DNA of 64,000 nt from a candidate division NPL-UPA2 bacterium Unc8 (GCA_003574845.1 NDHY01000002.1:80317-144316); one strand, 5' to 3'; shown: positions 1 through 64,000, counted from the first letter of the stretch. Notes: a model not told the origin generated them from the letters alone. Made by a program: numbers and translations.

Positions 1-118
1 TAACAACAACTGTGTCTCCATAGCGGACTACGGTGGCTCCATCAGCAAGTTTTGCCATTCTTCCCGTCTCAATGCTTAGCTTTTTTCCTTCCAATTCCAT
101 CTCTACTTTTTCTACCAT
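1..118 (-). CDS. pnp: Polyribonucleotide nucleotidyltransferase (PNPase), 5' part, runs off the window
   Basis: Manual translation [39 protein letters not shown] matches the PNPase N-terminus; directly follows rpsO. Confidence 0.93.
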
Positions 119-139
119 TTTTCTCCTTATTCCTTTTTT

Positions 140-406
140 CTATCTCCTTAATCCTAATTTTTTAACAATTGTCTGGTATCGACCCACATCCTCTTTTTTC
201 AAATAATCAAGCAACTTTCGCCTCTGCCCCACTATCATAAGCAAACCTCGCTTGCCATGATGGTCCTTTTTATGTACCTTGGTGTATGTGGTAAGACCAT
301 TTATTCTTTCCGTGAGAAGCGCAATCTGCACCTCTGCGGAACCAGTATCTTTCTCATGAACTCTAAAATTGCTAATAATCTCTTCTTTCCCTTTCTTACT
401 CATCAT
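140..406 (-). CDS. rpsO: 30S ribosomal protein S15
   Basis: [16 protein letters not shown]...[19 protein letters not shown] motif; start placed at the ATG at 406 (or 403). Confidence 0.97.
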
Positions 407-426
407 TCTTCCCCCTAACAATTCAG

Positions 427-1329
427 TCAACCAGCAAAGAGCTTTCGGGCTACTCTTTCATCTTTCATCAATTGCTTTTTCTCATCGCTGTGAGTGGCAA
501 ATTGCTGCCACCCTCTTATCCTGCGCAGAAAAAAAACTTTTATTTTACTATTATAGATGTCATCTTTAAAATCGAGGGCATGGACCTCCATTAATCCATT
601 TGCCATTCCAAGAATAGCAGGATGAAGCTGTTCTCCTACTTCCATCTGGGCAATGTAAGCTCCCTTTGCCGGTAAAATTTTCCTGCGGATTCTGATATTT
701 GCAGTAGGATAGCCGGTAGCCGCTGCTAATTTTTTCCCTTTTATAACCCTACCGGAAATGCTATATGGTCTACCCAAAAGCTCTCCCGCCTCCTTTACTT
801 TTCCATTTTTAATTAACAAACGTATCCGACTACTGGAAACTATTTCACCCCCCCGGCGAAGCGGTCTGATGCTATTGACCCTGAAGCCCAATTTTTTTCC
901 CATCTGTCGAAGAGTTGCCACATTCCCCTTTTTCCCCTCCCCAAAGAGATAGTTAGAGGCGACAAATATTTCGTTCACCTGAAGGCCACGAGAGAGAATG
1001 TGCAAAATAAAATCAGCAGGAGAAAGGCGGGCAAATCTCCTGTTGAAATTAATGACCATACATTTTTCAATCCCAAGACTGCCAAAGATAGATATTTTCT
1101 CATCCATTAAGGTAATAGGGTGCGGAGAGTTTTGTGGATTGATCAGGCTACATGGATGCGGATCAAAGGTAAGGACCATGCTTGTCCCGTCTATCTGACG
1201 GGCCCGTTCAATTACCATCTTAACAATCTTCTGGTGTCCCAGATGCACACCATCAAAAACACCAATGGCAAGGACTAAATTATTTCCCCTTCCTTCCTTT
1301 ATTCTTTTTAGCCCTTGAATGAGCTTCAT
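427..1329 (-). CDS. ribF: Bifunctional FAD synthetase / riboflavin kinase
   Basis: [23 protein letters not shown] and GYPTAN motifs; conserved truB-ribF-rpsO order. Confidence 0.93.
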
Positions 1330-2000
1330 TGGTATTTCCAGAGAAGTGCCTCAGGTTGAGAGGCTTGCCACAACTCATCAATAGTCAGCGAATCTTTGAT
1401 GTGAAATCGACCTGCTCTTATTCTGACCAGCTTTGCCTGATGTGCACCACAGCCAAGTACATCGCCCAGATCGGAACAGATGGTGCGAATATATGTCCCT
1501 TTCGAACAAACAATATTAAATCGCACTTCAGGGATTTTAATTTCTATAATTTTAAATGAGAAGATATTGATTTTTCTTGGCTTTCGCTGTACAACTTTAC
1601 CTTGCCTTGCCAGCTCATAGAGCCTCTTCCCATGGTAGCGAACTGCAGAAACCATAGGCGGAATTTGCTCCTGCTCTCCCTCAAATCTCCTGGTCACCTC
1701 TTTAATTTCTTCCTCAGTAACCTTAAGATTGTCTACCTTTTTTATAATAGTACCACTGGAATCCTGGGTATGAGTAGAGATACCTAAAATTAGCACACTC
1801 TCATATTCTTTTTCATCATTTGATAAAAACCGAACCATCTTCGTTGCTTTACCAAGACAGATAACAAGAACCCCGGTAGCATCAGGGTCAAGAGTGCCCG
1901 CATGCCCGACTTTTCTCATCTTAAATCGCTTTCTCACTTCAATGACGACATCATGGGAAGTTATTCCTGCCGGTTTATTAATGTTAAGAATTCCATCCAT
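1326..2000 (-). CDS. truB: tRNA pseudouridine-55 synthase (short form, no C-terminal PUA domain)
   Basis: GHAGTLDPDATGVL and CSKGTYIR motifs. Confidence 0.96.
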   Translation of the reverse strand: MDGILNINKPAGITSHDVVIEVRKRFKMRKVGHAGTLDPDATGVLVICLGKATKMVRFLSNDEKEYESVLILGISTHTQDSSGTIIKKVDNLKVTEEEIKEVTRRFEGEQEQIPPMVSAVRYHGKRLYELARQGKVVQRKPRKINIFSFKIIEIKIPEVRFNIVCSKGTYIRTICSDLGDVLGCGAHQAKLVRIRAGRFHIKDSLTIDELWQASQPEALLWKYQ

Positions 2001-2003
2001 CTC

Positions 2004-2348
2004 TCATCCCTGCTTGTTGATCTGTTTTAAGGCGTCCTCCACACGTGTTCCCTTCTCAATAGAATTATCAATCTTAAAGGTAAGCTTTGGCAAATAACGG
2101 AGATGTAGCTTTTTCCCGATCTTTCTTCTAATGTAATTACTCCCATCGCGAAGCCCGTATATGGTCTCATCTTTTACCTTTTCTTCTAAATAGGTACTGA
2201 CAAAAATAGTGGCACACCGCAGGTCACTACTTACTTCCACAGCAGTAATTGTTACAAACCCAATTCGCGAATCAACTACTTTTTCCTCAAGAACCCTGGA
2301 GACCTCCTCCTTTATCACCGCAGCAACCCGCTCTGTCCTTCTTGACAT
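2004..2348 (-). CDS. rbfA: Ribosome-binding factor A
   Basis: RTERVA...VTITAVEVSSDL...LRYLPKLTF..DNSIE; position after infB. Confidence 0.95.
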   Translation of the reverse strand: MSRRTERVAAVIKEEVSRVLEEKVVDSRIGFVTITAVEVSSDLRCATIFVSTYLEEKVKDETIYGLRDGSNYIRRKIGKKLHLRYLPKLTFKIDNSIEKGTRVEDALKQINKQG

Positions 2349-2372
2349 TCAGTCGTTTCACTCCATTTGTAA

Positions 2373-2410
2373 CAGTTCACAGGGGTCAGGGAACTGATCC
2401 CCGCGAACTG
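2373..2410 (-). repeat. 17-bp intergenic hairpin between infB and rbfA
   Basis: cagttcacaggggtcag-ggaa-ctgatccccgcgaactg; pairs best on the mRNA (minus) strand using G-U wobble. Confidence 0.7.
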
Positions 2411-2411
2411 C

Positions 2412-4151
2412 TTATCGGAGCCTTCTTACACTTTCTTCCATATGATATGCTTCAACAATATCCCCATCTGCAAGATTTTCTATGCCAGAAATTCCAATGC
2501 CGCATTCATAATCAGATTCTACTTCCCTGACATCTTCTTTGAAACGTTTTAAGGAATTAATACCTCCCTCACCTATAGACTTGCCATTCCGCAGCAGAGT
2601 AATTTTTGAGCCCCTTACAATCTTTCCACTAATAACATAGGAGCCGGCTATCTGACCGCTTCGTGAGCTCTGAAATATCTGGCGCACCTCAGCTCTGCCA
2701 AGAATTACTCGCCTATAAACAGGCTCAAGAAGTCCTTCCAGTGCACTCTTGATATCTGATATCACCTCATAGATAATGTCATAAAAGTACAAACTAACGC
2801 CTTCCTTATCAGCCAATTCTCTTGCTCCCACCTGTGCCTTTACATGGAATCCAACAATAATAGCACCTGACGCTATAGCCAGCATAACATCAGATTCGCT
2901 TATTATGCCAACTCCGGCATGAATAACCTTTAGCTTTACATTATCAGTGCTTAATTGTTCAAGTGAATGTTGCAGCGCCTCTACGGAGCCATTCACATCC
3001 CCCTTAATAATAATTGGAAATTCTTTTATCTTTCCTTCACTAATCTGCTGGTAAAGCTCATTTAGGGTAATCTTTTTCATACCCCTACCCTTCTTCTTCT
3101 CCTCCACAAATCTTCGCTGAGAGACAACCTCCTTAATCTTTTTCTCATTGCTGACAACATGGAAGGAATCTCCTGGAGCAGGAAGCTCAATAAAGCCCAA
3201 AACCTCAACCGGCGTGGACGGAGCAGCTTCCTTCAAATTTACACCTTGGTCATCTATCAGTGCCCTTACTTTTCCACCACAAAAACCACAGATAAAATCA
3301 TTTCCAACCCTGAGTGTTCCATCTTTAACAAGAAGAGTGGCCACCGGCCCCCTTCCTTTGTCCAGCCTTGCTTCTACAATTACTCCATTTGCCAAACGAA
3401 CTGGATTTGCCCGCAGTTCCAGCATCTCAGCTTCAAGAAAAAGAGCATCTAAAAGATGATCAATTCCTATTTTTTCAATTGCGGAAACTTCAATACAGAT
3501 AACCTTGCCACCCAACTCCTCAACGAGGATATCATGCTTCATTAACTCCCTTTTCACTCGTAAGGGATTGGCATCAGGCTTATCAGTCTTGTTAATTGCC
3601 ACAATAACAGGAACATTAGCAGCACGAGAATGATTTATTGCTTCCACCGTCTGCGGCATAACTCCATCGTCAGCAGCAACAACTAAGACAACAATATCTG
3701 TAATCTGTGCTCCACGAGCACGCATGGCGGTGAACGCCTCATGGCCAGGAGTATCAATGAATGCAATCTCCCCGGCGGGTAGCTTAATCTTATAGGCACC
3801 AATATGCTGAGTGATACTTCCTGCCTCTGACCGAACAACCCACGTATGTCGGATTGCGTCAAGAAGCGTTGTTTTTCCATGATCAACATGCCCCATAACA
3901 GTTACTATGGGAGCACGTATGGTGAGCGAAGATTCATCATCGTCAGAAAGCACCTTTGCTTTATAAACAAGTGATTTTCTCTCTTCTTTTTCTTTCTCAG
4001 TAATAGATTCGGAAATAATTTCAGCATCAGTCTCATCCAGAGCACTGATTGAGCTTTTTTTCCCTACGCCCATCTCCTCAAGCTTAGTTATTATTTTTTT
4101 GCTATCCACGCCAAGCTTCTTCGCCAGCTCATATATCCTTATTCTTGCCAT
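2412..4151 (-). CDS. infB: Translation initiation factor IF-2 (compact, 579 aa)
   Basis: [24 protein letters not shown] and [12 protein letters not shown] motifs. Confidence 0.98.
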
Positions 4152-4154
4152 CTC

Positions 4155-5312
4155 TTAAACTACTTTCTCCGCTGCTTTTTTAAGGGCATCGGCCTTACTT
4201 TTTCCTATCCCCGCGATACTGGTCAACCTTTTAATATCAGCAGTTGCAATCTCTTCTAACTCTCTCAACCCTGCTTCAATTAGATTTTCAGCAAGCCTCT
4301 CTCCCACACCAGACAACTTCGTCAATTTGTCAATAGCTACTCTTCTTGCCTTAATTACTTCAGTTTCTCCCTCAATACTTATCTTCCAGCCCGTCAGCTC
4401 CACTGCCAGGCGAACATTTTGCCCCCCCTTGCCAATTGCCAGAGAAAGTTCTTCATCAGAAACTATTATGTTCGCCGCTTTCCTTTTTTCATTTACTTCT
4501 ATCTTCATAATCTTCGCTGGACGCAGAGCATTAGCAATAAAATTTTCTATTTTTTCATCCCAGTGAATGATATCTACCTTTTCTCCGTTCAACTGCTGCA
4601 TAATTGCCTTCACCCTCATTCCCCTTGCCCCAACACATGCTCCAACAGGGTCCACGTTTGCCAAAGTGCTACCAACAGCAACCTTGGAACGGCTTCCAGG
4701 CTCACGGGCAATAGATTTTATTTCCACAATTCCCTCATGAATCTCCGGAACCTCAAGCTCAAATAACCCTCTTACCATTCCAGGGTTAGAGCGAGAGAGA
4801 ATAATTTGGGGGTAGGAACCACTTTTTTTTACTTCAAGAACATAGGCGGTTATTCTCTCCCCAACACGGAATCTTTCCCCTGCAGGGCGTTCCTGAGAGT
4901 GGACGATAGCTTCCCTTTCTCCTATCATAACTATCACGTCTCCGCGCTCAAATCTTTCAACAACACCTGTGATAATTCCTCCGACCTTTTCCTTGAATTC
5001 ATTATAAATGCTGTCTCTTTCTGCCTCGTTTAACCTCTGAGAAATAACCTGCCTGGCGATTTGGGCAGCAATGCGACCAAAGTTACCAAGAGCAACTTCC
5101 TTCTTTTCAGAGAAAACCTTTATTTCTCCACTAACTCTGTCAATAGAAACCTCTATGTCAGATAGAGAAGCAAAGCTCTTTCTTGAGGCAGAAAGGATTG
5201 CTTCTTCTAACACTTTTAGTAGAACTTCACGATCCAAACCTCTCTTTCTTCCCAAGCCATCAAGAATTGATAATAAATCTTGTTTCAAGATATTCCTCTT
5301 ACTACTTACCAC
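4155..5312 (-). CDS. nusA: Transcription termination/antitermination factor NusA with C-terminal HhH domain
   Basis: FGRIAAQ.ARQ, AREPGSRSK, GACVG and LAIGKGGQN motifs; start codon uncertain. Confidence 0.96.
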   Translation of the reverse strand: MVSSKRNILKQDLLSILDGLGRKRGLDREVLLKVLEEAILSASRKSFASLSDIEVSIDRVSGEIKVFSEKKEVALGNFGRIAAQIARQVISQRLNEAERDSIYNEFKEKVGGIITGVVERFERGDVIVMIGEREAIVHSQERPAGERFRVGERITAYVLEVKKSGSYPQIILSRSNPGMVRGLFELEVPEIHEGIVEIKSIAREPGSRSKVAVGSTLANVDPVGACVGARGMRVKAIMQQLNGEKVDIIHWDEKIENFIANALRPAKIMKIEVNEKRKAANIIVSDEELSLAIGKGGQNVRLAVELTGWKISIEGETEVIKARRVAIDKLTKLSGVGERLAENLIEAGLRELEEIATADIKRLTSIAGIGKSKADALKKAAEKVV

Positions 5313-5361
5313 CTACCACCTACTATTTTTGCATTTTGAAATTCCTATACCTTAAAAAAGG

Positions 5362-5390
5362 ATTATAGCACTTTGTTGAATATCTGACAA
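5362..5390 (-). promoter_or_regulatory. Sigma70-type promoter for the nusA operon
   Basis: Minus strand TTGTCA-N17-TATAAT with an extended -10 TG. Confidence 0.7.
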
Positions 5391-5469
5391 GAAAATTCAG
5401 AAGTAAGAGAAAAAGCAGGAGAAAAACACCGAACTGGTAAAAGCAGAGAAAAAGGCAGAATGAAAAAAA

Positions 5470-5586
5470 TCCCGGCAGTGCCTTACTCTCCCGCCCCGTC
5501 TCCAGGACAGTACCATCAGCGCTAGAGGGCTTAACTTCTCTGTTCGGAATGGAAGAGGTGTGGCCCCTCCGCTATTGCCACCGGGA
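5470..5586 (-). rRNA. rrf: 5S rRNA
   Basis: Terminal stem UCCCGG/CCGGGA, CCGAAC loop, GAUGGUAC...GAGAGUA; follows the 23S gene. Confidence 0.96.
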
Positions 5587-5651
5587 TATTCTTCAACTCT
5601 AATAAATTCCCTAAAAAGGCCAACTGCACAAGGCAAAAGATCCTAACGCTA

Positions 5652-8733
<3,082 letters not shown>

Positions 8734-8851
8734 TCAGCAAAGATATCACTTTTACCTTATGCAGTTGTCAAAGAACAAATTGTCACACAGGACAAGCTAT
8801 CCCGTCCTCTACAAGAGGGCAAGATACAAAAATCAAATTGCAAATTTTTTG

Positions 8852-8924
8852 TGGAGATGAGCGGCCTCGAACCGCTGACCTTCGGCTTGCAAAGCCGACG
8901 CTCTCCCAACTGAGCTACATCCCC
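8852..8924 (-). tRNA. tRNA-Ala(TGC), CCA not encoded
   Basis: GGGGATGTAGCTCAG...TTGCAA...TTCGAG...CATCTCCA cloverleaf in the 16S-23S spacer. Confidence 0.96.
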
Positions 8925-9042
8925 TCCTTAAAAAACAAATCCGAAACTCCCTGCCTGCGGCAGGTAAATCCAAAAAAAAACATCAAAAAATCTTTTCGTA
9001 TTTCAATATTCGAGCTTTGAATTTCCCCGCTTCAACGGGGCG

Positions 9043-9119
9043 TGGTGGGCCTAGATGGAATTGAACCATCCACCTCACGCTTATCAGGCGTGCGCTCTAG
9101 CCAACTGAGCTATAGGCCC
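9043..9119 (-). tRNA. tRNA-Ile(GAT)
   Basis: GGGCCTATAGCTCAG...CTGATAA...TAGGCCCACCA cloverleaf in the spacer. Confidence 0.97.
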
Positions 9120-9210
9120 CGACTAAGTAATACTTTAGCCCTACCTACTATTTACTACCCACTCTTTTTGCATTTTGAACAGGGTGCACTACCCGTAATT
9201 TTTCTCCTTG

Positions 9211-10796
<1,586 letters not shown>

Positions 10797-10876
10797 CACT
10801 CATAAACTCACATTGACGGGTAATACACCCTGTTCAATTTCCAAAGAACACTTAAATACTTTCTACTTCTAAATGA

Positions 10877-10905
10877 AGTGTACCACTTGTATTATTTCCT
10901 GTCAA
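10877..10905 (-). promoter_or_regulatory. rrn promoter
   Basis: TTGACA-N17-TACACT on the minus strand; boxA-like TGTTCTTTG at about 10842-10850 and again in the spacer at about 8769-8777. Confidence 0.8.
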
Positions 10906-10913
10906 GCTTTTTT

Positions 10914-12212
10914 TTATGCTGCTTTTTCTATCGCTTTGTAGGTAAGCTCAATGGACTCGCTTCCTACATCTCCTCCTGCGCCAGGAGCAGCAATAGAGTC
11001 TCCAACCAAAAATAGATTTTTAATTCCTGGCACTTCTGAAGTAGGCCGCGCCTCAATTGTCTGCTCAGTATTTACCTGCACCCCATCTATCACCCTTAGC
11101 TTTGACACTCTTCTCCATTCAATGTACTTTTCAATATCAGGGAAATACATCCTTATCGCTTTCCACAGCTCATTCTCCCTCTTGCCGGCAGCGGCAGAAT
11201 CCTCCATATCCTCCAATGTTGTTGGGAAAAACCAGGTCAGAAGCTGCTTGCCTTGCGGAGCAACAGAAGTCTCAAGATTTGAAGTTATTAATCCAAAAGT
11301 CTTTGGGTCATAGGTATAAAGCAAGCCGCTTAAGTCACTAATATGTTCTTTAAGTCCGATATCAATGAAAACTCCAGAGGTTGGAAGCAAATTCTTGCAC
11401 ATTTTCATATACTCTGACTCAAAGAGGTCTTCCGACAGGACGGAAAACATCTCCTGGGCAGGTATATTAATAATCACACTCTTGGCATTATATGTAGTTT
11501 TACCTACCTTGACTCCGACAGCCCTTCTTTTTTCAATTATAACTGAATCAACGCTGGAGTCCGACTTTATTTCCCCATTGCGCGCGATTGTTCTGGTGAT
11601 TATCTCATAAATAGGCTTCCATCCTCCTTTAGGATACTCCGCTGAATGACCCAGCCTTGCAACCTTCTCCATATTATGAAGCATCTCACCAACAGAGACC
11701 TTCTCAATGAATGGGCAGACCATCATAGAGGCAGATACAAGATGAAAATACCGACCAAGCCCGCCACTTATTTTCATTTCCTCCAGCCACTCTCTGAGGC
11801 TCTTTCCCATATAATCATCAAAGTTAATTTTCCCTTTTTTTATTTTCAACATCACCTTTATTGCGCTCAATTTTTCTTTGAAAGAAAAAAGGTTTGTTTT
11901 TACAAAATCCACAGGTTTAGTTGGAAATATTTTTCTTTCGCCATCCTGGTCAACAACAAAAGATTTTCCTAATTTCACAAACTCTATTTTCTCCCCAATA
12001 TGATTCATAACCTTTGCCAGAGAGCTATGAGGACCAAAGCGAACGAGGTGAACCCCATAATCAACGATAAATCCGTCCTTTTCCCACAGGAACGCCCGTC
12101 CACCAATGCGCGGAGCTTTCTCAAGGATTAACACCTTCTTTCCATCATGAGCAAGCATTGTCCCCAAAAGCAATCCATTAATTCCGGACCCAACAATAAT
12201 ATGGTCATACAT
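10914..12212 (-). CDS. FAD-dependent oxidoreductase, phytoene dehydrogenase/amine oxidase family
   Basis: N-terminal GSGING..LE....IGGR Rossmann motif, YPKGG, C-terminal NLFLVGD. Confidence 0.8.
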   Translation of the reverse strand: MYDHIIVGSGINGLLLGTMLAHDGKKVLILEKAPRIGGRAFLWEKDGFIVDYGVHLVRFGPHSSLAKVMNHIGEKIEFVKLGKSFVVDQDGERKIFPTKPVDFVKTNLFSFKEKLSAIKVMLKIKKGKINFDDYMGKSLREWLEEMKISGGLGRYFHLVSASMMVCPFIEKVSVGEMLHNMEKVARLGHSAEYPKGGWKPIYEIITRTIARNGEIKSDSSVDSVIIEKRRAVGVKVGKTTYNAKSVIINIPAQEMFSVLSEDLFESEYMKMCKNLLPTSGVFIDIGLKEHISDLSGLLYTYDPKTFGLITSNLETSVAPQGKQLLTWFFPTTLEDMEDSAAAGKRENELWKAIRMYFPDIEKYIEWRRVSKLRVIDGVQVNTEQTIEARPTSEVPGIKNLFLVGDSIAAPGAGGDVGSESIELTYKAIEKAA

Positions 12213-12240
12213 TCCTTATCCTCCTTATATGTGCCATTCA

Positions 12241-13113
12241 TTAACCCCTTAAGCGCTCAAGTGCTTCCTCTGCCCGTTCTTTTGCTTCTATACCCCACCA
12301 CCGGTAACGTTCCTGCAGTGGCAGCTCAATTACCTTCTGCCAATACTCAATGGCTTTATCATTTTTTCCCATCTTCTCATAAGTCATTGCAATATCTTCA
12401 TAATTATTAAGAAATCCCGGGTCAAGCTCAACTGCTCTTCTGAGATATCTCAGCGCTTTGCGAGAGCTCCCCCCTACAAACCAGGGAGTATCTCTGAGTC
12501 TCCTTCCGCGGACCGCATACATCAATGAACGAGGAGGATAATCAGGCCCATAAAACTTCTCACTCAACCTCATAGCAGTCACAACGTGCCGATCAAAGCC
12601 TATTAATTCAAAGAGGCTTTCAAGTATGCCAACATGAAGAGCTCTCGCGCCCATCGCACCTCCAATGTAAGCATGAGCAAATGGCAGATACCTATCCTCC
12701 AGCCCGAGCTCAATCGCTCTACCCAAGACTTTCACTGCTTCATCAGTGTGATAAAGTATACCTTCTTCAAGCTCAAGCATAAGGTATCTATCTACAAGTA
12801 TAAAGTGCACTATGCCAATCTGGTAGAGTAACATAGTCGTTTCGCCTTCTTCAGCAAGGGTTTTCTTTCTTTCCTCAAGTAGTTCCTTAAGAGCAGGGAT
12901 ATCTCCTGTGCTGCTGGCATGTAGAAATCTCTCTGTGAATTCATCTTGAAGAGGAATGCCGGTCATCGGGTCAACCTCATCAAGACAGATGCCAATCTCT
13001 GGATCAACTTCTCCACATCTTGCGTAACTCTCTGCAACAGCAGAAATGCCCATTAAAAGAACCAATAAAGCCACTATTGCTTTCATTGTCATTCCCTCCA
13101 TTTTCTTAAACAA
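12241..13113 (-). CDS. Secreted tetratricopeptide-repeat protein
   Basis: Signal peptide (MKAIVALLVLL...AVA); TPR-like C-terminus ALRYLRRAVELDP...AIEYWQKVI. Confidence 0.7.
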   Translation of the reverse strand: MFKKMEGMTMKAIVALLVLLMGISAVAESYARCGEVDPEIGICLDEVDPMTGIPLQDEFTERFLHASSTGDIPALKELLEERKKTLAEEGETTMLLYQIGIVHFILVDRYLMLELEEGILYHTDEAVKVLGRAIELGLEDRYLPFAHAYIGGAMGARALHVGILESLFELIGFDRHVVTAMRLSEKFYGPDYPPRSLMYAVRGRRLRDTPWFVGGSSRKALRYLRRAVELDPGFLNNYEDIAMTYEKMGKNDKAIEYWQKVIELPLQERYRWWGIEAKERAEEALERLRG

Positions 13114-13379
13114 GACATCCTTGCTTTCGCTAATAGACTATAACCTATCAGTCTGCTTTACTATCTACTTCTACGGATGTCTTTCTTTTCTTGGGTTTCA
13201 AAGTACTAAAAGTATTTTACATTGTTTCGGCCGCGGTTGTCAATTAAAAAATGGTTTTCACGCTCGGAGCTTGACAGAATTTGATTTTCCCTGTATTAGC
13301 CTTTCCTATGAAAGGTATCCAGTTCTCTTGCAGGGAGCGGAGTAGCTTGAAAGCATGGGAATCCGACCAGTGAGAAGAG

Positions 13380-14018
13380 ATGACTTACAATAGTAAATTT
13401 AGACACATTCTGAATGAACTGCGACACCATGCGCCATTTACAGCACTCAGCGCTTGTATAGCAATAGCCCTGTTGCACATTTACACGAGAGTAATTTTAG
13501 CAAATAATGGACAAATGGCTGAATTTGCCTGGAGATGGTTTCATATATTTCACCCTGTCCATATTTTCTTATCCGCTGTGGCTACAACGGCTATGTTCTA
13601 CAGGCATGAAAAAAAGTTATTTAAGGCAATAATTATAGGGCTGGCAGGGTCACTCGTAATCTGCGCTATCAGCGATGTGTTCTTTCCATTTCTGGGTGGA
13701 ATTATCTTCGGCATTGAGTTAAATTTTCATCTATGCCTCATTAAGCACTCTGAGGTCATCTTGCCTTTTGCGGTCTTTGGTATTTTTCTGGGATTAATAC
13801 TGTCATGGAAAACTTATGGGAGAATCCAGACAATATTTCCCCACAGCTTGCATGTTCTCATAAGCACAATGGCGACAATGCTATATCTTGCCGCATTCGG
13901 ACTTACAATGCCTCACATTGCAGGAATATTTCTCATCGTATTCCTGGGAGTTATAATTCCCTGTTGCTCAAGCGATATAGCACTCCCACTCCTTTTTAAC
14001 AAAAATATTGATATTTAA
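13380..14018 (+). CDS. His/Cys-rich multi-pass membrane protein (possible metal transporter)
   Basis: About 6 hydrophobic helices with HH, FHIFHPVH, PHSLH and PCCSSD motifs. Confidence 0.6.
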   Translation: MTYNSKFRHILNELRHHAPFTALSACIAIALLHIYTRVILANNGQMAEFAWRWFHIFHPVHIFLSAVATTAMFYRHEKKLFKAIIIGLAGSLVICAISDVFFPFLGGIIFGIELNFHLCLIKHSEVILPFAVFGIFLGLILSWKTYGRIQTIFPHSLHVLISTMATMLYLAAFGLTMPHIAGIFLIVFLGVIIPCCSSDIALPLLFNKNIDI

Positions 14019-14042
14019 TCCAAATTCTATTAGCGAGAAGTG

Positions 14043-16199
14043 TCAATCTACAATTATTCTTGCATCTACACAAGTTGCTTTCTGCCCTTTCTCCTGAACA
14101 ATTAATGGATTCAGATCCAACTCTGCAATTTCCGGGAAATCATTAACCAATTGAGAAATTCTGAACATCACTTCAATTAAATAAGAAATATCCGCTTCTC
14201 TTTCTCCCCTTACTCCGTAAAGCAGGGAGGAGGACTTTACTTCTTTCACCATTCCCCTAACATCATTCAAAGAAAAGGGGATAACTCTGAAGGAAACATC
14301 TTTTAATATCTCCACATATATTCCGCCCATGCCAAACATTAAAACATGCCCGAAACTCTTGTCTCTTTTTACTCCCAGTATCACTTCCCTGCCCGCCTCC
14401 ACCATCTGATACGATAAGACACCTCTCTCCCGGGCGGAGGGAAAATTTTCCTTCACCTTCTTTAATATCTCATAGTATGATTCTTTAAACTCTCGCTTAT
14501 TTTTTATTCCTATTTTTATTCCATCTATATCTGACTTATGAAGAATATCGGGAGAACAGATTTTCATTACCTGTGGATAGCTTATTTTACCGGAAACCTC
14601 TTCCAATATTTCCGCATTTTTTATATGAATTGGTTCTACCGTGTTTATTCCATAAGCCCTTAAAATTTCAAATCCGTCCAAATCGGGTATTTTGCCCTTA
14701 ATATTTTTTCTCAATATTTTTTTTACTTTAGATTTATTTACTTTGAAGGATAATTTCTCATCTTCTTTATCCCGCAGGAAATAATCACGATATTTCGCCA
14801 AAAGCTCAAACATTTCTTCCGGGTTGGAAAATATAGCCATCGGCGCTGCCTTGTTTACCAGGCTATATGTTTCTCTATCAGAGATAAGGCAGAAAATAAG
14901 GGGTTTATTATATTTTTTGCCTAAATTTCCAAAGATGGAGCTAAGGCTCTCGGCTAAAAACTTAAATTTAATGATGTTGGGCTGAATTTCAACATCAAAA
15001 AATACAGATACAACAGCATCAATGTTTTCCTGCTCCAGGGATAGCTCAAAAGAGCGAAGAATTGCCTCAGGCGCAAAAGCATCACCTAAGTCAAGTGGAT
15101 TAGTAAACTTGATGACACCGGCTCTGGAATATTTTTTTAGCCCTTTGGTAGTTTTTTCAGAAATTTCCGGAAGTTCAAATTCGTTTTTTTCTGCGCAATC
15201 AGAAGAAATTACACTCCACCCTCCAGCCACATTTATAGCCGCAATTTTATTTCCCTTTAAGGGCGGCAAAGAAGTGAGCATTTTGGATAATTTTGCTATT
15301 TGATGCATTTGTGAAACCCTAATTATCCCTGTTTGTCGACACATTGCTTCTACCACCCTATCATCAGTAGCAAGTGCTGCCGTATGAGAAAGAGCTGCTC
15401 TTTTTGCCACCTCACCTCCAGTATTTGCCTTATAAAGGATTATGGGTTTCTCTATCTCTCTGACAATTTCCACAAACTCTTTGCCCCGGGTTATGCTCTC
15501 CAGATGCAGGATAATTATCTCTGTGCTCTCATCTTCTTTTAAGTATCTCAAAAAATCCACTTCATCCAGATCATCTTTATTGCCCAGGCTTACAAATTTA
15601 TTAATATGCAAATTTTCATTGGCAAGAAGTATTATAATGGAAAGGCCCACTCCGCCTGATTGAGCAAGAAGCGCAATATTTCCTCCCGGGGGTATTTTTT
15701 CAACGAGCGCAAATGGAAGACACAAACCAATCTCAGTATTTATTACTGCAATTCCATTTGGGCCTACAAAACGAATATTATATCTCCTGGCTTCTTCTTT
15801 AACTTTTTCAATTAAACCTTTCCCCCTGTTGTCCAGTTCGGAAAATCCCCCGGTAGAAATAGCAGCCCTTTCTATCCCTTTTTCTCCACATTCCCTTAGA
15901 ATCTGCGGCAAGGTGCGAGCAGGAGTTAAAATTGCTGCCAGGTCAACCTCCTCCTCTATTTCTAAAACTGATTTGTAAATTTTTCTACCAAAGGTAAAGC
16001 CACCCTTAGGATTAACCAGATAAATGTTTCCTTTATATTCCCAGTTAATTAAATTCTGGACAATATTTCTTGCCAGGTTGCCTTCATTTTCCGAAACACC
16101 TATTACTGCCACATTTTCAGGATAAAATATTTTTTGCAATTTTTTATCTCCTTTTACTGCCTCTCTATTATTGCCCGAGCTCTTAATCTTCCAACTCAC
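14043..16199 (-). CDS. Acetate/acyl-CoA ligase (ADP-forming) family, fused alpha/beta subunits
   Basis: VAVIGVS, GPNG, QSGG, SLGN, SHTAAL (phospho-His), ATP-grasp ILHKSDIDG and ELDLNPL; true start probably near 16140. Confidence 0.9.
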   Translation of the reverse strand: MSWKIKSSGNNREAVKGDKKLQKIFYPENVAVIGVSENEGNLARNIVQNLINWEYKGNIYLVNPKGGFTFGRKIYKSVLEIEEEVDLAAILTPARTLPQILRECGEKGIERAAISTGGFSELDNRGKGLIEKVKEEARRYNIRFVGPNGIAVINTEIGLCLPFALVEKIPPGGNIALLAQSGGVGLSIIILLANENLHINKFVSLGNKDDLDEVDFLRYLKEDESTEIIILHLESITRGKEFVEIVREIEKPIILYKANTGGEVAKRAALSHTAALATDDRVVEAMCRQTGIIRVSQMHQIAKLSKMLTSLPPLKGNKIAAINVAGGWSVISSDCAEKNEFELPEISEKTTKGLKKYSRAGVIKFTNPLDLGDAFAPEAILRSFELSLEQENIDAVVSVFFDVEIQPNIIKFKFLAESLSSIFGNLGKKYNKPLIFCLISDRETYSLVNKAAPMAIFSNPEEMFELLAKYRDYFLRDKEDEKLSFKVNKSKVKKILRKNIKGKIPDLDGFEILRAYGINTVEPIHIKNAEILEEVSGKISYPQVMKICSPDILHKSDIDGIKIGIKNKREFKESYYEILKKVKENFPSARERGVLSYQMVEAGREVILGVKRDKSFGHVLMFGMGGIYVEILKDVSFRVIPFSLNDVRGMVKEVKSSSLLYGVRGEREADISYLIEVMFRISQLVNDFPEIAELDLNPLIVQEKGQKATCVDARIIVD

Positions 16200-16501
16200 T
16201 TATGCTTCTCTCCCCACTTTGCACCTTCTGCAATTAAGGAATTGAACCCAAACCCAAAACCGAAGGCAAGGCAGAATAGCTTAATTGATGCCTCAAGGCC
16301 AGCACCAGGTTGAACAACATTGAATTCCGGGAATATTAACAGTGTAGTAATTAGACCTAAGATAAATGAGGCAAGGGCTGATATCCAGTATCCTTTTTCA
16401 AACTCCTTAATTTTCCCCTGCTTTAGTTTTCTCAAGTATGGTACCAGTGTCCTGGCCAGGACACCAAACAAAATACCTAATAATTTTAAGGCTTCTTCCA
16501 T
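16196..16501 (-). CDS. Small membrane protein of unknown function
   Basis: 101 aa, three hydrophobic segments, GGAGG RBS. Confidence 0.65.
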   Translation of the reverse strand: MEEALKLLGILFGVLARTLVPYLRKLKQGKIKEFEKGYWISALASFILGLITTLLIFPEFNVVQPGAGLEASIKLFCLAFGFGFGFNSLIAEGAKWGEKHK

Positions 16502-16517
16502 AATTTACCTCCTCTTT

Positions 16518-16697
16518 ATCTCCCTCAAAAGTATAAAGTTGAATTAATCTGTAAGGTAACTCTATTGGGAAAGGTGCTGGGTGTCCCAATTTACGAGCAG
16601 GTTCTGCTGGAAATGTCCAAACACTCTTAGTAAATTCAAGAAACTCCTCTTTAGATATGGAGCTTTCTCTCCCATCATTAGTATTTCTTCTAAAAGT
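16518..16697 (-). pseudogene. Internal fragment of a beta-class N4/N6 DNA methyltransferase
   Basis: Reads SISKEEFLEFTKSVWTFPAEPARKLGHPAPFPIELPYRLIQLYTFEGD and breaks just before the expected VLDPF.GSGT motif; no N-terminus. Confidence 0.8.
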
Positions 16698-16769
16698 GAG
16701 GCAGTCGCTTCTTGATTTTCTCTATGAGTTTGTTATCTCTTGAATACTTCTTCTAAACGAATTACTTCA

Positions 16770-16830
16770 TAAACCCCGTTAGAAATTATGTCTTAGTGGG
16801 TAGCAAAATTGATATTTCTAACGGGGTTTA
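16770..16830. repeat. Perfect 17-bp inverted repeat with a 27-bp spacer (MITE-like or terminator)
   Basis: taaaccccgttagaaat ... atttctaacggggttta. Confidence 0.85.
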
Positions 16831-16863
16831 CGTCCCGAAATCGGTATATCTTGCGAAGTATCC

Positions 16864-17073
16864 TTATACTTTCCTAACCTTTGTCGCTTTAGAGCGACCC
16901 CTGCCGTCTTTCTCTATCTCAAATTCTACAGTATCCTCTTCGGCCAGAATTTCAAGTCCTTCTTCCTTAATAATATCAGAGTGATGCACGAAACAATCAT
17001 CGCCTCCATCATCAGGGGTGATGAATCCGTAGCCTTTCTGCTTACTGAACCATTTCACTTTACCTTCAGGCAT
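16864..17073 (-). CDS. Cold-shock protein (CSD)
   Basis: GKVKWF...KGYGFI...DCFVHHS RNP motifs. Confidence 0.96.
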
Positions 17074-17112
17074 GATTTAGCCTCCTTTCTTTCTATACTA
17101 GATTATCTCCTT

Positions 17113-17247
17113 CTACAATCCTCTCTTATTCTCCCTTGCCGTTTCTCCCCACCTATACATCCCGGCTCCGCAATCAGGACATTTACCTTTCATTGCCTTA
17201 TGGCCATTCTTTATAGTTACCTCCTTTGTTTTTTTTTGGCATTTCAT
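17113..17247 (-). CDS. Small Zn-ribbon protein, DUF5679-like, probably truncated
   Basis: Manual translation MKCQKKTKEVTIKNGHKAMKGKCPDCGAGMYR; the first CxxC is incomplete; below the ORF-track cutoff. Confidence 0.5.
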   Translation of the reverse strand: MKCQKKTKEVTIKNGHKAMKGKCPDCGAGMYRWGETARENKRGL

Positions 17248-17402
17248 CAAATCAGAGGACACAATACCTATTTCCCTTTTTTCCTGCGTCCCGCTTAATG
17301 GTCATCCTTTTCTCTGCTCTTGTCAATAAAATTAGTATTGTGTCTCTCTAATTCCATTGAATTCTTTGTCAAGTCAAATAGAGCCGTCCCTTTTACCGCG
17401 CT

Positions 17403-18128
17403 TTAAATGTAACCATATTTCCGGGAATTCTCAATGATGCTCCGCGCTACCTCCTCCGGCTCATCGGCAATACTATAAAGCAACATGTCTTTCCTAAAAA
17501 CATATCCTTCCCCTAACATACTATCTCGCATCCATTCCCTCAATCCCTTCCAATAGCCCGAACCGAAGAGAACTATTGGGAAATGCTCTATCTTTCCTGT
17601 CTGAGCGAGGGTAAGAGATTCAAAAAGCTCATCCATAGTGCCGAACCCGCCGGGGAAGATGACGAAAGCCACCGAGTACTTAACAAACATCATCTTACGC
17701 ACGAAGAAGTAACGGAAGTGAAGGCTTATCGTCTGGTAGGGATTAGGAGTTTGCTCAAGGGGAAGCTCAATATTACAACCGACGGAGGTGCCGCCCGCCC
17801 GGTGGGCCCCTAAGTTGGCTGCTTCCATAATTCCCGGACCGCCGCCGGTGATGATGGCTAATCCTGCCCTGGACAGGTTTTCCGCCGTCTTTACTGCTGC
17901 CTGATAATAAGGATTCTCTTTCCCGCATCGGGCTGACCCAAAAATAGCCACTGCCGGCCCTATCTTGGAGAGAGCATCAAACCCTTCTACGAACTCCCCC
18001 TGGATTCTCAATGTCCTCCATGGGTCGGTCTTGGTGAAATCCTCCCTGGCCTCAACGGTAGTTTTGAGCAGCTCCCAATCCTCGTCGGATTTATACTGCT
18101 CCCTGCTTCTATCAATGCCCCTGGCCAT
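17403..18128 (-). CDS. LOG family protein (nucleotide monophosphate nucleosidase-like)
   Basis: IFGSAR, TGGGPGIMEAAN, FFVRK and PGGFGTMDE motifs. Confidence 0.93.
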   Translation of the reverse strand: MARGIDRSREQYKSDEDWELLKTTVEAREDFTKTDPWRTLRIQGEFVEGFDALSKIGPAVAIFGSARCGKENPYYQAAVKTAENLSRAGLAIITGGGPGIMEAANLGAHRAGGTSVGCNIELPLEQTPNPYQTISLHFRYFFVRKMMFVKYSVAFVIFPGGFGTMDELFESLTLAQTGKIEHFPIVLFGSGYWKGLREWMRDSMLGEGYVFRKDMLLYSIADEPEEVARSIIENSRKYGYI

Positions 18129-18179
18129 ATTAACCTCCCGGATATAACATTTATTAAATGCTTATTAACATATCAAGAC

Positions 18180-18407
18180 TTAATCCCTTTCTTCTTCTAC
18201 CATAAAAACTGGGTAATCATCAAGAGGATGTTCATTTTCTTTCGGCTTAAATTTCCTTTTAGGACTTATCGCTACTTCTTTTATAGGAGTTGCTTTTAAT
18301 CTATTAAGATTTTTTAGTATCTCTAAATACTCCGGCTGATAATACTCAGCATCCAGCCGATGCGTACCTTCAAGTTGGGATTTTTGGATAATGGAATAGG
18401 TAATCAT
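18180..18407 (-). pseudogene. N-terminal remnant of an R-M specificity (S) subunit fused to a short methylase-derived tail
   Basis: MITYSIIQKSQLEG..RLDAEYYQPEYL start; ends in ENEHPLDDYPVFM, a copy of the methylase segment at 19301-19340. Confidence 0.7.
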
Positions 18408-18799
18408 TATTTTCCTCTAAAATCTTTTTTTATAAAATTAATCAGTCCTTTAACATTTTTGAGGTTTTCTTTAATTTCTTCTAATGATATTTCTGTTTCG
18501 CCGAAAGGATATTTCTCTTCAAAATAATATTCAGTTATCATATCTAACAAGTCATAGTAATTATTAAATATTGGATTATGTTTTACCGCTTCATCAAGAA
18601 GTTCTTTTAAGTCATGTGTTTTTACAAGCTTCCACCCCTTGCTTATTAAATATCCTTTAAGATATTTTTCAATACCTTGCTGTAACAATACGCCTGCTAC
18701 ATCGGGATGTCCGGAGCCTTTTAAAATATCATTTACAGCGTCAAAATCATGGTCTGCCTTTTCAAACCATTCTTTCGCCCTTATCTTATTATTCTCCAT
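18407..18799 (-). CDS. HEPN domain protein
   Basis: W.EKA..D, QQGIEKYLK and KTHDL motifs; overlaps the upstream MNT gene. Confidence 0.9.
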   Translation of the reverse strand: MENNKIRAKEWFEKADHDFDAVNDILKGSGHPDVAGVLLQQGIEKYLKGYLISKGWKLVKTHDLKELLDEAVKHNPIFNNYYDLLDMITEYYFEEKYPFGETEISLEEIKENLKNVKGLINFIKKDFRGK

Positions 18800-19118
18800 A
18801 TAAAACTTCTCCTTTTTCCAATATTTCTTTTATAAAATCGTCCTCTATTTTTAATCTTTTATGAAGTTCGTCTTTTGTAAAGACCACTGGTTGAACTGAC
18901 ATGCCTCTTATATCTCTAATTATTTTTCGGACTTCACAGAATCTATCTATTCTTCTTTTATTTGATTCTTTAATAATAAACAAATCTATATCGCTACCCT
19001 CGGTGGGTTCTCCATAAGCATAAGAACCAAATAAAATAATCTTCTCTGGTCTGTATTCGGTTTTAATCTTTTCTACTATTCTTAGAAGTATCCTTCTGGC
19101 CCTTTCATCTCTGCTCAT
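18789..19118 (-). CDS. Minimal nucleotidyltransferase (MNT)
   Basis: ILFGSYAYG....SDIDLFII motif. Confidence 0.92.
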   Translation of the reverse strand: MSRDERARRILLRIVEKIKTEYRPEKIILFGSYAYGEPTEGSDIDLFIIKESNKRRIDRFCEVRKIIRDIRGMSVQPVVFTKDELHKRLKIEDDFIKEILEKGEVLYGE

Positions 19119-19136
19119 TTATCTCACCTCCACCAT

Positions 19137-19370
19137 TCAAGCCCTTCTTATCTTGACAAACTTCACAAACCCTTCGGCAATTTCATCAAGGTCGTGTTCA
19201 AGGACAGGGCGTCCTTTTTCATCCAAAAGTTTATTTCCGAATCTATCTTTTTTATAGATATACTCACCGGAATTATCCTTGCCTGGTTTTTTACTTACTG
19301 CCATAAAAATTGGGTAATCATCAAGAAGCTGTTCATTTTCCTGCCATTTTTGTAAAAATTAGAACCGCTC
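19137..19370 (-). pseudogene. C-terminal remnant of an N6-adenine DNA methylase (HsdM/Type IIG-like)
   Basis: Manual translation LQKWQENEQLLDDYPIFMAVSKKPGKDNSGEYIYKKD...VLEHDLDEIAEGF; no start codon; abuts the res stop. Confidence 0.72.
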
Positions 19371-19372
19371 TT

Positions 19373-22300
19373 TTATCTTTCGCTAAATAATCTTTCAGGC
19401 CAATCTTCATCATCTAAAAATAATATATGATGTTCTTCTATATATTTATCTTTTGAAAGAGGCTCTGTTCCTCTTTCTATCAATTTCTCGTACGGGGTTT
19501 TGGAAAGTATAAAAGATTCCAATGCTACATTATCCTTACCAAGTTTTTGTTCTAATTGCTTAATGTCATCTTTAAGTTTTATTTTCTCATCGTCCAATCC
19601 TTTTGTGTGCTCTAACCCCTTAGGGTCGATGAAGATCATATTCTGCTTTTTACCGTTCTTAATCCACATAATAAAATCAGGATAGAATCCACTTAGACTG
19701 AAGAATCCTACTCCTGATCTTGGATAATTTCTTAAAAGATACACCTCAACACCAGAAAATTTATCCGTGTTCTTTTTCAAATAATCTCGTAGGCCTGTAA
19801 CAAATTCCTTCTCGCTATCTACAAGACCAGCAGGGGATATCTTATCTATTTCCTTACTTTGAAGAAGTACCGGTACATAGAGATGTTTATCAAAATAAAA
19901 CCGCGGCAGAGTTTTGGTATCTTCTTTAAGTAGTTTATTTAAATCTCTTGCCAGTATATTTATCTCTTTGATTAGTTCTTTTTTTCTTTTATCTATCTGC
20001 ACTGTGTAGCTATATCCACCTTCTGGTTTTTCAAAAACAAAAAGGGGCAACTGTTTTCCGACAGTATCATAATATAAGTTTTCCGTCTCAAAGCGCTTTG
20101 CATATTTTCTATAAAATAAATCCAGATATTTTTTGATAACCAAAAGCGCTATATCTTCCACCCGTCGGACATCATCCTCGCTTTTGACCTCCAGAGTCTC
20201 AGGAAGTGCCATAATTTTATACCTATCTGATAAAAGTAAGTTTTTTAGTACAGCTCTATCCAGAACCAAATTCCAGTATCCTTTTACAATTTTGAAATCA
20301 TAAATTTCCTGCCATATCCTTTCCCAATCAAGCAAATCTACAATATCTTCTGTGATTCTCAATCCCTCAACCTCTGCTCTTATCTGGTCTATTTTAATCC
20401 CCTCTTCTTTTCTCTCCTTTGTCAGACCTGCCTGTGCCCTGGCAGACAGGTATATTGACACCTTTGGCAGAAGGTCTAATGTGAAATGAATCCTATCATC
20501 AATCTCTAACCTTCGAATTTCTTCTTCTTCAAACTTCTTACTCTCATTTTTAGAAAGAGTATAAAGAGTCTTCCATTTTTTCTCATGTTGAGGTTTAATA
20601 GGTATTCCAATAGCCTCAAACTCCACTTCCTCTTTTCTGATTGACTCTAAAAACTTGCTTAAATAGTCAGCCTTGATCCCATAAATATTGAGCATCTCTA
20701 AGAATTGAACTTGGGTTTTCTCTTCGCTTCTTTTAAGGGACATCCCTTTACCTTTCAGTCGGACTCCTCTCCCAAATAACTGAATAATCTGAGGCCCCTG
20801 ACCTCTACCAATATTCAAAAGTCCCATAGAAGAGACCCGCCATGTATCCCAGCCTTCAATAAATTTCTTTGAGCCAATAAGAACACTTATTTTGGAACTC
20901 TCTTTTTTTATTACATCAAAAAGGGAATCTGATACAGCATCCTGAGCTACAGATATTCCTTTTTTCTCTAATTGCTTTTTAAAACCTGATACATCACCGA
21001 TATTTATCACTCCAAAATATTCATTTTCTCCAATCTTTAACCCCAACTCTCCCTCAGCATTTTTTAACCCATATATACCAAAACTTCCTTTTCCTCCAAA
21101 AACTCTTTTGTATAAGTCCCCAAAATCAATGCCTCGCTTCTTTAGATACTCAAATTTGCCAGAAAATACATCTTTATCATCTTCATCTTTCAGTTTTGTA
21201 TTGCCATCCAAAATATTTTTTACCCACTTCTTAACCCAGTCTTCATTCTGGATTACTCTTTTTATAAACCCCACAATCTGAATAACATCGGATTCCTCTT
21301 CTTTTCCAGTAACCGTTGTCCCAACAAAAATCCAGAGAGGTTTTTCAAGGTTATGTTCTAATGCTTTCTTTTTGTTCTCTTCAAAGGTGAGAGTCTGCTC
21401 ATAAAAAGATAGGAGATTTGCTACAAACATTATTTCCGAAAATTCCTGCTCACTGATTCTTGCCTGCTTTACATTTAAAACAGAGAAGTCCTTGCCATAT
21501 CCGTCTAAATAGAAGTATTTATAGGAATAATCAAACAGAATTGATTTGGCATATTCTTCAAGTGTCTCTTTATTTCTTTCGCTTAAAATCTGCCCAAATG
21601 TTGCACTGTATTCAAATACAAAACCGTTTTTCGCAAGTTTATTTCTAAGTCTTGCCCATTTTTGTTCTTCTGACCTCTTGCCTTTATGACCTTCATCCAC
21701 AAAAACAAGATTTCTTCCCTCAAACACATCAACTGATAGAGTAACCCCCCCACCCTTTTTCTCTTCCACAAATTTTGTCATCTCTATTACCAAAACTTCA
21801 CGCTCGTTAGTTATTGTTCCAAGACCGCTCAAACTACCTGTATAAAGCCTGCAAGGAATTCCACTTTTTTGCAATTCCTCAAAGTGCTGTCTTGAAAGTC
21901 CTTCATTGGGAGTAATTAAAATAATATTGTCAGGAGAGAATAAATTGTAATGGAAGAATTGATAGTAGCTTATATGGGTAATCAGTGTCTTCCCGGAGCC
22001 CGTTGCCATCCAGAAGGCAAGTTTTCTTAAATCATTTTCGGTAAATGAATCTATAAGTTTAATGTTTTCTTCTTGCTTGTAGTTTTTCAAGAACTCATTC
22101 AGCTCATACAAAAACTCAAATTTTCTATTCTTCAGGTTATCAAGGGCAATCTCTACGGAAAGCACAGCCAGATACTGGAAATACTTTAGAGTTACAGGCT
22201 CACGCTTGTAGTTTATTTTCTTTACATAGGATTGAATATTTTCATCGTATCTGAGGAGTGTGTCTTCTGGAAGTCTAAGCTTCTCAAAAGATGACCGCAG

Positions 22301-22444
22301 GACATTTACAAAATAACTTCTCCCATCGCTATTATCAACGCCAACTCGTGCATCTTTTAATTTCTCCTGCAAATCTCTGAAATCACTCACTCCAAAGAGA
22401 GAAAGTAAATATTTGTTTAGCACAAGGTATTTTTCTATATTCAT
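19373..22444 (-). CDS. res: Type III restriction endonuclease subunit (SF2 helicase + PD-(D/E)xK nuclease)
   Basis: MATGSGKT, VDEGH, YSATF, EGWD, QLFGRGVR, FYPDF...IDPKG. Confidence 0.93.
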   Translation of the reverse strand: MNIEKYLVLNKYLLSLFGVSDFRDLQEKLKDARVGVDNSDGRSYFVNVLRSSFEKLRLPEDTLLRYDENIQSYVKKINYKREPVTLKYFQYLAVLSVEIALDNLKNRKFEFLYELNEFLKNYKQEENIKLIDSFTENDLRKLAFWMATGSGKTLITHISYYQFFHYNLFSPDNIILITPNEGLSRQHFEELQKSGIPCRLYTGSLSGLGTITNEREVLVIEMTKFVEEKKGGGVTLSVDVFEGRNLVFVDEGHKGKRSEEQKWARLRNKLAKNGFVFEYSATFGQILSERNKETLEEYAKSILFDYSYKYFYLDGYGKDFSVLNVKQARISEQEFSEIMFVANLLSFYEQTLTFEENKKKALEHNLEKPLWIFVGTTVTGKEEESDVIQIVGFIKRVIQNEDWVKKWVKNILDGNTKLKDEDDKDVFSGKFEYLKKRGIDFGDLYKRVFGGKGSFGIYGLKNAEGELGLKIGENEYFGVINIGDVSGFKKQLEKKGISVAQDAVSDSLFDVIKKESSKISVLIGSKKFIEGWDTWRVSSMGLLNIGRGQGPQIIQLFGRGVRLKGKGMSLKRSEEKTQVQFLEMLNIYGIKADYLSKFLESIRKEEVEFEAIGIPIKPQHEKKWKTLYTLSKNESKKFEEEEIRRLEIDDRIHFTLDLLPKVSIYLSARAQAGLTKERKEEGIKIDQIRAEVEGLRITEDIVDLLDWERIWQEIYDFKIVKGYWNLVLDRAVLKNLLLSDRYKIMALPETLEVKSEDDVRRVEDIALLVIKKYLDLFYRKYAKRFETENLYYDTVGKQLPLFVFEKPEGGYSYTVQIDKRKKELIKEINILARDLNKLLKEDTKTLPRFYFDKHLYVPVLLQSKEIDKISPAGLVDSEKEFVTGLRDYLKKNTDKFSGVEVYLLRNYPRSGVGFFSLSGFYPDFIMWIKNGKKQNMIFIDPKGLEHTKGLDDEKIKLKDDIKQLEQKLGKDNVALESFILSKTPYEKLIERGTEPLSKDKYIEEHHILFLDDEDWPERLFSER
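20427..20450. repeat. Palindromic element (CCTGCC family) inserted in frame in res
   Basis: cctgcctgtgcc-ct-ggcagacagg, 24 bp; within peptide LSARAQAG. Confidence 0.8.
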
Positions 22445-22446
22445 GG

Positions 22447-25400
22447 TTATCCCATTAAATTTTTAAATTCCGGCTCAACATAACGAATTTCTGCTGTGTG
22501 CTTGCCGAGTTTCGGAGTCAAGACACTTTGCCCATTTATATAGACAATATGTGGCGCCCAGGGTTCAAGTTCCTGAATAATAAACTCTTTATCCTTCTTG
22601 AAATCATCTTCATTCCAATTATCATTGTATTCTCTCCAGGCAATAGCTATCTCTTTTCCCTCTTTTTCACCAAGAATAAATAAATATTTTCTCTTAGATC
22701 CCTCTCCCCTTGCGGGAGAGGGTAAGGGTGAGGGGGTCTCTCTTGCCTTTATCTTTTTAACCTTCAATCCCAGAAGATAATTAAATGTCTCCGGTACATC
22801 CACAATCATCTCCTGCGGTTCACCAACTTCTTCAAGATTGACTTTAAGTTTGTAAGAGAAGGGATTTTTAAGTTTTTCAATGTTTAAGAGGCTGGGATTT
22901 CCCCTGCCTGTGCCGTGCCCGCCACGGCAGACAGGTCTTGTTTCGCAATCCAAAAAGTATTTCAAAAGATAATCATCACCAAATTTCAATTCCGCCTGTC
23001 TGTTTGAGGTAAGTTCAATGTTGTCTAAAGTGTCTTCGTATTGTTCTAAAATTTGGTATTTGAAGAATTGACTGATGCCGTCTGTATCTTGTGGTGTGCC
23101 TTCTTTCCAGTTGAAAGAGTAACAAACTTTCTTGAGTCTTGGAATGATAACTGTATCAAAATAATCTGCCATTTCCACAAGAATATATTTTCTCTTACCA
23201 CCATCTTCTTTATTAAGTTTCATAACGGCGTCGGCAGTGGTGCCTGAGCCAGCAAAATAATCAAGAATAAAGGATTCATTGGATGCACCTATTTTTATTA
23301 CATGTTTTATTAGTGAAACAGGTTTTGGATAAGATGTAAAAACAGCATCTCCAAAAAAATTTTCTATTTCTTTCGTTCCAATCTCATTTGTAAAATCTAA
23401 CAATAAAGTTCTATATGGGTTTTCTCTTTTTGTCGGGTTTAACTCATTGTCAACGAATTGATATTGTTTAAAATATACAGTCCACCTTTTATTTTGTTTT
23501 TTAAATACTATTAAATGATTTTTGATTCCCCATTCTACTTTTTCTTTAGACCATCTCCATGTCCATCTTTTATCAAGAGGGTCTCCACCTGGCCATATTT
23601 CAATATCTTCCTGTAAATCATATTCTATGATTTTACTTCTGATCATTAAGTCAATTTTAGAACCCTTTTTCAACTCAATTGAATAGTCAAGACTTTCTGA
23701 ATAGTGGATGCTCCCTCTATCTAACTTGTTTAACTTAAATTTCCCTCGCTGGGTAATAAACTCATCTTGAAATGGGTAATCTTCTAATTCAGCCAACTGT
23801 TTATTTATAGATGCTTTTTCAAAATTTTTAGCCAAACATAAAACATAATCATGCTCAGTAGCGATGAACTTTACATCCATTCTGGGAGCAACTCCACTTT
23901 TCCTTATAAAACATGAAATAAAGTATAATGAATTCCAAATAGACATTTTTTTAAACTCTTCAATTTCATTATCATCAATACTCACAAAAATCACTCCATC
24001 TTCCCTCATTAATTTCCTTGCTAACTGCAACCTATTCTCCATCATACTAAGCCAGCTGGAATGCTGATACCTATCTCTATACAAAAACTCATCGTTCCCT
24101 GTGTTATATGGCGGATCAATATAAATACACTTGACTTTCTCTTTATACTTCTCTAAAAGCAAGTTCAATGCCTGAAAGTTTTCGCTTTTAATAAGTATGC
24201 CATCCAAAAGGTCGTCGAGAGGGATTGCTTCGTCGCTACCGCTCCTCGCAATGACAGGAGAGGAGGTAAGTTTCTCGAGGAGTTTTTCTTTGAATTCCTG
24301 GCTGAAGTATTTTGTATCAATCGGTAAATGAAGGTTTTTTAGAGATTGCTTCGTCACTTCGTTCCTCGCAATGACGAATCCTAATTCTTTCCATTCTTTT
24401 AGTTGCTCTTTGCTCTTTAAAATCTCATCATAAAACTCTTCCGGTATTCGGTCTGTGGTTATTACATACTCGGTCTTTAATACAAACTTCTTTTTCTCCC
24501 ATAACCTCTTCTGGAAGTCCTCGATCTGGGAGAGAAAATCAATGAGAGACTCTCCGATCTCCCGCACCACCTTGGCACGGGTGATGTGTTTATCTAAAAA
24601 TCTTTCCTTTTCCAGTGTCTCGAGAGATAAAACCTCGGCTTTGATAAAGTAGTCCAATTGTTCGGCGAGGAATTTCTTAAGGTTTTTATGGATGAAATAA
24701 TCCTTTGTGTTTTTGGCTGTGAATCTTGAAATCTGATAAAGAAGAAGGGGTCTTTCATTTTTATATTCCTTGCTCAAAAATGATTTTAATTCAATACCCT
24801 CAATTTTCTTTAGAACTTCATCATAAATCTTCTGGTTAATTTTCTCCTGCTTTGAAGTGTTGCTACCGCCTTCCACGCCGTAACTTTTTACCTCTTCCTC
24901 GGTGAGTTCTCTATACTGAAAGCGGATGATTAAGTTCTTATTATCCCCCTCACCCTTACCCTCTCCCACAAGGGGAGAGAGAATTATTTCTACCGGATTT
25001 TCATCATCCAGAATAAAAAATCTTGCCTTTGTAGCTTTCTTTGCCCCTAATTCTTCTCTAACTGAAACGATACGGAAAATAACTTTATACTCATTGGCTT
25101 CAAATGTGTAATCCCGAAAAAGAAGACCAGTTTTTGTGTAATACTGCTCATTATTTGCCCAATAAAGTTTTACTTCTTCGCCGTTATAAGGAATGGCATA
25201 TTTATGCCCTTTTATGGAGTAGCGGTAATGGGGAGCAAAATCGCCTTCTTCGTAGTATCGAGAGAAGAAATTATAGAGGTCGTTGAAAACCTGTAATTTG
25301 ATTTCGTCAATAGCTTGCGCCTCATCTCTTTGTGCTTTTACTGAAAGAAAATCTCTGCCAAGAGGTGTATCCTTGAACTCTTCTTTAAGCTCTCCGGTAG

Positions 25401-25656
25401 GGGTAAAAGACTTTGTTCCTAAAGCTTGAACGACCTTCTCTTTTGCCTCTTCAAATCTCCGATTTATGTCGGTTAGTCTTTCACCTTTATGTTTAGCAAA
25501 GGCAGATTCAACCTTATTTTTAAGATCTTCTTGAATAAATTTCTCAACCCTATCTCGTTTGTAGTTCAGAACACGATAAATCCCGAAATCCAAATCGGAA
25601 GCTTCAAACTGAAAAAGCCTTTTAAGTAAATTCTGAAATTTTTGAATGGTATCCAT
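22447..25656 (-). CDS. mod: Type III R-M methyltransferase subunit
   Basis: CIYIDPPYNTG, YPKP and LDYFAGSGTT (beta-class motif order); directly upstream of res. Confidence 0.94.
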   Translation of the reverse strand: MDTIQKFQNLLKRLFQFEASDLDFGIYRVLNYKRDRVEKFIQEDLKNKVESAFAKHKGERLTDINRRFEEAKEKVVQALGTKSFTPTGELKEEFKDTPLGRDFLSVKAQRDEAQAIDEIKLQVFNDLYNFFSRYYEEGDFAPHYRYSIKGHKYAIPYNGEEVKLYWANNEQYYTKTGLLFRDYTFEANEYKVIFRIVSVREELGAKKATKARFFILDDENPVEIILSPLVGEGKGEGDNKNLIIRFQYRELTEEEVKSYGVEGGSNTSKQEKINQKIYDEVLKKIEGIELKSFLSKEYKNERPLLLYQISRFTAKNTKDYFIHKNLKKFLAEQLDYFIKAEVLSLETLEKERFLDKHITRAKVVREIGESLIDFLSQIEDFQKRLWEKKKFVLKTEYVITTDRIPEEFYDEILKSKEQLKEWKELGFVIARNEVTKQSLKNLHLPIDTKYFSQEFKEKLLEKLTSSPVIARSGSDEAIPLDDLLDGILIKSENFQALNLLLEKYKEKVKCIYIDPPYNTGNDEFLYRDRYQHSSWLSMMENRLQLARKLMREDGVIFVSIDDNEIEEFKKMSIWNSLYFISCFIRKSGVAPRMDVKFIATEHDYVLCLAKNFEKASINKQLAELEDYPFQDEFITQRGKFKLNKLDRGSIHYSESLDYSIELKKGSKIDLMIRSKIIEYDLQEDIEIWPGGDPLDKRWTWRWSKEKVEWGIKNHLIVFKKQNKRWTVYFKQYQFVDNELNPTKRENPYRTLLLDFTNEIGTKEIENFFGDAVFTSYPKPVSLIKHVIKIGASNESFILDYFAGSGTTADAVMKLNKEDGGKRKYILVEMADYFDTVIIPRLKKVCYSFNWKEGTPQDTDGISQFFKYQILEQYEDTLDNIELTSNRQAELKFGDDYLLKYFLDCETRPVCRGGHGTGRGNPSLLNIEKLKNPFSYKLKVNLEEVGEPQEMIVDVPETFNYLLGLKVKKIKARETPSPLPSPARGEGSKRKYLFILGEKEGKEIAIAWREYNDNWNEDDFKKDKEFIIQELEPWAPHIVYINGQSVLTPKLGKHTAEIRYVEPEFKNLMG
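22702..22736. repeat. Palindromic element (CCCTCTCCC family) in frame in mod, copy A
   Basis: ctctccccttgcgggagagggtaagggtgaggggg; encodes PSPLPSPARGE. Confidence 0.85.
22903..22935. repeat. Palindromic element (CCTGCC family) in frame in mod
   Basis: cctgcctgtgcc-gtgcccgccac-ggcagacagg, 33 bp; encodes PVCRGGHGTGR; same arms as 20427-20450. Confidence 0.85.
24223..24255. repeat. CGTC-type palindromic element in frame in mod
   Basis: gattgcttcgtc-gctaccgct-cctcgcaatgac; encodes VIARSGSDEAI. Confidence 0.85.
24344..24375. repeat. CGTC-type palindromic element in frame in mod
   Basis: gattgcttcgtc-acttcgtt-cctcgcaatgac; encodes VIARNEVTKQS. Confidence 0.85.
24945..24979. repeat. Palindromic element (CCCTCTCCC family) in frame in mod, copy B, inverted relative to copy A
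   Basis: ccccctcacccttaccctctcccacaaggggagag; encodes SPLVGEGKGEG. Confidence 0.85.
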
Positions 25657-25707
25657 AGTTACCTCACTTATTTACTTTTTTATCTTTCCTCCCTGCAGAA
25701 TTGTTCT

Positions 25708-25815
25708 TCATTTCTCCTCCCATACTAAACCATACTTCTTGCGCTTCTTTAATCGCTTGATTTCTTTAATCAAATCTTCTTTTCTCCAGTTTTGATAATC
25801 TCTATTTTTAGGCAT
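25708..25815 (-). pseudogene. N-terminal stub (35 aa) of a different Type III Mod-like methylase
   Basis: MPKNRDYQNWRKEDLIKEIKRLKKRKKYGLVWEEK*; KKYGLVWE resembles Mod N-termini; start overlaps the HEPN stop. Confidence 0.65.
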
Positions 25816-26212
25816 AAATAATATTTCTGATTTTGGTTAATACGTTCTTTACAAATTCTGTAAACTCACCGCACTCTTTTTCTGTAACCTCAACTCCACC
25901 TGCATAGAAATCAAGATTTCTCTTTGAACGCATAATATTTCCCATTGTCATAATAGAATCGTCTTTAAGAATCTGAGCGATTTTCTCGATTATTTTAAAA
26001 TGGTGGCCGGGAACGCTTTTTATTTTTACTTGATAAAAACTTAGTAAGGCAATACCCGCCTTAATGAAGTCGGTATAAACATAATTGAATTTTACCTCTA
26101 AGAATTTGTCTTCCTCAGCAATGTTTAGATCTTTCAGCGCATTTTTAAAATTGTTGTTGATCTGTTCTTTGGTAAATTCGAGTTTGCTAAAATACCTTTC
26201 GTCAAACTTCAT
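25808..26212 (-). CDS. HEPN-like protein
   Basis: Helical protein with PGHH and R.KRN...Y motifs; coupled to the upstream MNT gene. Confidence 0.75.
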   Translation of the reverse strand: MKFDERYFSKLEFTKEQINNNFKNALKDLNIAEEDKFLEVKFNYVYTDFIKAGIALLSFYQVKIKSVPGHHFKIIEKIAQILKDDSIMTMGNIMRSKRNLDFYAGGVEVTEKECGEFTEFVKNVLTKIRNIIYA

Positions 26213-26757
26213 AAGTTTATTCTAATGTGTTTATTTTTTAAAATCCCTGTTATGAATGGATCCTTATTTTTAATTTTTCTCTTGAATTCCTTTTCACCAA
26301 TATCAACGACATTTATTTCTCTATTAATTTCCTTCTGTAGTTTATTAAGTTTTTTCTGAAGTGAAATAATACTATGGCCACCTACAACTATTAAATCAAT
26401 ATCACTGTGAGTATCCATTTTATTTTTAGCATATGAGCCGTAAATATAAACCTCTCTTATTGCCTTAACATCCTTTAGGGCGTTCCTTATACCCTCCTCA
26501 AATCCAATTGTTTTGATGACTATTCTTCTATACTCGTTGTATAGAGGATAATCTCTATTTATAGGATAGAGTTTAAGATTTCCTCTAACCTGACTTTTTA
26601 GAATTCCTTCTCTCTCTAATTCCTTTATTTTCTTAACGAGGTTTCTCTTATCAAGGGCAAGATTTCTCGATAATTCGTTTATATAGAGACTCTCTTTCGG
26701 ATTAAGAAAGAAATAATTTAACAGTTTCCTTGTTATCTCAGATTTCAAAGAAATCAT
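26209..26757 (-). CDS. wHTH-nucleotidyltransferase (MNT) antitoxin-like protein
   Basis: N-terminal HTH (LYINELSR...LEREGIL), then YIYGSYA....HSDIDLIVVG. Confidence 0.85.
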   Translation of the reverse strand: MISLKSEITRKLLNYFFLNPKESLYINELSRNLALDKRNLVKKIKELEREGILKSQVRGNLKLYPINRDYPLYNEYRRIVIKTIGFEEGIRNALKDVKAIREVYIYGSYAKNKMDTHSDIDLIVVGGHSIISLQKKLNKLQKEINREINVVDIGEKEFKRKIKNKDPFITGILKNKHIRINL

Positions 26758-26816
26758 CGGTTCTCCTTATATTACACCGATAAGTGTAATGTATTACACC
26801 GCTTCTATCAATGAAA

Positions 26817-27527
26817 TTATGAGGAATCCAGTGGTCGTATCAATCTTCTCTCCTTAAAACTAAAGAAAGCATTTTTAGCTACAATAATGTGGTCAAATAC
26901 CTCTATGTCCAAAATCTTGCCGGATTCTATTAATCTTTTGGTAATTTCTAAATCGTCTTCCGATGGTTCGGGATCGCCTGAAGGGTGATTATGGATAACT
27001 ATAATTTGAACGGCATTGCGGGAGATAGCTTCTTTGAAAACCTCCCGAGGATGAACAAGATTAGCGGTAAGGGTCCCAACAGAAATTATACTTTCTTTGG
27101 CAATTCTGTTGCGGGAATCCAGGGGGAAAATTAAAAAATATTCCTTCTTTTTATCTTTCAGAATGGGTTGAGCAAATTCTGCTACATCTTTTGGGGAAGA
27201 AATAACAGTATCCCCTGATATTTCTTTGTCTTGGGTTTCTAATCGTTTTAATATCTCAAAACAGGCCTTAATTTGAGCTGCTTTTGCTGAACCAATTCCT
27301 TTAATTTCACAAAGCTGTTCAATAGTTGCCTCAGAAATCCCTTTAAGATTCTTAAATCTTGCTAAAAGTTCCTGGGCAATATTTACTGCCGACCTGTTTG
27401 GAGTTCCCCGGGCAATAATTAAAGTCAGAAGCTCCTGGATTGAAAGAGATTCGGAGCCTAACTTTATCAGTCGTTCCCGTGGACGCTCTGTTTTTGGCAG
27501 GTCATGGATAGTAAAAGATTTTTCCAT
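26817..27527 (-). CDS. radC: RadC family protein (HhH + JAB domain)
   Basis: ERPRERL, GIG.AKA, VHPREVF, HNHPSGD.EPS.DD and DHIIV; start moved to MEKSF because the longer ORF overlaps tRNA-His. Confidence 0.95.
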   Translation of the reverse strand: MEKSFTIHDLPKTERPRERLIKLGSESLSIQELLTLIIARGTPNRSAVNIAQELLARFKNLKGISEATIEQLCEIKGIGSAKAAQIKACFEILKRLETQDKEISGDTVISSPKDVAEFAQPILKDKKKEYFLIFPLDSRNRIAKESIISVGTLTANLVHPREVFKEAISRNAVQIIVIHNHPSGDPEPSEDDLEITKRLIESGKILDIEVFDHIIVAKNAFFSFKERRLIRPLDSS

Positions 27528-27548
27528 AGTACGAATTAACGGGGTTAG

Positions 27549-27624
27549 GGTGAGCGACGGGATTCGAACCCGCGGCCACCAGGACCACAACCTGGTGCTC
27601 TAACCGAGCTGAGCTACGCTCACC
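27549..27624 (-). tRNA. tRNA-His(GTG), CCA not encoded
   Basis: G-1 GTGAGCGTAGCTCAG...TTGTGGT...GGTTCGAATCC...CGCTCACC. Confidence 0.95.
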
Positions 27625-27632
27625 ATGCAAAA

Positions 27633-28394
27633 TCAAAAGTCAAATTTTGAAGCAGTAAGATATTCTTTAAGTAACTTTATCCTTTCTGCAGTTGGAGGAT
27701 GAGTAGATAGCCATCGGCGGCTTAAGCCTTTCTGCCTTTCTTCCTCCCTGAACATCTCCAGAACTCTGACTTTTGCCCAGGGGTCAAATCCAGCCCTATG
27801 GGCATATTTCACCCCCTGCCTGTCAGTCCACAGCTCCTCTTCCTGGCTATACCCCATCATAATGATTGAAAGCGCCGTTGCCGCAAAATAAGCCATTCTA
27901 CCAACTTCACCGCCAGATACCATAGCTCCAAGGAGGAAGGCTTGTCTAAGCTGGTGAGTTTGAAGCCTTTCTACTCCATGACGGGCAGTAATGTGGGCAA
28001 TCTCGTGCCCAAGGATAACCGCCAGCTCATCATCATCCAACTCATCAAAGAGCCCGCTTGTCATAAAAACAGGGCCACCGGGCAGGGCAAAAGCATTCAT
28101 TTCTTCCTCTTTAATTACCTGGAAACTGTAAGGAAGGGCAATGTTGCTTGATACAAAGGCGACCTTTCTGCCAATTCGTGTTAAATATTGAGACCTCTCC
28201 TCACAAATTTCAAACTCTGCCCTAACTTCCTCCGCTGCAAGTTGACCAATGGCAATTTCTTCTTCACGACTAAAGACAATCCACTGCTGCTCTCCTCTTG
28301 CCGGGTTGTAAGTGGGAGCACAACCAGCAATGAAAGCAAATGATGACAGAAACACAAGCAACCAATACTTCTGCTTATTATTATTTGACCTCAC
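27633..28394 (-). CDS. M48 family Zn metalloprotease lipoprotein
   Basis: Lipobox IAGC; NAFALPGG, GHEIAH and STHP motifs. Confidence 0.92.
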   Translation of the reverse strand: MRSNNNKQKYWLLVFLSSFAFIAGCAPTYNPARGEQQWIVFSREEEIAIGQLAAEEVRAEFEICEERSQYLTRIGRKVAFVSSNIALPYSFQVIKEEEMNAFALPGGPVFMTSGLFDELDDDELAVILGHEIAHITARHGVERLQTHQLRQAFLLGAMVSGGEVGRMAYFAATALSIIMMGYSQEEELWTDRQGVKYAHRAGFDPWAKVRVLEMFREEERQKGLSRRWLSTHPPTAERIKLLKEYLTASKFDF

Positions 28395-28495
28395 TTCTCA
28401 AGCTCCTTCGGTCCTTTTATATCATAAAAAAAGGTTTTTGTAATTATAATTTTTTTTGCTTAAAATTAATAGGTATCTTTTGGAGAAATAATCCT

Positions 28496-29428
28496 TTAAC
28501 TCAGCAGGGAGTTAAGATGAGCAAGGACGCATTGGGGGAGATATCCTAAGTTATACCCGCCTTCTAAGACTGATATGATTCTACCTTCAGCAGAACTTTC
28601 AGCAATTTTTTTAACAATGTCGGTAAACTGGCTAAAGTCCGATGCGGTTAATCTTAGATTATTTAGCGGGTCATCGATATGAGCATCAAATCCTGCCGAG
28701 ATAAAAACTATCTCAGGGGAGAAACTTTTTACTCGTGGAATGAGAACATCGTTAAAAATACGCAAAAAGTCCTTTGCTTCGCTTCCCCAGGAAAGGGGAA
28801 AATTCAGGGTAAACCCCTTTCCGTCTCCTTTTCCTGTCTCATCGGAATCTCCCGTTCCGGGGTAATGGGGATATTGATGGAAAGAGACAAAGAGAACTGA
28901 TGGGTCACAATAAAATATGTCCTGAGTTCCATTTCCATGATGGACATCCCAATCAATGATTAAGACCTTTTTTAATCCATATTTCTTTTGCGCATATTTA
29001 GCGGCAATAGCGATGTTGTTAAAAATGCAAAACCCCATTCCCCTATCTCCCAGGGCATGGTGTCCAGGGGGACGCACCAGAGCAAGGGCATTCCTGACTT
29101 TTCCCTCAATAACGGCATCGGCAGCAGCAAGCACTCCGCCGGCAGCCAGCAGTGCAATCTCAAAAGAGGAAGGTAGAACGTACGTATCAGGGTCAAGGTA
29201 TCCCCCTCCCCTCTCGCAGAGTGATTTTACTCTAACAATGTAATGAGCAGAATGGACATATTCAATTTCCTCTATTTTTGCCTGACGTGGGGCGATGCTC
29301 CTTGTTGCCTCAAGCATTCCCTCTCTCTCAAGTGTTTCCATAATTGCCAGGAGCCGCTCGGCATTCTCGGGATGACCTGCCATAGTATGCTTAAGGTAAT
29401 CAGGATGATATATTATACCAGTGTTCAT
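28496..29428 (-). CDS. Histone deacetylase-family amidohydrolase
   Basis: HPE..ERL, RPPGHH, GFC, DWDVHHGNGT, SAGFD and LEGGY. Confidence 0.95.
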   Translation of the reverse strand: MNTGIIYHPDYLKHTMAGHPENAERLLAIMETLEREGMLEATRSIAPRQAKIEEIEYVHSAHYIVRVKSLCERGGGYLDPDTYVLPSSFEIALLAAGGVLAAADAVIEGKVRNALALVRPPGHHALGDRGMGFCIFNNIAIAAKYAQKKYGLKKVLIIDWDVHHGNGTQDIFYCDPSVLFVSFHQYPHYPGTGDSDETGKGDGKGFTLNFPLSWGSEAKDFLRIFNDVLIPRVKSFSPEIVFISAGFDAHIDDPLNNLRLTASDFSQFTDIVKKIAESSAEGRIISVLEGGYNLGYLPQCVLAHLNSLLS

Positions 29429-30324
29429 TTTTTAATCTGTGTAATCAGACCCAGGGAAGTAGCAATGTCAAGTGCAGCCACATATTCTTCTCTGGTTGTC
29501 CTGCGAGATAGCAAAGAAAAATTAAATGCTTTGTAACAGGGATGATACTGGTCCATTATGTTCACATAAGTGTCTTTAGAAATATCTTCTGCAATGAAAC
29601 GGATAACATCAGCCGTCCCGGCAAGGTTATGAGGCAGAATTAGGTGGCGAATGAGCAGTCCCCGTTGGGCAATTCCATTTTCATCCACTTTAAGATTTCC
29701 TACCTGACGATACATTTCTTTCAATGCTTCCTTCATTATCTGCGGGTAATCAGGAGCATTGGAATACTTCCTCCCCTCTTTCTCAACTCCATATTTGGCA
29801 TCGGGCATATAGATATCAATTATCCCATCCAGAAGATAGAGAGTTTCCACTGACTCATACCCGCCGCAGTTATAGACGAGAGGAAGAGTAAGCCCCCTTG
29901 CGACTGCAATTCTCAGTGCTGAAATAATTTGCGATATAAGGTGAGTGGGAGTAACAAAATTTATGTTATGGCATTTATTTTTCTGCAGAGTGAGCATTTT
30001 ATCTGCCAGCTCTTCAATGGAGATTTCTCTTCCCACCCCGAGTTGGCTTATCTCACAATTCTGGCAGAACTGACAGGAGAGATTGCAATTCGTAAAGAAT
30101 ATTGTCCCGGAACCAAAGTGTCCTGCAAGTGGGGGTTCCTCCCCAAAATGAGGACCAAAGCTGGAAACAACGGGAAGTTTTCCTGTCCGACAATAGCCAT
30201 TTTCATCATTCAGCCTGTTAACTCTGCACTTTCGTGGACAGAGAGAACAAGATTCCAGTATTTTATAAAATTTTTCTATCCTTTTATCAAGCTCACCACT
30301 ACGGTAGAGCTCTCTATAGTTCAT
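29425..30324 (-). CDS. PflX-like radical SAM protein
   Basis: [31 protein letters not shown] and IDIYMPD; start set at MNYRELY. Confidence 0.9.
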
Positions 30325-30423
30325 TCCACAGTAACGCTTTTTGCCAAGTTTCGCGGCTGGTCCACCGGGCACTTTCTCTTTATCGCAATATGATAGGCAA
30401 GAAGCTGTTTCCAATATATCCAA

Positions 30424-32004
30424 CTATTCCGCACATTTTTTTCTCAGCTCTTTTCCTAATTTTCCTCCAGGGTGAAAGCGGGCAAACTCATCCCTGGCAA
30501 AACCTCGTTTATCAAGCAGCGCCATTGCCAGTGCATCTCCCATTGCCAGAGCGGCAGTTGTGCTTGCCGTAGGAGCAAGACTTAGCGGACAAGCCTCACG
30601 GTCAACGCTTATGTCAATGACAATATGACTGTTTTTTCCCAGAGTAGAATTAACTTCTCCCGTAAAAACAATTATTTTCGCGCCCATCTCTTTAATCAGC
30701 GGGAGGAGCTGGAGAACCTCAATAGTTTCTCCACTATTGGAGATGGCAAGAATGATATCCTCATTTGTTACCATGCCAAGATCGCCATGAACAGCCTCGG
30801 TGGGATGAAGAAAAAAAGCAGGAGTGCCGGTACTCGCAAGAGTTGCAGCAATTTTTCTTCCGATGTGACCTGACTTACCAACACCAATAACAATTATCTT
30901 TCCTTTATTCTCAAGAATCATTTCTACAGCGCTGGAAAAATTATGGTCAACCCTATCAATCAAGCCATTAATTGCCTCCGCCTCCAGATGAAGAACATCC
31001 TTTGCCCGCTTTATTACTCCTTTAGTGTCCAGGAGAAATTGTTTTTGATTTTTGGTTTTTGGTTTGCACGTTTCTAAAAACTTATCTATGCTACGCGCTT
31101 CAGCAGAGGTTATTGGCTTTCCTCCTACCGCCAGGCAATCATCATCAATTCTGCCAAGTTTCTTTAAGGCATACTTGATTACCGCCGACGGATTTTCAAT
31201 GCATACCTCCCGAAAATCCATCAACATCTCACCTATGTTCCATACCATTGAGCAATAATCAGGGTCTTTCTTGCGCGCATCATAAGGGTTCAGAGAGAAG
31301 TTTACGGCATCTTTCCACTGCTCAGGAAAAACATTGGCCCCGGCAGAGATGACTCCACTCATGCCGGGGCATTTAAGAAAACTTGCCTCGCTCCCGTCAT
31401 AAACCCTGAAATCCCTTCTCTTCCTCACTGTCCTGAGATAGTTAAGTCCCCTAAAGAGGTCTCCTGCATGTTCCAGTCCCACTATTTTATCATTTAAGCT
31501 TAATTCTTTTAGAATAGCCGTTCTGATATTTCTTCTCATCAGGCCGCCTTTCCTTTTCATGATGAGTAGTGGATTGTTGTAAAGAATAAAGGGATGCTCT
31601 GTCAGCTTCCCTAATTCAAGGTAGTTATCACTTAATCCACGATTGCCGTGATACCATAGAGGGCAGTCAAAAAGAAATATTCTTCCCCGATAGTCAAGCC
31701 TGTCAATTTCTTTTTTCAACTTCTTTATGTTTTCTCTGGTATCCTCTAAATCCTCACCTGTAATTCCCACAAAAAGATTGGTTCTGCCGGCTACCATTTC
31801 CAATGTCAACCTAATTAACTCAAAGCGGTGATTATTTTCAAGAAGAAACCATTCCCCTATAATGCTTGCTCCGACAAGAATTCCATCTGAATGAGGGATA
31901 ATTGACTCAACAAGTGTCCCAAGACTCTCTTTATCTACTCCCCCACTGCTGTTCAATGGAGTAATAAGAGCCGTAATTAATCCTTTTGGTGGTAAAGTAT
32001 TCAT
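30424..32004 (-). CDS. Fusion of a DapA/NanA-like TIM barrel and a KdsD-like arabinose-5-phosphate isomerase (SIS) domain
   Basis: N-terminus GLITALITP...LYNNP; C-terminus [38 protein letters not shown]; no CBS pair. Confidence 0.85.
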
Positions 32005-32049
32005 TTGGATTAGATTTTACCCACATCTCTGGTTGCCGTCAAGCTACCT

Positions 32050-33945
32050 TTAAAAAACTGCTCTTACTCCAGCAAAGACAGAAGCTCCCGGAGTTCCATA
32101 GCCCCTTGCCTCCTCATAGTCCTCGTTGAAGATATTTTCACCACGCAGAAAAAGCTGGAAGTCCTCCGTCCAGTCATGAGAGGCAGCAAAATCAACGCGG
32201 GTGTAACTATCCAATCTTTCTGTATTTGCGGCATCGTCCCAGCGAGCGCCAATATGGTTAAAGTGCAAGTTTAGATTGACTCTCTCCACGGGACAGTAGT
32301 TGAAGCTGAGGCTATGCTTAATCTGCGGCCTTCTGGCTAATTCATTTCCTTTATGCACACCCTTTAAAACCACAGTATCAGTGTGGGTGTAGTTAGCCGT
32401 TACCCTCATATTTTCAGCGGGCAGAAAAGAAACCTCTAACTCTATTCCTTCTGTTCTTGCTTCATCCACATTGCTCGGGGTCCAAAACCAGGGCCTTACT
32501 TCTGCCCAGGCAATTAAGTTCTCAATGTCATTATGAAAATAAGTTGCTCCTATATGGAATCGCTCGCCCCAGAAATCTATGCCTAAGTCGTAACCGGTGC
32601 TTTCTTCGGGCAAAAGATCTGGGTTACCGGCACTCCAGGGAGTAGCGGGCCAGAAGAGGTCATTAAGAGTAGGGGCTTTAAAGGCAGTGCCCCAGTTTCC
32701 TCTTAATTTTACCGGCGCCTCCGGAAGAAGATAAGCGATACCTATGTTGTAATTAGTATCGCTGCCAAAGGTCTCGTGGTCATCTATCCTGATACCGGTA
32801 ATGAGAAAAAACTTTTCTTCTAAATTCCATTGATGCTGAAGGTAGTAACCCCGGTTAGTAATTGACTTATCAAAATTTTCCACTAACGGGTCCCCACCTT
32901 TAGAGACTCCTTCCTGCTTCTCCCGCTCAATACCGGCGATAAAAGTGCTCGTCTCTCCTGCCGCAAATTCATGCTGCCAATTGATGGTGCTTATGCGAGT
33001 ATCCAGCTTGAAATTATGCCATGGCGTGTCAGGGTCTTTGTCCTCCAAGCTTTCGTCACTAATGGAGGTGTTCACCTTATGGCTCCATCTCTCGGTGAGC
33101 AACTGGTTGAAGTTAGCGGAGAAAATCAGAGATTCCCTATCGCTGGTGTAATTCAGGTCGTCAACAAGGCCCACACCCCAAACTAAAGCATCAAGGTCAA
33201 CGCTGGCATCGGTGTGGCGCAGGGTAAAGTCTAATTCTGCATCTTCAAACACAGGAAAGCCAAAACGGGCAGAAAGAGATGTGTTTTCAGAGCCATCATC
33301 TTCTACCCCAACCTTTGCCCGTGATATTCCATCGGTGACAAAGTTGGAGATACTAAAGGAGTGGTGGAATGGTTCAACACTGCCTGAGGTGGCAAGTGAT
33401 ACCCGACGAGTGCCAAAGGAGCCAGGCTCAACCAAGAATTCCCACCGGGCAGGTCCCACCCCTCTTTTAGTGATGATATTGATTACCCCACCTATGGCAT
33501 CCGAACCATAAAGGGTGCTTTGAGGACCGCGGACAATCTCAATCCGCTCAATATTGTCCACCGTCAGGTGGGCAAAGTCAAACATACCGGTGGTGGGACT
33601 GTTCACCTTTACTCCATCCACCAATACGAGAGTATGACCTGAGTTAGTTCCTCTTAGAAAGACTGAGGTAAGTGCCCCCGGCCCTCCGCTTTGAACTACA
33701 TCTAACCCGGGAAGACCGCGCAGCGCCTCCAAAACTGTTGTTTCTCCCCCCTCGGCAATTTCCTCAGCACTAATTACCGTAACTGAACTGGACAGCTCTG
33801 CTACTGTCGCTTCCCGGCGGGTAGCAGTTACTATTATCTCGCCCAAATCAAAAACGGGCACTTCTGCCCGACTAATCCCCGCTGTAGAGACAAGAATCCC
33901 CACCAGCGCAATCCCAAAAACAAATTTCCTTAAATACTTGCTCAT
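32050..33945 (-). CDS. btuB: TonB-dependent receptor, vitamin B12 transporter BtuB-like
   Basis: Signal peptide, IIVTATR TonB box, plug IERIEIVRGPQSTLYGSDAIGGVINIIT, terminal Phe; upstream cobalamin riboswitch. Confidence 0.88.
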   Translation of the reverse strand: MSKYLRKFVFGIALVGILVSTAGISRAEVPVFDLGEIIVTATRREATVAELSSSVTVISAEEIAEGGETTVLEALRGLPGLDVVQSGGPGALTSVFLRGTNSGHTLVLVDGVKVNSPTTGMFDFAHLTVDNIERIEIVRGPQSTLYGSDAIGGVINIITKRGVGPARWEFLVEPGSFGTRRVSLATSGSVEPFHHSFSISNFVTDGISRAKVGVEDDGSENTSLSARFGFPVFEDAELDFTLRHTDASVDLDALVWGVGLVDDLNYTSDRESLIFSANFNQLLTERWSHKVNTSISDESLEDKDPDTPWHNFKLDTRISTINWQHEFAAGETSTFIAGIEREKQEGVSKGGDPLVENFDKSITNRGYYLQHQWNLEEKFFLITGIRIDDHETFGSDTNYNIGIAYLLPEAPVKLRGNWGTAFKAPTLNDLFWPATPWSAGNPDLLPEESTGYDLGIDFWGERFHIGATYFHNDIENLIAWAEVRPWFWTPSNVDEARTEGIELEVSFLPAENMRVTANYTHTDTVVLKGVHKGNELARRPQIKHSLSFNYCPVERVNLNLHFNHIGARWDDAANTERLDSYTRVDFAASHDWTEDFQLFLRGENIFNEDYEEARGYGTPGASVFAGVRAVF

Positions 33946-33965
33946 TTTTCTCCTCCCTCGAGAAT

Positions 33966-34074
33966 ACTTTCCAGGATAAGCAATGGACCGGACTCTCCGC
34001 CAGTAGGCGGAATCACCGTTGCGGGGCAGCGAAAGGAATCACACCTTCACTTCCTTTGCCTATCTGGAATTACT
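33966..34074 (-). promoter_or_regulatory. Cobalamin riboswitch (compact)
   Basis: Minus strand AAAGGAAGTGAAGGTGTGATTCCTTTCGCTGCCCCGCAACGGTGA...AGTCCGG; B12-box-like elements directly upstream of the receptor RBS. Confidence 0.85.
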
Positions 34075-34205
34075 TATTACTTTTATCCGAGCAGAACCGC
34101 AGGCATGCTTTTCTCACCTCCTTTTTGCCCAAATTAATTCTGCCGTTTTCCTAATCTTCTAACCTCACATTATTCAAAGTAATTTACATGAAATATACCC
34201 TAATG

Positions 34206-34979
34206 TCAACATACGGATTTTCCGTTTTTTTTAAGTAAAGCCTGAACGGCTTCCTTTGCCTCTCTGGTCTTAGCCACTTTAATAAAAGATTCCCTTTCTA
34301 TCACCAATCCTTCATCAAGAGTGCTATTTAACCCCTTGTTGACGCAAAAGATAAGAGTTCTGGTTACAAGAGGAGATCGTTTAGCAAGCTTTTGAGCAAG
34401 CTTTTTAGCCTCATCAATCACTTCCACTTTTTTTGCTAATTTATTTACCAATCCTACCCTGAGAGCTTCATCAGCAGTTATTTTAGTGCCAAGTATCATA
34501 TATTCCAGAGCTTTAGCCCGACCGATAAGTCGCGGCATTCGCTGTGTTCCGCCCCATCCCGGTATGATTCCCAGACTGGATTCCACCAGGCCAATACGAG
34601 CGCCCTCTTTCATTATCCGAAAGTGACAGGCCATGGCTAATTCACAGCCCCCTCCTAAAGCATGGCCACCAACAGCAGCAATTACCGGCTTACTGCATCG
34701 CTCAATTTGATTGCACATATCCTGCCCCATCATGAGAGCTTCAGCAATATTTTTTGCTCTAATTATATCAGCAAGGTCAGCGCCGGCCGAGAAAAAGCTC
34801 TCTCCTGCCCCGGTAATAATAATCACCTTTATATTTCTATCCTCTTCAAGCTCACCAAGTATCTTACCAAGCTCTTCAATGGTAGCAATATTCAACTGGT
34901 TAGCTTTAGGGCGATTAATGGTTACTACAGCATAACTTTCTTCCTTTTTTATAATCAGATTTTCACAAGCCATTGACAT
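34206..34979 (-). CDS. Enoyl-CoA hydratase/isomerase (crotonase family)
   Basis: FSAGADL, GHALGGGCEL and GIIPGWGGTQR motifs. Confidence 0.93.
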   Translation of the reverse strand: MSMACENLIIKKEESYAVVTINRPKANQLNIATIEELGKILGELEEDRNIKVIIITGAGESFFSAGADLADIIRAKNIAEALMMGQDMCNQIERCSKPVIAAVGGHALGGGCELAMACHFRIMKEGARIGLVESSLGIIPGWGGTQRMPRLIGRAKALEYMILGTKITADEALRVGLVNKLAKKVEVIDEAKKLAQKLAKRSPLVTRTLIFCVNKGLNSTLDEGLVIERESFIKVAKTREAKEAVQALLKKNGKSVC

Positions 34980-35137
34980 CTATCCTTTGACACTTCTCTG
35001 TGCCTTTGTGTCTTTTATTGAATCTTTAAATCCTTTTCTCATTAGTATCTACCTTCTGTCAAGTAGAAATGGCATTTGAGCTCCTTGCTCCTTTTTCTTC
35101 TCTGTGATATGCTTCGTCAACCCGGAGGTGATAAAAA

Positions 35138-35482
35138 ATGAAAAATTGTTTGTTCTGTCAAATTGCAGCAAAAGAAGTGCCAGGCGAAATTGTTTATGAA
35201 GATGACGACATCCTTGCATTTAAAGATATAAATCCTATGGCACCGGTTCATATTCTTATTATTCCCAGGAAACATATCTCAGGAATAACATCCTTGAAAG
35301 AGGAGGATAAAGAGATAGTTGGAAAAATTTATCTCACTTTTAGTAAAATTGCCCGTGAGTTTTCTGTCTACCAGTGTGGATTCAGGGTTATCGCAAACTC
35401 CGGCCCGGATGCCGGACAGGCAGTTGACCATCTTCATTTTCATCTTTTAGGAGGAAGGACACTGAGCTGGCCACCTGGATAA
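35138..35482 (+). CDS. HIT family nucleotide-binding protein
   Basis: CLFC, DINP.AP.H, HLHFH, WPPG. Confidence 0.96.
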   Translation: MKNCLFCQIAAKEVPGEIVYEDDDILAFKDINPMAPVHILIIPRKHISGITSLKEEDKEIVGKIYLTFSKIAREFSVYQCGFRVIANSGPDAGQAVDHLHFHLLGGRTLSWPPG

Positions 35483-35493
35483 TATACAAAAAT

Positions 35494-37302
35494 ATGGAAA
35501 ATTCAGCCAGTAAAATTAGAAATTTCTGCATTATTGCTCACATTGACCACGGTAAGAGCACTCTTGCCGATCGGATTCTTGAGTACACTCATACTATTAA
35601 GGAAAGAGAATTTCGCGAGCAGGTGCTTGATAGCATGGACCTGGAGCGCGAGCGAGGCATTACCATTAAATCCAAGACAATAAAAATTAACTATCTTGCC
35701 CGTGACGGAGAGCAATATACTCTAAATCTGATTGATACGCCGGGGCATGTGGACTTCAGTCATGAAGTCTCCCGCAGCCTGATTGCTTGTGAGGGTGCCC
35801 TGGTAGTGGTTGATGCTGCTCAGGGATTACAGGCGCAGACGATTTCAAACATTTACCTGGCAATAGAATATAAATTACGCATCATACTTGTAATCAACAA
35901 GATTGATATGGAAAATGCAGATGTGGATTTAGTGAAGAAAGAGCTTGCCGGTATTCATGAGCTTGATGATGCTCCATGCCTTCTGGTTAGCGCCAAAGAA
36001 GGCACCGGCATTGCTGAATTGCTTGAGGCAATCGTAGAATACATTCCACCTCCGAAGTGCAGCAATGAAAACAAAAGCTCTAATTTTAAAGCACTGATAT
36101 TTGATTCCACCTTTGATACATACAAAGGCGTTGTCGTCTATCTTAAAATAGCTTCCGGTGCGGTAAAGAAAGGCGATATGGTGCAGTTTCTTTCCAATAG
36201 AAAGGAATTTGAGGTTAACGAGACAGGCATCTTCAAATTGAAGATGGAAAAAAAAGAATCCTTGACTTGCGGCGAAGTTGGATATTTAACCGCCAACATT
36301 AAAAACATTCAAGACGCTCGTATTGGAGATACAATAGTTTCCAGTCTCAACTCTGCAGAAGAACCAATTGCAGGATACAAACCGGCAAAGCCAATGGTTT
36401 TTTCGGCTATTCACTCAATAGAATCCCAATATTATCCATTATTAAGGGGGGCGCTTGACAAATTAAACCTTAATGACCCTTCTTTTACCTATGAGCCAGA
36501 AACCTCATCATCATTAGGGTTTGGATTTCGCTGTGGATTTCTTGGACCGCTTCATATGGAGATTGTTCAGGAGCGGCTGGAAAGAGAATACGACCTTGAC
36601 CTTATTTCCTCAGCACCGAGTGTGTGTTATCAAATAAAAATTAGGGGAAAGACTGTGCTTATTGACAGTCCAGCAAAGTTTCCTCCACCCCAGGAAATAG
36701 AGAAGACGGAAGAGCCGTTTGTCAGGATAAAGATTTTCTCTCCGGATGAGTACATGGGAGCATTGATAAAACTTTGTAAGGGGAGAGGAGGTACCTACAT
36801 CAGCACCAGCTACCTTGACCCCACACGAGTTGTTATCACCTTTGAGATTCCAATGAGTGAAATAATAGTAGATTTTCATGATAGGATTAAGTCCATAACG
36901 CGAGGATACGGCTCTCTTGATTATAAAGATATTGGCTATAGAGAAGCAAACGTTGTCAAACTTGACATTCTACTGAATGGCGAGAAGATAGACGCACTTA
37001 CCTGCATTATGCCCAGAGAGAAGGCGCAGGAGAGAGGTAGAGCGCTTGCATTAAAACTCAAGGAAGTAATTCCCAGGCAACAGTTTCCCATTGCTATTCA
37101 GGCAGCTATTGGTAGTAACATTATAGCCCGGGAGACAGTTAAATCCTTTAGGAAAGACGTTACCGAAAAGCTCTACGGTGGGGATGTAACAAGAAAAAGG
37201 AAGCTACTGGAGAAACAAAAGCGCGGCAAGAAACGAATGAAGACATTGGGCAAAGTGAACATTCCGCAGGAAGCATTTCTTGCCATTATGAAAACACTCT
37301 AA
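35494..37302 (+). CDS. lepA: Elongation factor 4
   Basis: IRNFCIIAHIDHGKSTL, GFRCGFLG.LH and YGGDVTRKRKLLEKQK. Confidence 0.98.
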   Translation: MENSASKIRNFCIIAHIDHGKSTLADRILEYTHTIKEREFREQVLDSMDLERERGITIKSKTIKINYLARDGEQYTLNLIDTPGHVDFSHEVSRSLIACEGALVVVDAAQGLQAQTISNIYLAIEYKLRIILVINKIDMENADVDLVKKELAGIHELDDAPCLLVSAKEGTGIAELLEAIVEYIPPPKCSNENKSSNFKALIFDSTFDTYKGVVVYLKIASGAVKKGDMVQFLSNRKEFEVNETGIFKLKMEKKESLTCGEVGYLTANIKNIQDARIGDTIVSSLNSAEEPIAGYKPAKPMVFSAIHSIESQYYPLLRGALDKLNLNDPSFTYEPETSSSLGFGFRCGFLGPLHMEIVQERLEREYDLDLISSAPSVCYQIKIRGKTVLIDSPAKFPPPQEIEKTEEPFVRIKIFSPDEYMGALIKLCKGRGGTYISTSYLDPTRVVITFEIPMSEIIVDFHDRIKSITRGYGSLDYKDIGYREANVVKLDILLNGEKIDALTCIMPREKAQERGRALALKLKEVIPRQQFPIAIQAAIGSNIIARETVKSFRKDVTEKLYGGDVTRKRKLLEKQKRGKKRMKTLGKVNIPQEAFLAIMKTL

Positions 37303-37325
37303 CCCCGTTGGAGCCAAGATTTATC

Positions 37326-37808
37326 TCAATAGAGAATAGGAATAGCTTTAGCCTCTGCAATTTTCCACCTTTCCTCTGTTTTTTCCCAGTGCATTTCAAT
37401 ATCCCGTATTTCTCTGGCGGATGCGTGGGTTACTACGGCAGTCTTGATAGATATAGCCGTTACTTTATTTTTTCTTATGGTAATGGAAACATCGTGAAAA
37501 GCAACTTCTACCTCATCAGCAACCATCTTTCTTATCTGATAAATTGTGGCAATAAGTGCTTCCCGCCCATGAATTTCCGGGATGGAGTCGCCCACCACAA
37601 TTCGGCAGTCATCAGTAAAAAACGCCCCTATCCTATGGATTTCAGCCAGAGCTACAATCCCACCTCCATTTATTGATTTAGACAGCATAGCCGCCAGGGA
37701 AATTAAGTAACCATGAATTTGTCGTTCATCATTATGACGGGTAACAATAAGGACAACGATAAAGGAGATAACGAGCAAGAATATTAAAGTCAGGACAATC
37801 TTCTTCAA
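37326..37808 (-). CDS. Membrane-anchored hypothetical protein (NTF2/SnoaL-like C-terminus)
   Basis: N-terminal TM helix; FTDD...GREAL...WEKTEERWKI pattern; coupled to lepB. Confidence 0.55.
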   Translation of the reverse strand: MKKIVLTLIFLLVISFIVVLIVTRHNDERQIHGYLISLAAMLSKSINGGGIVALAEIHRIGAFFTDDCRIVVGDSIPEIHGREALIATIYQIRKMVADEVEVAFHDVSITIRKNKVTAISIKTAVVTHASAREIRDIEMHWEKTEERWKIAEAKAIPILY

Positions 37809-38299
37809 AACAGGGGTCCTCCTGCAATTCGGTGACGCTGGACTCGCCCGAAATCATGAGCCTCAGGAGGCATCTGCCTGTTGTCACCAACCACGAAAAA
37901 CTCATCTAAGCTAATCTCCACCTCAGGCGTGGTCCAATCGTAGCTGCTCTTTAGATAAGGCTCCGGAGTTAGGTGTCCATTTATGATAAGAGTGCCTTTC
38001 TTAAACATCAGCCGTTCCCCGGGCAAGCCCACGACTCTCTTAAGTAATAAAATCTGTCTCCCGGCCAGCCTAATAGCCACTACATCTCCCCGGGCAGGCT
38101 CACGGAATCGGTAGCGCAGAGTATTCACGAAGTTGACGGAACCATCACGATAAGCGGGCTCCATGCTGATACCCGTTATGCGAATCGGCAAGAGTATAAA
38201 CCCGAACACTACAAAACAGACTATTGTTAGAATTAGAGCGCGCAACAGCGTCTGTCGCGGGTTTTTGCCCCAGATAACCCTCTTTACTATTGTACTCAC
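37805..38299 (-). CDS. lepB: Signal peptidase I
   Basis: GISMEP, LKRVVGLPGE, FVVGDNR. Confidence 0.92.
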   Translation of the reverse strand: MSTIVKRVIWGKNPRQTLLRALILTIVCFVVFGFILLPIRITGISMEPAYRDGSVNFVNTLRYRFREPARGDVVAIRLAGRQILLLKRVVGLPGERLMFKKGTLIINGHLTPEPYLKSSYDWTTPEVEISLDEFFVVGDNRQMPPEAHDFGRVQRHRIAGGPLF

Positions 38300-38527
38300 T
38301 TTGGTTCACCAGAAAGTCTATTGCGCTTAAAAATATCACTATCTGTAAGAATTTGCAAGTATTTATCCCCTACTCCATTATAAATGAGAAAATTAGTTAT
38401 AGTAAAAAGGTAAAAATATGATATAATCCCACAGACTCCCAAGTGGAGCAAACAGTCATGTATAAACCCTGTTAAATAGCAAGCATCTAATGATGTAAAC
38501 GAAGTGGTTCGGATATTTTAAACAAGA

Positions 38528-38983
38528 ATGCAAGTCAAGAATTGTCAAAGGTATCGAATCATGTTGAAAAATAGGAAAATAGCATCCATAGAGATGAGTG
38601 GACACAAGGTGAAGAGCTTCACGCCACCTGATACAAAGAATAAGCTACCTAAACTATATGTAGTCAAATCTGGATCGGAAGTCATCTATGTCGGTGTAAC
38701 GTCTCAAAGCATCCAAAGTCGTTTGAGATATGGTCTAAAGGCACAAGGAAAAGGTGGCTACCACGGGTATAAGTGGAAGGACTTAAGCGAAGTTGACATC
38801 TTAATATGGCACTTCCCAAACGAAAGTCGGGACTATGTAGAAGCAGTAGAGGCAGAGCTGGTATATTTGTTTCGCAAGTGCACAGGAAAATGGCCTAAGC
38901 ATCAGATGGAAATCCACTTTCATAATACTTCAGAGGATGAAATTAAGGCAGTAAAAGCAATCTTTAAAGAATCTTGTGAATAG
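38528..38983 (+). CDS. GIY-YIG-like nuclease-fold protein, gene-cassette-like
   Basis: KLYVV....VIYVGVT...RL..., later AVEAEL; attC-like site 14 bp after the stop. Confidence 0.6.
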   Translation: MQVKNCQRYRIMLKNRKIASIEMSGHKVKSFTPPDTKNKLPKLYVVKSGSEVIYVGVTSQSIQSRLRYGLKAQGKGGYHGYKWKDLSEVDILIWHFPNESRDYVEAVEAELVYLFRKCTGKWPKHQMEIHFHNTSEDEIKAVKAIFKESCE

Positions 38984-38996
38984 AAGGCATTACATC

Positions 38997-39115
38997 CGAT
39001 AACAGAGCGTATCTGGCTTCGTGCCTTCGGCACTTACCCAAACTTCGGGTTTGCGTAATCCCTGATGAGATTCGCAAATCCCTTCGGGACTTCGCATACA
39101 CCGATACCGTTATCT
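38997..39115 (+). mobile_element. attC-like site 1 (long)
   Basis: CGATAAC...GTTATCT complementary ends; interior built of small hairpins (gtgccttcggcac, tttgcg/cgcaaa, tcccttcggga). Confidence 0.65.
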
Positions 39116-39163
39116 GAAATCGTATCAGTTAGAAAATAATAGATGTAGTTATGGGAGGTAGAG

Positions 39164-40552
39164 GTGTTAGGTAGAGAGAAAAAGTTTTATAATAATGTCC
39201 TCTGTGTTTATCCTCATCAGGAAGGGGTTCCGGAAAAAAAATATTGTCCTCCTATTGGGTTGGAATATATTGCTACTGTTTTAGAATCCCTGGTTGAGAA
39301 GGTTACCCTTATTGATATGCGATTTGAGCCAAACCTGAATGATTTCCTTAAGGAAGCTGATTTAGTCTGCTTGTCTGTAAACTGGGATTACCAGCGAGAG
39401 GCCGCTATAAATATTATTGCTCAAATTTCTTCCGATATCAAGGTCATTGTAGGAGGAAGAGACGCTACGGTTCATGTAGAAGAGCTTTTTGCCGCAGCCC
39501 CTAATATAGATATTATTGTCAGAGGAGACGGGGAGGAAATTATTCGGGACATAGTCTCGGGGCTATCTCTTGGGGAGATTACCGGCATTTCTTACCGTGA
39601 AGACGGAAAAATTATTCATAATAAAGTTCGCGACCTTCACTCGTTGAATGATGCCATCTATCCTAATAGAAAGATGAGGCGGGCTAATTATAGACTTTTA
39701 TATGGAGATATAGACCTTGGCCTGGGCATGGACTTTATTTCAACTTCCAGAGGGTGCCCTTATAATTGTAAATTTTGCACTTTTACTAATAATCCTTTGG
39801 GGCAGAAAAGGGATTGGAGCGCCAGGTCAGCGCGCTCTGTTATTGAAGAATTAAAGACTATTGATGCCGGGTTTGTTTTTATAGTAGATGACAATTTTGC
39901 CATAGATATGAAAAGGGTTGAAGAAATTTGCAATTTGATAATTGCCGAAGGTATTAAAAAGACATTTATGGTTGCCTTAAGACTTGAAATTTATAAGCAT
40001 CCGCAAGTCTTAAAGAAGATGTTTAAGGCAGGTTTTAAGATACTTACAATAGGAATTGAATCAGCCCAGAATAAAACTTTAAAAGCAATGCAAAAAGGTT
40101 TTGATACTACTTTAGCCAAGAAAGCATTTGCCAAGATCAGGAAAACAAATTTTTATATCCATGGCTATTTTATTATTGGATGTATAGGAGAAAGTGAGTC
40201 AGAAATGCTGGAGATTGCCTATTTTGCCAGGGAGCTCAAATTGGATACCATTAGTCTCAGTTTACTGAGAACAGAAAAATACTCCCCTCTAAATGACCTT
40301 ATCTCCAGTTCAACAGGTTATTATGTAGGTGAAAACAATATAGTGTGTTCCATGGAATACCCATTAGAAAAGTTGGGGGATATTAGACGTCGTATAGGTA
40401 GGAGCTACTATAATTTTCCTACTGTGCTAAGAATAACAAAGAAAATATTCACTGCTCGCTTAATAACCTTTCCTCACCTGGCTAAATTGATATTTATTCT
40501 TTTTCTTAGAGGGGTATTAAACAATAAGAAAAGGAGGAATTATGGAATATAA
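39164..40552 (+). CDS. B12-binding domain radical SAM protein
   Basis: PPIGLEYIA, VGG, RGDGE, TSRGCPYNCKFC, DDNF, GIES. Confidence 0.92.
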   Translation: MLGREKKFYNNVLCVYPHQEGVPEKKYCPPIGLEYIATVLESLVEKVTLIDMRFEPNLNDFLKEADLVCLSVNWDYQREAAINIIAQISSDIKVIVGGRDATVHVEELFAAAPNIDIIVRGDGEEIIRDIVSGLSLGEITGISYREDGKIIHNKVRDLHSLNDAIYPNRKMRRANYRLLYGDIDLGLGMDFISTSRGCPYNCKFCTFTNNPLGQKRDWSARSARSVIEELKTIDAGFVFIVDDNFAIDMKRVEEICNLIIAEGIKKTFMVALRLEIYKHPQVLKKMFKAGFKILTIGIESAQNKTLKAMQKGFDTTLAKKAFAKIRKTNFYIHGYFIIGCIGESESEMLEIAYFARELKLDTISLSLLRTEKYSPLNDLISSSTGYYVGENNIVCSMEYPLEKLGDIRRRIGRSYYNFPTVLRITKKIFTARLITFPHLAKLIFILFLRGVLNNKKRRNYGI

Positions 40553-40692
40553 AGAGGAGCAGGGGGTAAAGATGAAAAAGATAATTTTGCTTGCAGGTAT
40601 TTTTTTAGGGCTGTGCTCACTTAACTTAGTGGCAAGAGCAGAGCAAAGTGAATACTTATACAGTTCGCCATAAGGAATTAGGAGGTGAGGAA

Positions 40693-41631
40693 ATGAAATT
40701 CAATGCAAAGCGATTTATCAATGAAAAGTTGGAAGAGATAAAAAAAGAAGCAGGGAATGGAGGAGCTTTGGTTGCCACCTCAGGTGGTGTTGATAGCATG
40801 ACGTGTGCTCTTCTATCTTACAAGGCATTGGGCAAAAAAGCAGTTATACTTTTTATAGACGATGGCCTGATGAGAGAAAGTGATAAAAAAATAGTCAGGG
40901 AGGGACTTAAACCCTTTGGGGTAACTGTAAAGATAATAAAGGCACAAAAGGATTTTTTCAAGGCTATAAAAGGAAAAGAAAGCCCTGAAGAAAAACGAAA
41001 AGCCTTCCGCCAGGTCTTTTATAAAACCCTGGGTAAAGCAATTAAGCAAAATAAAGTAGAGTCATTAATTCAGGGCACTATTGCTGCTGATGTTATTGAA
41101 ACTAAGGATAATATCAAGACTCAACATAACGTCTTAAAGCAAATAGGAATTGACCCAAAAAAACGATTTGGTTTTAAAGTCGTAGAGCCCTTGCGAGAAA
41201 TTTTTAAGCATCAAGTAAGGCAAGTGGCGAAGCAATTAGGATTCTCACAACGAGTTTATAAACAGATGCCCTTTCCCGGGCCCGGGTTAGCAACCAGAAT
41301 AATAGGCGAGGTGACACCCCGGAGGATTAAGGTTCTGAGGCAAGCCACAGAGATAGTGGAAGAAGAGATTAAGGAACTGCGACCATTTCAGGCATTTGCT
41401 GTCTTATTGAAGGATAAGGCCACAGGTATTCGAGGAGGAAAGCGCTTTTTTGGTAATATTATAGTGGTCAGGTCGGTAGAGAGTAAGGATGCTATGACAG
41501 CATCCGTTACCAGGGTTCCGTGGCGAATCTTAGAGAAAATCAGAGATAGGATTATAGAAGAGGTTCCTCAGGTAATAAAAGTTCTATTTGACATAACTCC
41601 GAAGCCACCAAGCACAATTGAATTTATTTAA
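40693..41631 (+). CDS. GMP synthase ATP-pyrophosphatase subunit (stand-alone subunit B type)
   Basis: SGGVDS, QGTI..DVIE, IKTQHNV, PFPGPGL, KPPSTIE; no glutaminase domain; GGAGGTGA RBS before the ATG at 40693. Confidence 0.9.
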   Translation: MKFNAKRFINEKLEEIKKEAGNGGALVATSGGVDSMTCALLSYKALGKKAVILFIDDGLMRESDKKIVREGLKPFGVTVKIIKAQKDFFKAIKGKESPEEKRKAFRQVFYKTLGKAIKQNKVESLIQGTIAADVIETKDNIKTQHNVLKQIGIDPKKRFGFKVVEPLREIFKHQVRQVAKQLGFSQRVYKQMPFPGPGLATRIIGEVTPRRIKVLRQATEIVEEEIKELRPFQAFAVLLKDKATGIRGGKRFFGNIIVVRSVESKDAMTASVTRVPWRILEKIRDRIIEEVPQVIKVLFDITPKPPSTIEFI

Positions 41632-41663
41632 GTTCAAGCCGCTCCCTAAAAAATAAGAGGTAA

Positions 41664-42185
41664 ATGAAGAATATTTTGGTGACTGGCCGCCCGGGTGTTG
41701 GGAAGACAACATTAATCAAGAAGGTCATCAAAGACTTTGAGCTGGATGCCGGTGGTTTCTATACTCAGGAAGCGAGAAAGGGAGGCATCCGCCAGGGATT
41801 TGAGATTGTTACCCTCAGTGGAAAGAGAGGAACACTGGCTTCTGTGAACTTCAACAGTCCTTACCGGGTGGGAAAATATGGAGTGAACCTTAGAGACTTA
41901 GAGGAAGTAGCGGGAGGAGCCATTGAGGAAGCTCTTGAGAAGAATAGCTTCCTTGTCATTGATGAGATCGGCAAAATGGAGCTATTCTCCGAGAAGTTCA
42001 TTTTCCTTCTCAAGAAAGCGCTGGAAAGTTCGGTTAAGCTCCTGGGAGTGATTAAGCTCAAGGATAACCAGCTTACCAGCGAGATAAAAAATCGTCCCGA
42101 TACCGTGGTCTATACCCTGGACAGAGCCAACTTCCATCTGGTGGAAGAGAAGATAAAACGAGACCTGGGTGATCAGGAAAAATAA
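41664..42185 (+). CDS. NTPase, THEP1/NTPase_1 family
   Basis: TGRPGVGKTT, GGFYTQE, VGKYGV, IDEIGKME. Confidence 0.92.
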   Translation: MKNILVTGRPGVGKTTLIKKVIKDFELDAGGFYTQEARKGGIRQGFEIVTLSGKRGTLASVNFNSPYRVGKYGVNLRDLEEVAGGAIEEALEKNSFLVIDEIGKMELFSEKFIFLLKKALESSVKLLGVIKLKDNQLTSEIKNRPDTVVYTLDRANFHLVEEKIKRDLGDQEK

Positions 42186-42312
42186 AATTATGAAAAATTG
42201 CAGATTTTTAGGGTTAATCAAAATTATTGTCGGTTTTCTATTTTGTATTCTGTTACTTGGTTGCATCATTTACGCAGGTGAGTTCTATCGTTAGGTCATA
42301 GGAGAAAAATGA

Positions 42313-42768
42313 ATGAATCTGTATGATGAACTCTTTTCCATTGTGCGTAAATTCTCAAGGAACGATATCAAATATTCAGTAATCGGTGGTATAGCAATGG
42401 CGTTACATGACGAACCGAGATTTACGAAAGATATAGATTTTTTGATAATGTCAGAGGAAATCAACGATGTTAGAGGATTGCTTGAAAAGCTCGGGTATTT
42501 TGAATCAGCAGAACCATGGAAATTTAAGAATATTGCTCTGACGCTACATAGATTTATGAAAACGGAGGGAGAAGAACATTTGGCTGTGGATATTCTGCTT
42601 GGAAATGAAGAAAAGCACAAGAGGATAATTGCTGACTCAATTGAAGAGGAGTGGGAAGAAGGTAGAATACGGATAATAAATAAGGCTGACCTTATTTGGA
42701 TGAAAGAGCTTAGAAATTCTGACCAGGACAGAGTAGATATAGGGAGATTAAAAAATGACAAAGATTGA
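42313..42768 (+). CDS. Nucleotidyltransferase-fold protein
   Basis: YSVIGGIAM..H..PRFTKDIDF...LIWMK...QDRVD. Confidence 0.8.
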   Translation: MNLYDELFSIVRKFSRNDIKYSVIGGIAMALHDEPRFTKDIDFLIMSEEINDVRGLLEKLGYFESAEPWKFKNIALTLHRFMKTEGEEHLAVDILLGNEEKHKRIIADSIEEEWEEGRIRIINKADLIWMKELRNSDQDRVDIGRLKNDKD

Positions 42769-42876
42769 GAAAATAATTAAAGATGTTAGTGATTTGCACC
42801 AGTTCTATGCAAAGATACAAAAAAGGAAGAAAATTAAGAAAATAACAAAAAATAAGGCAAAGGTTTTAGCAGGAGC

Positions 42877-42943
42877 ACCCAACAAATCACTGCACCCGAC
42901 CAAGAAGCTGGCGCTTTTTGGCAGGTGATTTTCGGCGTTAGAT
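42877..42943 (+). mobile_element. attC-like site 2
   Basis: ACCCAAC-AAATCACTGCACCCGAC...GCAGGTGATTTTCGGC-GTTAGAT. Confidence 0.8.
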
Positions 42944-42984
42944 AAAATAAATAATAAAATGTTTGCAAAAAAAGGAGGGGGCAA

Positions 42985-43227
42985 ATGACGGTTGATATAT
43001 TGCGTGGAGTGCTAGGGTGGTGCGCTGTAATTAATATGGGATTGTTGATATGGTGGTTTTTATTCTTGGCATTTGCTCATGATTGGGTTTACCGTATGCA
43101 TAGTAAGTGGTTCAAGATTTCGGTTGAGCAGTTCAATGCAATTCATTATGCAGGTTTTACTTTTTTTAAAGTAGCTATATTTGTTTTTAATATTATTCCG
43201 TATTTTGCGTTACGAATTGTTGGATGA
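42985..43227 (+). CDS. Small membrane protein (DUF6868-like), cassette gene
   Basis: LGWCAVIN.GLL.WWF...HSKWF.IS.EQF..IHY...FNIIPYFAL; flanked by attC sites. Confidence 0.75.
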   Translation: MTVDILRGVLGWCAVINMGLLIWWFLFLAFAHDWVYRMHSKWFKISVEQFNAIHYAGFTFFKVAIFVFNIIPYFALRIVG

Positions 43228-43229
43228 AG

Positions 43230-43305
43230 TTATAACATCTAAGGCACTGCAGCTGACCGCTATTCCGCTGCGCTTCATAGCCACTGGTGAGCTTGAGCGT
43301 TATAT
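43230..43305 (+). mobile_element. attC-like site 3 (degenerate left arm)
   Basis: TTATAAC..AAGGCACTGCAGCTGAC...GGTGAGCTTGAGC-GTTATAT. Confidence 0.75.
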
Positions 43306-43317
43306 GGAGAAAATATT

Positions 43318-43803
43318 ATGAGAATGATAGTTGTCTTTTATTCTTTCGAAGGTAATACAAAGCTTATTGCAGAGAGTATTGCTGAAGCAATAGATGCAGA
43401 TATTCTGGAATTAAAGCCAAAAAAAGAAATGAAGTCAAAAGGCTTTATGAAATATGTCTGGGGCGGAAAAGCAGCAATGATGAAAACAAAACCCGAATTG
43501 CTTGCTTTTGAGAATAATCCCCAAGACTATGATGTTTTGTTCATTGGGACTCCCGTCTGGGCATGGACTTATACGCCACCTCTCAACACTTTTCTTTCAA
43601 CTTGCTCGCTATCAAATAAAAAAATAGCATTATTCTGTTGCCATGGCGGGGGTAAAGGAAAGATTTTTGAGAAAATGCAGAAGGCTTTAGAAGGAAATCA
43701 AATTTTAGGCGAAATTGATTTTCGTGACCCACTAAAAAAGAATACGGATACAAATATTCAAAGAGCAAAAGAATGGGCGAAAGATATAACAAAGACCATT
43801 TAA
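43318..43803 (+). CDS. Flavodoxin-like protein, cassette gene
   Basis: FYSFEGNTKLIA, IGTPVWA, FCCHGG; stop codon lies inside the attC R'' box. Confidence 0.88.
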   Translation: MRMIVVFYSFEGNTKLIAESIAEAIDADILELKPKKEMKSKGFMKYVWGGKAAMMKTKPELLAFENNPQDYDVLFIGTPVWAWTYTPPLNTFLSTCSLSNKKIALFCCHGGGKGKIFEKMQKALEGNQILGEIDFRDPLKKNTDTNIQRAKEWAKDITKTI

Positions 43804-43873
43804 CAAATCACTGCACCCGACTTTTTCCCGCCGATTTGCTCTGGGAAAAAACAGGTAATTTGCAGCGTTATAA
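43798..43873 (+). mobile_element. attC-like site 4
   Basis: ATTTAAC-AAATCACTGCACCCGAC...CAGGTAATTTGCAGC-GTTATAA; 20 bp identical to site 2. Confidence 0.8.
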
Positions 43874-44067
43874 GCAAAAAATATGACAGGAAATTAAATT
43901 AGAAAAATATTTTTGGAGGCTGTAACAAAAATAGCGAATGCTGATTCAGGTAGAAAGAATTAAGATTATTTTGCAAGAAGGAAAGAGGCAGAAACAAAAA
44001 GCCCTGATTTTTTCGGTGATAATGTTCTTCCTCTTTTAGTATTGATGAATTCTTTCAAAAATTAAAT

Positions 44068-44328
44068 ATGAGAGATGGCTATGCTCAAACCCGTATAAAG
44101 TGGAACAATGAGGGTAAAATAACTGAGCTAAATATTACTGTCTTTGTAAGTAGAGACAGGCCACACATAGGCGTTGTGAGATATTCTATTGTGCCACATT
44201 GGAATGGCACGGCATATTTTAGCTCAACTATAGATGGTAATTTCAGCACTCAGTATGAAGAACAGATTAAGGGCAGAGAGAAAGCGTGGAATGTAAAGAT
44301 TGGAATTTTGTCAAGTATTTTTCCTTAG
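44068..44328 (+). pseudogene. Probable gene fragment (resembles a GH65-family N-terminal domain)
   Basis: MRDG...FVSRDRPHIGVVRYSIVP...SSTIDG; only 86 aa. Confidence 0.4.
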
Positions 44329-46049
44329 AAATTCCTATATTTATTAGTAATCGGCAGTCTTCTGTCCCTGCCAAAAGCGTGGGAAGTAATCTTTATCCCA
44401 GGCGGCCCCTGACGGCGTTTATATTCATTGTTGTCTACCATACGAATAATCTTCTTTATTGTTTTGTCCTCAAAGCCCATGCCTTTAATCTCAGAAAAAT
44501 TTTTGTTTTCCTCAATATAAGCCTTTAATATAGAATCTAAAACTGCGTAGGGAGGCAAGCTGTCTCCGTCCTTCTGATTTGGCCTTAACTCTGCGCTCGG
44601 AGCCTTCTTAAGTACAGAATGGGGAATTAAGGCTCTTTCTGCCTTTCTATTTCCGTAGCGCGCCAGTTTATAGATTAAAGTCTTGGGAACATCTTTCAAT
44701 ACGTCAAACCCTCCTGCCATATCGCCATAAAGAGTGCAATAACCTACACTTACTTCACTTTTGTTTCCCGTTGTCAGCACCAACCAACCAAATTTATTGG
44801 AAAAAGCCATCAATATATTCCCCCTTATCCGCGCCTGAATATTTTCCTCAGTAACATCCTCTTCCCTGCCCTTAAACTCCTGGCGAACGGCTTTCAAATA
44901 AGAAACGAACATCTCATCTATGGGAACAATGATTAGCCTTATTCCTAAATTTCTGGCTGTTGTCCTGGCATCCCTTTGTGTTGCCAATGAAGAATAACAG
45001 GAAGGCATAGAGAGAGCAATAACATTATCTTTACCCAGGGCATCGGTGGCTATTAAGGCGGTTAAAGAAGAGTCTATCCCCCCGCTTAAACCGATAACTA
45101 CCTTATGAAAACCGTTCTTTTTTACATAATCTTTCGTGCCTAAAACCAAAGCCTGATAAATTTCCTCTGTCCTGCCTAATTTTACTATTCTTTTTCGGGG
45201 TAAGGGAAATTTGCTCTTTTTCCCCAGGGAAGATAATTTTATGGGCTTTATCTCATTAGGGAGTTCTCCTCTAATAAGGTTCATTGTCTTTTTTTTCACA
45301 GAAGTAGGGCTTCCTGTCATTTTTAAATCGATCAATACCAAATCCTCTTTAAATTCTTTTGCCCGAGCTATTATTTCCCCTTGCTTATTAAGGACCATCC
45401 CGCCGCCGTCAAAGACTAATTCATCTTGCCCGCCGATGAGATTATTATAGAGGACAAAGGCTTTAAATTCTTTTGCTCGCCTCCGTAGTATTTCCTCCCG
45501 AAGACTCCTCTTTCCCGCATGGTAAGGCGAAGCGGAGATATTGACAATAATGTCCGCGCTGCCTGCTTTAGCCTGTAACTCTGTTGGTTCCTTCTTCCAG
45601 ATATCCTCGCAGATATCAACGCCAAATCTCACTTCCCCCAACTCAAATATCAAAAACCTCTCCCCCGCCTTAAAATATCTCTTTTCGTCAAAGACACCAT
45701 AGTTGGGCAGAACCATCTTATGGTAAACTCCAGCTATTTTTCTATTATTAATAATTGCTGCCGCATTATAAATCTCTTCTTTATCACTATCCACAAAGCC
45801 GATTACTGCGGTGATGTCTCCGCATGAGTTCACTATTTCTTCCAAAGATTTTAAATTATCTTTAATAAAGTGGGGCTTAAATAATAGGCCTTCCGGTGGG
45901 TAACCACAGATGGCAAGCTCAGGAAAAGTGACTAAATCTGCGCCCTGCCTCTCTGCTTTATCAAGACAGGTAATAATCTTTCGGGCATTGCCTGATAGGT
46001 CCCCGACGGTAGAATTAATCTGAGCTAAAGCAACACGCAAACTTCTCAT
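44325..46049 (-). CDS. nadE: Glutamine-dependent NAD+ synthetase
   Basis: Nitrilase domain (FPEL, LPNYGVFDEKRYF, ICEDIW) plus SGGIDS, ENIQAR, TGNKSE and PSAEL. Confidence 0.97.
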   Translation of the reverse strand: MRSLRVALAQINSTVGDLSGNARKIITCLDKAERQGADLVTFPELAICGYPPEGLLFKPHFIKDNLKSLEEIVNSCGDITAVIGFVDSDKEEIYNAAAIINNRKIAGVYHKMVLPNYGVFDEKRYFKAGERFLIFELGEVRFGVDICEDIWKKEPTELQAKAGSADIIVNISASPYHAGKRSLREEILRRRAKEFKAFVLYNNLIGGQDELVFDGGGMVLNKQGEIIARAKEFKEDLVLIDLKMTGSPTSVKKKTMNLIRGELPNEIKPIKLSSLGKKSKFPLPRKRIVKLGRTEEIYQALVLGTKDYVKKNGFHKVVIGLSGGIDSSLTALIATDALGKDNVIALSMPSCYSSLATQRDARTTARNLGIRLIIVPIDEMFVSYLKAVRQEFKGREEDVTEENIQARIRGNILMAFSNKFGWLVLTTGNKSEVSVGYCTLYGDMAGGFDVLKDVPKTLIYKLARYGNRKAERALIPHSVLKKAPSAELRPNQKDGDSLPPYAVLDSILKAYIEENKNFSEIKGMGFEDKTIKKIIRMVDNNEYKRRQGPPGIKITSHAFGRDRRLPITNKYRNF

Positions 46050-46149
46050 ATCAATAGCCTATTCAGGTTGTCCATTTCTTTGTGCCTCTGTGCCTCTCCA
46101 ATAGTCTACAGCCTACAGTTGGCAGTTGGCAGTCACAATTTACCAATCA

Positions 46150-46233
46150 CCAATCACTAATCACCAATTTAAGAACTAATTCAAAAGTTAAAAGGCAAAA
46201 GTGCAAGTTAAAAGTTAAGACTTGACCCCTTTC
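46150..46233. repeat. 84-bp heptamer-mosaic repeat, copy 1
   Basis: Identical to 58963-59053 except for one TTAAAAG unit. Confidence 0.92.
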
Positions 46234-46338
46234 TTTTTTTCTTTTTTCTTTTTTAATAATTTTATACCAACTCCGCACATATTGCAAGAAAATAGCTTTT
46301 ATTTGACACGAGAGAGATAATATAATACTGTATAATGT

Positions 46339-47382
46339 ATGTTTAAGCCTTATTGTGCCTGCACAGGTGTTGGCAGTTTCCCCCATCTTGACGCGCACTC
46401 CCCTACCCGACTCATTTTAAATAATTGTCCGGAAATACCATTTTGGCCACAGCTTCCGCAAGTTTCATATCTGGAAGATATGCTCATGCAATATACTGAA
46501 AAGATGCCCGGGATAAGAGTAAATGAAGAAAAAAAGGAAGCCTATTTTTTACGACCTGAAAAGGCAGTGGAGGAGATAGAAAGCTTTTATTTGAATTTTT
46601 CAGATGGCAATCTTGACTGGTTTGAATTGAGCGAAAACAGGGCATCTGCTTTTAATGTTTTTCTGCAAGAGGTAAAGAAAAAAAACCCAATCTTGCTAAA
46701 GGGGCAGGTATGCGGCCCTATCACTCTTGGTGGAAGTCTAAAAACAGAGGACAACATACCTGCGATTTATGATGAGAATTACAGGGATATAATAACAAAG
46801 TATCTGGGGATGAATGCAAAATGGCAGGAAGAAAAATTTAAGGAAATTTTTCCCGATGTCCCGACTTTGATTTTTTTTGATGAACCGCTTCTTTCAACTT
46901 ATGGCTCGGTATGCATGAATTTAGGAAAGGATGAAATAGTTGAGATATTAAATGACTGCATGTCCCATATTTCTGGGCTCAAGGGAATACATATCTGCGG
47001 AGGATGCGATTGGTCAATGATAATGGATACTGTTGTAAATGTTATCCACTTTGATGCTTACTCTCATCTGCAGAACTTCCTTAACTACAGCAGAGAAACA
47101 CAGCGCTTTTTAGATAAAGGCGGCATAATCAGCTGGGGAATTGTACCATCGGGTGCACAAACGGATAGAATAGAAAAGGAGAATACACAAAGCATTATAA
47201 GTAAATTTGAAGAATGCGTAGATGCCTTATCCAGGTCGGGTAGTAACAGAGATTTAATCCTGCAAAATTCTATTATCGCACCGTCTTGTGGGTTAAAAAC
47301 ATTAACAATAGATTTAACGGAAAAAGTTATGCACTTAACCAAAAATGTAAGCAATAATCTGAAGGAAAGGTATAATTTTTAA
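46339..47382 (+). CDS. Core (single-barrel) cobalamin-independent methionine synthase-like protein
   Basis: TGVGSFPH, FWPQLP, KGQVCGPIT, FDEP; Zn ligands GIHICG...PSCGL. Confidence 0.8.
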   Translation: MFKPYCACTGVGSFPHLDAHSPTRLILNNCPEIPFWPQLPQVSYLEDMLMQYTEKMPGIRVNEEKKEAYFLRPEKAVEEIESFYLNFSDGNLDWFELSENRASAFNVFLQEVKKKNPILLKGQVCGPITLGGSLKTEDNIPAIYDENYRDIITKYLGMNAKWQEEKFKEIFPDVPTLIFFDEPLLSTYGSVCMNLGKDEIVEILNDCMSHISGLKGIHICGGCDWSMIMDTVVNVIHFDAYSHLQNFLNYSRETQRFLDKGGIISWGIVPSGAQTDRIEKENTQSIISKFEECVDALSRSGSNRDLILQNSIIAPSCGLKTLTIDLTEKVMHLTKNVSNNLKERYNF

Positions 47383-47393
47383 GGGAAAACAGA

Positions 47394-48455
47394 TTGAAAA
47401 CTTTATTTTGGCGGCAGGGGAAGCTCCATCTTCTTGACCAGCGCAAACTTCCGCATGAGACTGTTTATGTCATATGCGCTGACCATCACGCTGTTACTGG
47501 TGCTATCAAAGATATGATTGTGCGTGGTGCGCCGGCAATTGGCGTTACGGCAGCCTATGGAATGGCATTAGCAGCACAGCAAAACCAGTCCTCCTCTACC
47601 ACTGATTTTTTAATTGCCTTGCAAGAGGCAGGAGATGAACTGATATGTGCGCGTCCTACTGCGGTTAATTTGCAATGGGCAGTTGCGCGGATGCTTGCGG
47701 TGGGACAGGCTCATTCTGCTAAATCAACGTCAGAAATAACTATACAATTAATCAATGAGGCAGAGACAATTGCCAGTGAAGATGTCAGAGTCAACTGCGC
47801 TATTGGTGAACATGGCGCTAAACTAATTAGCGATGGCGACTGCATTCTCACGCTATGCAATGCCGGGGCTTTAGCTACAGCAGGGCATGGCACTGCATTG
47901 GGGATAATATACACAGCTCATGCCGAAGGACGTAAGATAAGCGTATTTGCGTGCGAGACGCGGCCATACCTGCAGGGAGCACGCCTTACGACATGGGAGC
48001 TTTCGCAAGCCAATATTCCAGTGACATTGATTGTTGACAACGCCGCTGGACTTCTCTTTCAACGGAAGATGATTGATATGATAATTGTTGGCGCTGACCG
48101 CATCGCCGCCAATGGCGATGTTGCTAATAAAATTGGCACTTATCCACTATCCGTCCTGTCAAAAGAACATGGCATTCCGTTCTACATTGCCGCGCCTCTT
48201 TCTACTTTTGACCTGAGGCTCGCAAGCGGCAATGAGATACCGATTGAAGAACGCAGCAGTCGCGAAATCACCCATATTGCCGAAATGCAAATCACTGGCA
48301 ATGATACCTCTGTTTATAATCCGTCATTTGACATAACGCCGGCAGAAAAAATTAGTGCCATAATTACTGAGCAGGGCATCGTTTATCAACCCGATAACAA
48401 AAAGATAGCTGAATTATTTTCAAAACAAGTGCAATGGACAACAAACCATAAATAG
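47394..48455 (+). CDS. mtnA: Methylthioribose-1-phosphate isomerase
   Basis: LDQRKLP, VRGAPAIG, RPTAVNL, CNAGALAT, ETRPYLQGARLT, NKIGTY. Confidence 0.95.
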   Translation: MKTLFWRQGKLHLLDQRKLPHETVYVICADHHAVTGAIKDMIVRGAPAIGVTAAYGMALAAQQNQSSSTTDFLIALQEAGDELICARPTAVNLQWAVARMLAVGQAHSAKSTSEITIQLINEAETIASEDVRVNCAIGEHGAKLISDGDCILTLCNAGALATAGHGTALGIIYTAHAEGRKISVFACETRPYLQGARLTTWELSQANIPVTLIVDNAAGLLFQRKMIDMIIVGADRIAANGDVANKIGTYPLSVLSKEHGIPFYIAAPLSTFDLRLASGNEIPIEERSSREITHIAEMQITGNDTSVYNPSFDITPAEKISAIITEQGIVYQPDNKKIAELFSKQVQWTTNHK

Positions 48456-48469
48456 AGGGGGGAATTAAT

Positions 48470-49267
48470 ATGGAATGGGGAATGGCAAACCGTATGGCGC
48501 AGTTAATCCAGGCTGATGGTCACTGTCTCTTTCTGCCGGTAGACCATGGATATTTTCAAGGACCGACTAAAAAATTAGAAGAGCCACGTAAAACTATTGA
48601 ACCACTACTCCCTTATGCCGATGCCCTCTTCATTACCAGGGGAGTGTTACGCTCATCGGTAGACCCTGACAATGCAAAGCCAATTATTCTTAGAGTATCC
48701 GGCGGCGCCAGCATGGTTGGCAAAGACCTGGCCAATGAAGGAATCACCACCTCTATAGAAGAGGCTATCCGTCTTAATGTGGCGGCAATAGGTCTTTCTG
48801 TCTTTGTCGGCAGTGACTATGAGCGTGAGTCGCTATTGAATCTATCAAAGCTTGTTGATGAAGGAGAAAAGTATGGCATTCCAGTAATGGCAGTTACCGC
48901 AGTGGGTAAGGAGTTAGAAAAACGAGATGCCCGCTACCTTGCCTTAGCCTCTCGTATTGCTGCCGAATTGGGGGCGCGGGTGGTGAAAACTTACTGGTGT
49001 GAAGATTTTGAAAAGGTGGCAACGGGCTGCCCGGTTCCGGTGGTTATGGCAGGGGGACCTCAAGTAGACACAGAGCTTGAGGTGTTTGAGTTCGTTTATG
49101 ATGGTATGCAAAAAGGCGCTATAGGTGTGAATCTGGGAAGGAACATCTGGCAAAACGATTTTCCAGTGGCAATGATTAAGGCGATACGTGCCATTATTCA
49201 TGAGAAGGCTTCGCCAAAAGAGGCTCAAGAGTTATACGATAGTATAAAGAGCAAGGAGACGAGGTAA
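48470..49267 (+). CDS. lsrF: LsrF/DhnA-family class I aldolase/thiolase
   Basis: WGM.NR, DHGYFQGPT, RIAAELGA.VVKTY, AGGP, GRNIWQ. Confidence 0.85.
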   Translation: MEWGMANRMAQLIQADGHCLFLPVDHGYFQGPTKKLEEPRKTIEPLLPYADALFITRGVLRSSVDPDNAKPIILRVSGGASMVGKDLANEGITTSIEEAIRLNVAAIGLSVFVGSDYERESLLNLSKLVDEGEKYGIPVMAVTAVGKELEKRDARYLALASRIAAELGARVVKTYWCEDFEKVATGCPVPVVMAGGPQVDTELEVFEFVYDGMQKGAIGVNLGRNIWQNDFPVAMIKAIRAIIHEKASPKEAQELYDSIKSKETR

Positions 49268-49273
49268 ATCATT

Positions 49274-50302
49274 GTGCGTGTTGCCATGTGGTATAACAAC
49301 CGAGATGTGCGGCTGGAAGAGATGCCGACGCCACAAATTGGTCCTGGTGAGCTACTGGTACGCGTAGTCGCCAGTGGTATCTGCGGCAGTGATGTGATGG
49401 AATGGTATCGCCTTGACAAGGCGCCACTGGTGCTGGGTCATGAGATTGGTGGTCAGATTGTGGCTGTAGGCGACGGGGTGGAGGGCTACAAGGAGGGTGA
49501 GCGGGTCTCAGCCGCCCATCATGTCCCGTGCAACAAATGCCATTACTGCCTGAGCGGGCATCACACCGTCTGCGATACCCTTCGCCGAACGAATTTTGAA
49601 CCCGGTGGCTTTGCCGAATACATTCGACTGCCAGCCATCAACGTGGAACGCGGGGTGTTTCTGCTGCCTGACGAAGTATCCTATGAAGAGGCGACATTTA
49701 TTGAACCGATAGCTTGTGTCGTGCGGGGGCAAAGGCTGGCGCACATGCAACCGGGTCATAGCGTGCTCATTATCGGTAGCGGTATTGCCGGGCTGCTCCA
49801 TTTGCAATTAGCCCGCATGCTGGGGGCAAGCCGAGTGGTGGCTACAGACATCGTTGACTACCGGCTAGAGACAGCACGACAGTTTGGGGCAGATGCTGTG
49901 TTCCACGCCGAAGAGGACTTGCCTGCTCGCCTGCGCCATGTCAATGATGGTCGACTCGCTGACCTGGTGATAGTATGCACTGGCGCAACATCAGCCATTG
50001 TTCAGGCGTTGCAATTGGTGGAGCGCGGAGGCACTGTTCTCTTCTTCGCACCAACAGGCCCAGGCATCACCATTCCAATCTCAGTGAATGAGCTTTTTTG
50101 GCGCAATGAGATAACCCTCACTACCTCCTACGCTGGCAGCCCTGCAGATTACGCAGCGGCGCTGGAACTGATTCAGGCTCGCCATATCCACGTGGGCGAG
50201 ATGATTACCCATCGGCTAGGTCTGGCGGAGACAGAGTTAGGTTTCCAGCTCGTCGCCGACGCCCAGAATTCCATCAAGGTGATTATTGAGCCCCAGAGAT
50301 AG
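49274..50302 (+). CDS. Zn-dependent medium-chain dehydrogenase (sorbitol/threonine dehydrogenase-like)
   Basis: GICGSD, GHE, CNKCHYC...C, GSGIAG. Confidence 0.92.
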   Translation: MRVAMWYNNRDVRLEEMPTPQIGPGELLVRVVASGICGSDVMEWYRLDKAPLVLGHEIGGQIVAVGDGVEGYKEGERVSAAHHVPCNKCHYCLSGHHTVCDTLRRTNFEPGGFAEYIRLPAINVERGVFLLPDEVSYEEATFIEPIACVVRGQRLAHMQPGHSVLIIGSGIAGLLHLQLARMLGASRVVATDIVDYRLETARQFGADAVFHAEEDLPARLRHVNDGRLADLVIVCTGATSAIVQALQLVERGGTVLFFAPTGPGITIPISVNELFWRNEITLTTSYAGSPADYAAALELIQARHIHVGEMITHRLGLAETELGFQLVADAQNSIKVIIEPQR

Positions 50303-50347
50303 AAAGAAGCAACCTTCAGGATTGATTTCTGATAATAGAGAAGCAGC

Positions 50348-51277
50348 CTATAGTGTCTGCCACAGACTGATTGGGCGCAGGAAGTCTTCTATTTTTGCGG
50401 TTGCCACGCAGATTACCGTATCGGCGCCTCCATAGTAGACAAAGACCGTATCCCCGATGAGGACTGCGCCGCAGGTAAATACTACATTTGGCACACTTCC
50501 GCAAAGCTCAAAGTCTTCTTCAGGCTCAAGTATCGGCTCGGGATGCCTGTAGATAATTCTGGTGGGGTCGTCAAGCGCAGTTATGAGATAACCAAGCCGA
50601 TAGAATTTTTTCTTATCTACTCCATAATGAATTAAAAGCCAGCCATAATCTGTTTTTATGGAAGGAGCACCGGTTCCTATTTTGAAATATTCCCATTTAT
50701 ATTGAGGAGAAAAAAGAATATTGGAATCATACCAATGACGCAAGTCCTCAGAATACGCTACCCACACATGCGGAGGTATGCGGTGATACATTACATACTG
50801 ACCATTAAACCTGCCCGGGTAGATAACCGAACCTTTATTGTCCACACCCGGGAATGGAAAATACGGCTTGTTCCAGTTCCACTTGCACAATAAAAAGTCA
50901 TCAATTTCTATACTGGTTATGGCAATCTGGATGCTTTTGTGAACTCTTACTCCCATCCCCGGAACTTCCCCAAAAGCCGTATAAGACATGTATATTCTAT
51001 CTTCTACCACTGAAATTCTTGGGTCTTCGCAGCCAAGCTTGTCTATCTCGCCTTGAGGTGAATATATGGGGTCTTTAAGCCTTTCCTTGATGGAAAATCC
51101 ATCTTCGCTCATAGCATATCCACATCGCGACACACCTTCTTTGCCTGAGCCCCTGTAAATTATGTGCACTTTATTGTCAAGTGAAACCGCCGCACAGTTA
51201 AAGACACATTCTGATTCCCAGTCATTTTCCTTTATCGGACTGAGTATTGGATTTCCCTCATATCTTTTAAGTTTCAT
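50348..51277 (-). CDS. GH130-family glycosidase/phosphorylase
   Basis: NPILSP...WE...VFN, GCEDPRI, YTAF, YHRI, VPNVVF.CG, YYGGAD. Confidence 0.88.
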   Translation of the reverse strand: MKLKRYEGNPILSPIKENDWESECVFNCAAVSLDNKVHIIYRGSGKEGVSRCGYAMSEDGFSIKERLKDPIYSPQGEIDKLGCEDPRISVVEDRIYMSYTAFGEVPGMGVRVHKSIQIAITSIEIDDFLLCKWNWNKPYFPFPGVDNKGSVIYPGRFNGQYVMYHRIPPHVWVAYSEDLRHWYDSNILFSPQYKWEYFKIGTGAPSIKTDYGWLLIHYGVDKKKFYRLGYLITALDDPTRIIYRHPEPILEPEEDFELCGSVPNVVFTCGAVLIGDTVFVYYGGADTVICVATAKIEDFLRPISLWQTL

Positions 51278-52357
51278 TTATCCTCCTTCTTCTAAAGATT
51301 CAAACAACCCCACAAACTTTTTAGCTACATTCATTGCTGAATTTTCTTCAACATATTCTTTCGCATCCCTGATTACTTTCTTGCATCTTTCATCTTTTTC
51401 AAATGCACTTACGATAGATATCTTAAGCTCCCGGTCGTTTTCATATCGATAAACACTATTGCCAAACATTTCAACGAAGGAAGACTCGAGCGCAACTATT
51501 GGACATCCCGAGCCAAGGCACTGAAAAGCGGTACTTGCTACCACTACTGTATCCGGTTTAGTTGGCTTATTGTAGAGGAGAAGGTCGGAGGCATACAAAT
51601 ATTGATAAAGCTTCTCAATGGATAGTTCTCCTTCGCGTATCTCTATTATTCCTCCTCCATTTTTACTCTTAAGCGCCTGCCATTTTTTCAGAGACCCTTT
51701 ATGTTTTGTAGCTATAACTACAAGCATTGGATGCTCTTTATTTATTTCCGTTAGAATGTCAAATTTATCTGCTCCGAACTCAGAGGCCGGTCCAAACAAA
51801 AATACAATTTTCTTATCAAGTGGCAGGTTTAGAACTTTACGGCTTTCCTTCGCATTATTATTCCCGGGATTCCATGGAAAGCAAGGATATGGGATTATAT
51901 GGATTATCCTTTCAGGATAGACGACTTTGAGAAAATCGCGGTATCTTTCGTCAAAACAAACTATTGCGTCCCAGTCAAATTGATAAAAATCAGGGTCTTC
52001 TTTTAGATTTCCATCATGAATTACAGCTATAGTTTTTGCTTTTTTCTTAATCTAATGAAAAATTCTGCCAAGATGGTCCAGCGGGAGCATGCCATGGTCT
52101 TCAGCTACAAAGAATTCATAGTCACTGGCAAGGAAAGGTGTAGTAAGAAGTTGAATATTTTCGTCGGATGAAACAGTAAAACATCTTTTTACATAATCCT
52201 CATCTTCTCCTACTATTGCTGTCCCATGAAAGCTATCCTTAAAGAATGTTAAGACATTGATTTTATGACCAAGTTTCGCAAAACTTCTCCCAATTGACTC
52301 AGCATGTATTGAAGCACCGGAATCAGTATTCCACGCACCCATGATCGCTACCTTCAT
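51278..52357 (-). pseudogene. GT-B glycosyltransferase-like gene interrupted by one in-frame TAG
   Basis: ORFs 52052-52357 and 51278-51799 share a frame; the intervening 84 codons are open (IKKKAKTIAVIHDGN...IPYPCFP); YLYASDLLL...GSGCPIVA C-terminus. Confidence 0.75.
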
Positions 52358-52517
52358 ACTTTACTCTCCTAATATTTATCGCTACTGTGAAGCCAAAAAT
52401 CCTCCGATAACTATCAAAAAGGAGTAAATGGCTCCCGCATCTACCCAAAACTCTTCTTCAAAAAATTGAGCAGGGTCTTTCATAAGCAATTATTCTATGT
52501 AGTATACCTGCTTTAAG

Positions 52518-53273
52518 TCAATCTCTTTTTACTTTTTCGTAAATAATCCTCAACCCTTTGAGAGCGAGGAGTTGGTCCACCTCATCTATTGCCGGGCACT
52601 CTCTGGCAATGAGAAGCGCCCATCCCCCTGTTGCGATAACATATGCTTCAGAGGAGAACTCCACTTTCATTCTCTTTATAATTCCTGCAGCAAGTTCAGC
52701 GAAACCGTAAATAACACCAGACTGGATATTCGTTACTGTATCTCTGCCAATTACATTTTCAGGTGGTGACAACTCTACCTGCGGAAGAGATGCTGTTTTC
52801 TCATGCAGGGAGTCAAGTGACATCTTTATCCCGGGAGCGATGGCTCCACCCAGATATTCTCCTCTCATGGATACAGCAGAAAATGTCGTTGCCGTTCCAA
52901 AGTCAACAATAATGAGCGGGCGTCTATAGATATGATAAGCAGCAACAGCATTTACGAGACGGTCAACTCCCACTTCCTCCGGCAGAGAGTATTTTACCTT
53001 CAAGCCCAAGTTCAGATTTGCTGTAACCAGAATAGGAGAAATGCGAAGATAATACTTGCTTACTCTGGTAAATATTTCTGTCAGGGAAGGAACGACAGAG
53101 GATATAATAATGGCGCTGATTTTACGAGGGGCAATCCATGCTAAGAGAGAATCTCTACATTGCAGCGCCGTTTTTTCTTTATTCGCAGGGAAGAAACAAT
53201 GGTCACTCAGTTTCTCCTGTTCAAAAATTCCGAGATTTATAGTAGTATTTCCAATATCAATCGTTAGCAGCAT
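52518..53273 (-). CDS. coaX: Type III pantothenate kinase
   Basis: IDIGNT, SSVVP, GVDR, VDFGTATT, GGAIAPG, ATGG. Confidence 0.96.
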   Translation of the reverse strand: MLLTIDIGNTTINLGIFEQEKLSDHCFFPANKEKTALQCRDSLLAWIAPRKISAIIISSVVPSLTEIFTRVSKYYLRISPILVTANLNLGLKVKYSLPEEVGVDRLVNAVAAYHIYRRPLIIVDFGTATTFSAVSMRGEYLGGAIAPGIKMSLDSLHEKTASLPQVELSPPENVIGRDTVTNIQSGVIYGFAELAAGIIKRMKVEFSSEAYVIATGGWALLIARECPAIDEVDQLLALKGLRIIYEKVKRD

Positions 53274-53305
53274 TTTTATACTCGTTCATCACAATGTGCA
53301 ATTAC

Positions 53306-54196
53306 TTATGACGCTCCATATATCTTTAGATTCATATTTAGTATTGGAGCAGAATGAGTTAATGCCCCGACTGAAATCAGGTCTACTCCGGTGGCAGCAA
53401 TTCGTCTTACATTTCTCAGGGTAATTCCTCCCGAAGCCTCCAAAAGAACTTTTTTGCCAATATGGTTAACGAATTCAACGGCTCTTTTTATCTGTCCGAT
53501 GGTCATATTATCAAGCATTATTATATTCACTTCGGTTGCACAAGCTTCTTTAAGCTCTTTCAGGTTTCTTACCTCTACCTCTACCTTCATTCCCAGGGGA
53601 GCCTTCCTTAGCGCTAACTGCACAGTTTGCCCGATGTTACCCTCTCTTATATTGTGATGATTGTTCTTAATTAGAATACCGTCATCAAGTCCCATGCGAT
53701 GGTTGAGCCCTCCTCCTTTGCGAACAGCATATTTTTCCAGTATTCTCCAGCCGGGAGTGGTTTTGCGCGTATCGGTAATTTTTGCTTTATAGAGATTAAC
53801 TGCTGATACGAATTTTGATGTAAGTGTAGCTATTCCGGAGAGATGCTGGAGAAAATTGAGCGCTGTTCGCTCAGCCGTCAGGATGGGCATTGCCGGGCCT
53901 CTCATCTCAACGATAATCTGCCCATTTTTAACCTTATCTCCATCCTTGACCTTTGTTTTAAATTTAATGCTTTCTCCCCTATTGACTGTTCTGAAAACCA
54001 GTTGAGCTACTTCTAACCCGGCAATTATTCCTTTATCTTTGACAATGATTGCCCCTATCGCCTTATCTTGGGCTGAAATGATTGCTCTGGTAGTCAGGTC
54101 ACCACGACCAATGTCTTCCGTTAGAACATCTTTTATCAATTGCCTTGTTTTGCTGTTCAAGTAAGGCTTTGCGCTTTTTCTTTTACTATTCATCAT
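53306..54196 (-). CDS. nadC: Nicotinate-nucleotide pyrophosphorylase (QAPRTase)
   Basis: EDIGRGDLTT, ERTALN, DTRKTTPG, NHR.GL.D, LDNM, EASGG, GALTHS; start set at MMNSK. Confidence 0.96.
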   Translation of the reverse strand: MMNSKRKSAKPYLNSKTRQLIKDVLTEDIGRGDLTTRAIISAQDKAIGAIIVKDKGIIAGLEVAQLVFRTVNRGESIKFKTKVKDGDKVKNGQIIVEMRGPAMPILTAERTALNFLQHLSGIATLTSKFVSAVNLYKAKITDTRKTTPGWRILEKYAVRKGGGLNHRMGLDDGILIKNNHHNIREGNIGQTVQLALRKAPLGMKVEVEVRNLKELKEACATEVNIIMLDNMTIGQIKRAVEFVNHIGKKVLLEASGGITLRNVRRIAATGVDLISVGALTHSAPILNMNLKIYGAS

Positions 54197-54306
54197 TAGC
54201 TTAATCCTACAACATTGAAGAAAATCTGTCCAGCAGAGAAAGAAAGAAAGAAGCTTGACTTTTTTAAAAAAAAGTTTATTATTTGAAAGCACAGAAAAGA
54301 AAATAC

Positions 54307-54335
54307 TTGACAGGATTTTTATAAGTGGGTACAGT
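54307..54335 (+). promoter_or_regulatory. Putative sigma70 promoter for the first OMP gene
   Basis: TTGACA-N17-TACAGT. Confidence 0.55.
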
Positions 54336-54434
54336 AGTATCAACCGTAATTAACGGACCAAAAAAGTCCCGGAGATAAGGAGGTGATAAATTCTGAGGGA
54401 AAGTGGTCTTTTTAAGGAGAAAAGATTAATAAAA

Positions 54435-55163
54435 GTGGAGGAAATGATGAAAAAGATTTTAGTTGTAAGTGTAATGGTTCTCGGGTTGGTGACGCTTTCA
54501 CCTTCCGCGCATGCTATTATCCCTGGCATTCCCGGCCTTGAGGACATGGGCATTGAAGTAAGAGCGGGATTGGAACATGCATCGCGCGACTGGGAGAGAC
54601 CGGGTTTTAAAGGTGAAAGTACAACTCTTGGTCTCTTTGCTGAGCCAACTTTTGAGGTGATGGAAGGACTGGATGCCTATCTCAAGCTTGGAATGGCCAG
54701 CATTGAATTTAAGAGTGCCGGGGTAACCTTTGATGGAGGTATGGACCTTGGCTGGGGACTCGGTGTAAAATATACTATGCCTCTTGATGGCCTCGGTCTA
54801 CCCGGGATGGGCATAATAGAAGGAATGCCATTCGGCGAGGCATTAGAGGTGGGAGCCGGCTTTGAATACATAGCCCTCTCAAGTGATTATCGTGCAGTAA
54901 GAGGCTTTCCTGCCGGTAGCCTTAAGATAAGAGGGTGGAGACTGTCTCTTTTTGCCAGCGAGGATATGGGTATGTTTGTCCCTTATATAGGGTTAAGATA
55001 CTCTGATATGGAGCTTAAGCGGGCAGCGGTGAGGTACGATGCTGCCGATAATTTTGGTATCTTCCTCGGCGCTGACATTCCGATGGACTTCGCTAACATC
55101 AATGTTGAGATAGGCTTCCTTGATGAAACTTCTTTCAAGGTAGGAGCAAGCTTTGCCTTTTAG
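54435..55163 (+). CDS. Outer-membrane beta-barrel protein, paralog 1
   Basis: Signal peptide (..SAHA), alternating beta pattern, PYIGLRYSD, terminal Phe. Confidence 0.75.
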   Translation: MEEMMKKILVVSVMVLGLVTLSPSAHAIIPGIPGLEDMGIEVRAGLEHASRDWERPGFKGESTTLGLFAEPTFEVMEGLDAYLKLGMASIEFKSAGVTFDGGMDLGWGLGVKYTMPLDGLGLPGMGIIEGMPFGEALEVGAGFEYIALSSDYRAVRGFPAGSLKIRGWRLSLFASEDMGMFVPYIGLRYSDMELKRAAVRYDAADNFGIFLGADIPMDFANINVEIGFLDETSFKVGASFAF

Positions 55164-55186
55164 CTCCCCTGAGCAAGAGTTTCTAT

Positions 55187-55226
55187 AAAGAAAAGGCAGG
55201 AAATTCTTCCTGCCTTTTCTTTTTTC
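55187..55226 (+). terminator. Rho-independent (bidirectional) terminator
   Basis: aaagaaaaggcaggaa-attc-ttcctgccttttcttt followed by a T tract. Confidence 0.85.
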
Positions 55227-55236
55227 TTGTCTTCTT

Positions 55237-55311
55237 GCGCCCGTAGCTCAGTCTGGATAGAGCGGTGGCCTCCGGAGCCAGAGGTCGGAGGTTCAAATCC
55301 TCCCGGGCGTG
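55237..55311 (+). tRNA. tRNA-Arg(CCG), CCA not encoded
   Basis: GCGCCCGTAGCTCAG...CTCCGGA...GGTTCAAATCC...CGGGCGTG. Confidence 0.94.
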
Positions 55312-55335
55312 CTACATATTTTACTGGAGAAGTAA

Positions 55336-56019
55336 ATGAAAAAAACAATTGTTATCTGGCTGTTGCTGATGGTGCTTTCCCCTGCCGCGCATGCCATCAT
55401 TCCCGGGATTCCCGGCCTCCAGGACCCTATTAAGATGGAGTTGGAGATAAAGTTCACCGAAGATCGTGATTGGAAGAGGCCAGGCTCTGTAGAGGTAAGC
55501 ACAGTTAGCCAATATTTTATCAAGCCAATATTTGAGGTGACGGAGAGATTAGATGTATTCCTCAAGTTTGGAGTGGCTGATATTGATATACTCATTGCCA
55601 ATGGCGGCATTGACTCTTCCTATGGAATTGGCATGAGGTACAATATGCCTCTTGATGGCTTCCTGCCCGTCGGCGAGGCATTAGAGGCAAGAGTTAGCCT
55701 TGAGTATACCAGTCTGTCAAGTGATGTTTTCCCAATGAGAGGGCATGCTGGTGGCGACATTAAGATAGCGGGGTGGGAACTGTCTTTCTCTCTCGGTATG
55801 GATATGGGTATGTTTATTCCTTATGCAGGGATAAGATACTCTGATATGACACTCAGTTGGACAGAATTTGGTACTACACCAATAAAGTGGGATGTTGCTA
55901 ATCCCTTCGGGGTTATCCTCGGCGCCAACATCCCGAGAGGGGACCTTGCCGATATCAATATTGAATTAGGTCTTCTTGATGGGACCTCTCTCAAGATGGA
56001 GACAGGCTTTGTCTTTTAG
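55336..56019 (+). CDS. Outer-membrane beta-barrel protein, paralog 2
   Basis: Shares AHAIIPGIPGL, RDW.RPG, MPLDG, GEALE and DMGMF.PY.G.RYSDM with paralog 1; terminal Phe. Confidence 0.75.
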   Translation: MKKTIVIWLLLMVLSPAAHAIIPGIPGLQDPIKMELEIKFTEDRDWKRPGSVEVSTVSQYFIKPIFEVTERLDVFLKFGVADIDILIANGGIDSSYGIGMRYNMPLDGFLPVGEALEARVSLEYTSLSSDVFPMRGHAGGDIKIAGWELSFSLGMDMGMFIPYAGIRYSDMTLSWTEFGTTPIKWDVANPFGVILGANIPRGDLADINIELGLLDGTSLKMETGFVF

Positions 56020-56034
56020 TTAAGGGAGAAAAGG

Positions 56035-56808
56035 ATGAAGAATGCATTAGTGATAGGTATAATGGCTCTCGGGTTGGTGACCTTTTTCACTTCTGCACAT
56101 GCTTTTATCCCCGGGCATGAGGGTGTCGACATCAGGGCAGGAATGGAATTGGAATATGGAGTGCGAGAACTTAAGTCATTACCCCCTGCCGTCCTACGGG
56201 ATGCAAAGAGTGCTGTCGGGGCAGCTTCTATCAAATTAGCAATTGAGTCAAGAGAGGGACTTAATGTCTTTCTTAGGTACGGGATAGCTAAAGTTGACAT
56301 TGAATATGTAAAGTCCATTAAAAAGATTAAAGTCCAGGGGAAATGTGGCGAGACTCTTGGACTGGGTTTTAAGTGGTCTGCACCGATAACAGATGTAGGC
56401 ATCCCGATTGAGGGTATGAGGGTAGGAGTTGGCTACGAATATCTAATTGTTATGAGTAGCATTGACAGAATAATTAAAGGAGGCATATCACGGCCCGCCC
56501 ATCCTGATAGTAAGATAGAGATAAAAAAGCATGAGTTCTCTCTTTTTATCAGCGAAGATTTAGATTTTCTCACTCTATATGTCGGTGCAAGATACTCTGT
56601 CATCCTGGATATGGAGATTAAAATACCTAAAAGGCCTGTCATAGACTTCGTTGCCAAAGAAAGACCCGGTATAATCATTGGAGCTGACATCCCTTTAGGC
56701 GACCTTCTCGGTGATATCATCCCGCTGCCGCTGGACATCAACCTTAACTTTGAGGTGGAAGCCCCCCATGAAGCGTCCATCAGATTTGGGGGAAGCATCG
56801 CTTTCTAA
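56035..56808 (+). CDS. Outer-membrane beta-barrel protein, paralog 3 (more divergent)
   Basis: LGLVT..SAHAFIPG.E, Y.G.RYS, GADIP, terminal Phe. Confidence 0.72.
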   Translation: MKNALVIGIMALGLVTFFTSAHAFIPGHEGVDIRAGMELEYGVRELKSLPPAVLRDAKSAVGAASIKLAIESREGLNVFLRYGIAKVDIEYVKSIKKIKVQGKCGETLGLGFKWSAPITDVGIPIEGMRVGVGYEYLIVMSSIDRIIKGGISRPAHPDSKIEIKKHEFSLFISEDLDFLTLYVGARYSVILDMEIKIPKRPVIDFVAKERPGIIIGADIPLGDLLGDIIPLPLDINLNFEVEAPHEASIRFGGSIAF

Positions 56809-57884
56809 ATTACCATCTCCTCTATCTCTTGCGGCGAGCGGGTGAGCAGCTCAGCACCATCTTTTTTGATGAGTAGGAGATTTTCAATGCGGACGCCGCC
56901 CCATCCCGGCAGGTAAATACCAGGTTCAATAGTGCAAATCATATCTTTGACAAGGAAGCCATCGCTTAAAGGACCAAGAGTGGGCTCCTCATGAACTGTA
57001 AGCCCTACTCCATGTCCAAGATTGTGCTGAAAGAATTTCCCAAAACTCTCACTCTCAACCGCTGCTCTGGCGATGCCGTCTATTTTTCTTGTAGTAATAC
57101 CTGCCTTAAGTTTTTTTAGCACCTTATTTTGGGAAGAGAGAACTATCTCATAAATTTTCTTTTGTCTTGCCGTTGGTTTTCCCAGAAAAACAGTGCGAGT
57201 CATATCGCTTGAGTAGCCGGCTACTACTGCTCCAAAGTCAAGGATAATCATTTCTCCTTTCTTAATTCTTTTGTCTGAGCTGCGGTGGTGAGGTTCCGCC
57301 GCATTCATCCCTGATGCCACAATTGGCATAAAAGAAACGGACTCTGCTCCATTCAGCCTCATCCAGCTTTCTAACTCCCAGGCAATTTCTTTCTCGCTGT
57401 GAGACTCCTTGATATATCCGACAATGTGACTGAATGCCCGGTCTGTGATATTCTGTGCCTGCTTGATAAGCTCTATCTCTTCAATATCCTTAATGCTGCG
57501 CAAACTTTCCGTCAGGTCAGTGGTAGGAATCAGAGTAATCCCTGTCAGATTTTGCTCTAACTTCTGATATCCTTGAATGGTGACTTCATTACTTTCAAAT
57601 CCCAAATTTTTGATTGCCTCTTCCTTGCTGACCTTTGTGAGAGCACTGATGAAGTCTGAAGTTAAGCAGAGGACAGCAAGCCCCGCTGCCTCCTTTTCTG
57701 CCTGGAGGTAGTAACGGGAATCAATGAATAGGAATACTTTTTTTGAGGTGATTAGCAGCTTGCCGTCTGAGCCGGTAAAGCCACTGAGGTAACGTCCATT
57801 TTCCCGATTGATGATAAGGATGGCATTTAAGGAATCTCTGGCAAGGTGAGCGCGGATTTTCTCTATCCTTTTTTGATGATGCAT
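56805..57884 (-). CDS. Xaa-Pro aminopeptidase (M24 family)
   Basis: YLSGFTG, DSRY, PHH, DFG...YSSDMTRT, H.LGHGVGL.VHE, TIEPGIY, GVRIE. Confidence 0.95.
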   Translation of the reverse strand: MHHQKRIEKIRAHLARDSLNAILIINRENGRYLSGFTGSDGKLLITSKKVFLFIDSRYYLQAEKEAAGLAVLCLTSDFISALTKVSKEEAIKNLGFESNEVTIQGYQKLEQNLTGITLIPTTDLTESLRSIKDIEEIELIKQAQNITDRAFSHIVGYIKESHSEKEIAWELESWMRLNGAESVSFMPIVASGMNAAEPHHRSSDKRIKKGEMIILDFGAVVAGYSSDMTRTVFLGKPTARQKKIYEIVLSSQNKVLKKLKAGITTRKIDGIARAAVESESFGKFFQHNLGHGVGLTVHEEPTLGPLSDGFLVKDMICTIEPGIYLPGWGGVRIENLLLIKKDGAELLTRSPQEIEEMVI

Positions 57885-57911
57885 ATTGTTGGGCGGGAAA
57901 GAAGAAAAATA

Positions 57912-58892
57912 CTATGTGCCTTTCTTAATTATTCTGATTAAGCCTGAACAAGGAATAATCTCAATGTGGGACTGTCCGCTCTTTCCTTTCTTCTCTATCT
58001 CATTTAGAAGCAAATTTACTCCTACCGAGTCAGATGCCATATGACCGGCAATGACGACATTGATATGATATTTTTCAGCTTCCTTTTTATGCGCTTCTTG
58101 TATGTGCATACCGATGATTGTCCCTATCCCGGCCTGAGAAAGTCTCTCATACATCTCCTGGGAGCCCGATGTCCCTCCAGTTATCTCCAGAGGGGCAGTC
58201 TTTCCGGCCCTCCTATCTTTGTCTCCCACAAAAATGCGGGGGCCGGCATTATGGCGAGCTGCTTCACTATACTCAGGGACACGCTTTAAAATCTCCACCA
58301 CTTCTCCCACCGTTTCAGGTTTTTTTCTCTTAATAAGCCGATCAATAAATTGATAGACGAGGTTGTCCGTTGGGGTATGAATGCAGAGCATAGAATACCC
58401 TAAGAGTTTAGCTGCATCTATTGCCCTGTTATGATTGATTGGGGCAACTGTCCGGGAAATTTCGGCAATTCTCTTAGCAAGGATTCCCTCAGCTACATTT
58501 ATGGGAATGCCATATCTATGCATCAATTCTTCCTGCAGATGCACTGCCTGGTCCAGCACTGCTAAAGCCTTCCCCTCCGGATGGTGAGAGATGATGAGGT
58601 CAACTTCTTTCCCTTTTTGCGTGATGCGGTCAGCAAGTAGAATCTCTCCCACCCCTATGTCAATTCCCACAAGAATCCGCTTGACCTCTTTATCCAGATC
58701 GCCGGTAAGAAATCGGGTGTCAGGATAAGGATTGCTCAGTTTTTCTCTGTCAAATTCTTTTTTTTCTTCTTTACTGAGCTTTTCATACCGCTTTTTCTCT
58801 CTCTCCAATTGTTTCTGCACTCCCTCCTTGCCGCGCGGGTCAGCAGTAACCCCCATCCTGATAGCCAATTCATAAATCTCTCTTACTGTCAT
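57912..58892 (-). CDS. NIF3-like (NGG1p-interacting factor) metal-binding protein
   Basis: DPRG, NPYPD, GID, SHHPEG, HTPTDN, GMH, AGHMASDSVG. Confidence 0.8.
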   Translation of the reverse strand: MTVREIYELAIRMGVTADPRGKEGVQKQLEREKKRYEKLSKEEKKEFDREKLSNPYPDTRFLTGDLDKEVKRILVGIDIGVGEILLADRITQKGKEVDLIISHHPEGKALAVLDQAVHLQEELMHRYGIPINVAEGILAKRIAEISRTVAPINHNRAIDAAKLLGYSMLCIHTPTDNLVYQFIDRLIKRKKPETVGEVVEILKRVPEYSEAARHNAGPRIFVGDKDRRAGKTAPLEITGGTSGSQEMYERLSQAGIGTIIGMHIQEAHKKEAEKYHINVVIAGHMASDSVGVNLLLNEIEKKGKSGQSHIEIIPCSGLIRIIKKGT

Positions 58893-58962
58893 TTGTTTTT
58901 CCTCAATATCTGCAACAGTCTTCAGTCAACAGTTCACAGTTCACGGTTCTGACTTCTAACTT

Positions 58963-59053
58963 CCAATCACTAATCACCAATTTAAGAACTAATTCAAAAG
59001 TTAAAAGTTAAAAGGCAAAAGTGCAAGTTAAAAGTTAAGACTTGACCCCTTTC
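58963..59053. repeat. 91-bp heptamer-mosaic repeat, copy 2
   Basis: Direct copy of 46150-46233 with one extra TTAAAAG; followed by CCTCCATT tandem units. Confidence 0.92.
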
Positions 59054-59073
59054 CTCCATTCCTCCATTCCTCC

Positions 59074-59670
59074 ATGAAGTTTCTGTCTTTGACCATTGGC
59101 ACAAAGTCAGAAAGCCCCGGTATGTATGCGGTGCCGGCAAATCCCGGCCCCCATCATAGCGCCAACAAGCGGAATTATCCCCGACATAAGGGACTCTTCC
59201 TTAAAGAGCCAGCCTGAATTGGCAAAAAATGCAATTTGCTCCCCGGTGCCCCCAAATCCGCCTTTCTCAGATGGCCGAATTCTTGCCCCGCCAGAATCCA
59301 TTATCCAGACCATCGGAATTTTAGATTTTAGTGTAATCTCTCTTATCCTTGTTGCCTTCTCCTCGCCGATTCTGCCCATGGAGTTACCTTTAACAGTATA
59401 GTCATAGGCGATTATTCCAACATACCTTCCATCTACCTTCCCATATCCGGTAACTATTCCATCTGCGTCCGGCTTATTCTTATCTTCATCGGTTGCCAGG
59501 ATGCCTGTTTCAAGGAAGGTGTCTTTATCAAAAAGCATGTCCAGCCTTTCCCTGACTGTTAATTTACCTCTCTGGCGCTGTCTTTGTATCTTGCTCTCAC
59601 CGCCCCCTTTTTTTGCTATATCGCGCAGTTCCTGAAGTCGCTTAATATCCTGATGCTTTTGTTCACTCAT
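59074..59670 (-). pseudogene. Acyl-CoA carboxylase carboxyltransferase subunit, frameshifted and truncated
   Basis: GKLTVRERL, DGIVTGYG, DSGGARI; +1 shift in a G run near 59150 (alternate frame PGFAGTAYIPGLSDFVPMVK); ends at the repeat. Confidence 0.85.
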
Positions 59671-61022
59671 CTTATCTCCTCCTCTATTTGGTTCAGTTTT
59701 TCTATAAAATGGGTGTCATACCCGCCGTTTGAAAACAGCTTTGAAGAGTAAGCTTTGGTTAAAAAAGGGATATTCGTTTTAATGCCGGTGATGGAATAAT
59801 TTTCAAGAGCAAACAGCATTCTCTCTATTGCTATCGTTCTGTCTTCGCCAAAAGTTACCAATTTTGCAATTAAAGGGTCATAAAAAGAAGATATGACATC
59901 TCCCCCACGAGTGCCGCTGTCAACTCTTATCCCTTCACCTTGCGGTTCACTATACTCGGCTATTGTGCCGGGGGAGGGATAAAATTTTTCTGGGTCTTCA
60001 GCATAAATTCTTGACTCAATTGCCCAACCAGAAACCTTTAAGTTCTCCTCCAAAAGCGGAATAGGCTTACCAGATGCTATCTCAAGCTGAAACTCAACCA
60101 GGTCAACTCCGCTTATCTCCTCAGTTATAGGATGCTCAACCTGAAGCCGCGTGTTTGCCTCTAAGAAATAAAAATTTCTGTACTTATCCACCATAAATTC
60201 AATTGTCGCTGCATTTAAATAGTCAATTCCATTAACCAGTTTTTTCGCTGCTTCTCTTAAATTATGCCTTAGCTCCTCCGGGACAAAAGTAGATGGGGAT
60301 TCTTCTATTATCTTTTGATGCCTTCTTTGAACAGAGCATTCCCGCTCATAAAATGTAAGAACATTTCCAAATTTATCTCTCAACACCTGAATCTCAATGT
60401 GATGTGGCTCCTCTAAATATTTCTCAATGTAGACCCTGCCATCGCCAAAGGCGGCTCTGGCGCGATTTGATGTTTGCTCATAAGCTTGCCGCAATTCACC
60501 TTCAGTTTCAACCTTCTTCATCCCAATTCCGCCACCGCCAGCCGATGCTTTTAAAATCACCGGGAACGATAATTCTTTGCACACCTCTTCTGCCTCTTTC
60601 AGATTCTTCAGGATTCCGCTTCCGGAAATTATCGGGACGCCCAATTTCTTTGCGGTTTCCCGTGCCCTCTGCTTATCTCCCATAACTGCAACAGAGCTTG
60701 CTTTTGGCCCAATAAAGATTATGTTTTCATTTTCACATGCTCTGATAAAATCAGAATTTTCAGATAAGAAGCCATATCCTGGATGAATAGCCTCGCATTT
60801 TTTATCAACTGCAACTTTAATGATTTTTTCTATGTTTAAGTAGCTCTCAAGTGGCGTTTTGCCGCCCAAACTTACTTTTTCATCTGCATCATTTGCAAAC
60901 AATGTATTTTCATCAATATCAGAGTAGACAGCAATCGTTTTTATTTTTAATCTCTTTATAGTTCTTATTACCCTTCTTGCTATTTCTCCACGGTTTGCAA
61001 CAAGAACAGAGCTTATCATCAT
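59667..61022 (-). CDS. accC: Biotin carboxylase
   Basis: ANRGEIA, HPGYGFLSEN, GGGGIGM, RECSVQRRHQK, E.NTRLQVEH, RIYAED. Confidence 0.93.
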   Translation of the reverse strand: MMISSVLVANRGEIARRVIRTIKRLKIKTIAVYSDIDENTLFANDADEKVSLGGKTPLESYLNIEKIIKVAVDKKCEAIHPGYGFLSENSDFIRACENENIIFIGPKASSVAVMGDKQRARETAKKLGVPIISGSGILKNLKEAEEVCKELSFPVILKASAGGGGIGMKKVETEGELRQAYEQTSNRARAAFGDGRVYIEKYLEEPHHIEIQVLRDKFGNVLTFYERECSVQRRHQKIIEESPSTFVPEELRHNLREAAKKLVNGIDYLNAATIEFMVDKYRNFYFLEANTRLQVEHPITEEISGVDLVEFQLEIASGKPIPLLEENLKVSGWAIESRIYAEDPEKFYPSPGTIAEYSEPQGEGIRVDSGTRGGDVISSFYDPLIAKLVTFGEDRTIAIERMLFALENYSITGIKTNIPFLTKAYSSKLFSNGGYDTHFIEKLNQIEEEIR

Positions 61023-61053
61023 ATTTTGTCCACTCCACTTTTTTTAATTTGCT

Positions 61054-61499
61054 TTAAAACTCAACCTGGTATCTTACCAATGTGTAGGGAGAAAGATGCT
61101 TATCTACCAATTTCCTTATTTCATCTTTATTGACCTCAGTGGGAGAAGTAATAGTTATAGTAGCCAAAGTGCCTAACTTTTTATCATCCTTGACCTCAAT
61201 CCGGCAATCGCCGACTTTATCCTTGACGGCCTCTAACTCATCTTTAAATACTTCTGCAATGATATGATTACGCAGGAGATTTTTCTTAATTTTTTCAACC
61301 GAATGTATTCAAGAGCGATCCGCTCGGGGAAAAGATCGACGCTCTGACAGATAAGGTCATAAGTTGTTGATATGGGGCGGCCATCCAGGCTGAGATCCTT
61401 AAGTACACCACACATAAGGTCTCCATCACCCTTTTTTAGGATGGCAGTAGTAATCTCCTGAACACTTTCTCTGTCCTTAATAACGACATCAAGCGCCAT
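61054..61499 (-). pseudogene. Acyl-CoA synthetase remnant with a large internal deletion
   Basis: N-terminal STTYDLI...FPERIALEY joined out of frame to VEKIKKNLLR (A10-like motif)...AEVFKDELEAVK...YQVEF*. Confidence 0.6.
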
Positions 61500-61547
61500 A
61501 ATACTCCTCCTTCAGATATCTCGATTTACCACAAGAAAAAAGCGTTG

Positions 61548-62012
61548 TCAAAGAAGTGTTTTAACTGTATCCCGCTCAGCAGGAATCATTCTGTCAACTA
61601 TCAGAATACCATTTAAGTGATCTACTTCGTGCTGGATTACCCGTGCAGGAATCCCCGTAACTTCTAACTTTATTTCCTCTCCATTTTCACCAAGCCCTTT
61701 AGCCATGATATCCTTCGCTCTCTTGATACTTGCTTTTATTCCAGGGAAACTCAGGCAGCCCTCCTCAGCAATTTCCTCGCCACCTCTCATTACTATCTCA
61801 GGGTTAATAATAACCAATGGCATATCAAAGGCATCAGTGACAATCACTCTTTGTTCCACTCCAATCTGGGTTGCGGCAAGCCCAATCCCATCGTTCTGAT
61901 GCATCACCTCAAACATATCTTTAATCAGTTTCTTTAGCTCATCAGTAATCTCAGTTACCATTTGCGCTTTTCTTCTTAATACAGGGTCGCCATAGGTTCT
62001 TATTTTCATCAA
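61548..62012 (-). CDS. def: Peptide deformylase
   Basis: [24 protein letters not shown]. Confidence 0.97.
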
Positions 62013-62365
62013 AAGCCTTTTTTTATTTGATTCTTTTCATCAACAAAAATTCTTTTCATCTTGTGATTCCTTGCTTCCTCATCATCCATTGCAGAGTAAG
62101 AGATAATGTGAATGCGGTCACCAACCTGTCCCCAGCGAGCGGCAGGCCCATTTAAGCAAATTTCCCCACTTCCTTTTTTTCCTTCCATGCAGTATGTCTC
62201 TACCCTGCTACCATTGTTAAGATTTACAATCTGCACTCTTTCCATCGGGAGGATGTCAGCCGCCTTTAGAAGTTCCCCATCAATAGTAATACTTCCCTCA
62301 TACCTGAGATTTGCTGCAGTGACAACTGCCCCATGAATCTTGGACTTACATATTACTCTCTGCAT
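62009..62365 (-). CDS. panD: Aspartate 1-decarboxylase
   Basis: KSKIH...[22 protein letters not shown]. Confidence 0.97.
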
Positions 62366-62426
62366 TATTAAACTCTCCGTCTTCAGTCTAACAGCCTACA
62401 GCCTTCAGCCTTTGTGCCTTTGTTAT

Positions 62427-63275
62427 TTACACTTCAATGGAGATATTGTCAATGAGGCGCGTATTACCAATCCAGACAGCAAGAGCAATCAAAATCTTGC
62501 CGGAAATCTCTTTCCTCTCTCTCAGTGTTTCTCCATCAACAAGGGAAATATAATCTATTTTTACCCGCGGCTCTTTCCTGACTATCTCCTCCATTATTTT
62601 AAGAATCTGTTTACTATTTCTTTCTCCGGAATTAATCAAATGACGCGCTTTTAGAAGAGATTTATAAAGAACCACTGCCGATTTTCTCTCTTCTTTAGTT
62701 AGGTAGCTATTTCTTGAGCTCACCGCAAGACCATCAGCAGTCCGCACGGTGGGGAGAACCTTTATCTCTACTTCCATATTAAGGTCAGCAACCATTCTCT
62801 TGACAATCAGTGCCTGCTGGGCATCCTTGGCTCCAAAGTAGGCAATATCAGGGCTGATAATATTGAACAGCTTTGCGACAATTGTCGCTACCCCGCGAAA
62901 ATGCCCCGGACGTGAGATGCCACACAAAGGAAAACTCAGCTTCTCCACATTGATAGAGGTCTGATATCCATCGGGGTACACCTCACCAGTTAGCGGAGCA
63001 AAGATAAAGTCCACCCCGGCATTGAAGGCGAGGAGGCAATCTTTATCTATATCTCGTGGATATCTTTTGTAGTCCTCCCCTTCAGGGGCAAACTGAGTAG
63101 GATTGACAAAAATACTGATGACAACAGCATCGCAGTCCTTTTTTACCTGGCGAATAAGACTGAGATGCCCCTCATGCAAGCACCCCATCGTCGGAACAAA
63201 GCCAATTGCACATCCCCTCTCTTTTAAGGCGCGAGAGCAGGCAGAGATCCGAGAAATCCTCCTAATAACCTCCAT
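62427..63275 (-). CDS. panC: Pantoate-beta-alanine ligase
   Basis: FVPTMG.LHEGH, SIFVNPTQF, RPGHF, FG.KD, SSRN, RLIDN. Confidence 0.97.
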   Translation of the reverse strand: MEVIRRISRISACSRALKERGCAIGFVPTMGCLHEGHLSLIRQVKKDCDAVVISIFVNPTQFAPEGEDYKRYPRDIDKDCLLAFNAGVDFIFAPLTGEVYPDGYQTSINVEKLSFPLCGISRPGHFRGVATIVAKLFNIISPDIAYFGAKDAQQALIVKRMVADLNMEVEIKVLPTVRTADGLAVSSRNSYLTKEERKSAVVLYKSLLKARHLINSGERNSKQILKIMEEIVRKEPRVKIDYISLVDGETLRERKEISGKILIALAVWIGNTRLIDNISIEV

Positions 63276-63697
63276 CTCTCCAACCGCAGAAAAGTATTTA
63301 TCATCTGATGTTGAGCATAACCTACATCTTCAGTGAGAATTGTCCCTGTAGGAATGTGCCAGTATTGCGGACGGCCATCTTCTCCCATCCCTTTATAAAG
63401 GAGATTGGAGCCATACCCGGCTATCCCACTACCATCCAATCTGATTACAGATTTTACAGGAGGAGTAAAACTAACTTCAGGGTTCCGTTTGATAGCAACC
63501 CGATAATGCTTTAGCTTTTCCTGGAAGTGCTGCGCTTTATCAGACGAGATTCTCTCCCACATGATTCTTCCATCAAAAGTAATAACCTCAGCAAACGCCT
63601 CTTCACTGAACTCCTTTATCCTGAGAATCTCTATCGTTTCAAGCTCATCACTCGCGGGAAGCAACAAGCGATTAGTAGTGTTAACTTTACTTTTCAT
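63224..63697 (-). CDS. Hypothetical protein
   Basis: 157-aa ORF filling the gap before panC and overlapping its start by 52 bp; no motif recognised. Confidence 0.45.
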   Translation of the reverse strand: MKSKVNTTNRLLLPASDELETIEILRIKEFSEEAFAEVITFDGRIMWERISSDKAQHFQEKLKHYRVAIKRNPEVSFTPPVKSVIRLDGSGIAGYGSNLLYKGMGEDGRPQYWHIPTGTILTEDVGYAQHQMINTFLRLERWRLLGGFLGSLPALAP

Positions 63698-63709
63698 TTG
63701 CTTGTTTCA

Positions 63710-64000
63710 CTATGGACTGGCAGTAGTTAAGTCAATCACTTCTTCAGCAACAAAAATAGGAACGTTAGCGCGCAGGGCAAGGGCAATAGCATCGCTTGGC
63801 CGGGCATCAATTTTCACTTCTTCCCCTTCTTGTGTGACAATCATTAACTTGGCAAAAAATATTCCTTCGGAGAGACTGTCAACGATTATACCTTCAAGTT
63901 TTGCTCCGAGTCCCTTTATTGTGCTCATTAATAGGTCGTGTGTAAGAGGACGTGGTGGAGTTATTCCTTTCATCTTCATCCTGATTGCTTCAGCCTCATA
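63710..64000 (-). CDS. Bifunctional nuclease family protein (DUF151), 5' end outside the window
   Basis: PRPLTHDL...F.AKL...DARPSDAIALA...PIFV. Confidence 0.93.
   Translation of the reverse strand, partial: YEAEAIRMKMKGITPPRPLTHDLLMSTIKGLGAKLEGIIVDSLSEGIFFAKLMIVTQEGEEVKIDARPSDAIALALRANVPIFVAEEVIDLTTASP

Follow-up and report, generated by a model that had tools for sequence, protein, structure and literature searches.

Solo repeat copies of three families lie in frame in loops of a Type III restriction-modification pair of candidate division NPL-UPA2 bacterium Unc8

The Type III restriction-modification (R-M) genes of candidate division NPL-UPA2 bacterium Unc8 carry six short GC-rich elements, which raises the question of what these elements are and why they should gather in one defence locus. 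Exact pattern searches of the window (the whole 64,000-nt stretch of DNA analysed), with the chance level taken from 100 dinucleotide shuffles, returned two matches for each of three families where none were expected. The six elements are solo repeat copies of these families, lying in frame in loops of the methyltransferase (Mod) and the restriction subunit (Res; Table 1). A preliminary description had placed six in-frame palindromes here and read them as targeted insertions or as the marks of a possible domain-shuffling system; their positions and the open frames were reproduced by pattern search and ORF translation, and the interpretation is partly supported.

Table 1. Host genes and repeat units, in window coordinates
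Feature	Position	Strand	Exact pattern match	Description	Location
Mod, Type III R-M methyltransferase	22447..25656	(-)		ORF 1069 aa; hosts five elements
Res, Type III R-M restriction subunit	19373..22444	(-)		ORF 1023 aa; hosts one element
Family 1 unit a (F1a)	24223..24255		24223-24255	33 nt, GATTGC..GCAATGAC, read as PVIARSGSDEAI	Mod site C, ~residues 465-477
Family 1 unit b (F1b)	24344..24375		24344-24375	32 nt, read as VIARNEVTKQS	Mod site B, ~residues 428-438
Family 2 unit a (F2a)	22700..22736		22714-22734(-)	read as PSPLPSPARGEG	Mod site E, ~residues 973-987
Family 2 unit b (F2b)	24945..24980		24947-24967(+)	read as LSPLVGEGKGEG	Mod site A, ~residues 226-238
Family 3 unit a (F3a)	22903..22935		22903-22935	33-nt hairpin CCTGCCTGTGCC..GGCAGACAGG, read as PVCRGGHGTGR	Mod site D, ~residues 908-919
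Family 3 unit b (F3b)	20427..20450		20427-20450	24 nt, read as SARAQAGL	Res, after residue 668

Host genes and the six elements

Mod (PF01555, E 2.7e-28; PADLOC MTase_III PDLC03646, E 1.3e-145) and Res (PF04851, E 3e-14; PADLOC REase_III PDLC03654, E 1.3e-156) are adjacent and co-oriented and abut at 22444/22447, which is the Type III layout, taken here as a beta-class N6/N4 methyltransferase Mod beside an SF2 helicase-nuclease Res. Both ORFs run uninterrupted across all six elements, from which the peptides VIARSGSDEAI, VIARNEVTKQS, PSPLPSPARGE, SPLVGEGKGEG, PVCRGGHGTGRG and SARAQAGLT are read. The elements have a GC content of 0.59-0.76 compared to 0.36 for the Mod gene, in keeping with the GC-rich elements in an AT-rich gene described before. 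The Mod inserts lie at residues about 226, 430, 466, 908 and 973, and a position check confirmed that all of them lie outside the stretch from DPPY to FAGSG, which is free of inserts. An Rfam search of positions 19000-26000 (E up to 1) gave zero matches; an intein or self-splicing intron was ruled out on this empty result and on the size of the inserts, which at 24-36 nt are too short.

Family 1 is a REP-like GTCATT...AATC repeat, the units of which look like single arms of larger intergenic inverted dimers. Family 3 is a hairpin of the type CCTGCCTG...CAGGCAGG, and the two family 2 units lie in opposite orientation with 97% identity over 35 nt. When folded as single-stranded DNA and scored against shuffles, F2a, F3a and F1b beat nearly all shuffles (z -2.4, -3.5 and -2.8), with a fold energy of -10.9 kcal/mol for F3a and of -9.7 kcal/mol (z -2.4) for the hairpin part of family 2 alone. 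F2b was borderline (z -1.7; 10 of 200 shuffles equally good), and the folding of F1a (z +0.5) and F3b (z -1.2) was unremarkable. The earlier term palindrome thus applies only in part.

Mapped on an AlphaFold model of Mod, a weak one with a mean pLDDT of 60 and a pTM of 0.35, all five inserts are DSSP coil. Four of them (sites A, C, D and E) fall wholly or partly within stretches of pLDDT below 50, and the coil at site B (residues 428-438) lies in a block with pLDDT 56-65.

Copies elsewhere in the genome and in metagenome alleles

All three families have further copies outside the window in the 1-Mb genome. Outside Mod, family 1 copies lie between genes and at contig ends (contigs C24, C17 and C18), and F1a is 94% identical over 34 nt to the intergenic copy at C24:12193. 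Family 2 totals three copies, an oddly small number for an active repeat: two lie in Mod, and the third, with a 'type A' TTA loop, is translated as the 3' end of the genome's single DUF559 gene (C18:87452-87835; PF04480, E 3e-40). Three genes, carB, valS and an ABC exporter, each contain one family 3 copy in frame. The previous statement that housekeeping genes lack such inserts therefore holds within the window and fails genome-wide, and insertion is not restricted to defence genes.

The concentration in the R-M pair that had been suspected was nevertheless borne out, as the pair holds six of the nine in-frame copies of the genome yet makes up 0.7% of its coding DNA (binomial P about 1e-11 against a uniform spread over coding DNA), an enrichment stronger than would obviously follow from tolerance alone. 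In a carB control, length-matched and not taxon-matched, about 15 of the 120 homologues had repeat-like inserts.

Four of the six elements were absent from metagenome contigs of about 90-95% identical alleles. At F1a, an X4 contig jumps from 24216 to 24267 with 17 nt between (net -33 nt), and at F2b an X4 contig jumps from 24934 to 24989 with 18 nt between (net -36 nt). Site E is bridged without F2a in X4 (about 93-95% alike) and X2 contigs, F3a is missing from X2 and X4 contigs (net -33 nt), and single contigs (X4 record 22, ~93-95% alike; X2 record 8, ~88%) span sites E and D without either unit. X1 and X2 contigs also span 20309-25204 with 0-6 differences. The ends of the units are discrete: many contigs of four metagenome runs match only the 33-nt unit of F1a, diverging at 24223 and 24256, with a summed depth of 900-3100 compared to 12-40 nearby, and loose contig ends fall at 24341-2 and 24375-6 around F1b. 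This presence/absence variation points to recent turnover, in which gain and loss are not distinguishable with recombining alleles.

The genome is a metagenome bin with family 1 units at contig ends, which could suggest that the elements are no insertions and represent ancestral linkers of low complexity, convergence of GC-rich codons or chimeric assembly. However, units 85-97% identical in nucleotide sequence recur between genes and in unrelated genes, their absence from most homologues is clean, and the same sites are filled in independent assemblies (P0046, P0007, L014, X1 and X2 contigs). With clean homologue indels, recurring units and independent metagenome contigs against it, this reading is rejected as having almost no chance of being correct.

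Homologous loops and DUF559 nuclease cassettes

Among the 120 nearest Mod homologues, 66 had at least one of six loops filled (at least 5 aa above the median), with at least nine repeat classes among the fillings, and 104 of the 140 filled loops fit one of nine peptide classes, which were defined post hoc, after data inspection. Relative to most homologues, all six elements are exact indels of 24-36 nt (36 nt at site A, L014 compared to L020; 33 nt at site D, the window compared to L013 and L015), and the peptides are the clean indels that had been predicted. Res has fewer inserts than Mod, and its F3b is an 8-aa indel carried by 6 of 120 Res homologues. Several families occur per loop, with seven repeat classes at site A (35 filled loops) and five at site E (42 filled loops). 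At site B, homologue P0046 shares NEVTKQSLK and others bear single or double family 1 units. Relatives of Mod and Res across many phyla hold other repeats of this sort or a whole small nuclease gene in the same loops. On a tree built from the N-terminal module, 12 changes were required to account for the 23 carriers of family 2 at site A, and 8 for the 8 carriers of family 1 at site B.

The sites compared showed neither a target-site duplication nor a common target motif. In distant Mod homologues (35-37% identity), in which conservation of a DNA target is out of the question, the same loops hold variants specific to the host, and this favours selection on permissive loops over sequence-targeted insertion. 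Together with the non-defence host genes, these variants speak against the targeting proposed in the preliminary description.

The Mod gene family is mosaic, many homologues aligning solely to residues 1-563 at 70-78% identity. This mosaic, the differences in presence and absence between near-identical alleles and the greater local variability of TMECO/BoxC loci among E. coli strains, as given in the available portion of PMC4666352, would all suit repeats kept for an action on DNA or RNA, as recombination hot spots, as pause or attenuation hairpins that tune expression of a toxic enzyme, or as instability sites that serve as an off-switch. However, the module boundary near residue 563 lies away from every insert, unrelated families share one loop, and copies decay where the genome is without the family, degenerate copies being present in genomes without any other copy (L019). 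Hairpin cores in other host genomes number 92, 10, 5, 1 and 0. The majority of homologues are without repeats, and housekeeping genes also bear them, so that a retained role of this kind is improbable. As the boundary is free of inserts and the solo units enclose no nuclease, there is likewise no evidence for domain shuffling by the inserts.

Some homologues do carry a whole domain at the same site, as had been foreseen. DUF559 domains are found between inverted hairpins in homologues P0035 and P0047 at site A and in locus L027 at site E (PF04480, E 8e-30), which are the two family 2 sites here. In a genome of the same genus (L084), a DUF559 cassette with an inverted family 2-type unit on either side lies in frame in hsdM. 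Palindrome-bounded DUF559 cassettes are thus represented by C18:87452-87835, L084 hsdM, P0035, P0047 and L027, whereas no nuclease lies between the six units of the window. The solo 'TPSANADTPLKEG' units that P0036 and P0046 have at site E equal the 3' end of the L027 cassette. These observations, with the family 2 unit that terminates the organism's own DUF559 gene, would agree with the second idea of the preliminary description, in which solo units are footprints or landing pads of repeat-flanked nuclease genes (DUF559, GIY-YIG), with R-M loops gaining and losing nuclease domains. We consider this unlikely, since solo units far outnumber cassettes (DUF559 domains in 2 of 35 filled loops at site A and 0 of 42 at site E among the 120 homologues, plus L027) and the repeats on either side of the cassettes in Mod homologues belong to a different class, the TPLKEG type, and not to family 2. 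In addition, the data set contains no cassette form of family 1 or 3, and there is no evident way to delete a cassette between inverted repeats and leave one intact unit.

Known repeat systems and the origin of the elements

Rickettsia palindromic elements (RPEs), reportedly described by Ogata and colleagues in 2000, are about 100-150 nt long. Like the units here, they are short selfish palindromic repeats that lie in frame in genes and are translated as loops with the host protein intact, and they form several families per genome. The window elements share the in-frame position, the open host ORF and the loop position with RPEs, a likeness of mechanism that implies no sequence relation. Unlike RPEs, which are known only from Rickettsia, the units here measure 24-36 nt and belong to families that recur in different phyla; a single horizontally mobile R-M family hosts many of these families in the same loops, and one of them has a tie to a nuclease gene. 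RPEs are mentioned in the available portions of PMC3733652 and PMC1779305. The further systems below are likewise compared as described in the available portions of the cited articles.

By sequence, family 2 is the known BoxC/PIT/TMECO repeat, a G/C-rich intrastrand triplex motif (Holder et al., 2015; PMC4666352). The TMECO consensus consists of a 9-nt C-rich stem, a 3-6 nt loop, GGGNGAGGG, a 3-nt loop and GGGNGAGGG (PMC4666352); F2a fits it as CCCTCTCCC-CTTGC-GGGAGAGGG-TAA-GGGTGAGGG-G, and F2b fits with one stem mismatch, which is the number allowed. Inverted pairs like those in PMC4666352 flank the L084 DUF559 cassette. The many dispersed intergenic copies typical of TMECO are not seen in this genome with its three copies. 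As published, TMECO is an intergenic repeat of Proteobacteria and Cyanobacteria with no assigned function, whereas the copies described here come from a candidate-phylum genome, where they are translated within genes and one of them makes up the end of a DUF559 gene. The word DUF559 has no occurrence in the main text of PMC4666352.

GTAG- and CGTC-tagged REPs, defined as 20-40 bp stem-loops with CGTC or GTAG at one end, include intragenic copies, many of them in replication and repair genes, that give 'REP-decorated' proteins (Di Nocera et al., 2013; PMC3733652). The coding strand of F1b starts with CGTC and the unit folds well; that of F1a, in contrast, starts with TGTC and the unit folds like shuffles. 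R-M genes are not mentioned as REP hosts in the available portion of that article.

Ssn GIY-YIG single-strand nucleases with NTS/SRM hairpin repeats are encoded by a small gene flanked by a hairpin that the nuclease recognises and that also exists in hundreds of solo copies (Chenal et al., 2025; PMC11893778). Family 1 has the same GTCATT...AATC frame as SRM. However, neither of its two units matches the SRM pattern (HGTCWY N0-2 YYVSBRH N0-5 WNVSBRG N0-2 RNCYNB), and this pattern gave 7 matches in the genome, 4 of them canonical hairpins, compared to 2-5 in mononucleotide shuffles. No GIY-YIG gene adjoins family 1, the PF01541 matches being C1:71988-72209 and a 448-aa open frame of contig C19 that is putatively UvrC. 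Given the SRM mismatch and no adjoining GIY-YIG gene, families 1 and 3 are left without an identified partner. One canonical SRM hairpin was observed just upstream of a small GIY-YIG gene.

An insertion into a DNA methyltransferase gene is also known from the ShiLan-type endonuclease in a phage DNA methylase (Arsenault et al., 2025; PMC11855218), where a homing-type nuclease element is likewise read through in frame, stop-free, and predicted to loop out. The ShiLan element is an out-of-frame HNH gene of actinophages, whereas the elements here are solo repeats and the relatives carry an in-frame DUF559 between hairpins.

With a probability of roughly 70%, the six elements are solo short GC-rich hairpin-type selfish repeats in permissive loops of a promiscuous and dispensable gene. 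Such repeats would behave as selfish DNA in the genome and the microbial community, each unit arriving as a separate piece of 24-36 nt, its length divisible by three and the frame used free of stops, to be translated as a surface loop of 8-13 residues, mostly Gly, Pro, Ser, Ala and Arg. The pile-up in the R-M pair would have three reasons: the two proteins may offer a handful of permissive loops, R-M genes are probably dispensable and under weaker constraint than housekeeping genes, and the Mod/Res family, which would cross phyla and recombine, may gather inserts and carry them along. At least family 2, linked as it is to DUF559, would form one element system with small DUF559 (Vsr-fold) nuclease cassettes, which would have such repeats as their ends and use the same loops as the solo units. 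We infer that the loop peptides are functionally neutral and that units are somehow copied, our guess being a nuclease-induced break or single-strand recognition of the hairpin, followed by repair-copying with no target duplication.

A wider proposal, which we put forward tentatively and hold to be possible though doubtful, is that hairpins and small nucleases (DUF559 for the BoxC/triplex-motif type, perhaps others for families 1 and 3) make up one homing-like system that copies hairpins with or without a nuclease ORF, with promiscuous R-M genes as its preferred vehicles. If this is true, elements in the loops of Mod, Res or HsdM would ride across phylum boundaries and seed new genomes, which would account for the placement of the three family 2 copies here, two in Mod and one on the nuclease gene, and for the occurrence of near-identical 30-nt repeats in groups ranging from Proteobacteria to candidate phyla.

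The R-M pair and its six repeat elements

Six GC-rich elements of three repeat families lie in a Type III restriction-modification (R-M) pair, at the positions given in the preliminary description. Searches with exact patterns found each family twice, against no match in 100 shuffles. The Mod and Res ORFs abut on the same strand and both stay open, with the peptides quoted for the elements present in their translations, and the GC content of the Mod gene is 0.36 compared to 0.59–0.76 for the elements. The description of all six as palindromes held in part: F2a, F3a and F1b fold as single-stranded DNA clearly better than shuffled sequences, whereas F2b was borderline (z −1.7) and F1a and F3b were unremarkable. 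A nucleotidyltransferase gene lies on either side of the pair: one forms a pair with a HEPN gene, and the other has an upstream 134-aa partner without a Pfam match. Together the R-M pair and both flanks look like a small defence island.

Coordinates of the R-M genes, repeat elements and related features (window positions, the window being G000:C12:80317-144316, or positions on other contigs of the source genome, G000)
Feature	Position	Strand	Remarks
Mod, Type III R-M methyltransferase, 1069 aa	22447..25656	(-)	PF01555; PADLOC MTase_III E 1.3e-145
Res, Type III R-M restriction subunit, 1023 aa	19373..22444	(-)	PF04851; PADLOC REase_III E 1.3e-156
F2b, family 2	24945-24980		Mod site A, residues ~226-238
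F1b, family 1	24344-24375		Mod site B, ~428-438
F1a, family 1	24223-24255		Mod site C, ~465-477
F3a, family 3	22903-22935		Mod site D, ~908-919
F2a, family 2	22700-22736		Mod site E, ~973-987
F3b, family 3	20427-20450		Res
Flanks with nucleotidyltransferase genes	18407-19118; 25808-26757
Family 3 in carB	G000:C1:158409-158451		linker before second ATP-grasp half
Family 3 in valS	G000:C19:64543-64576
Family 3 in MsbA-like ABC exporter	G000:C18:65907-65941
Only DUF559 gene of the genome, 127-134 aa	G000:C18:87452-87835		E 3.4e-40
DUF559 gene with end hairpins	G000:C18:87440-87880
Small GIY-YIG gene	G000:C1:71942-72310		one in-frame TGA
Family 1 inverted dimers and five-unit array	G000:C24:12193-12340; C24:1-60; C17:1-210, 1575-1605		array with 20-bp period

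Judged by comparison of homologous sequences, the six elements are insertions. As had been predicted, all Mod peptides were clean indels against 25 Mod homologues, and the Res peptide was an 8-aa indel carried by 6 of 120 homologues. At the DNA level, 80 public loci were compared. Loci L014 and L020 differ at site A by exactly one 36-nt family 2 unit, and at site D exactly one 33-nt family 3 unit sets the window apart from both L013 and L015. At site E, after the same AGA codon, L013 and L015 carry a family 1 unit and the window a family 2 unit. Comparison of filled and empty sites revealed no target-site duplication and no common target motif.

The public metagenome runs X1 to X4 were available as contigs, in which rare variants and the direction of change are not visible because they are not reads. 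The locus is arranged as in the window in a 4.9-kb X1 contig with 6 differences and in a 3.7-kb X2 contig with none. In an X4 contig, ~93–95% alike, that spans sites E and D, 9 nt in the 'NNG' form seen in empty homologues stand in the place of F2a, and F3a is missing (net −33 nt). An X2 contig (record 8; window 21509-24134) likewise spans both sites without these elements; it represents a second R-M allele, ~88% alike, that was present in X2 alongside that of the window and differs from it in the central (target-recognition) region. Further X4 contigs lack F2b (net −36) or F1a (net −33). Many metagenome contigs match the family 1 unit alone, diverging exactly at 24223 and 24256, and summed contig depth at this unit was 900–3100 compared to 12–40 nearby. 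X3, with short, low-depth contigs over parts of the locus, was used solely for this depth peak.

Repeat families and their distribution in the genome

Family 2 conforms to the published BoxC/PIT/TMECO 'intrastrand triplex motif' consensus (PMC4666352). Family 1 has the GTCATT...AATC frame common to CGTC-type REPs and Ssn-related motifs (SRMs), and its assignment to the SRMs was rejected, the pattern published in PMC11893778 being unmatched by it. Four canonical SRM hairpins occur in the source genome, one of them (GTCATTCCCCGG..CCGGGGAATC) upstream of a small GIY-YIG gene, which is followed downstream by a palindrome, GATTGTCCGA..TCGGACAATGAC. The arms of family 3 are shared with a 19-nt palindrome located between genes. 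An Rfam search of 19000-26000 with E up to 1 gave no match. In-frame REPs and RPEs have already been published (PMC3733652). Our literature search, supplementary tables aside, found neither a paper describing DUF559 cassettes nor one reporting repeats of this kind in R-M genes. For decades BoxC/PIT/TM repeats have been recognised, as have many REP-like hairpins, and to our knowledge no mover or function has been assigned to them.

The census of the 996-kb genome (94.7% complete) was family-based because a de novo search for GC-rich hairpins and recurrent k-mers was too noisy, being dominated by ordinary GC-rich coding sequence and intergenic heptamer arrays. Many intergenic gaps genome-wide carry arrays of 7–8-nt units (GTGCCTCT, GAAGGCT, CAGGGTT and similar). 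Family 1 has two copies in Mod and lies at about six further loci, which are intergenic or at the ends of contigs; its forms there include inverted dimers and an array of five units. Because two contigs start or finish with it, the repeat probably breaks the assembly. Family 2 has three copies, two in Mod and the third forming, by read-through, the C-terminus of the genome's only DUF559 gene. The 5' end of this gene has a different hairpin (CCTCCC..GGGAGG), and the gene follows a 475-aa ORF that we take to resemble a lysyl-tRNA synthetase. All five full copies of family 3 are in frame, in Mod, Res, carB, valS and an ABC exporter. The earlier statement that housekeeping ORFs hold no such inserts therefore fails outside the window; carB and valS are essential housekeeping genes. 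The R-M pair holds 6 of the 9 in-frame copies in 0.72% of a rough coding set of 848 ORFs (binomial P ~1e-11).

Filled loops and nuclease cassettes in Mod homologues

The Mod family extends over many bacterial and archaeal phyla (35–78% identity) and is mosaic, many matches spanning residues 1-563 only. With a filled loop defined as at least 5 residues above median length, at least one of six loops was filled in 66 of the 120 nearest homologues (site A 35, X299 26, B 15, C 20, D 2, E 42). Nine peptide classes, defined after seeing the data, accommodate 104 of the 140 filled loops, with seven classes at site A and five at site E; the remainder include natural AT-rich linkers. Chloroflexi homologues (35–37% identity) carry their own GC-rich family 2 variant at sites A and E. 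Hairpin cores number 92 in the genome of a Chloroflexi homologue; the L014 genome has the Mod copy only and L019 one decayed copy. Two Chloroflexota/Anaerolineae homologues (L075, L047) carry at sites B and E in-frame tandem copies of another repeat, read as LTQSHKDTEDNLGVSVSPCE and composed of CACAAAGACACAGAG / GGTGTCTCCGTGTCTCC-type octamer palindromes.

A FastTree phylogeny of the N-terminal module was built without the insert columns. On this tree, family 2 at site A required 12 changes for 23 carriers (21 in shuffles) and family 1 at site B 8 changes for 8 carriers, counts that are inflated by recombination and tree error. A weak AlphaFold2 model from a 26-row alignment (mean pLDDT 60, pTM 0.35) served solely to tell coil from helix or strand. 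In it each of the five Mod inserts is coil, and four lie within or beside stretches of pLDDT <50.

In a control of the same length as Mod, carB, ~15 of the 120 nearest homologues (69–100% identity) had repeat-like inserts by our own reading, six of these carriers being near-identical to the query and nearly all inserts lying in one linker. Compared with carB, Mod thus carries such inserts several times as often and at a larger number of sites, in sets that are not taxon-matched and with carB picked for its insert. Two other measures were set aside: a composition-only (GARP-rich) classifier (22 Mod, 10 Res, 5 carB), which was too strict to pick up most peptides of families 1 and 2, and a raw count of rare inserts, in which naturally variable columns raised the figure.

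Whole DUF559 domains, which the preliminary description thought possible in some homologues, were found in Mod loops at site A in P0035 and P0047 and at site E in locus L027, each between inverted 'SPSLKG/TPLKEG'-type hairpins. In a same-genus genome (L084), an HsdM methyltransferase contains an in-frame DUF559 domain (residues 423-525) between two family 2-type units in inverted orientation. Family 2 is thereby tied to DUF559, once more within an R-M gene. Solo family 2 units are possibly scars of nuclease cassettes. The inverted orientation of the family 2 units at sites A and E relative to each other had raised the idea of a composite transposon, which was rejected, since Chloroflexus L056 has both in the same orientation and the arrangement is not consistent. 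Domain shuffling, also proposed earlier, found no support: a module boundary lies near residue 563 (tblastn), and no insert is there.

Origin and meaning of the inserts

The concentration of three families in one locus had been taken to suggest targeted insertion. Targeting by DNA sequence is, however, unlikely because the same loops are filled where the DNA is not conserved. The simplest account covering all the data is that selfish hairpin repeats survive in permissive loops. Such repeats would enter DNA as discrete units, at least one family being tied to a small nuclease. Inside genes they would persist only if the unit fits the reading frame, brings in no stop and lands in a permissive loop. 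An R-M family that is dispensable, recombines and is widely transferred would sample many genomes, so that inserts may accumulate in it.

Filled and empty sites in the locus and its relatives form a natural series resolved to the single nucleotide, in which several repeat families compete for the same protein loops and DUF559, which uses these loops, is a candidate partner enzyme; what moves the repeats, and whether R-M genes spread them, are therefore testable. For annotation, an unusual loop rich in Gly, Pro and Arg in an R-M or housekeeping protein of an uncultured bacterium can be selfish DNA that is translated rather than a protein feature.
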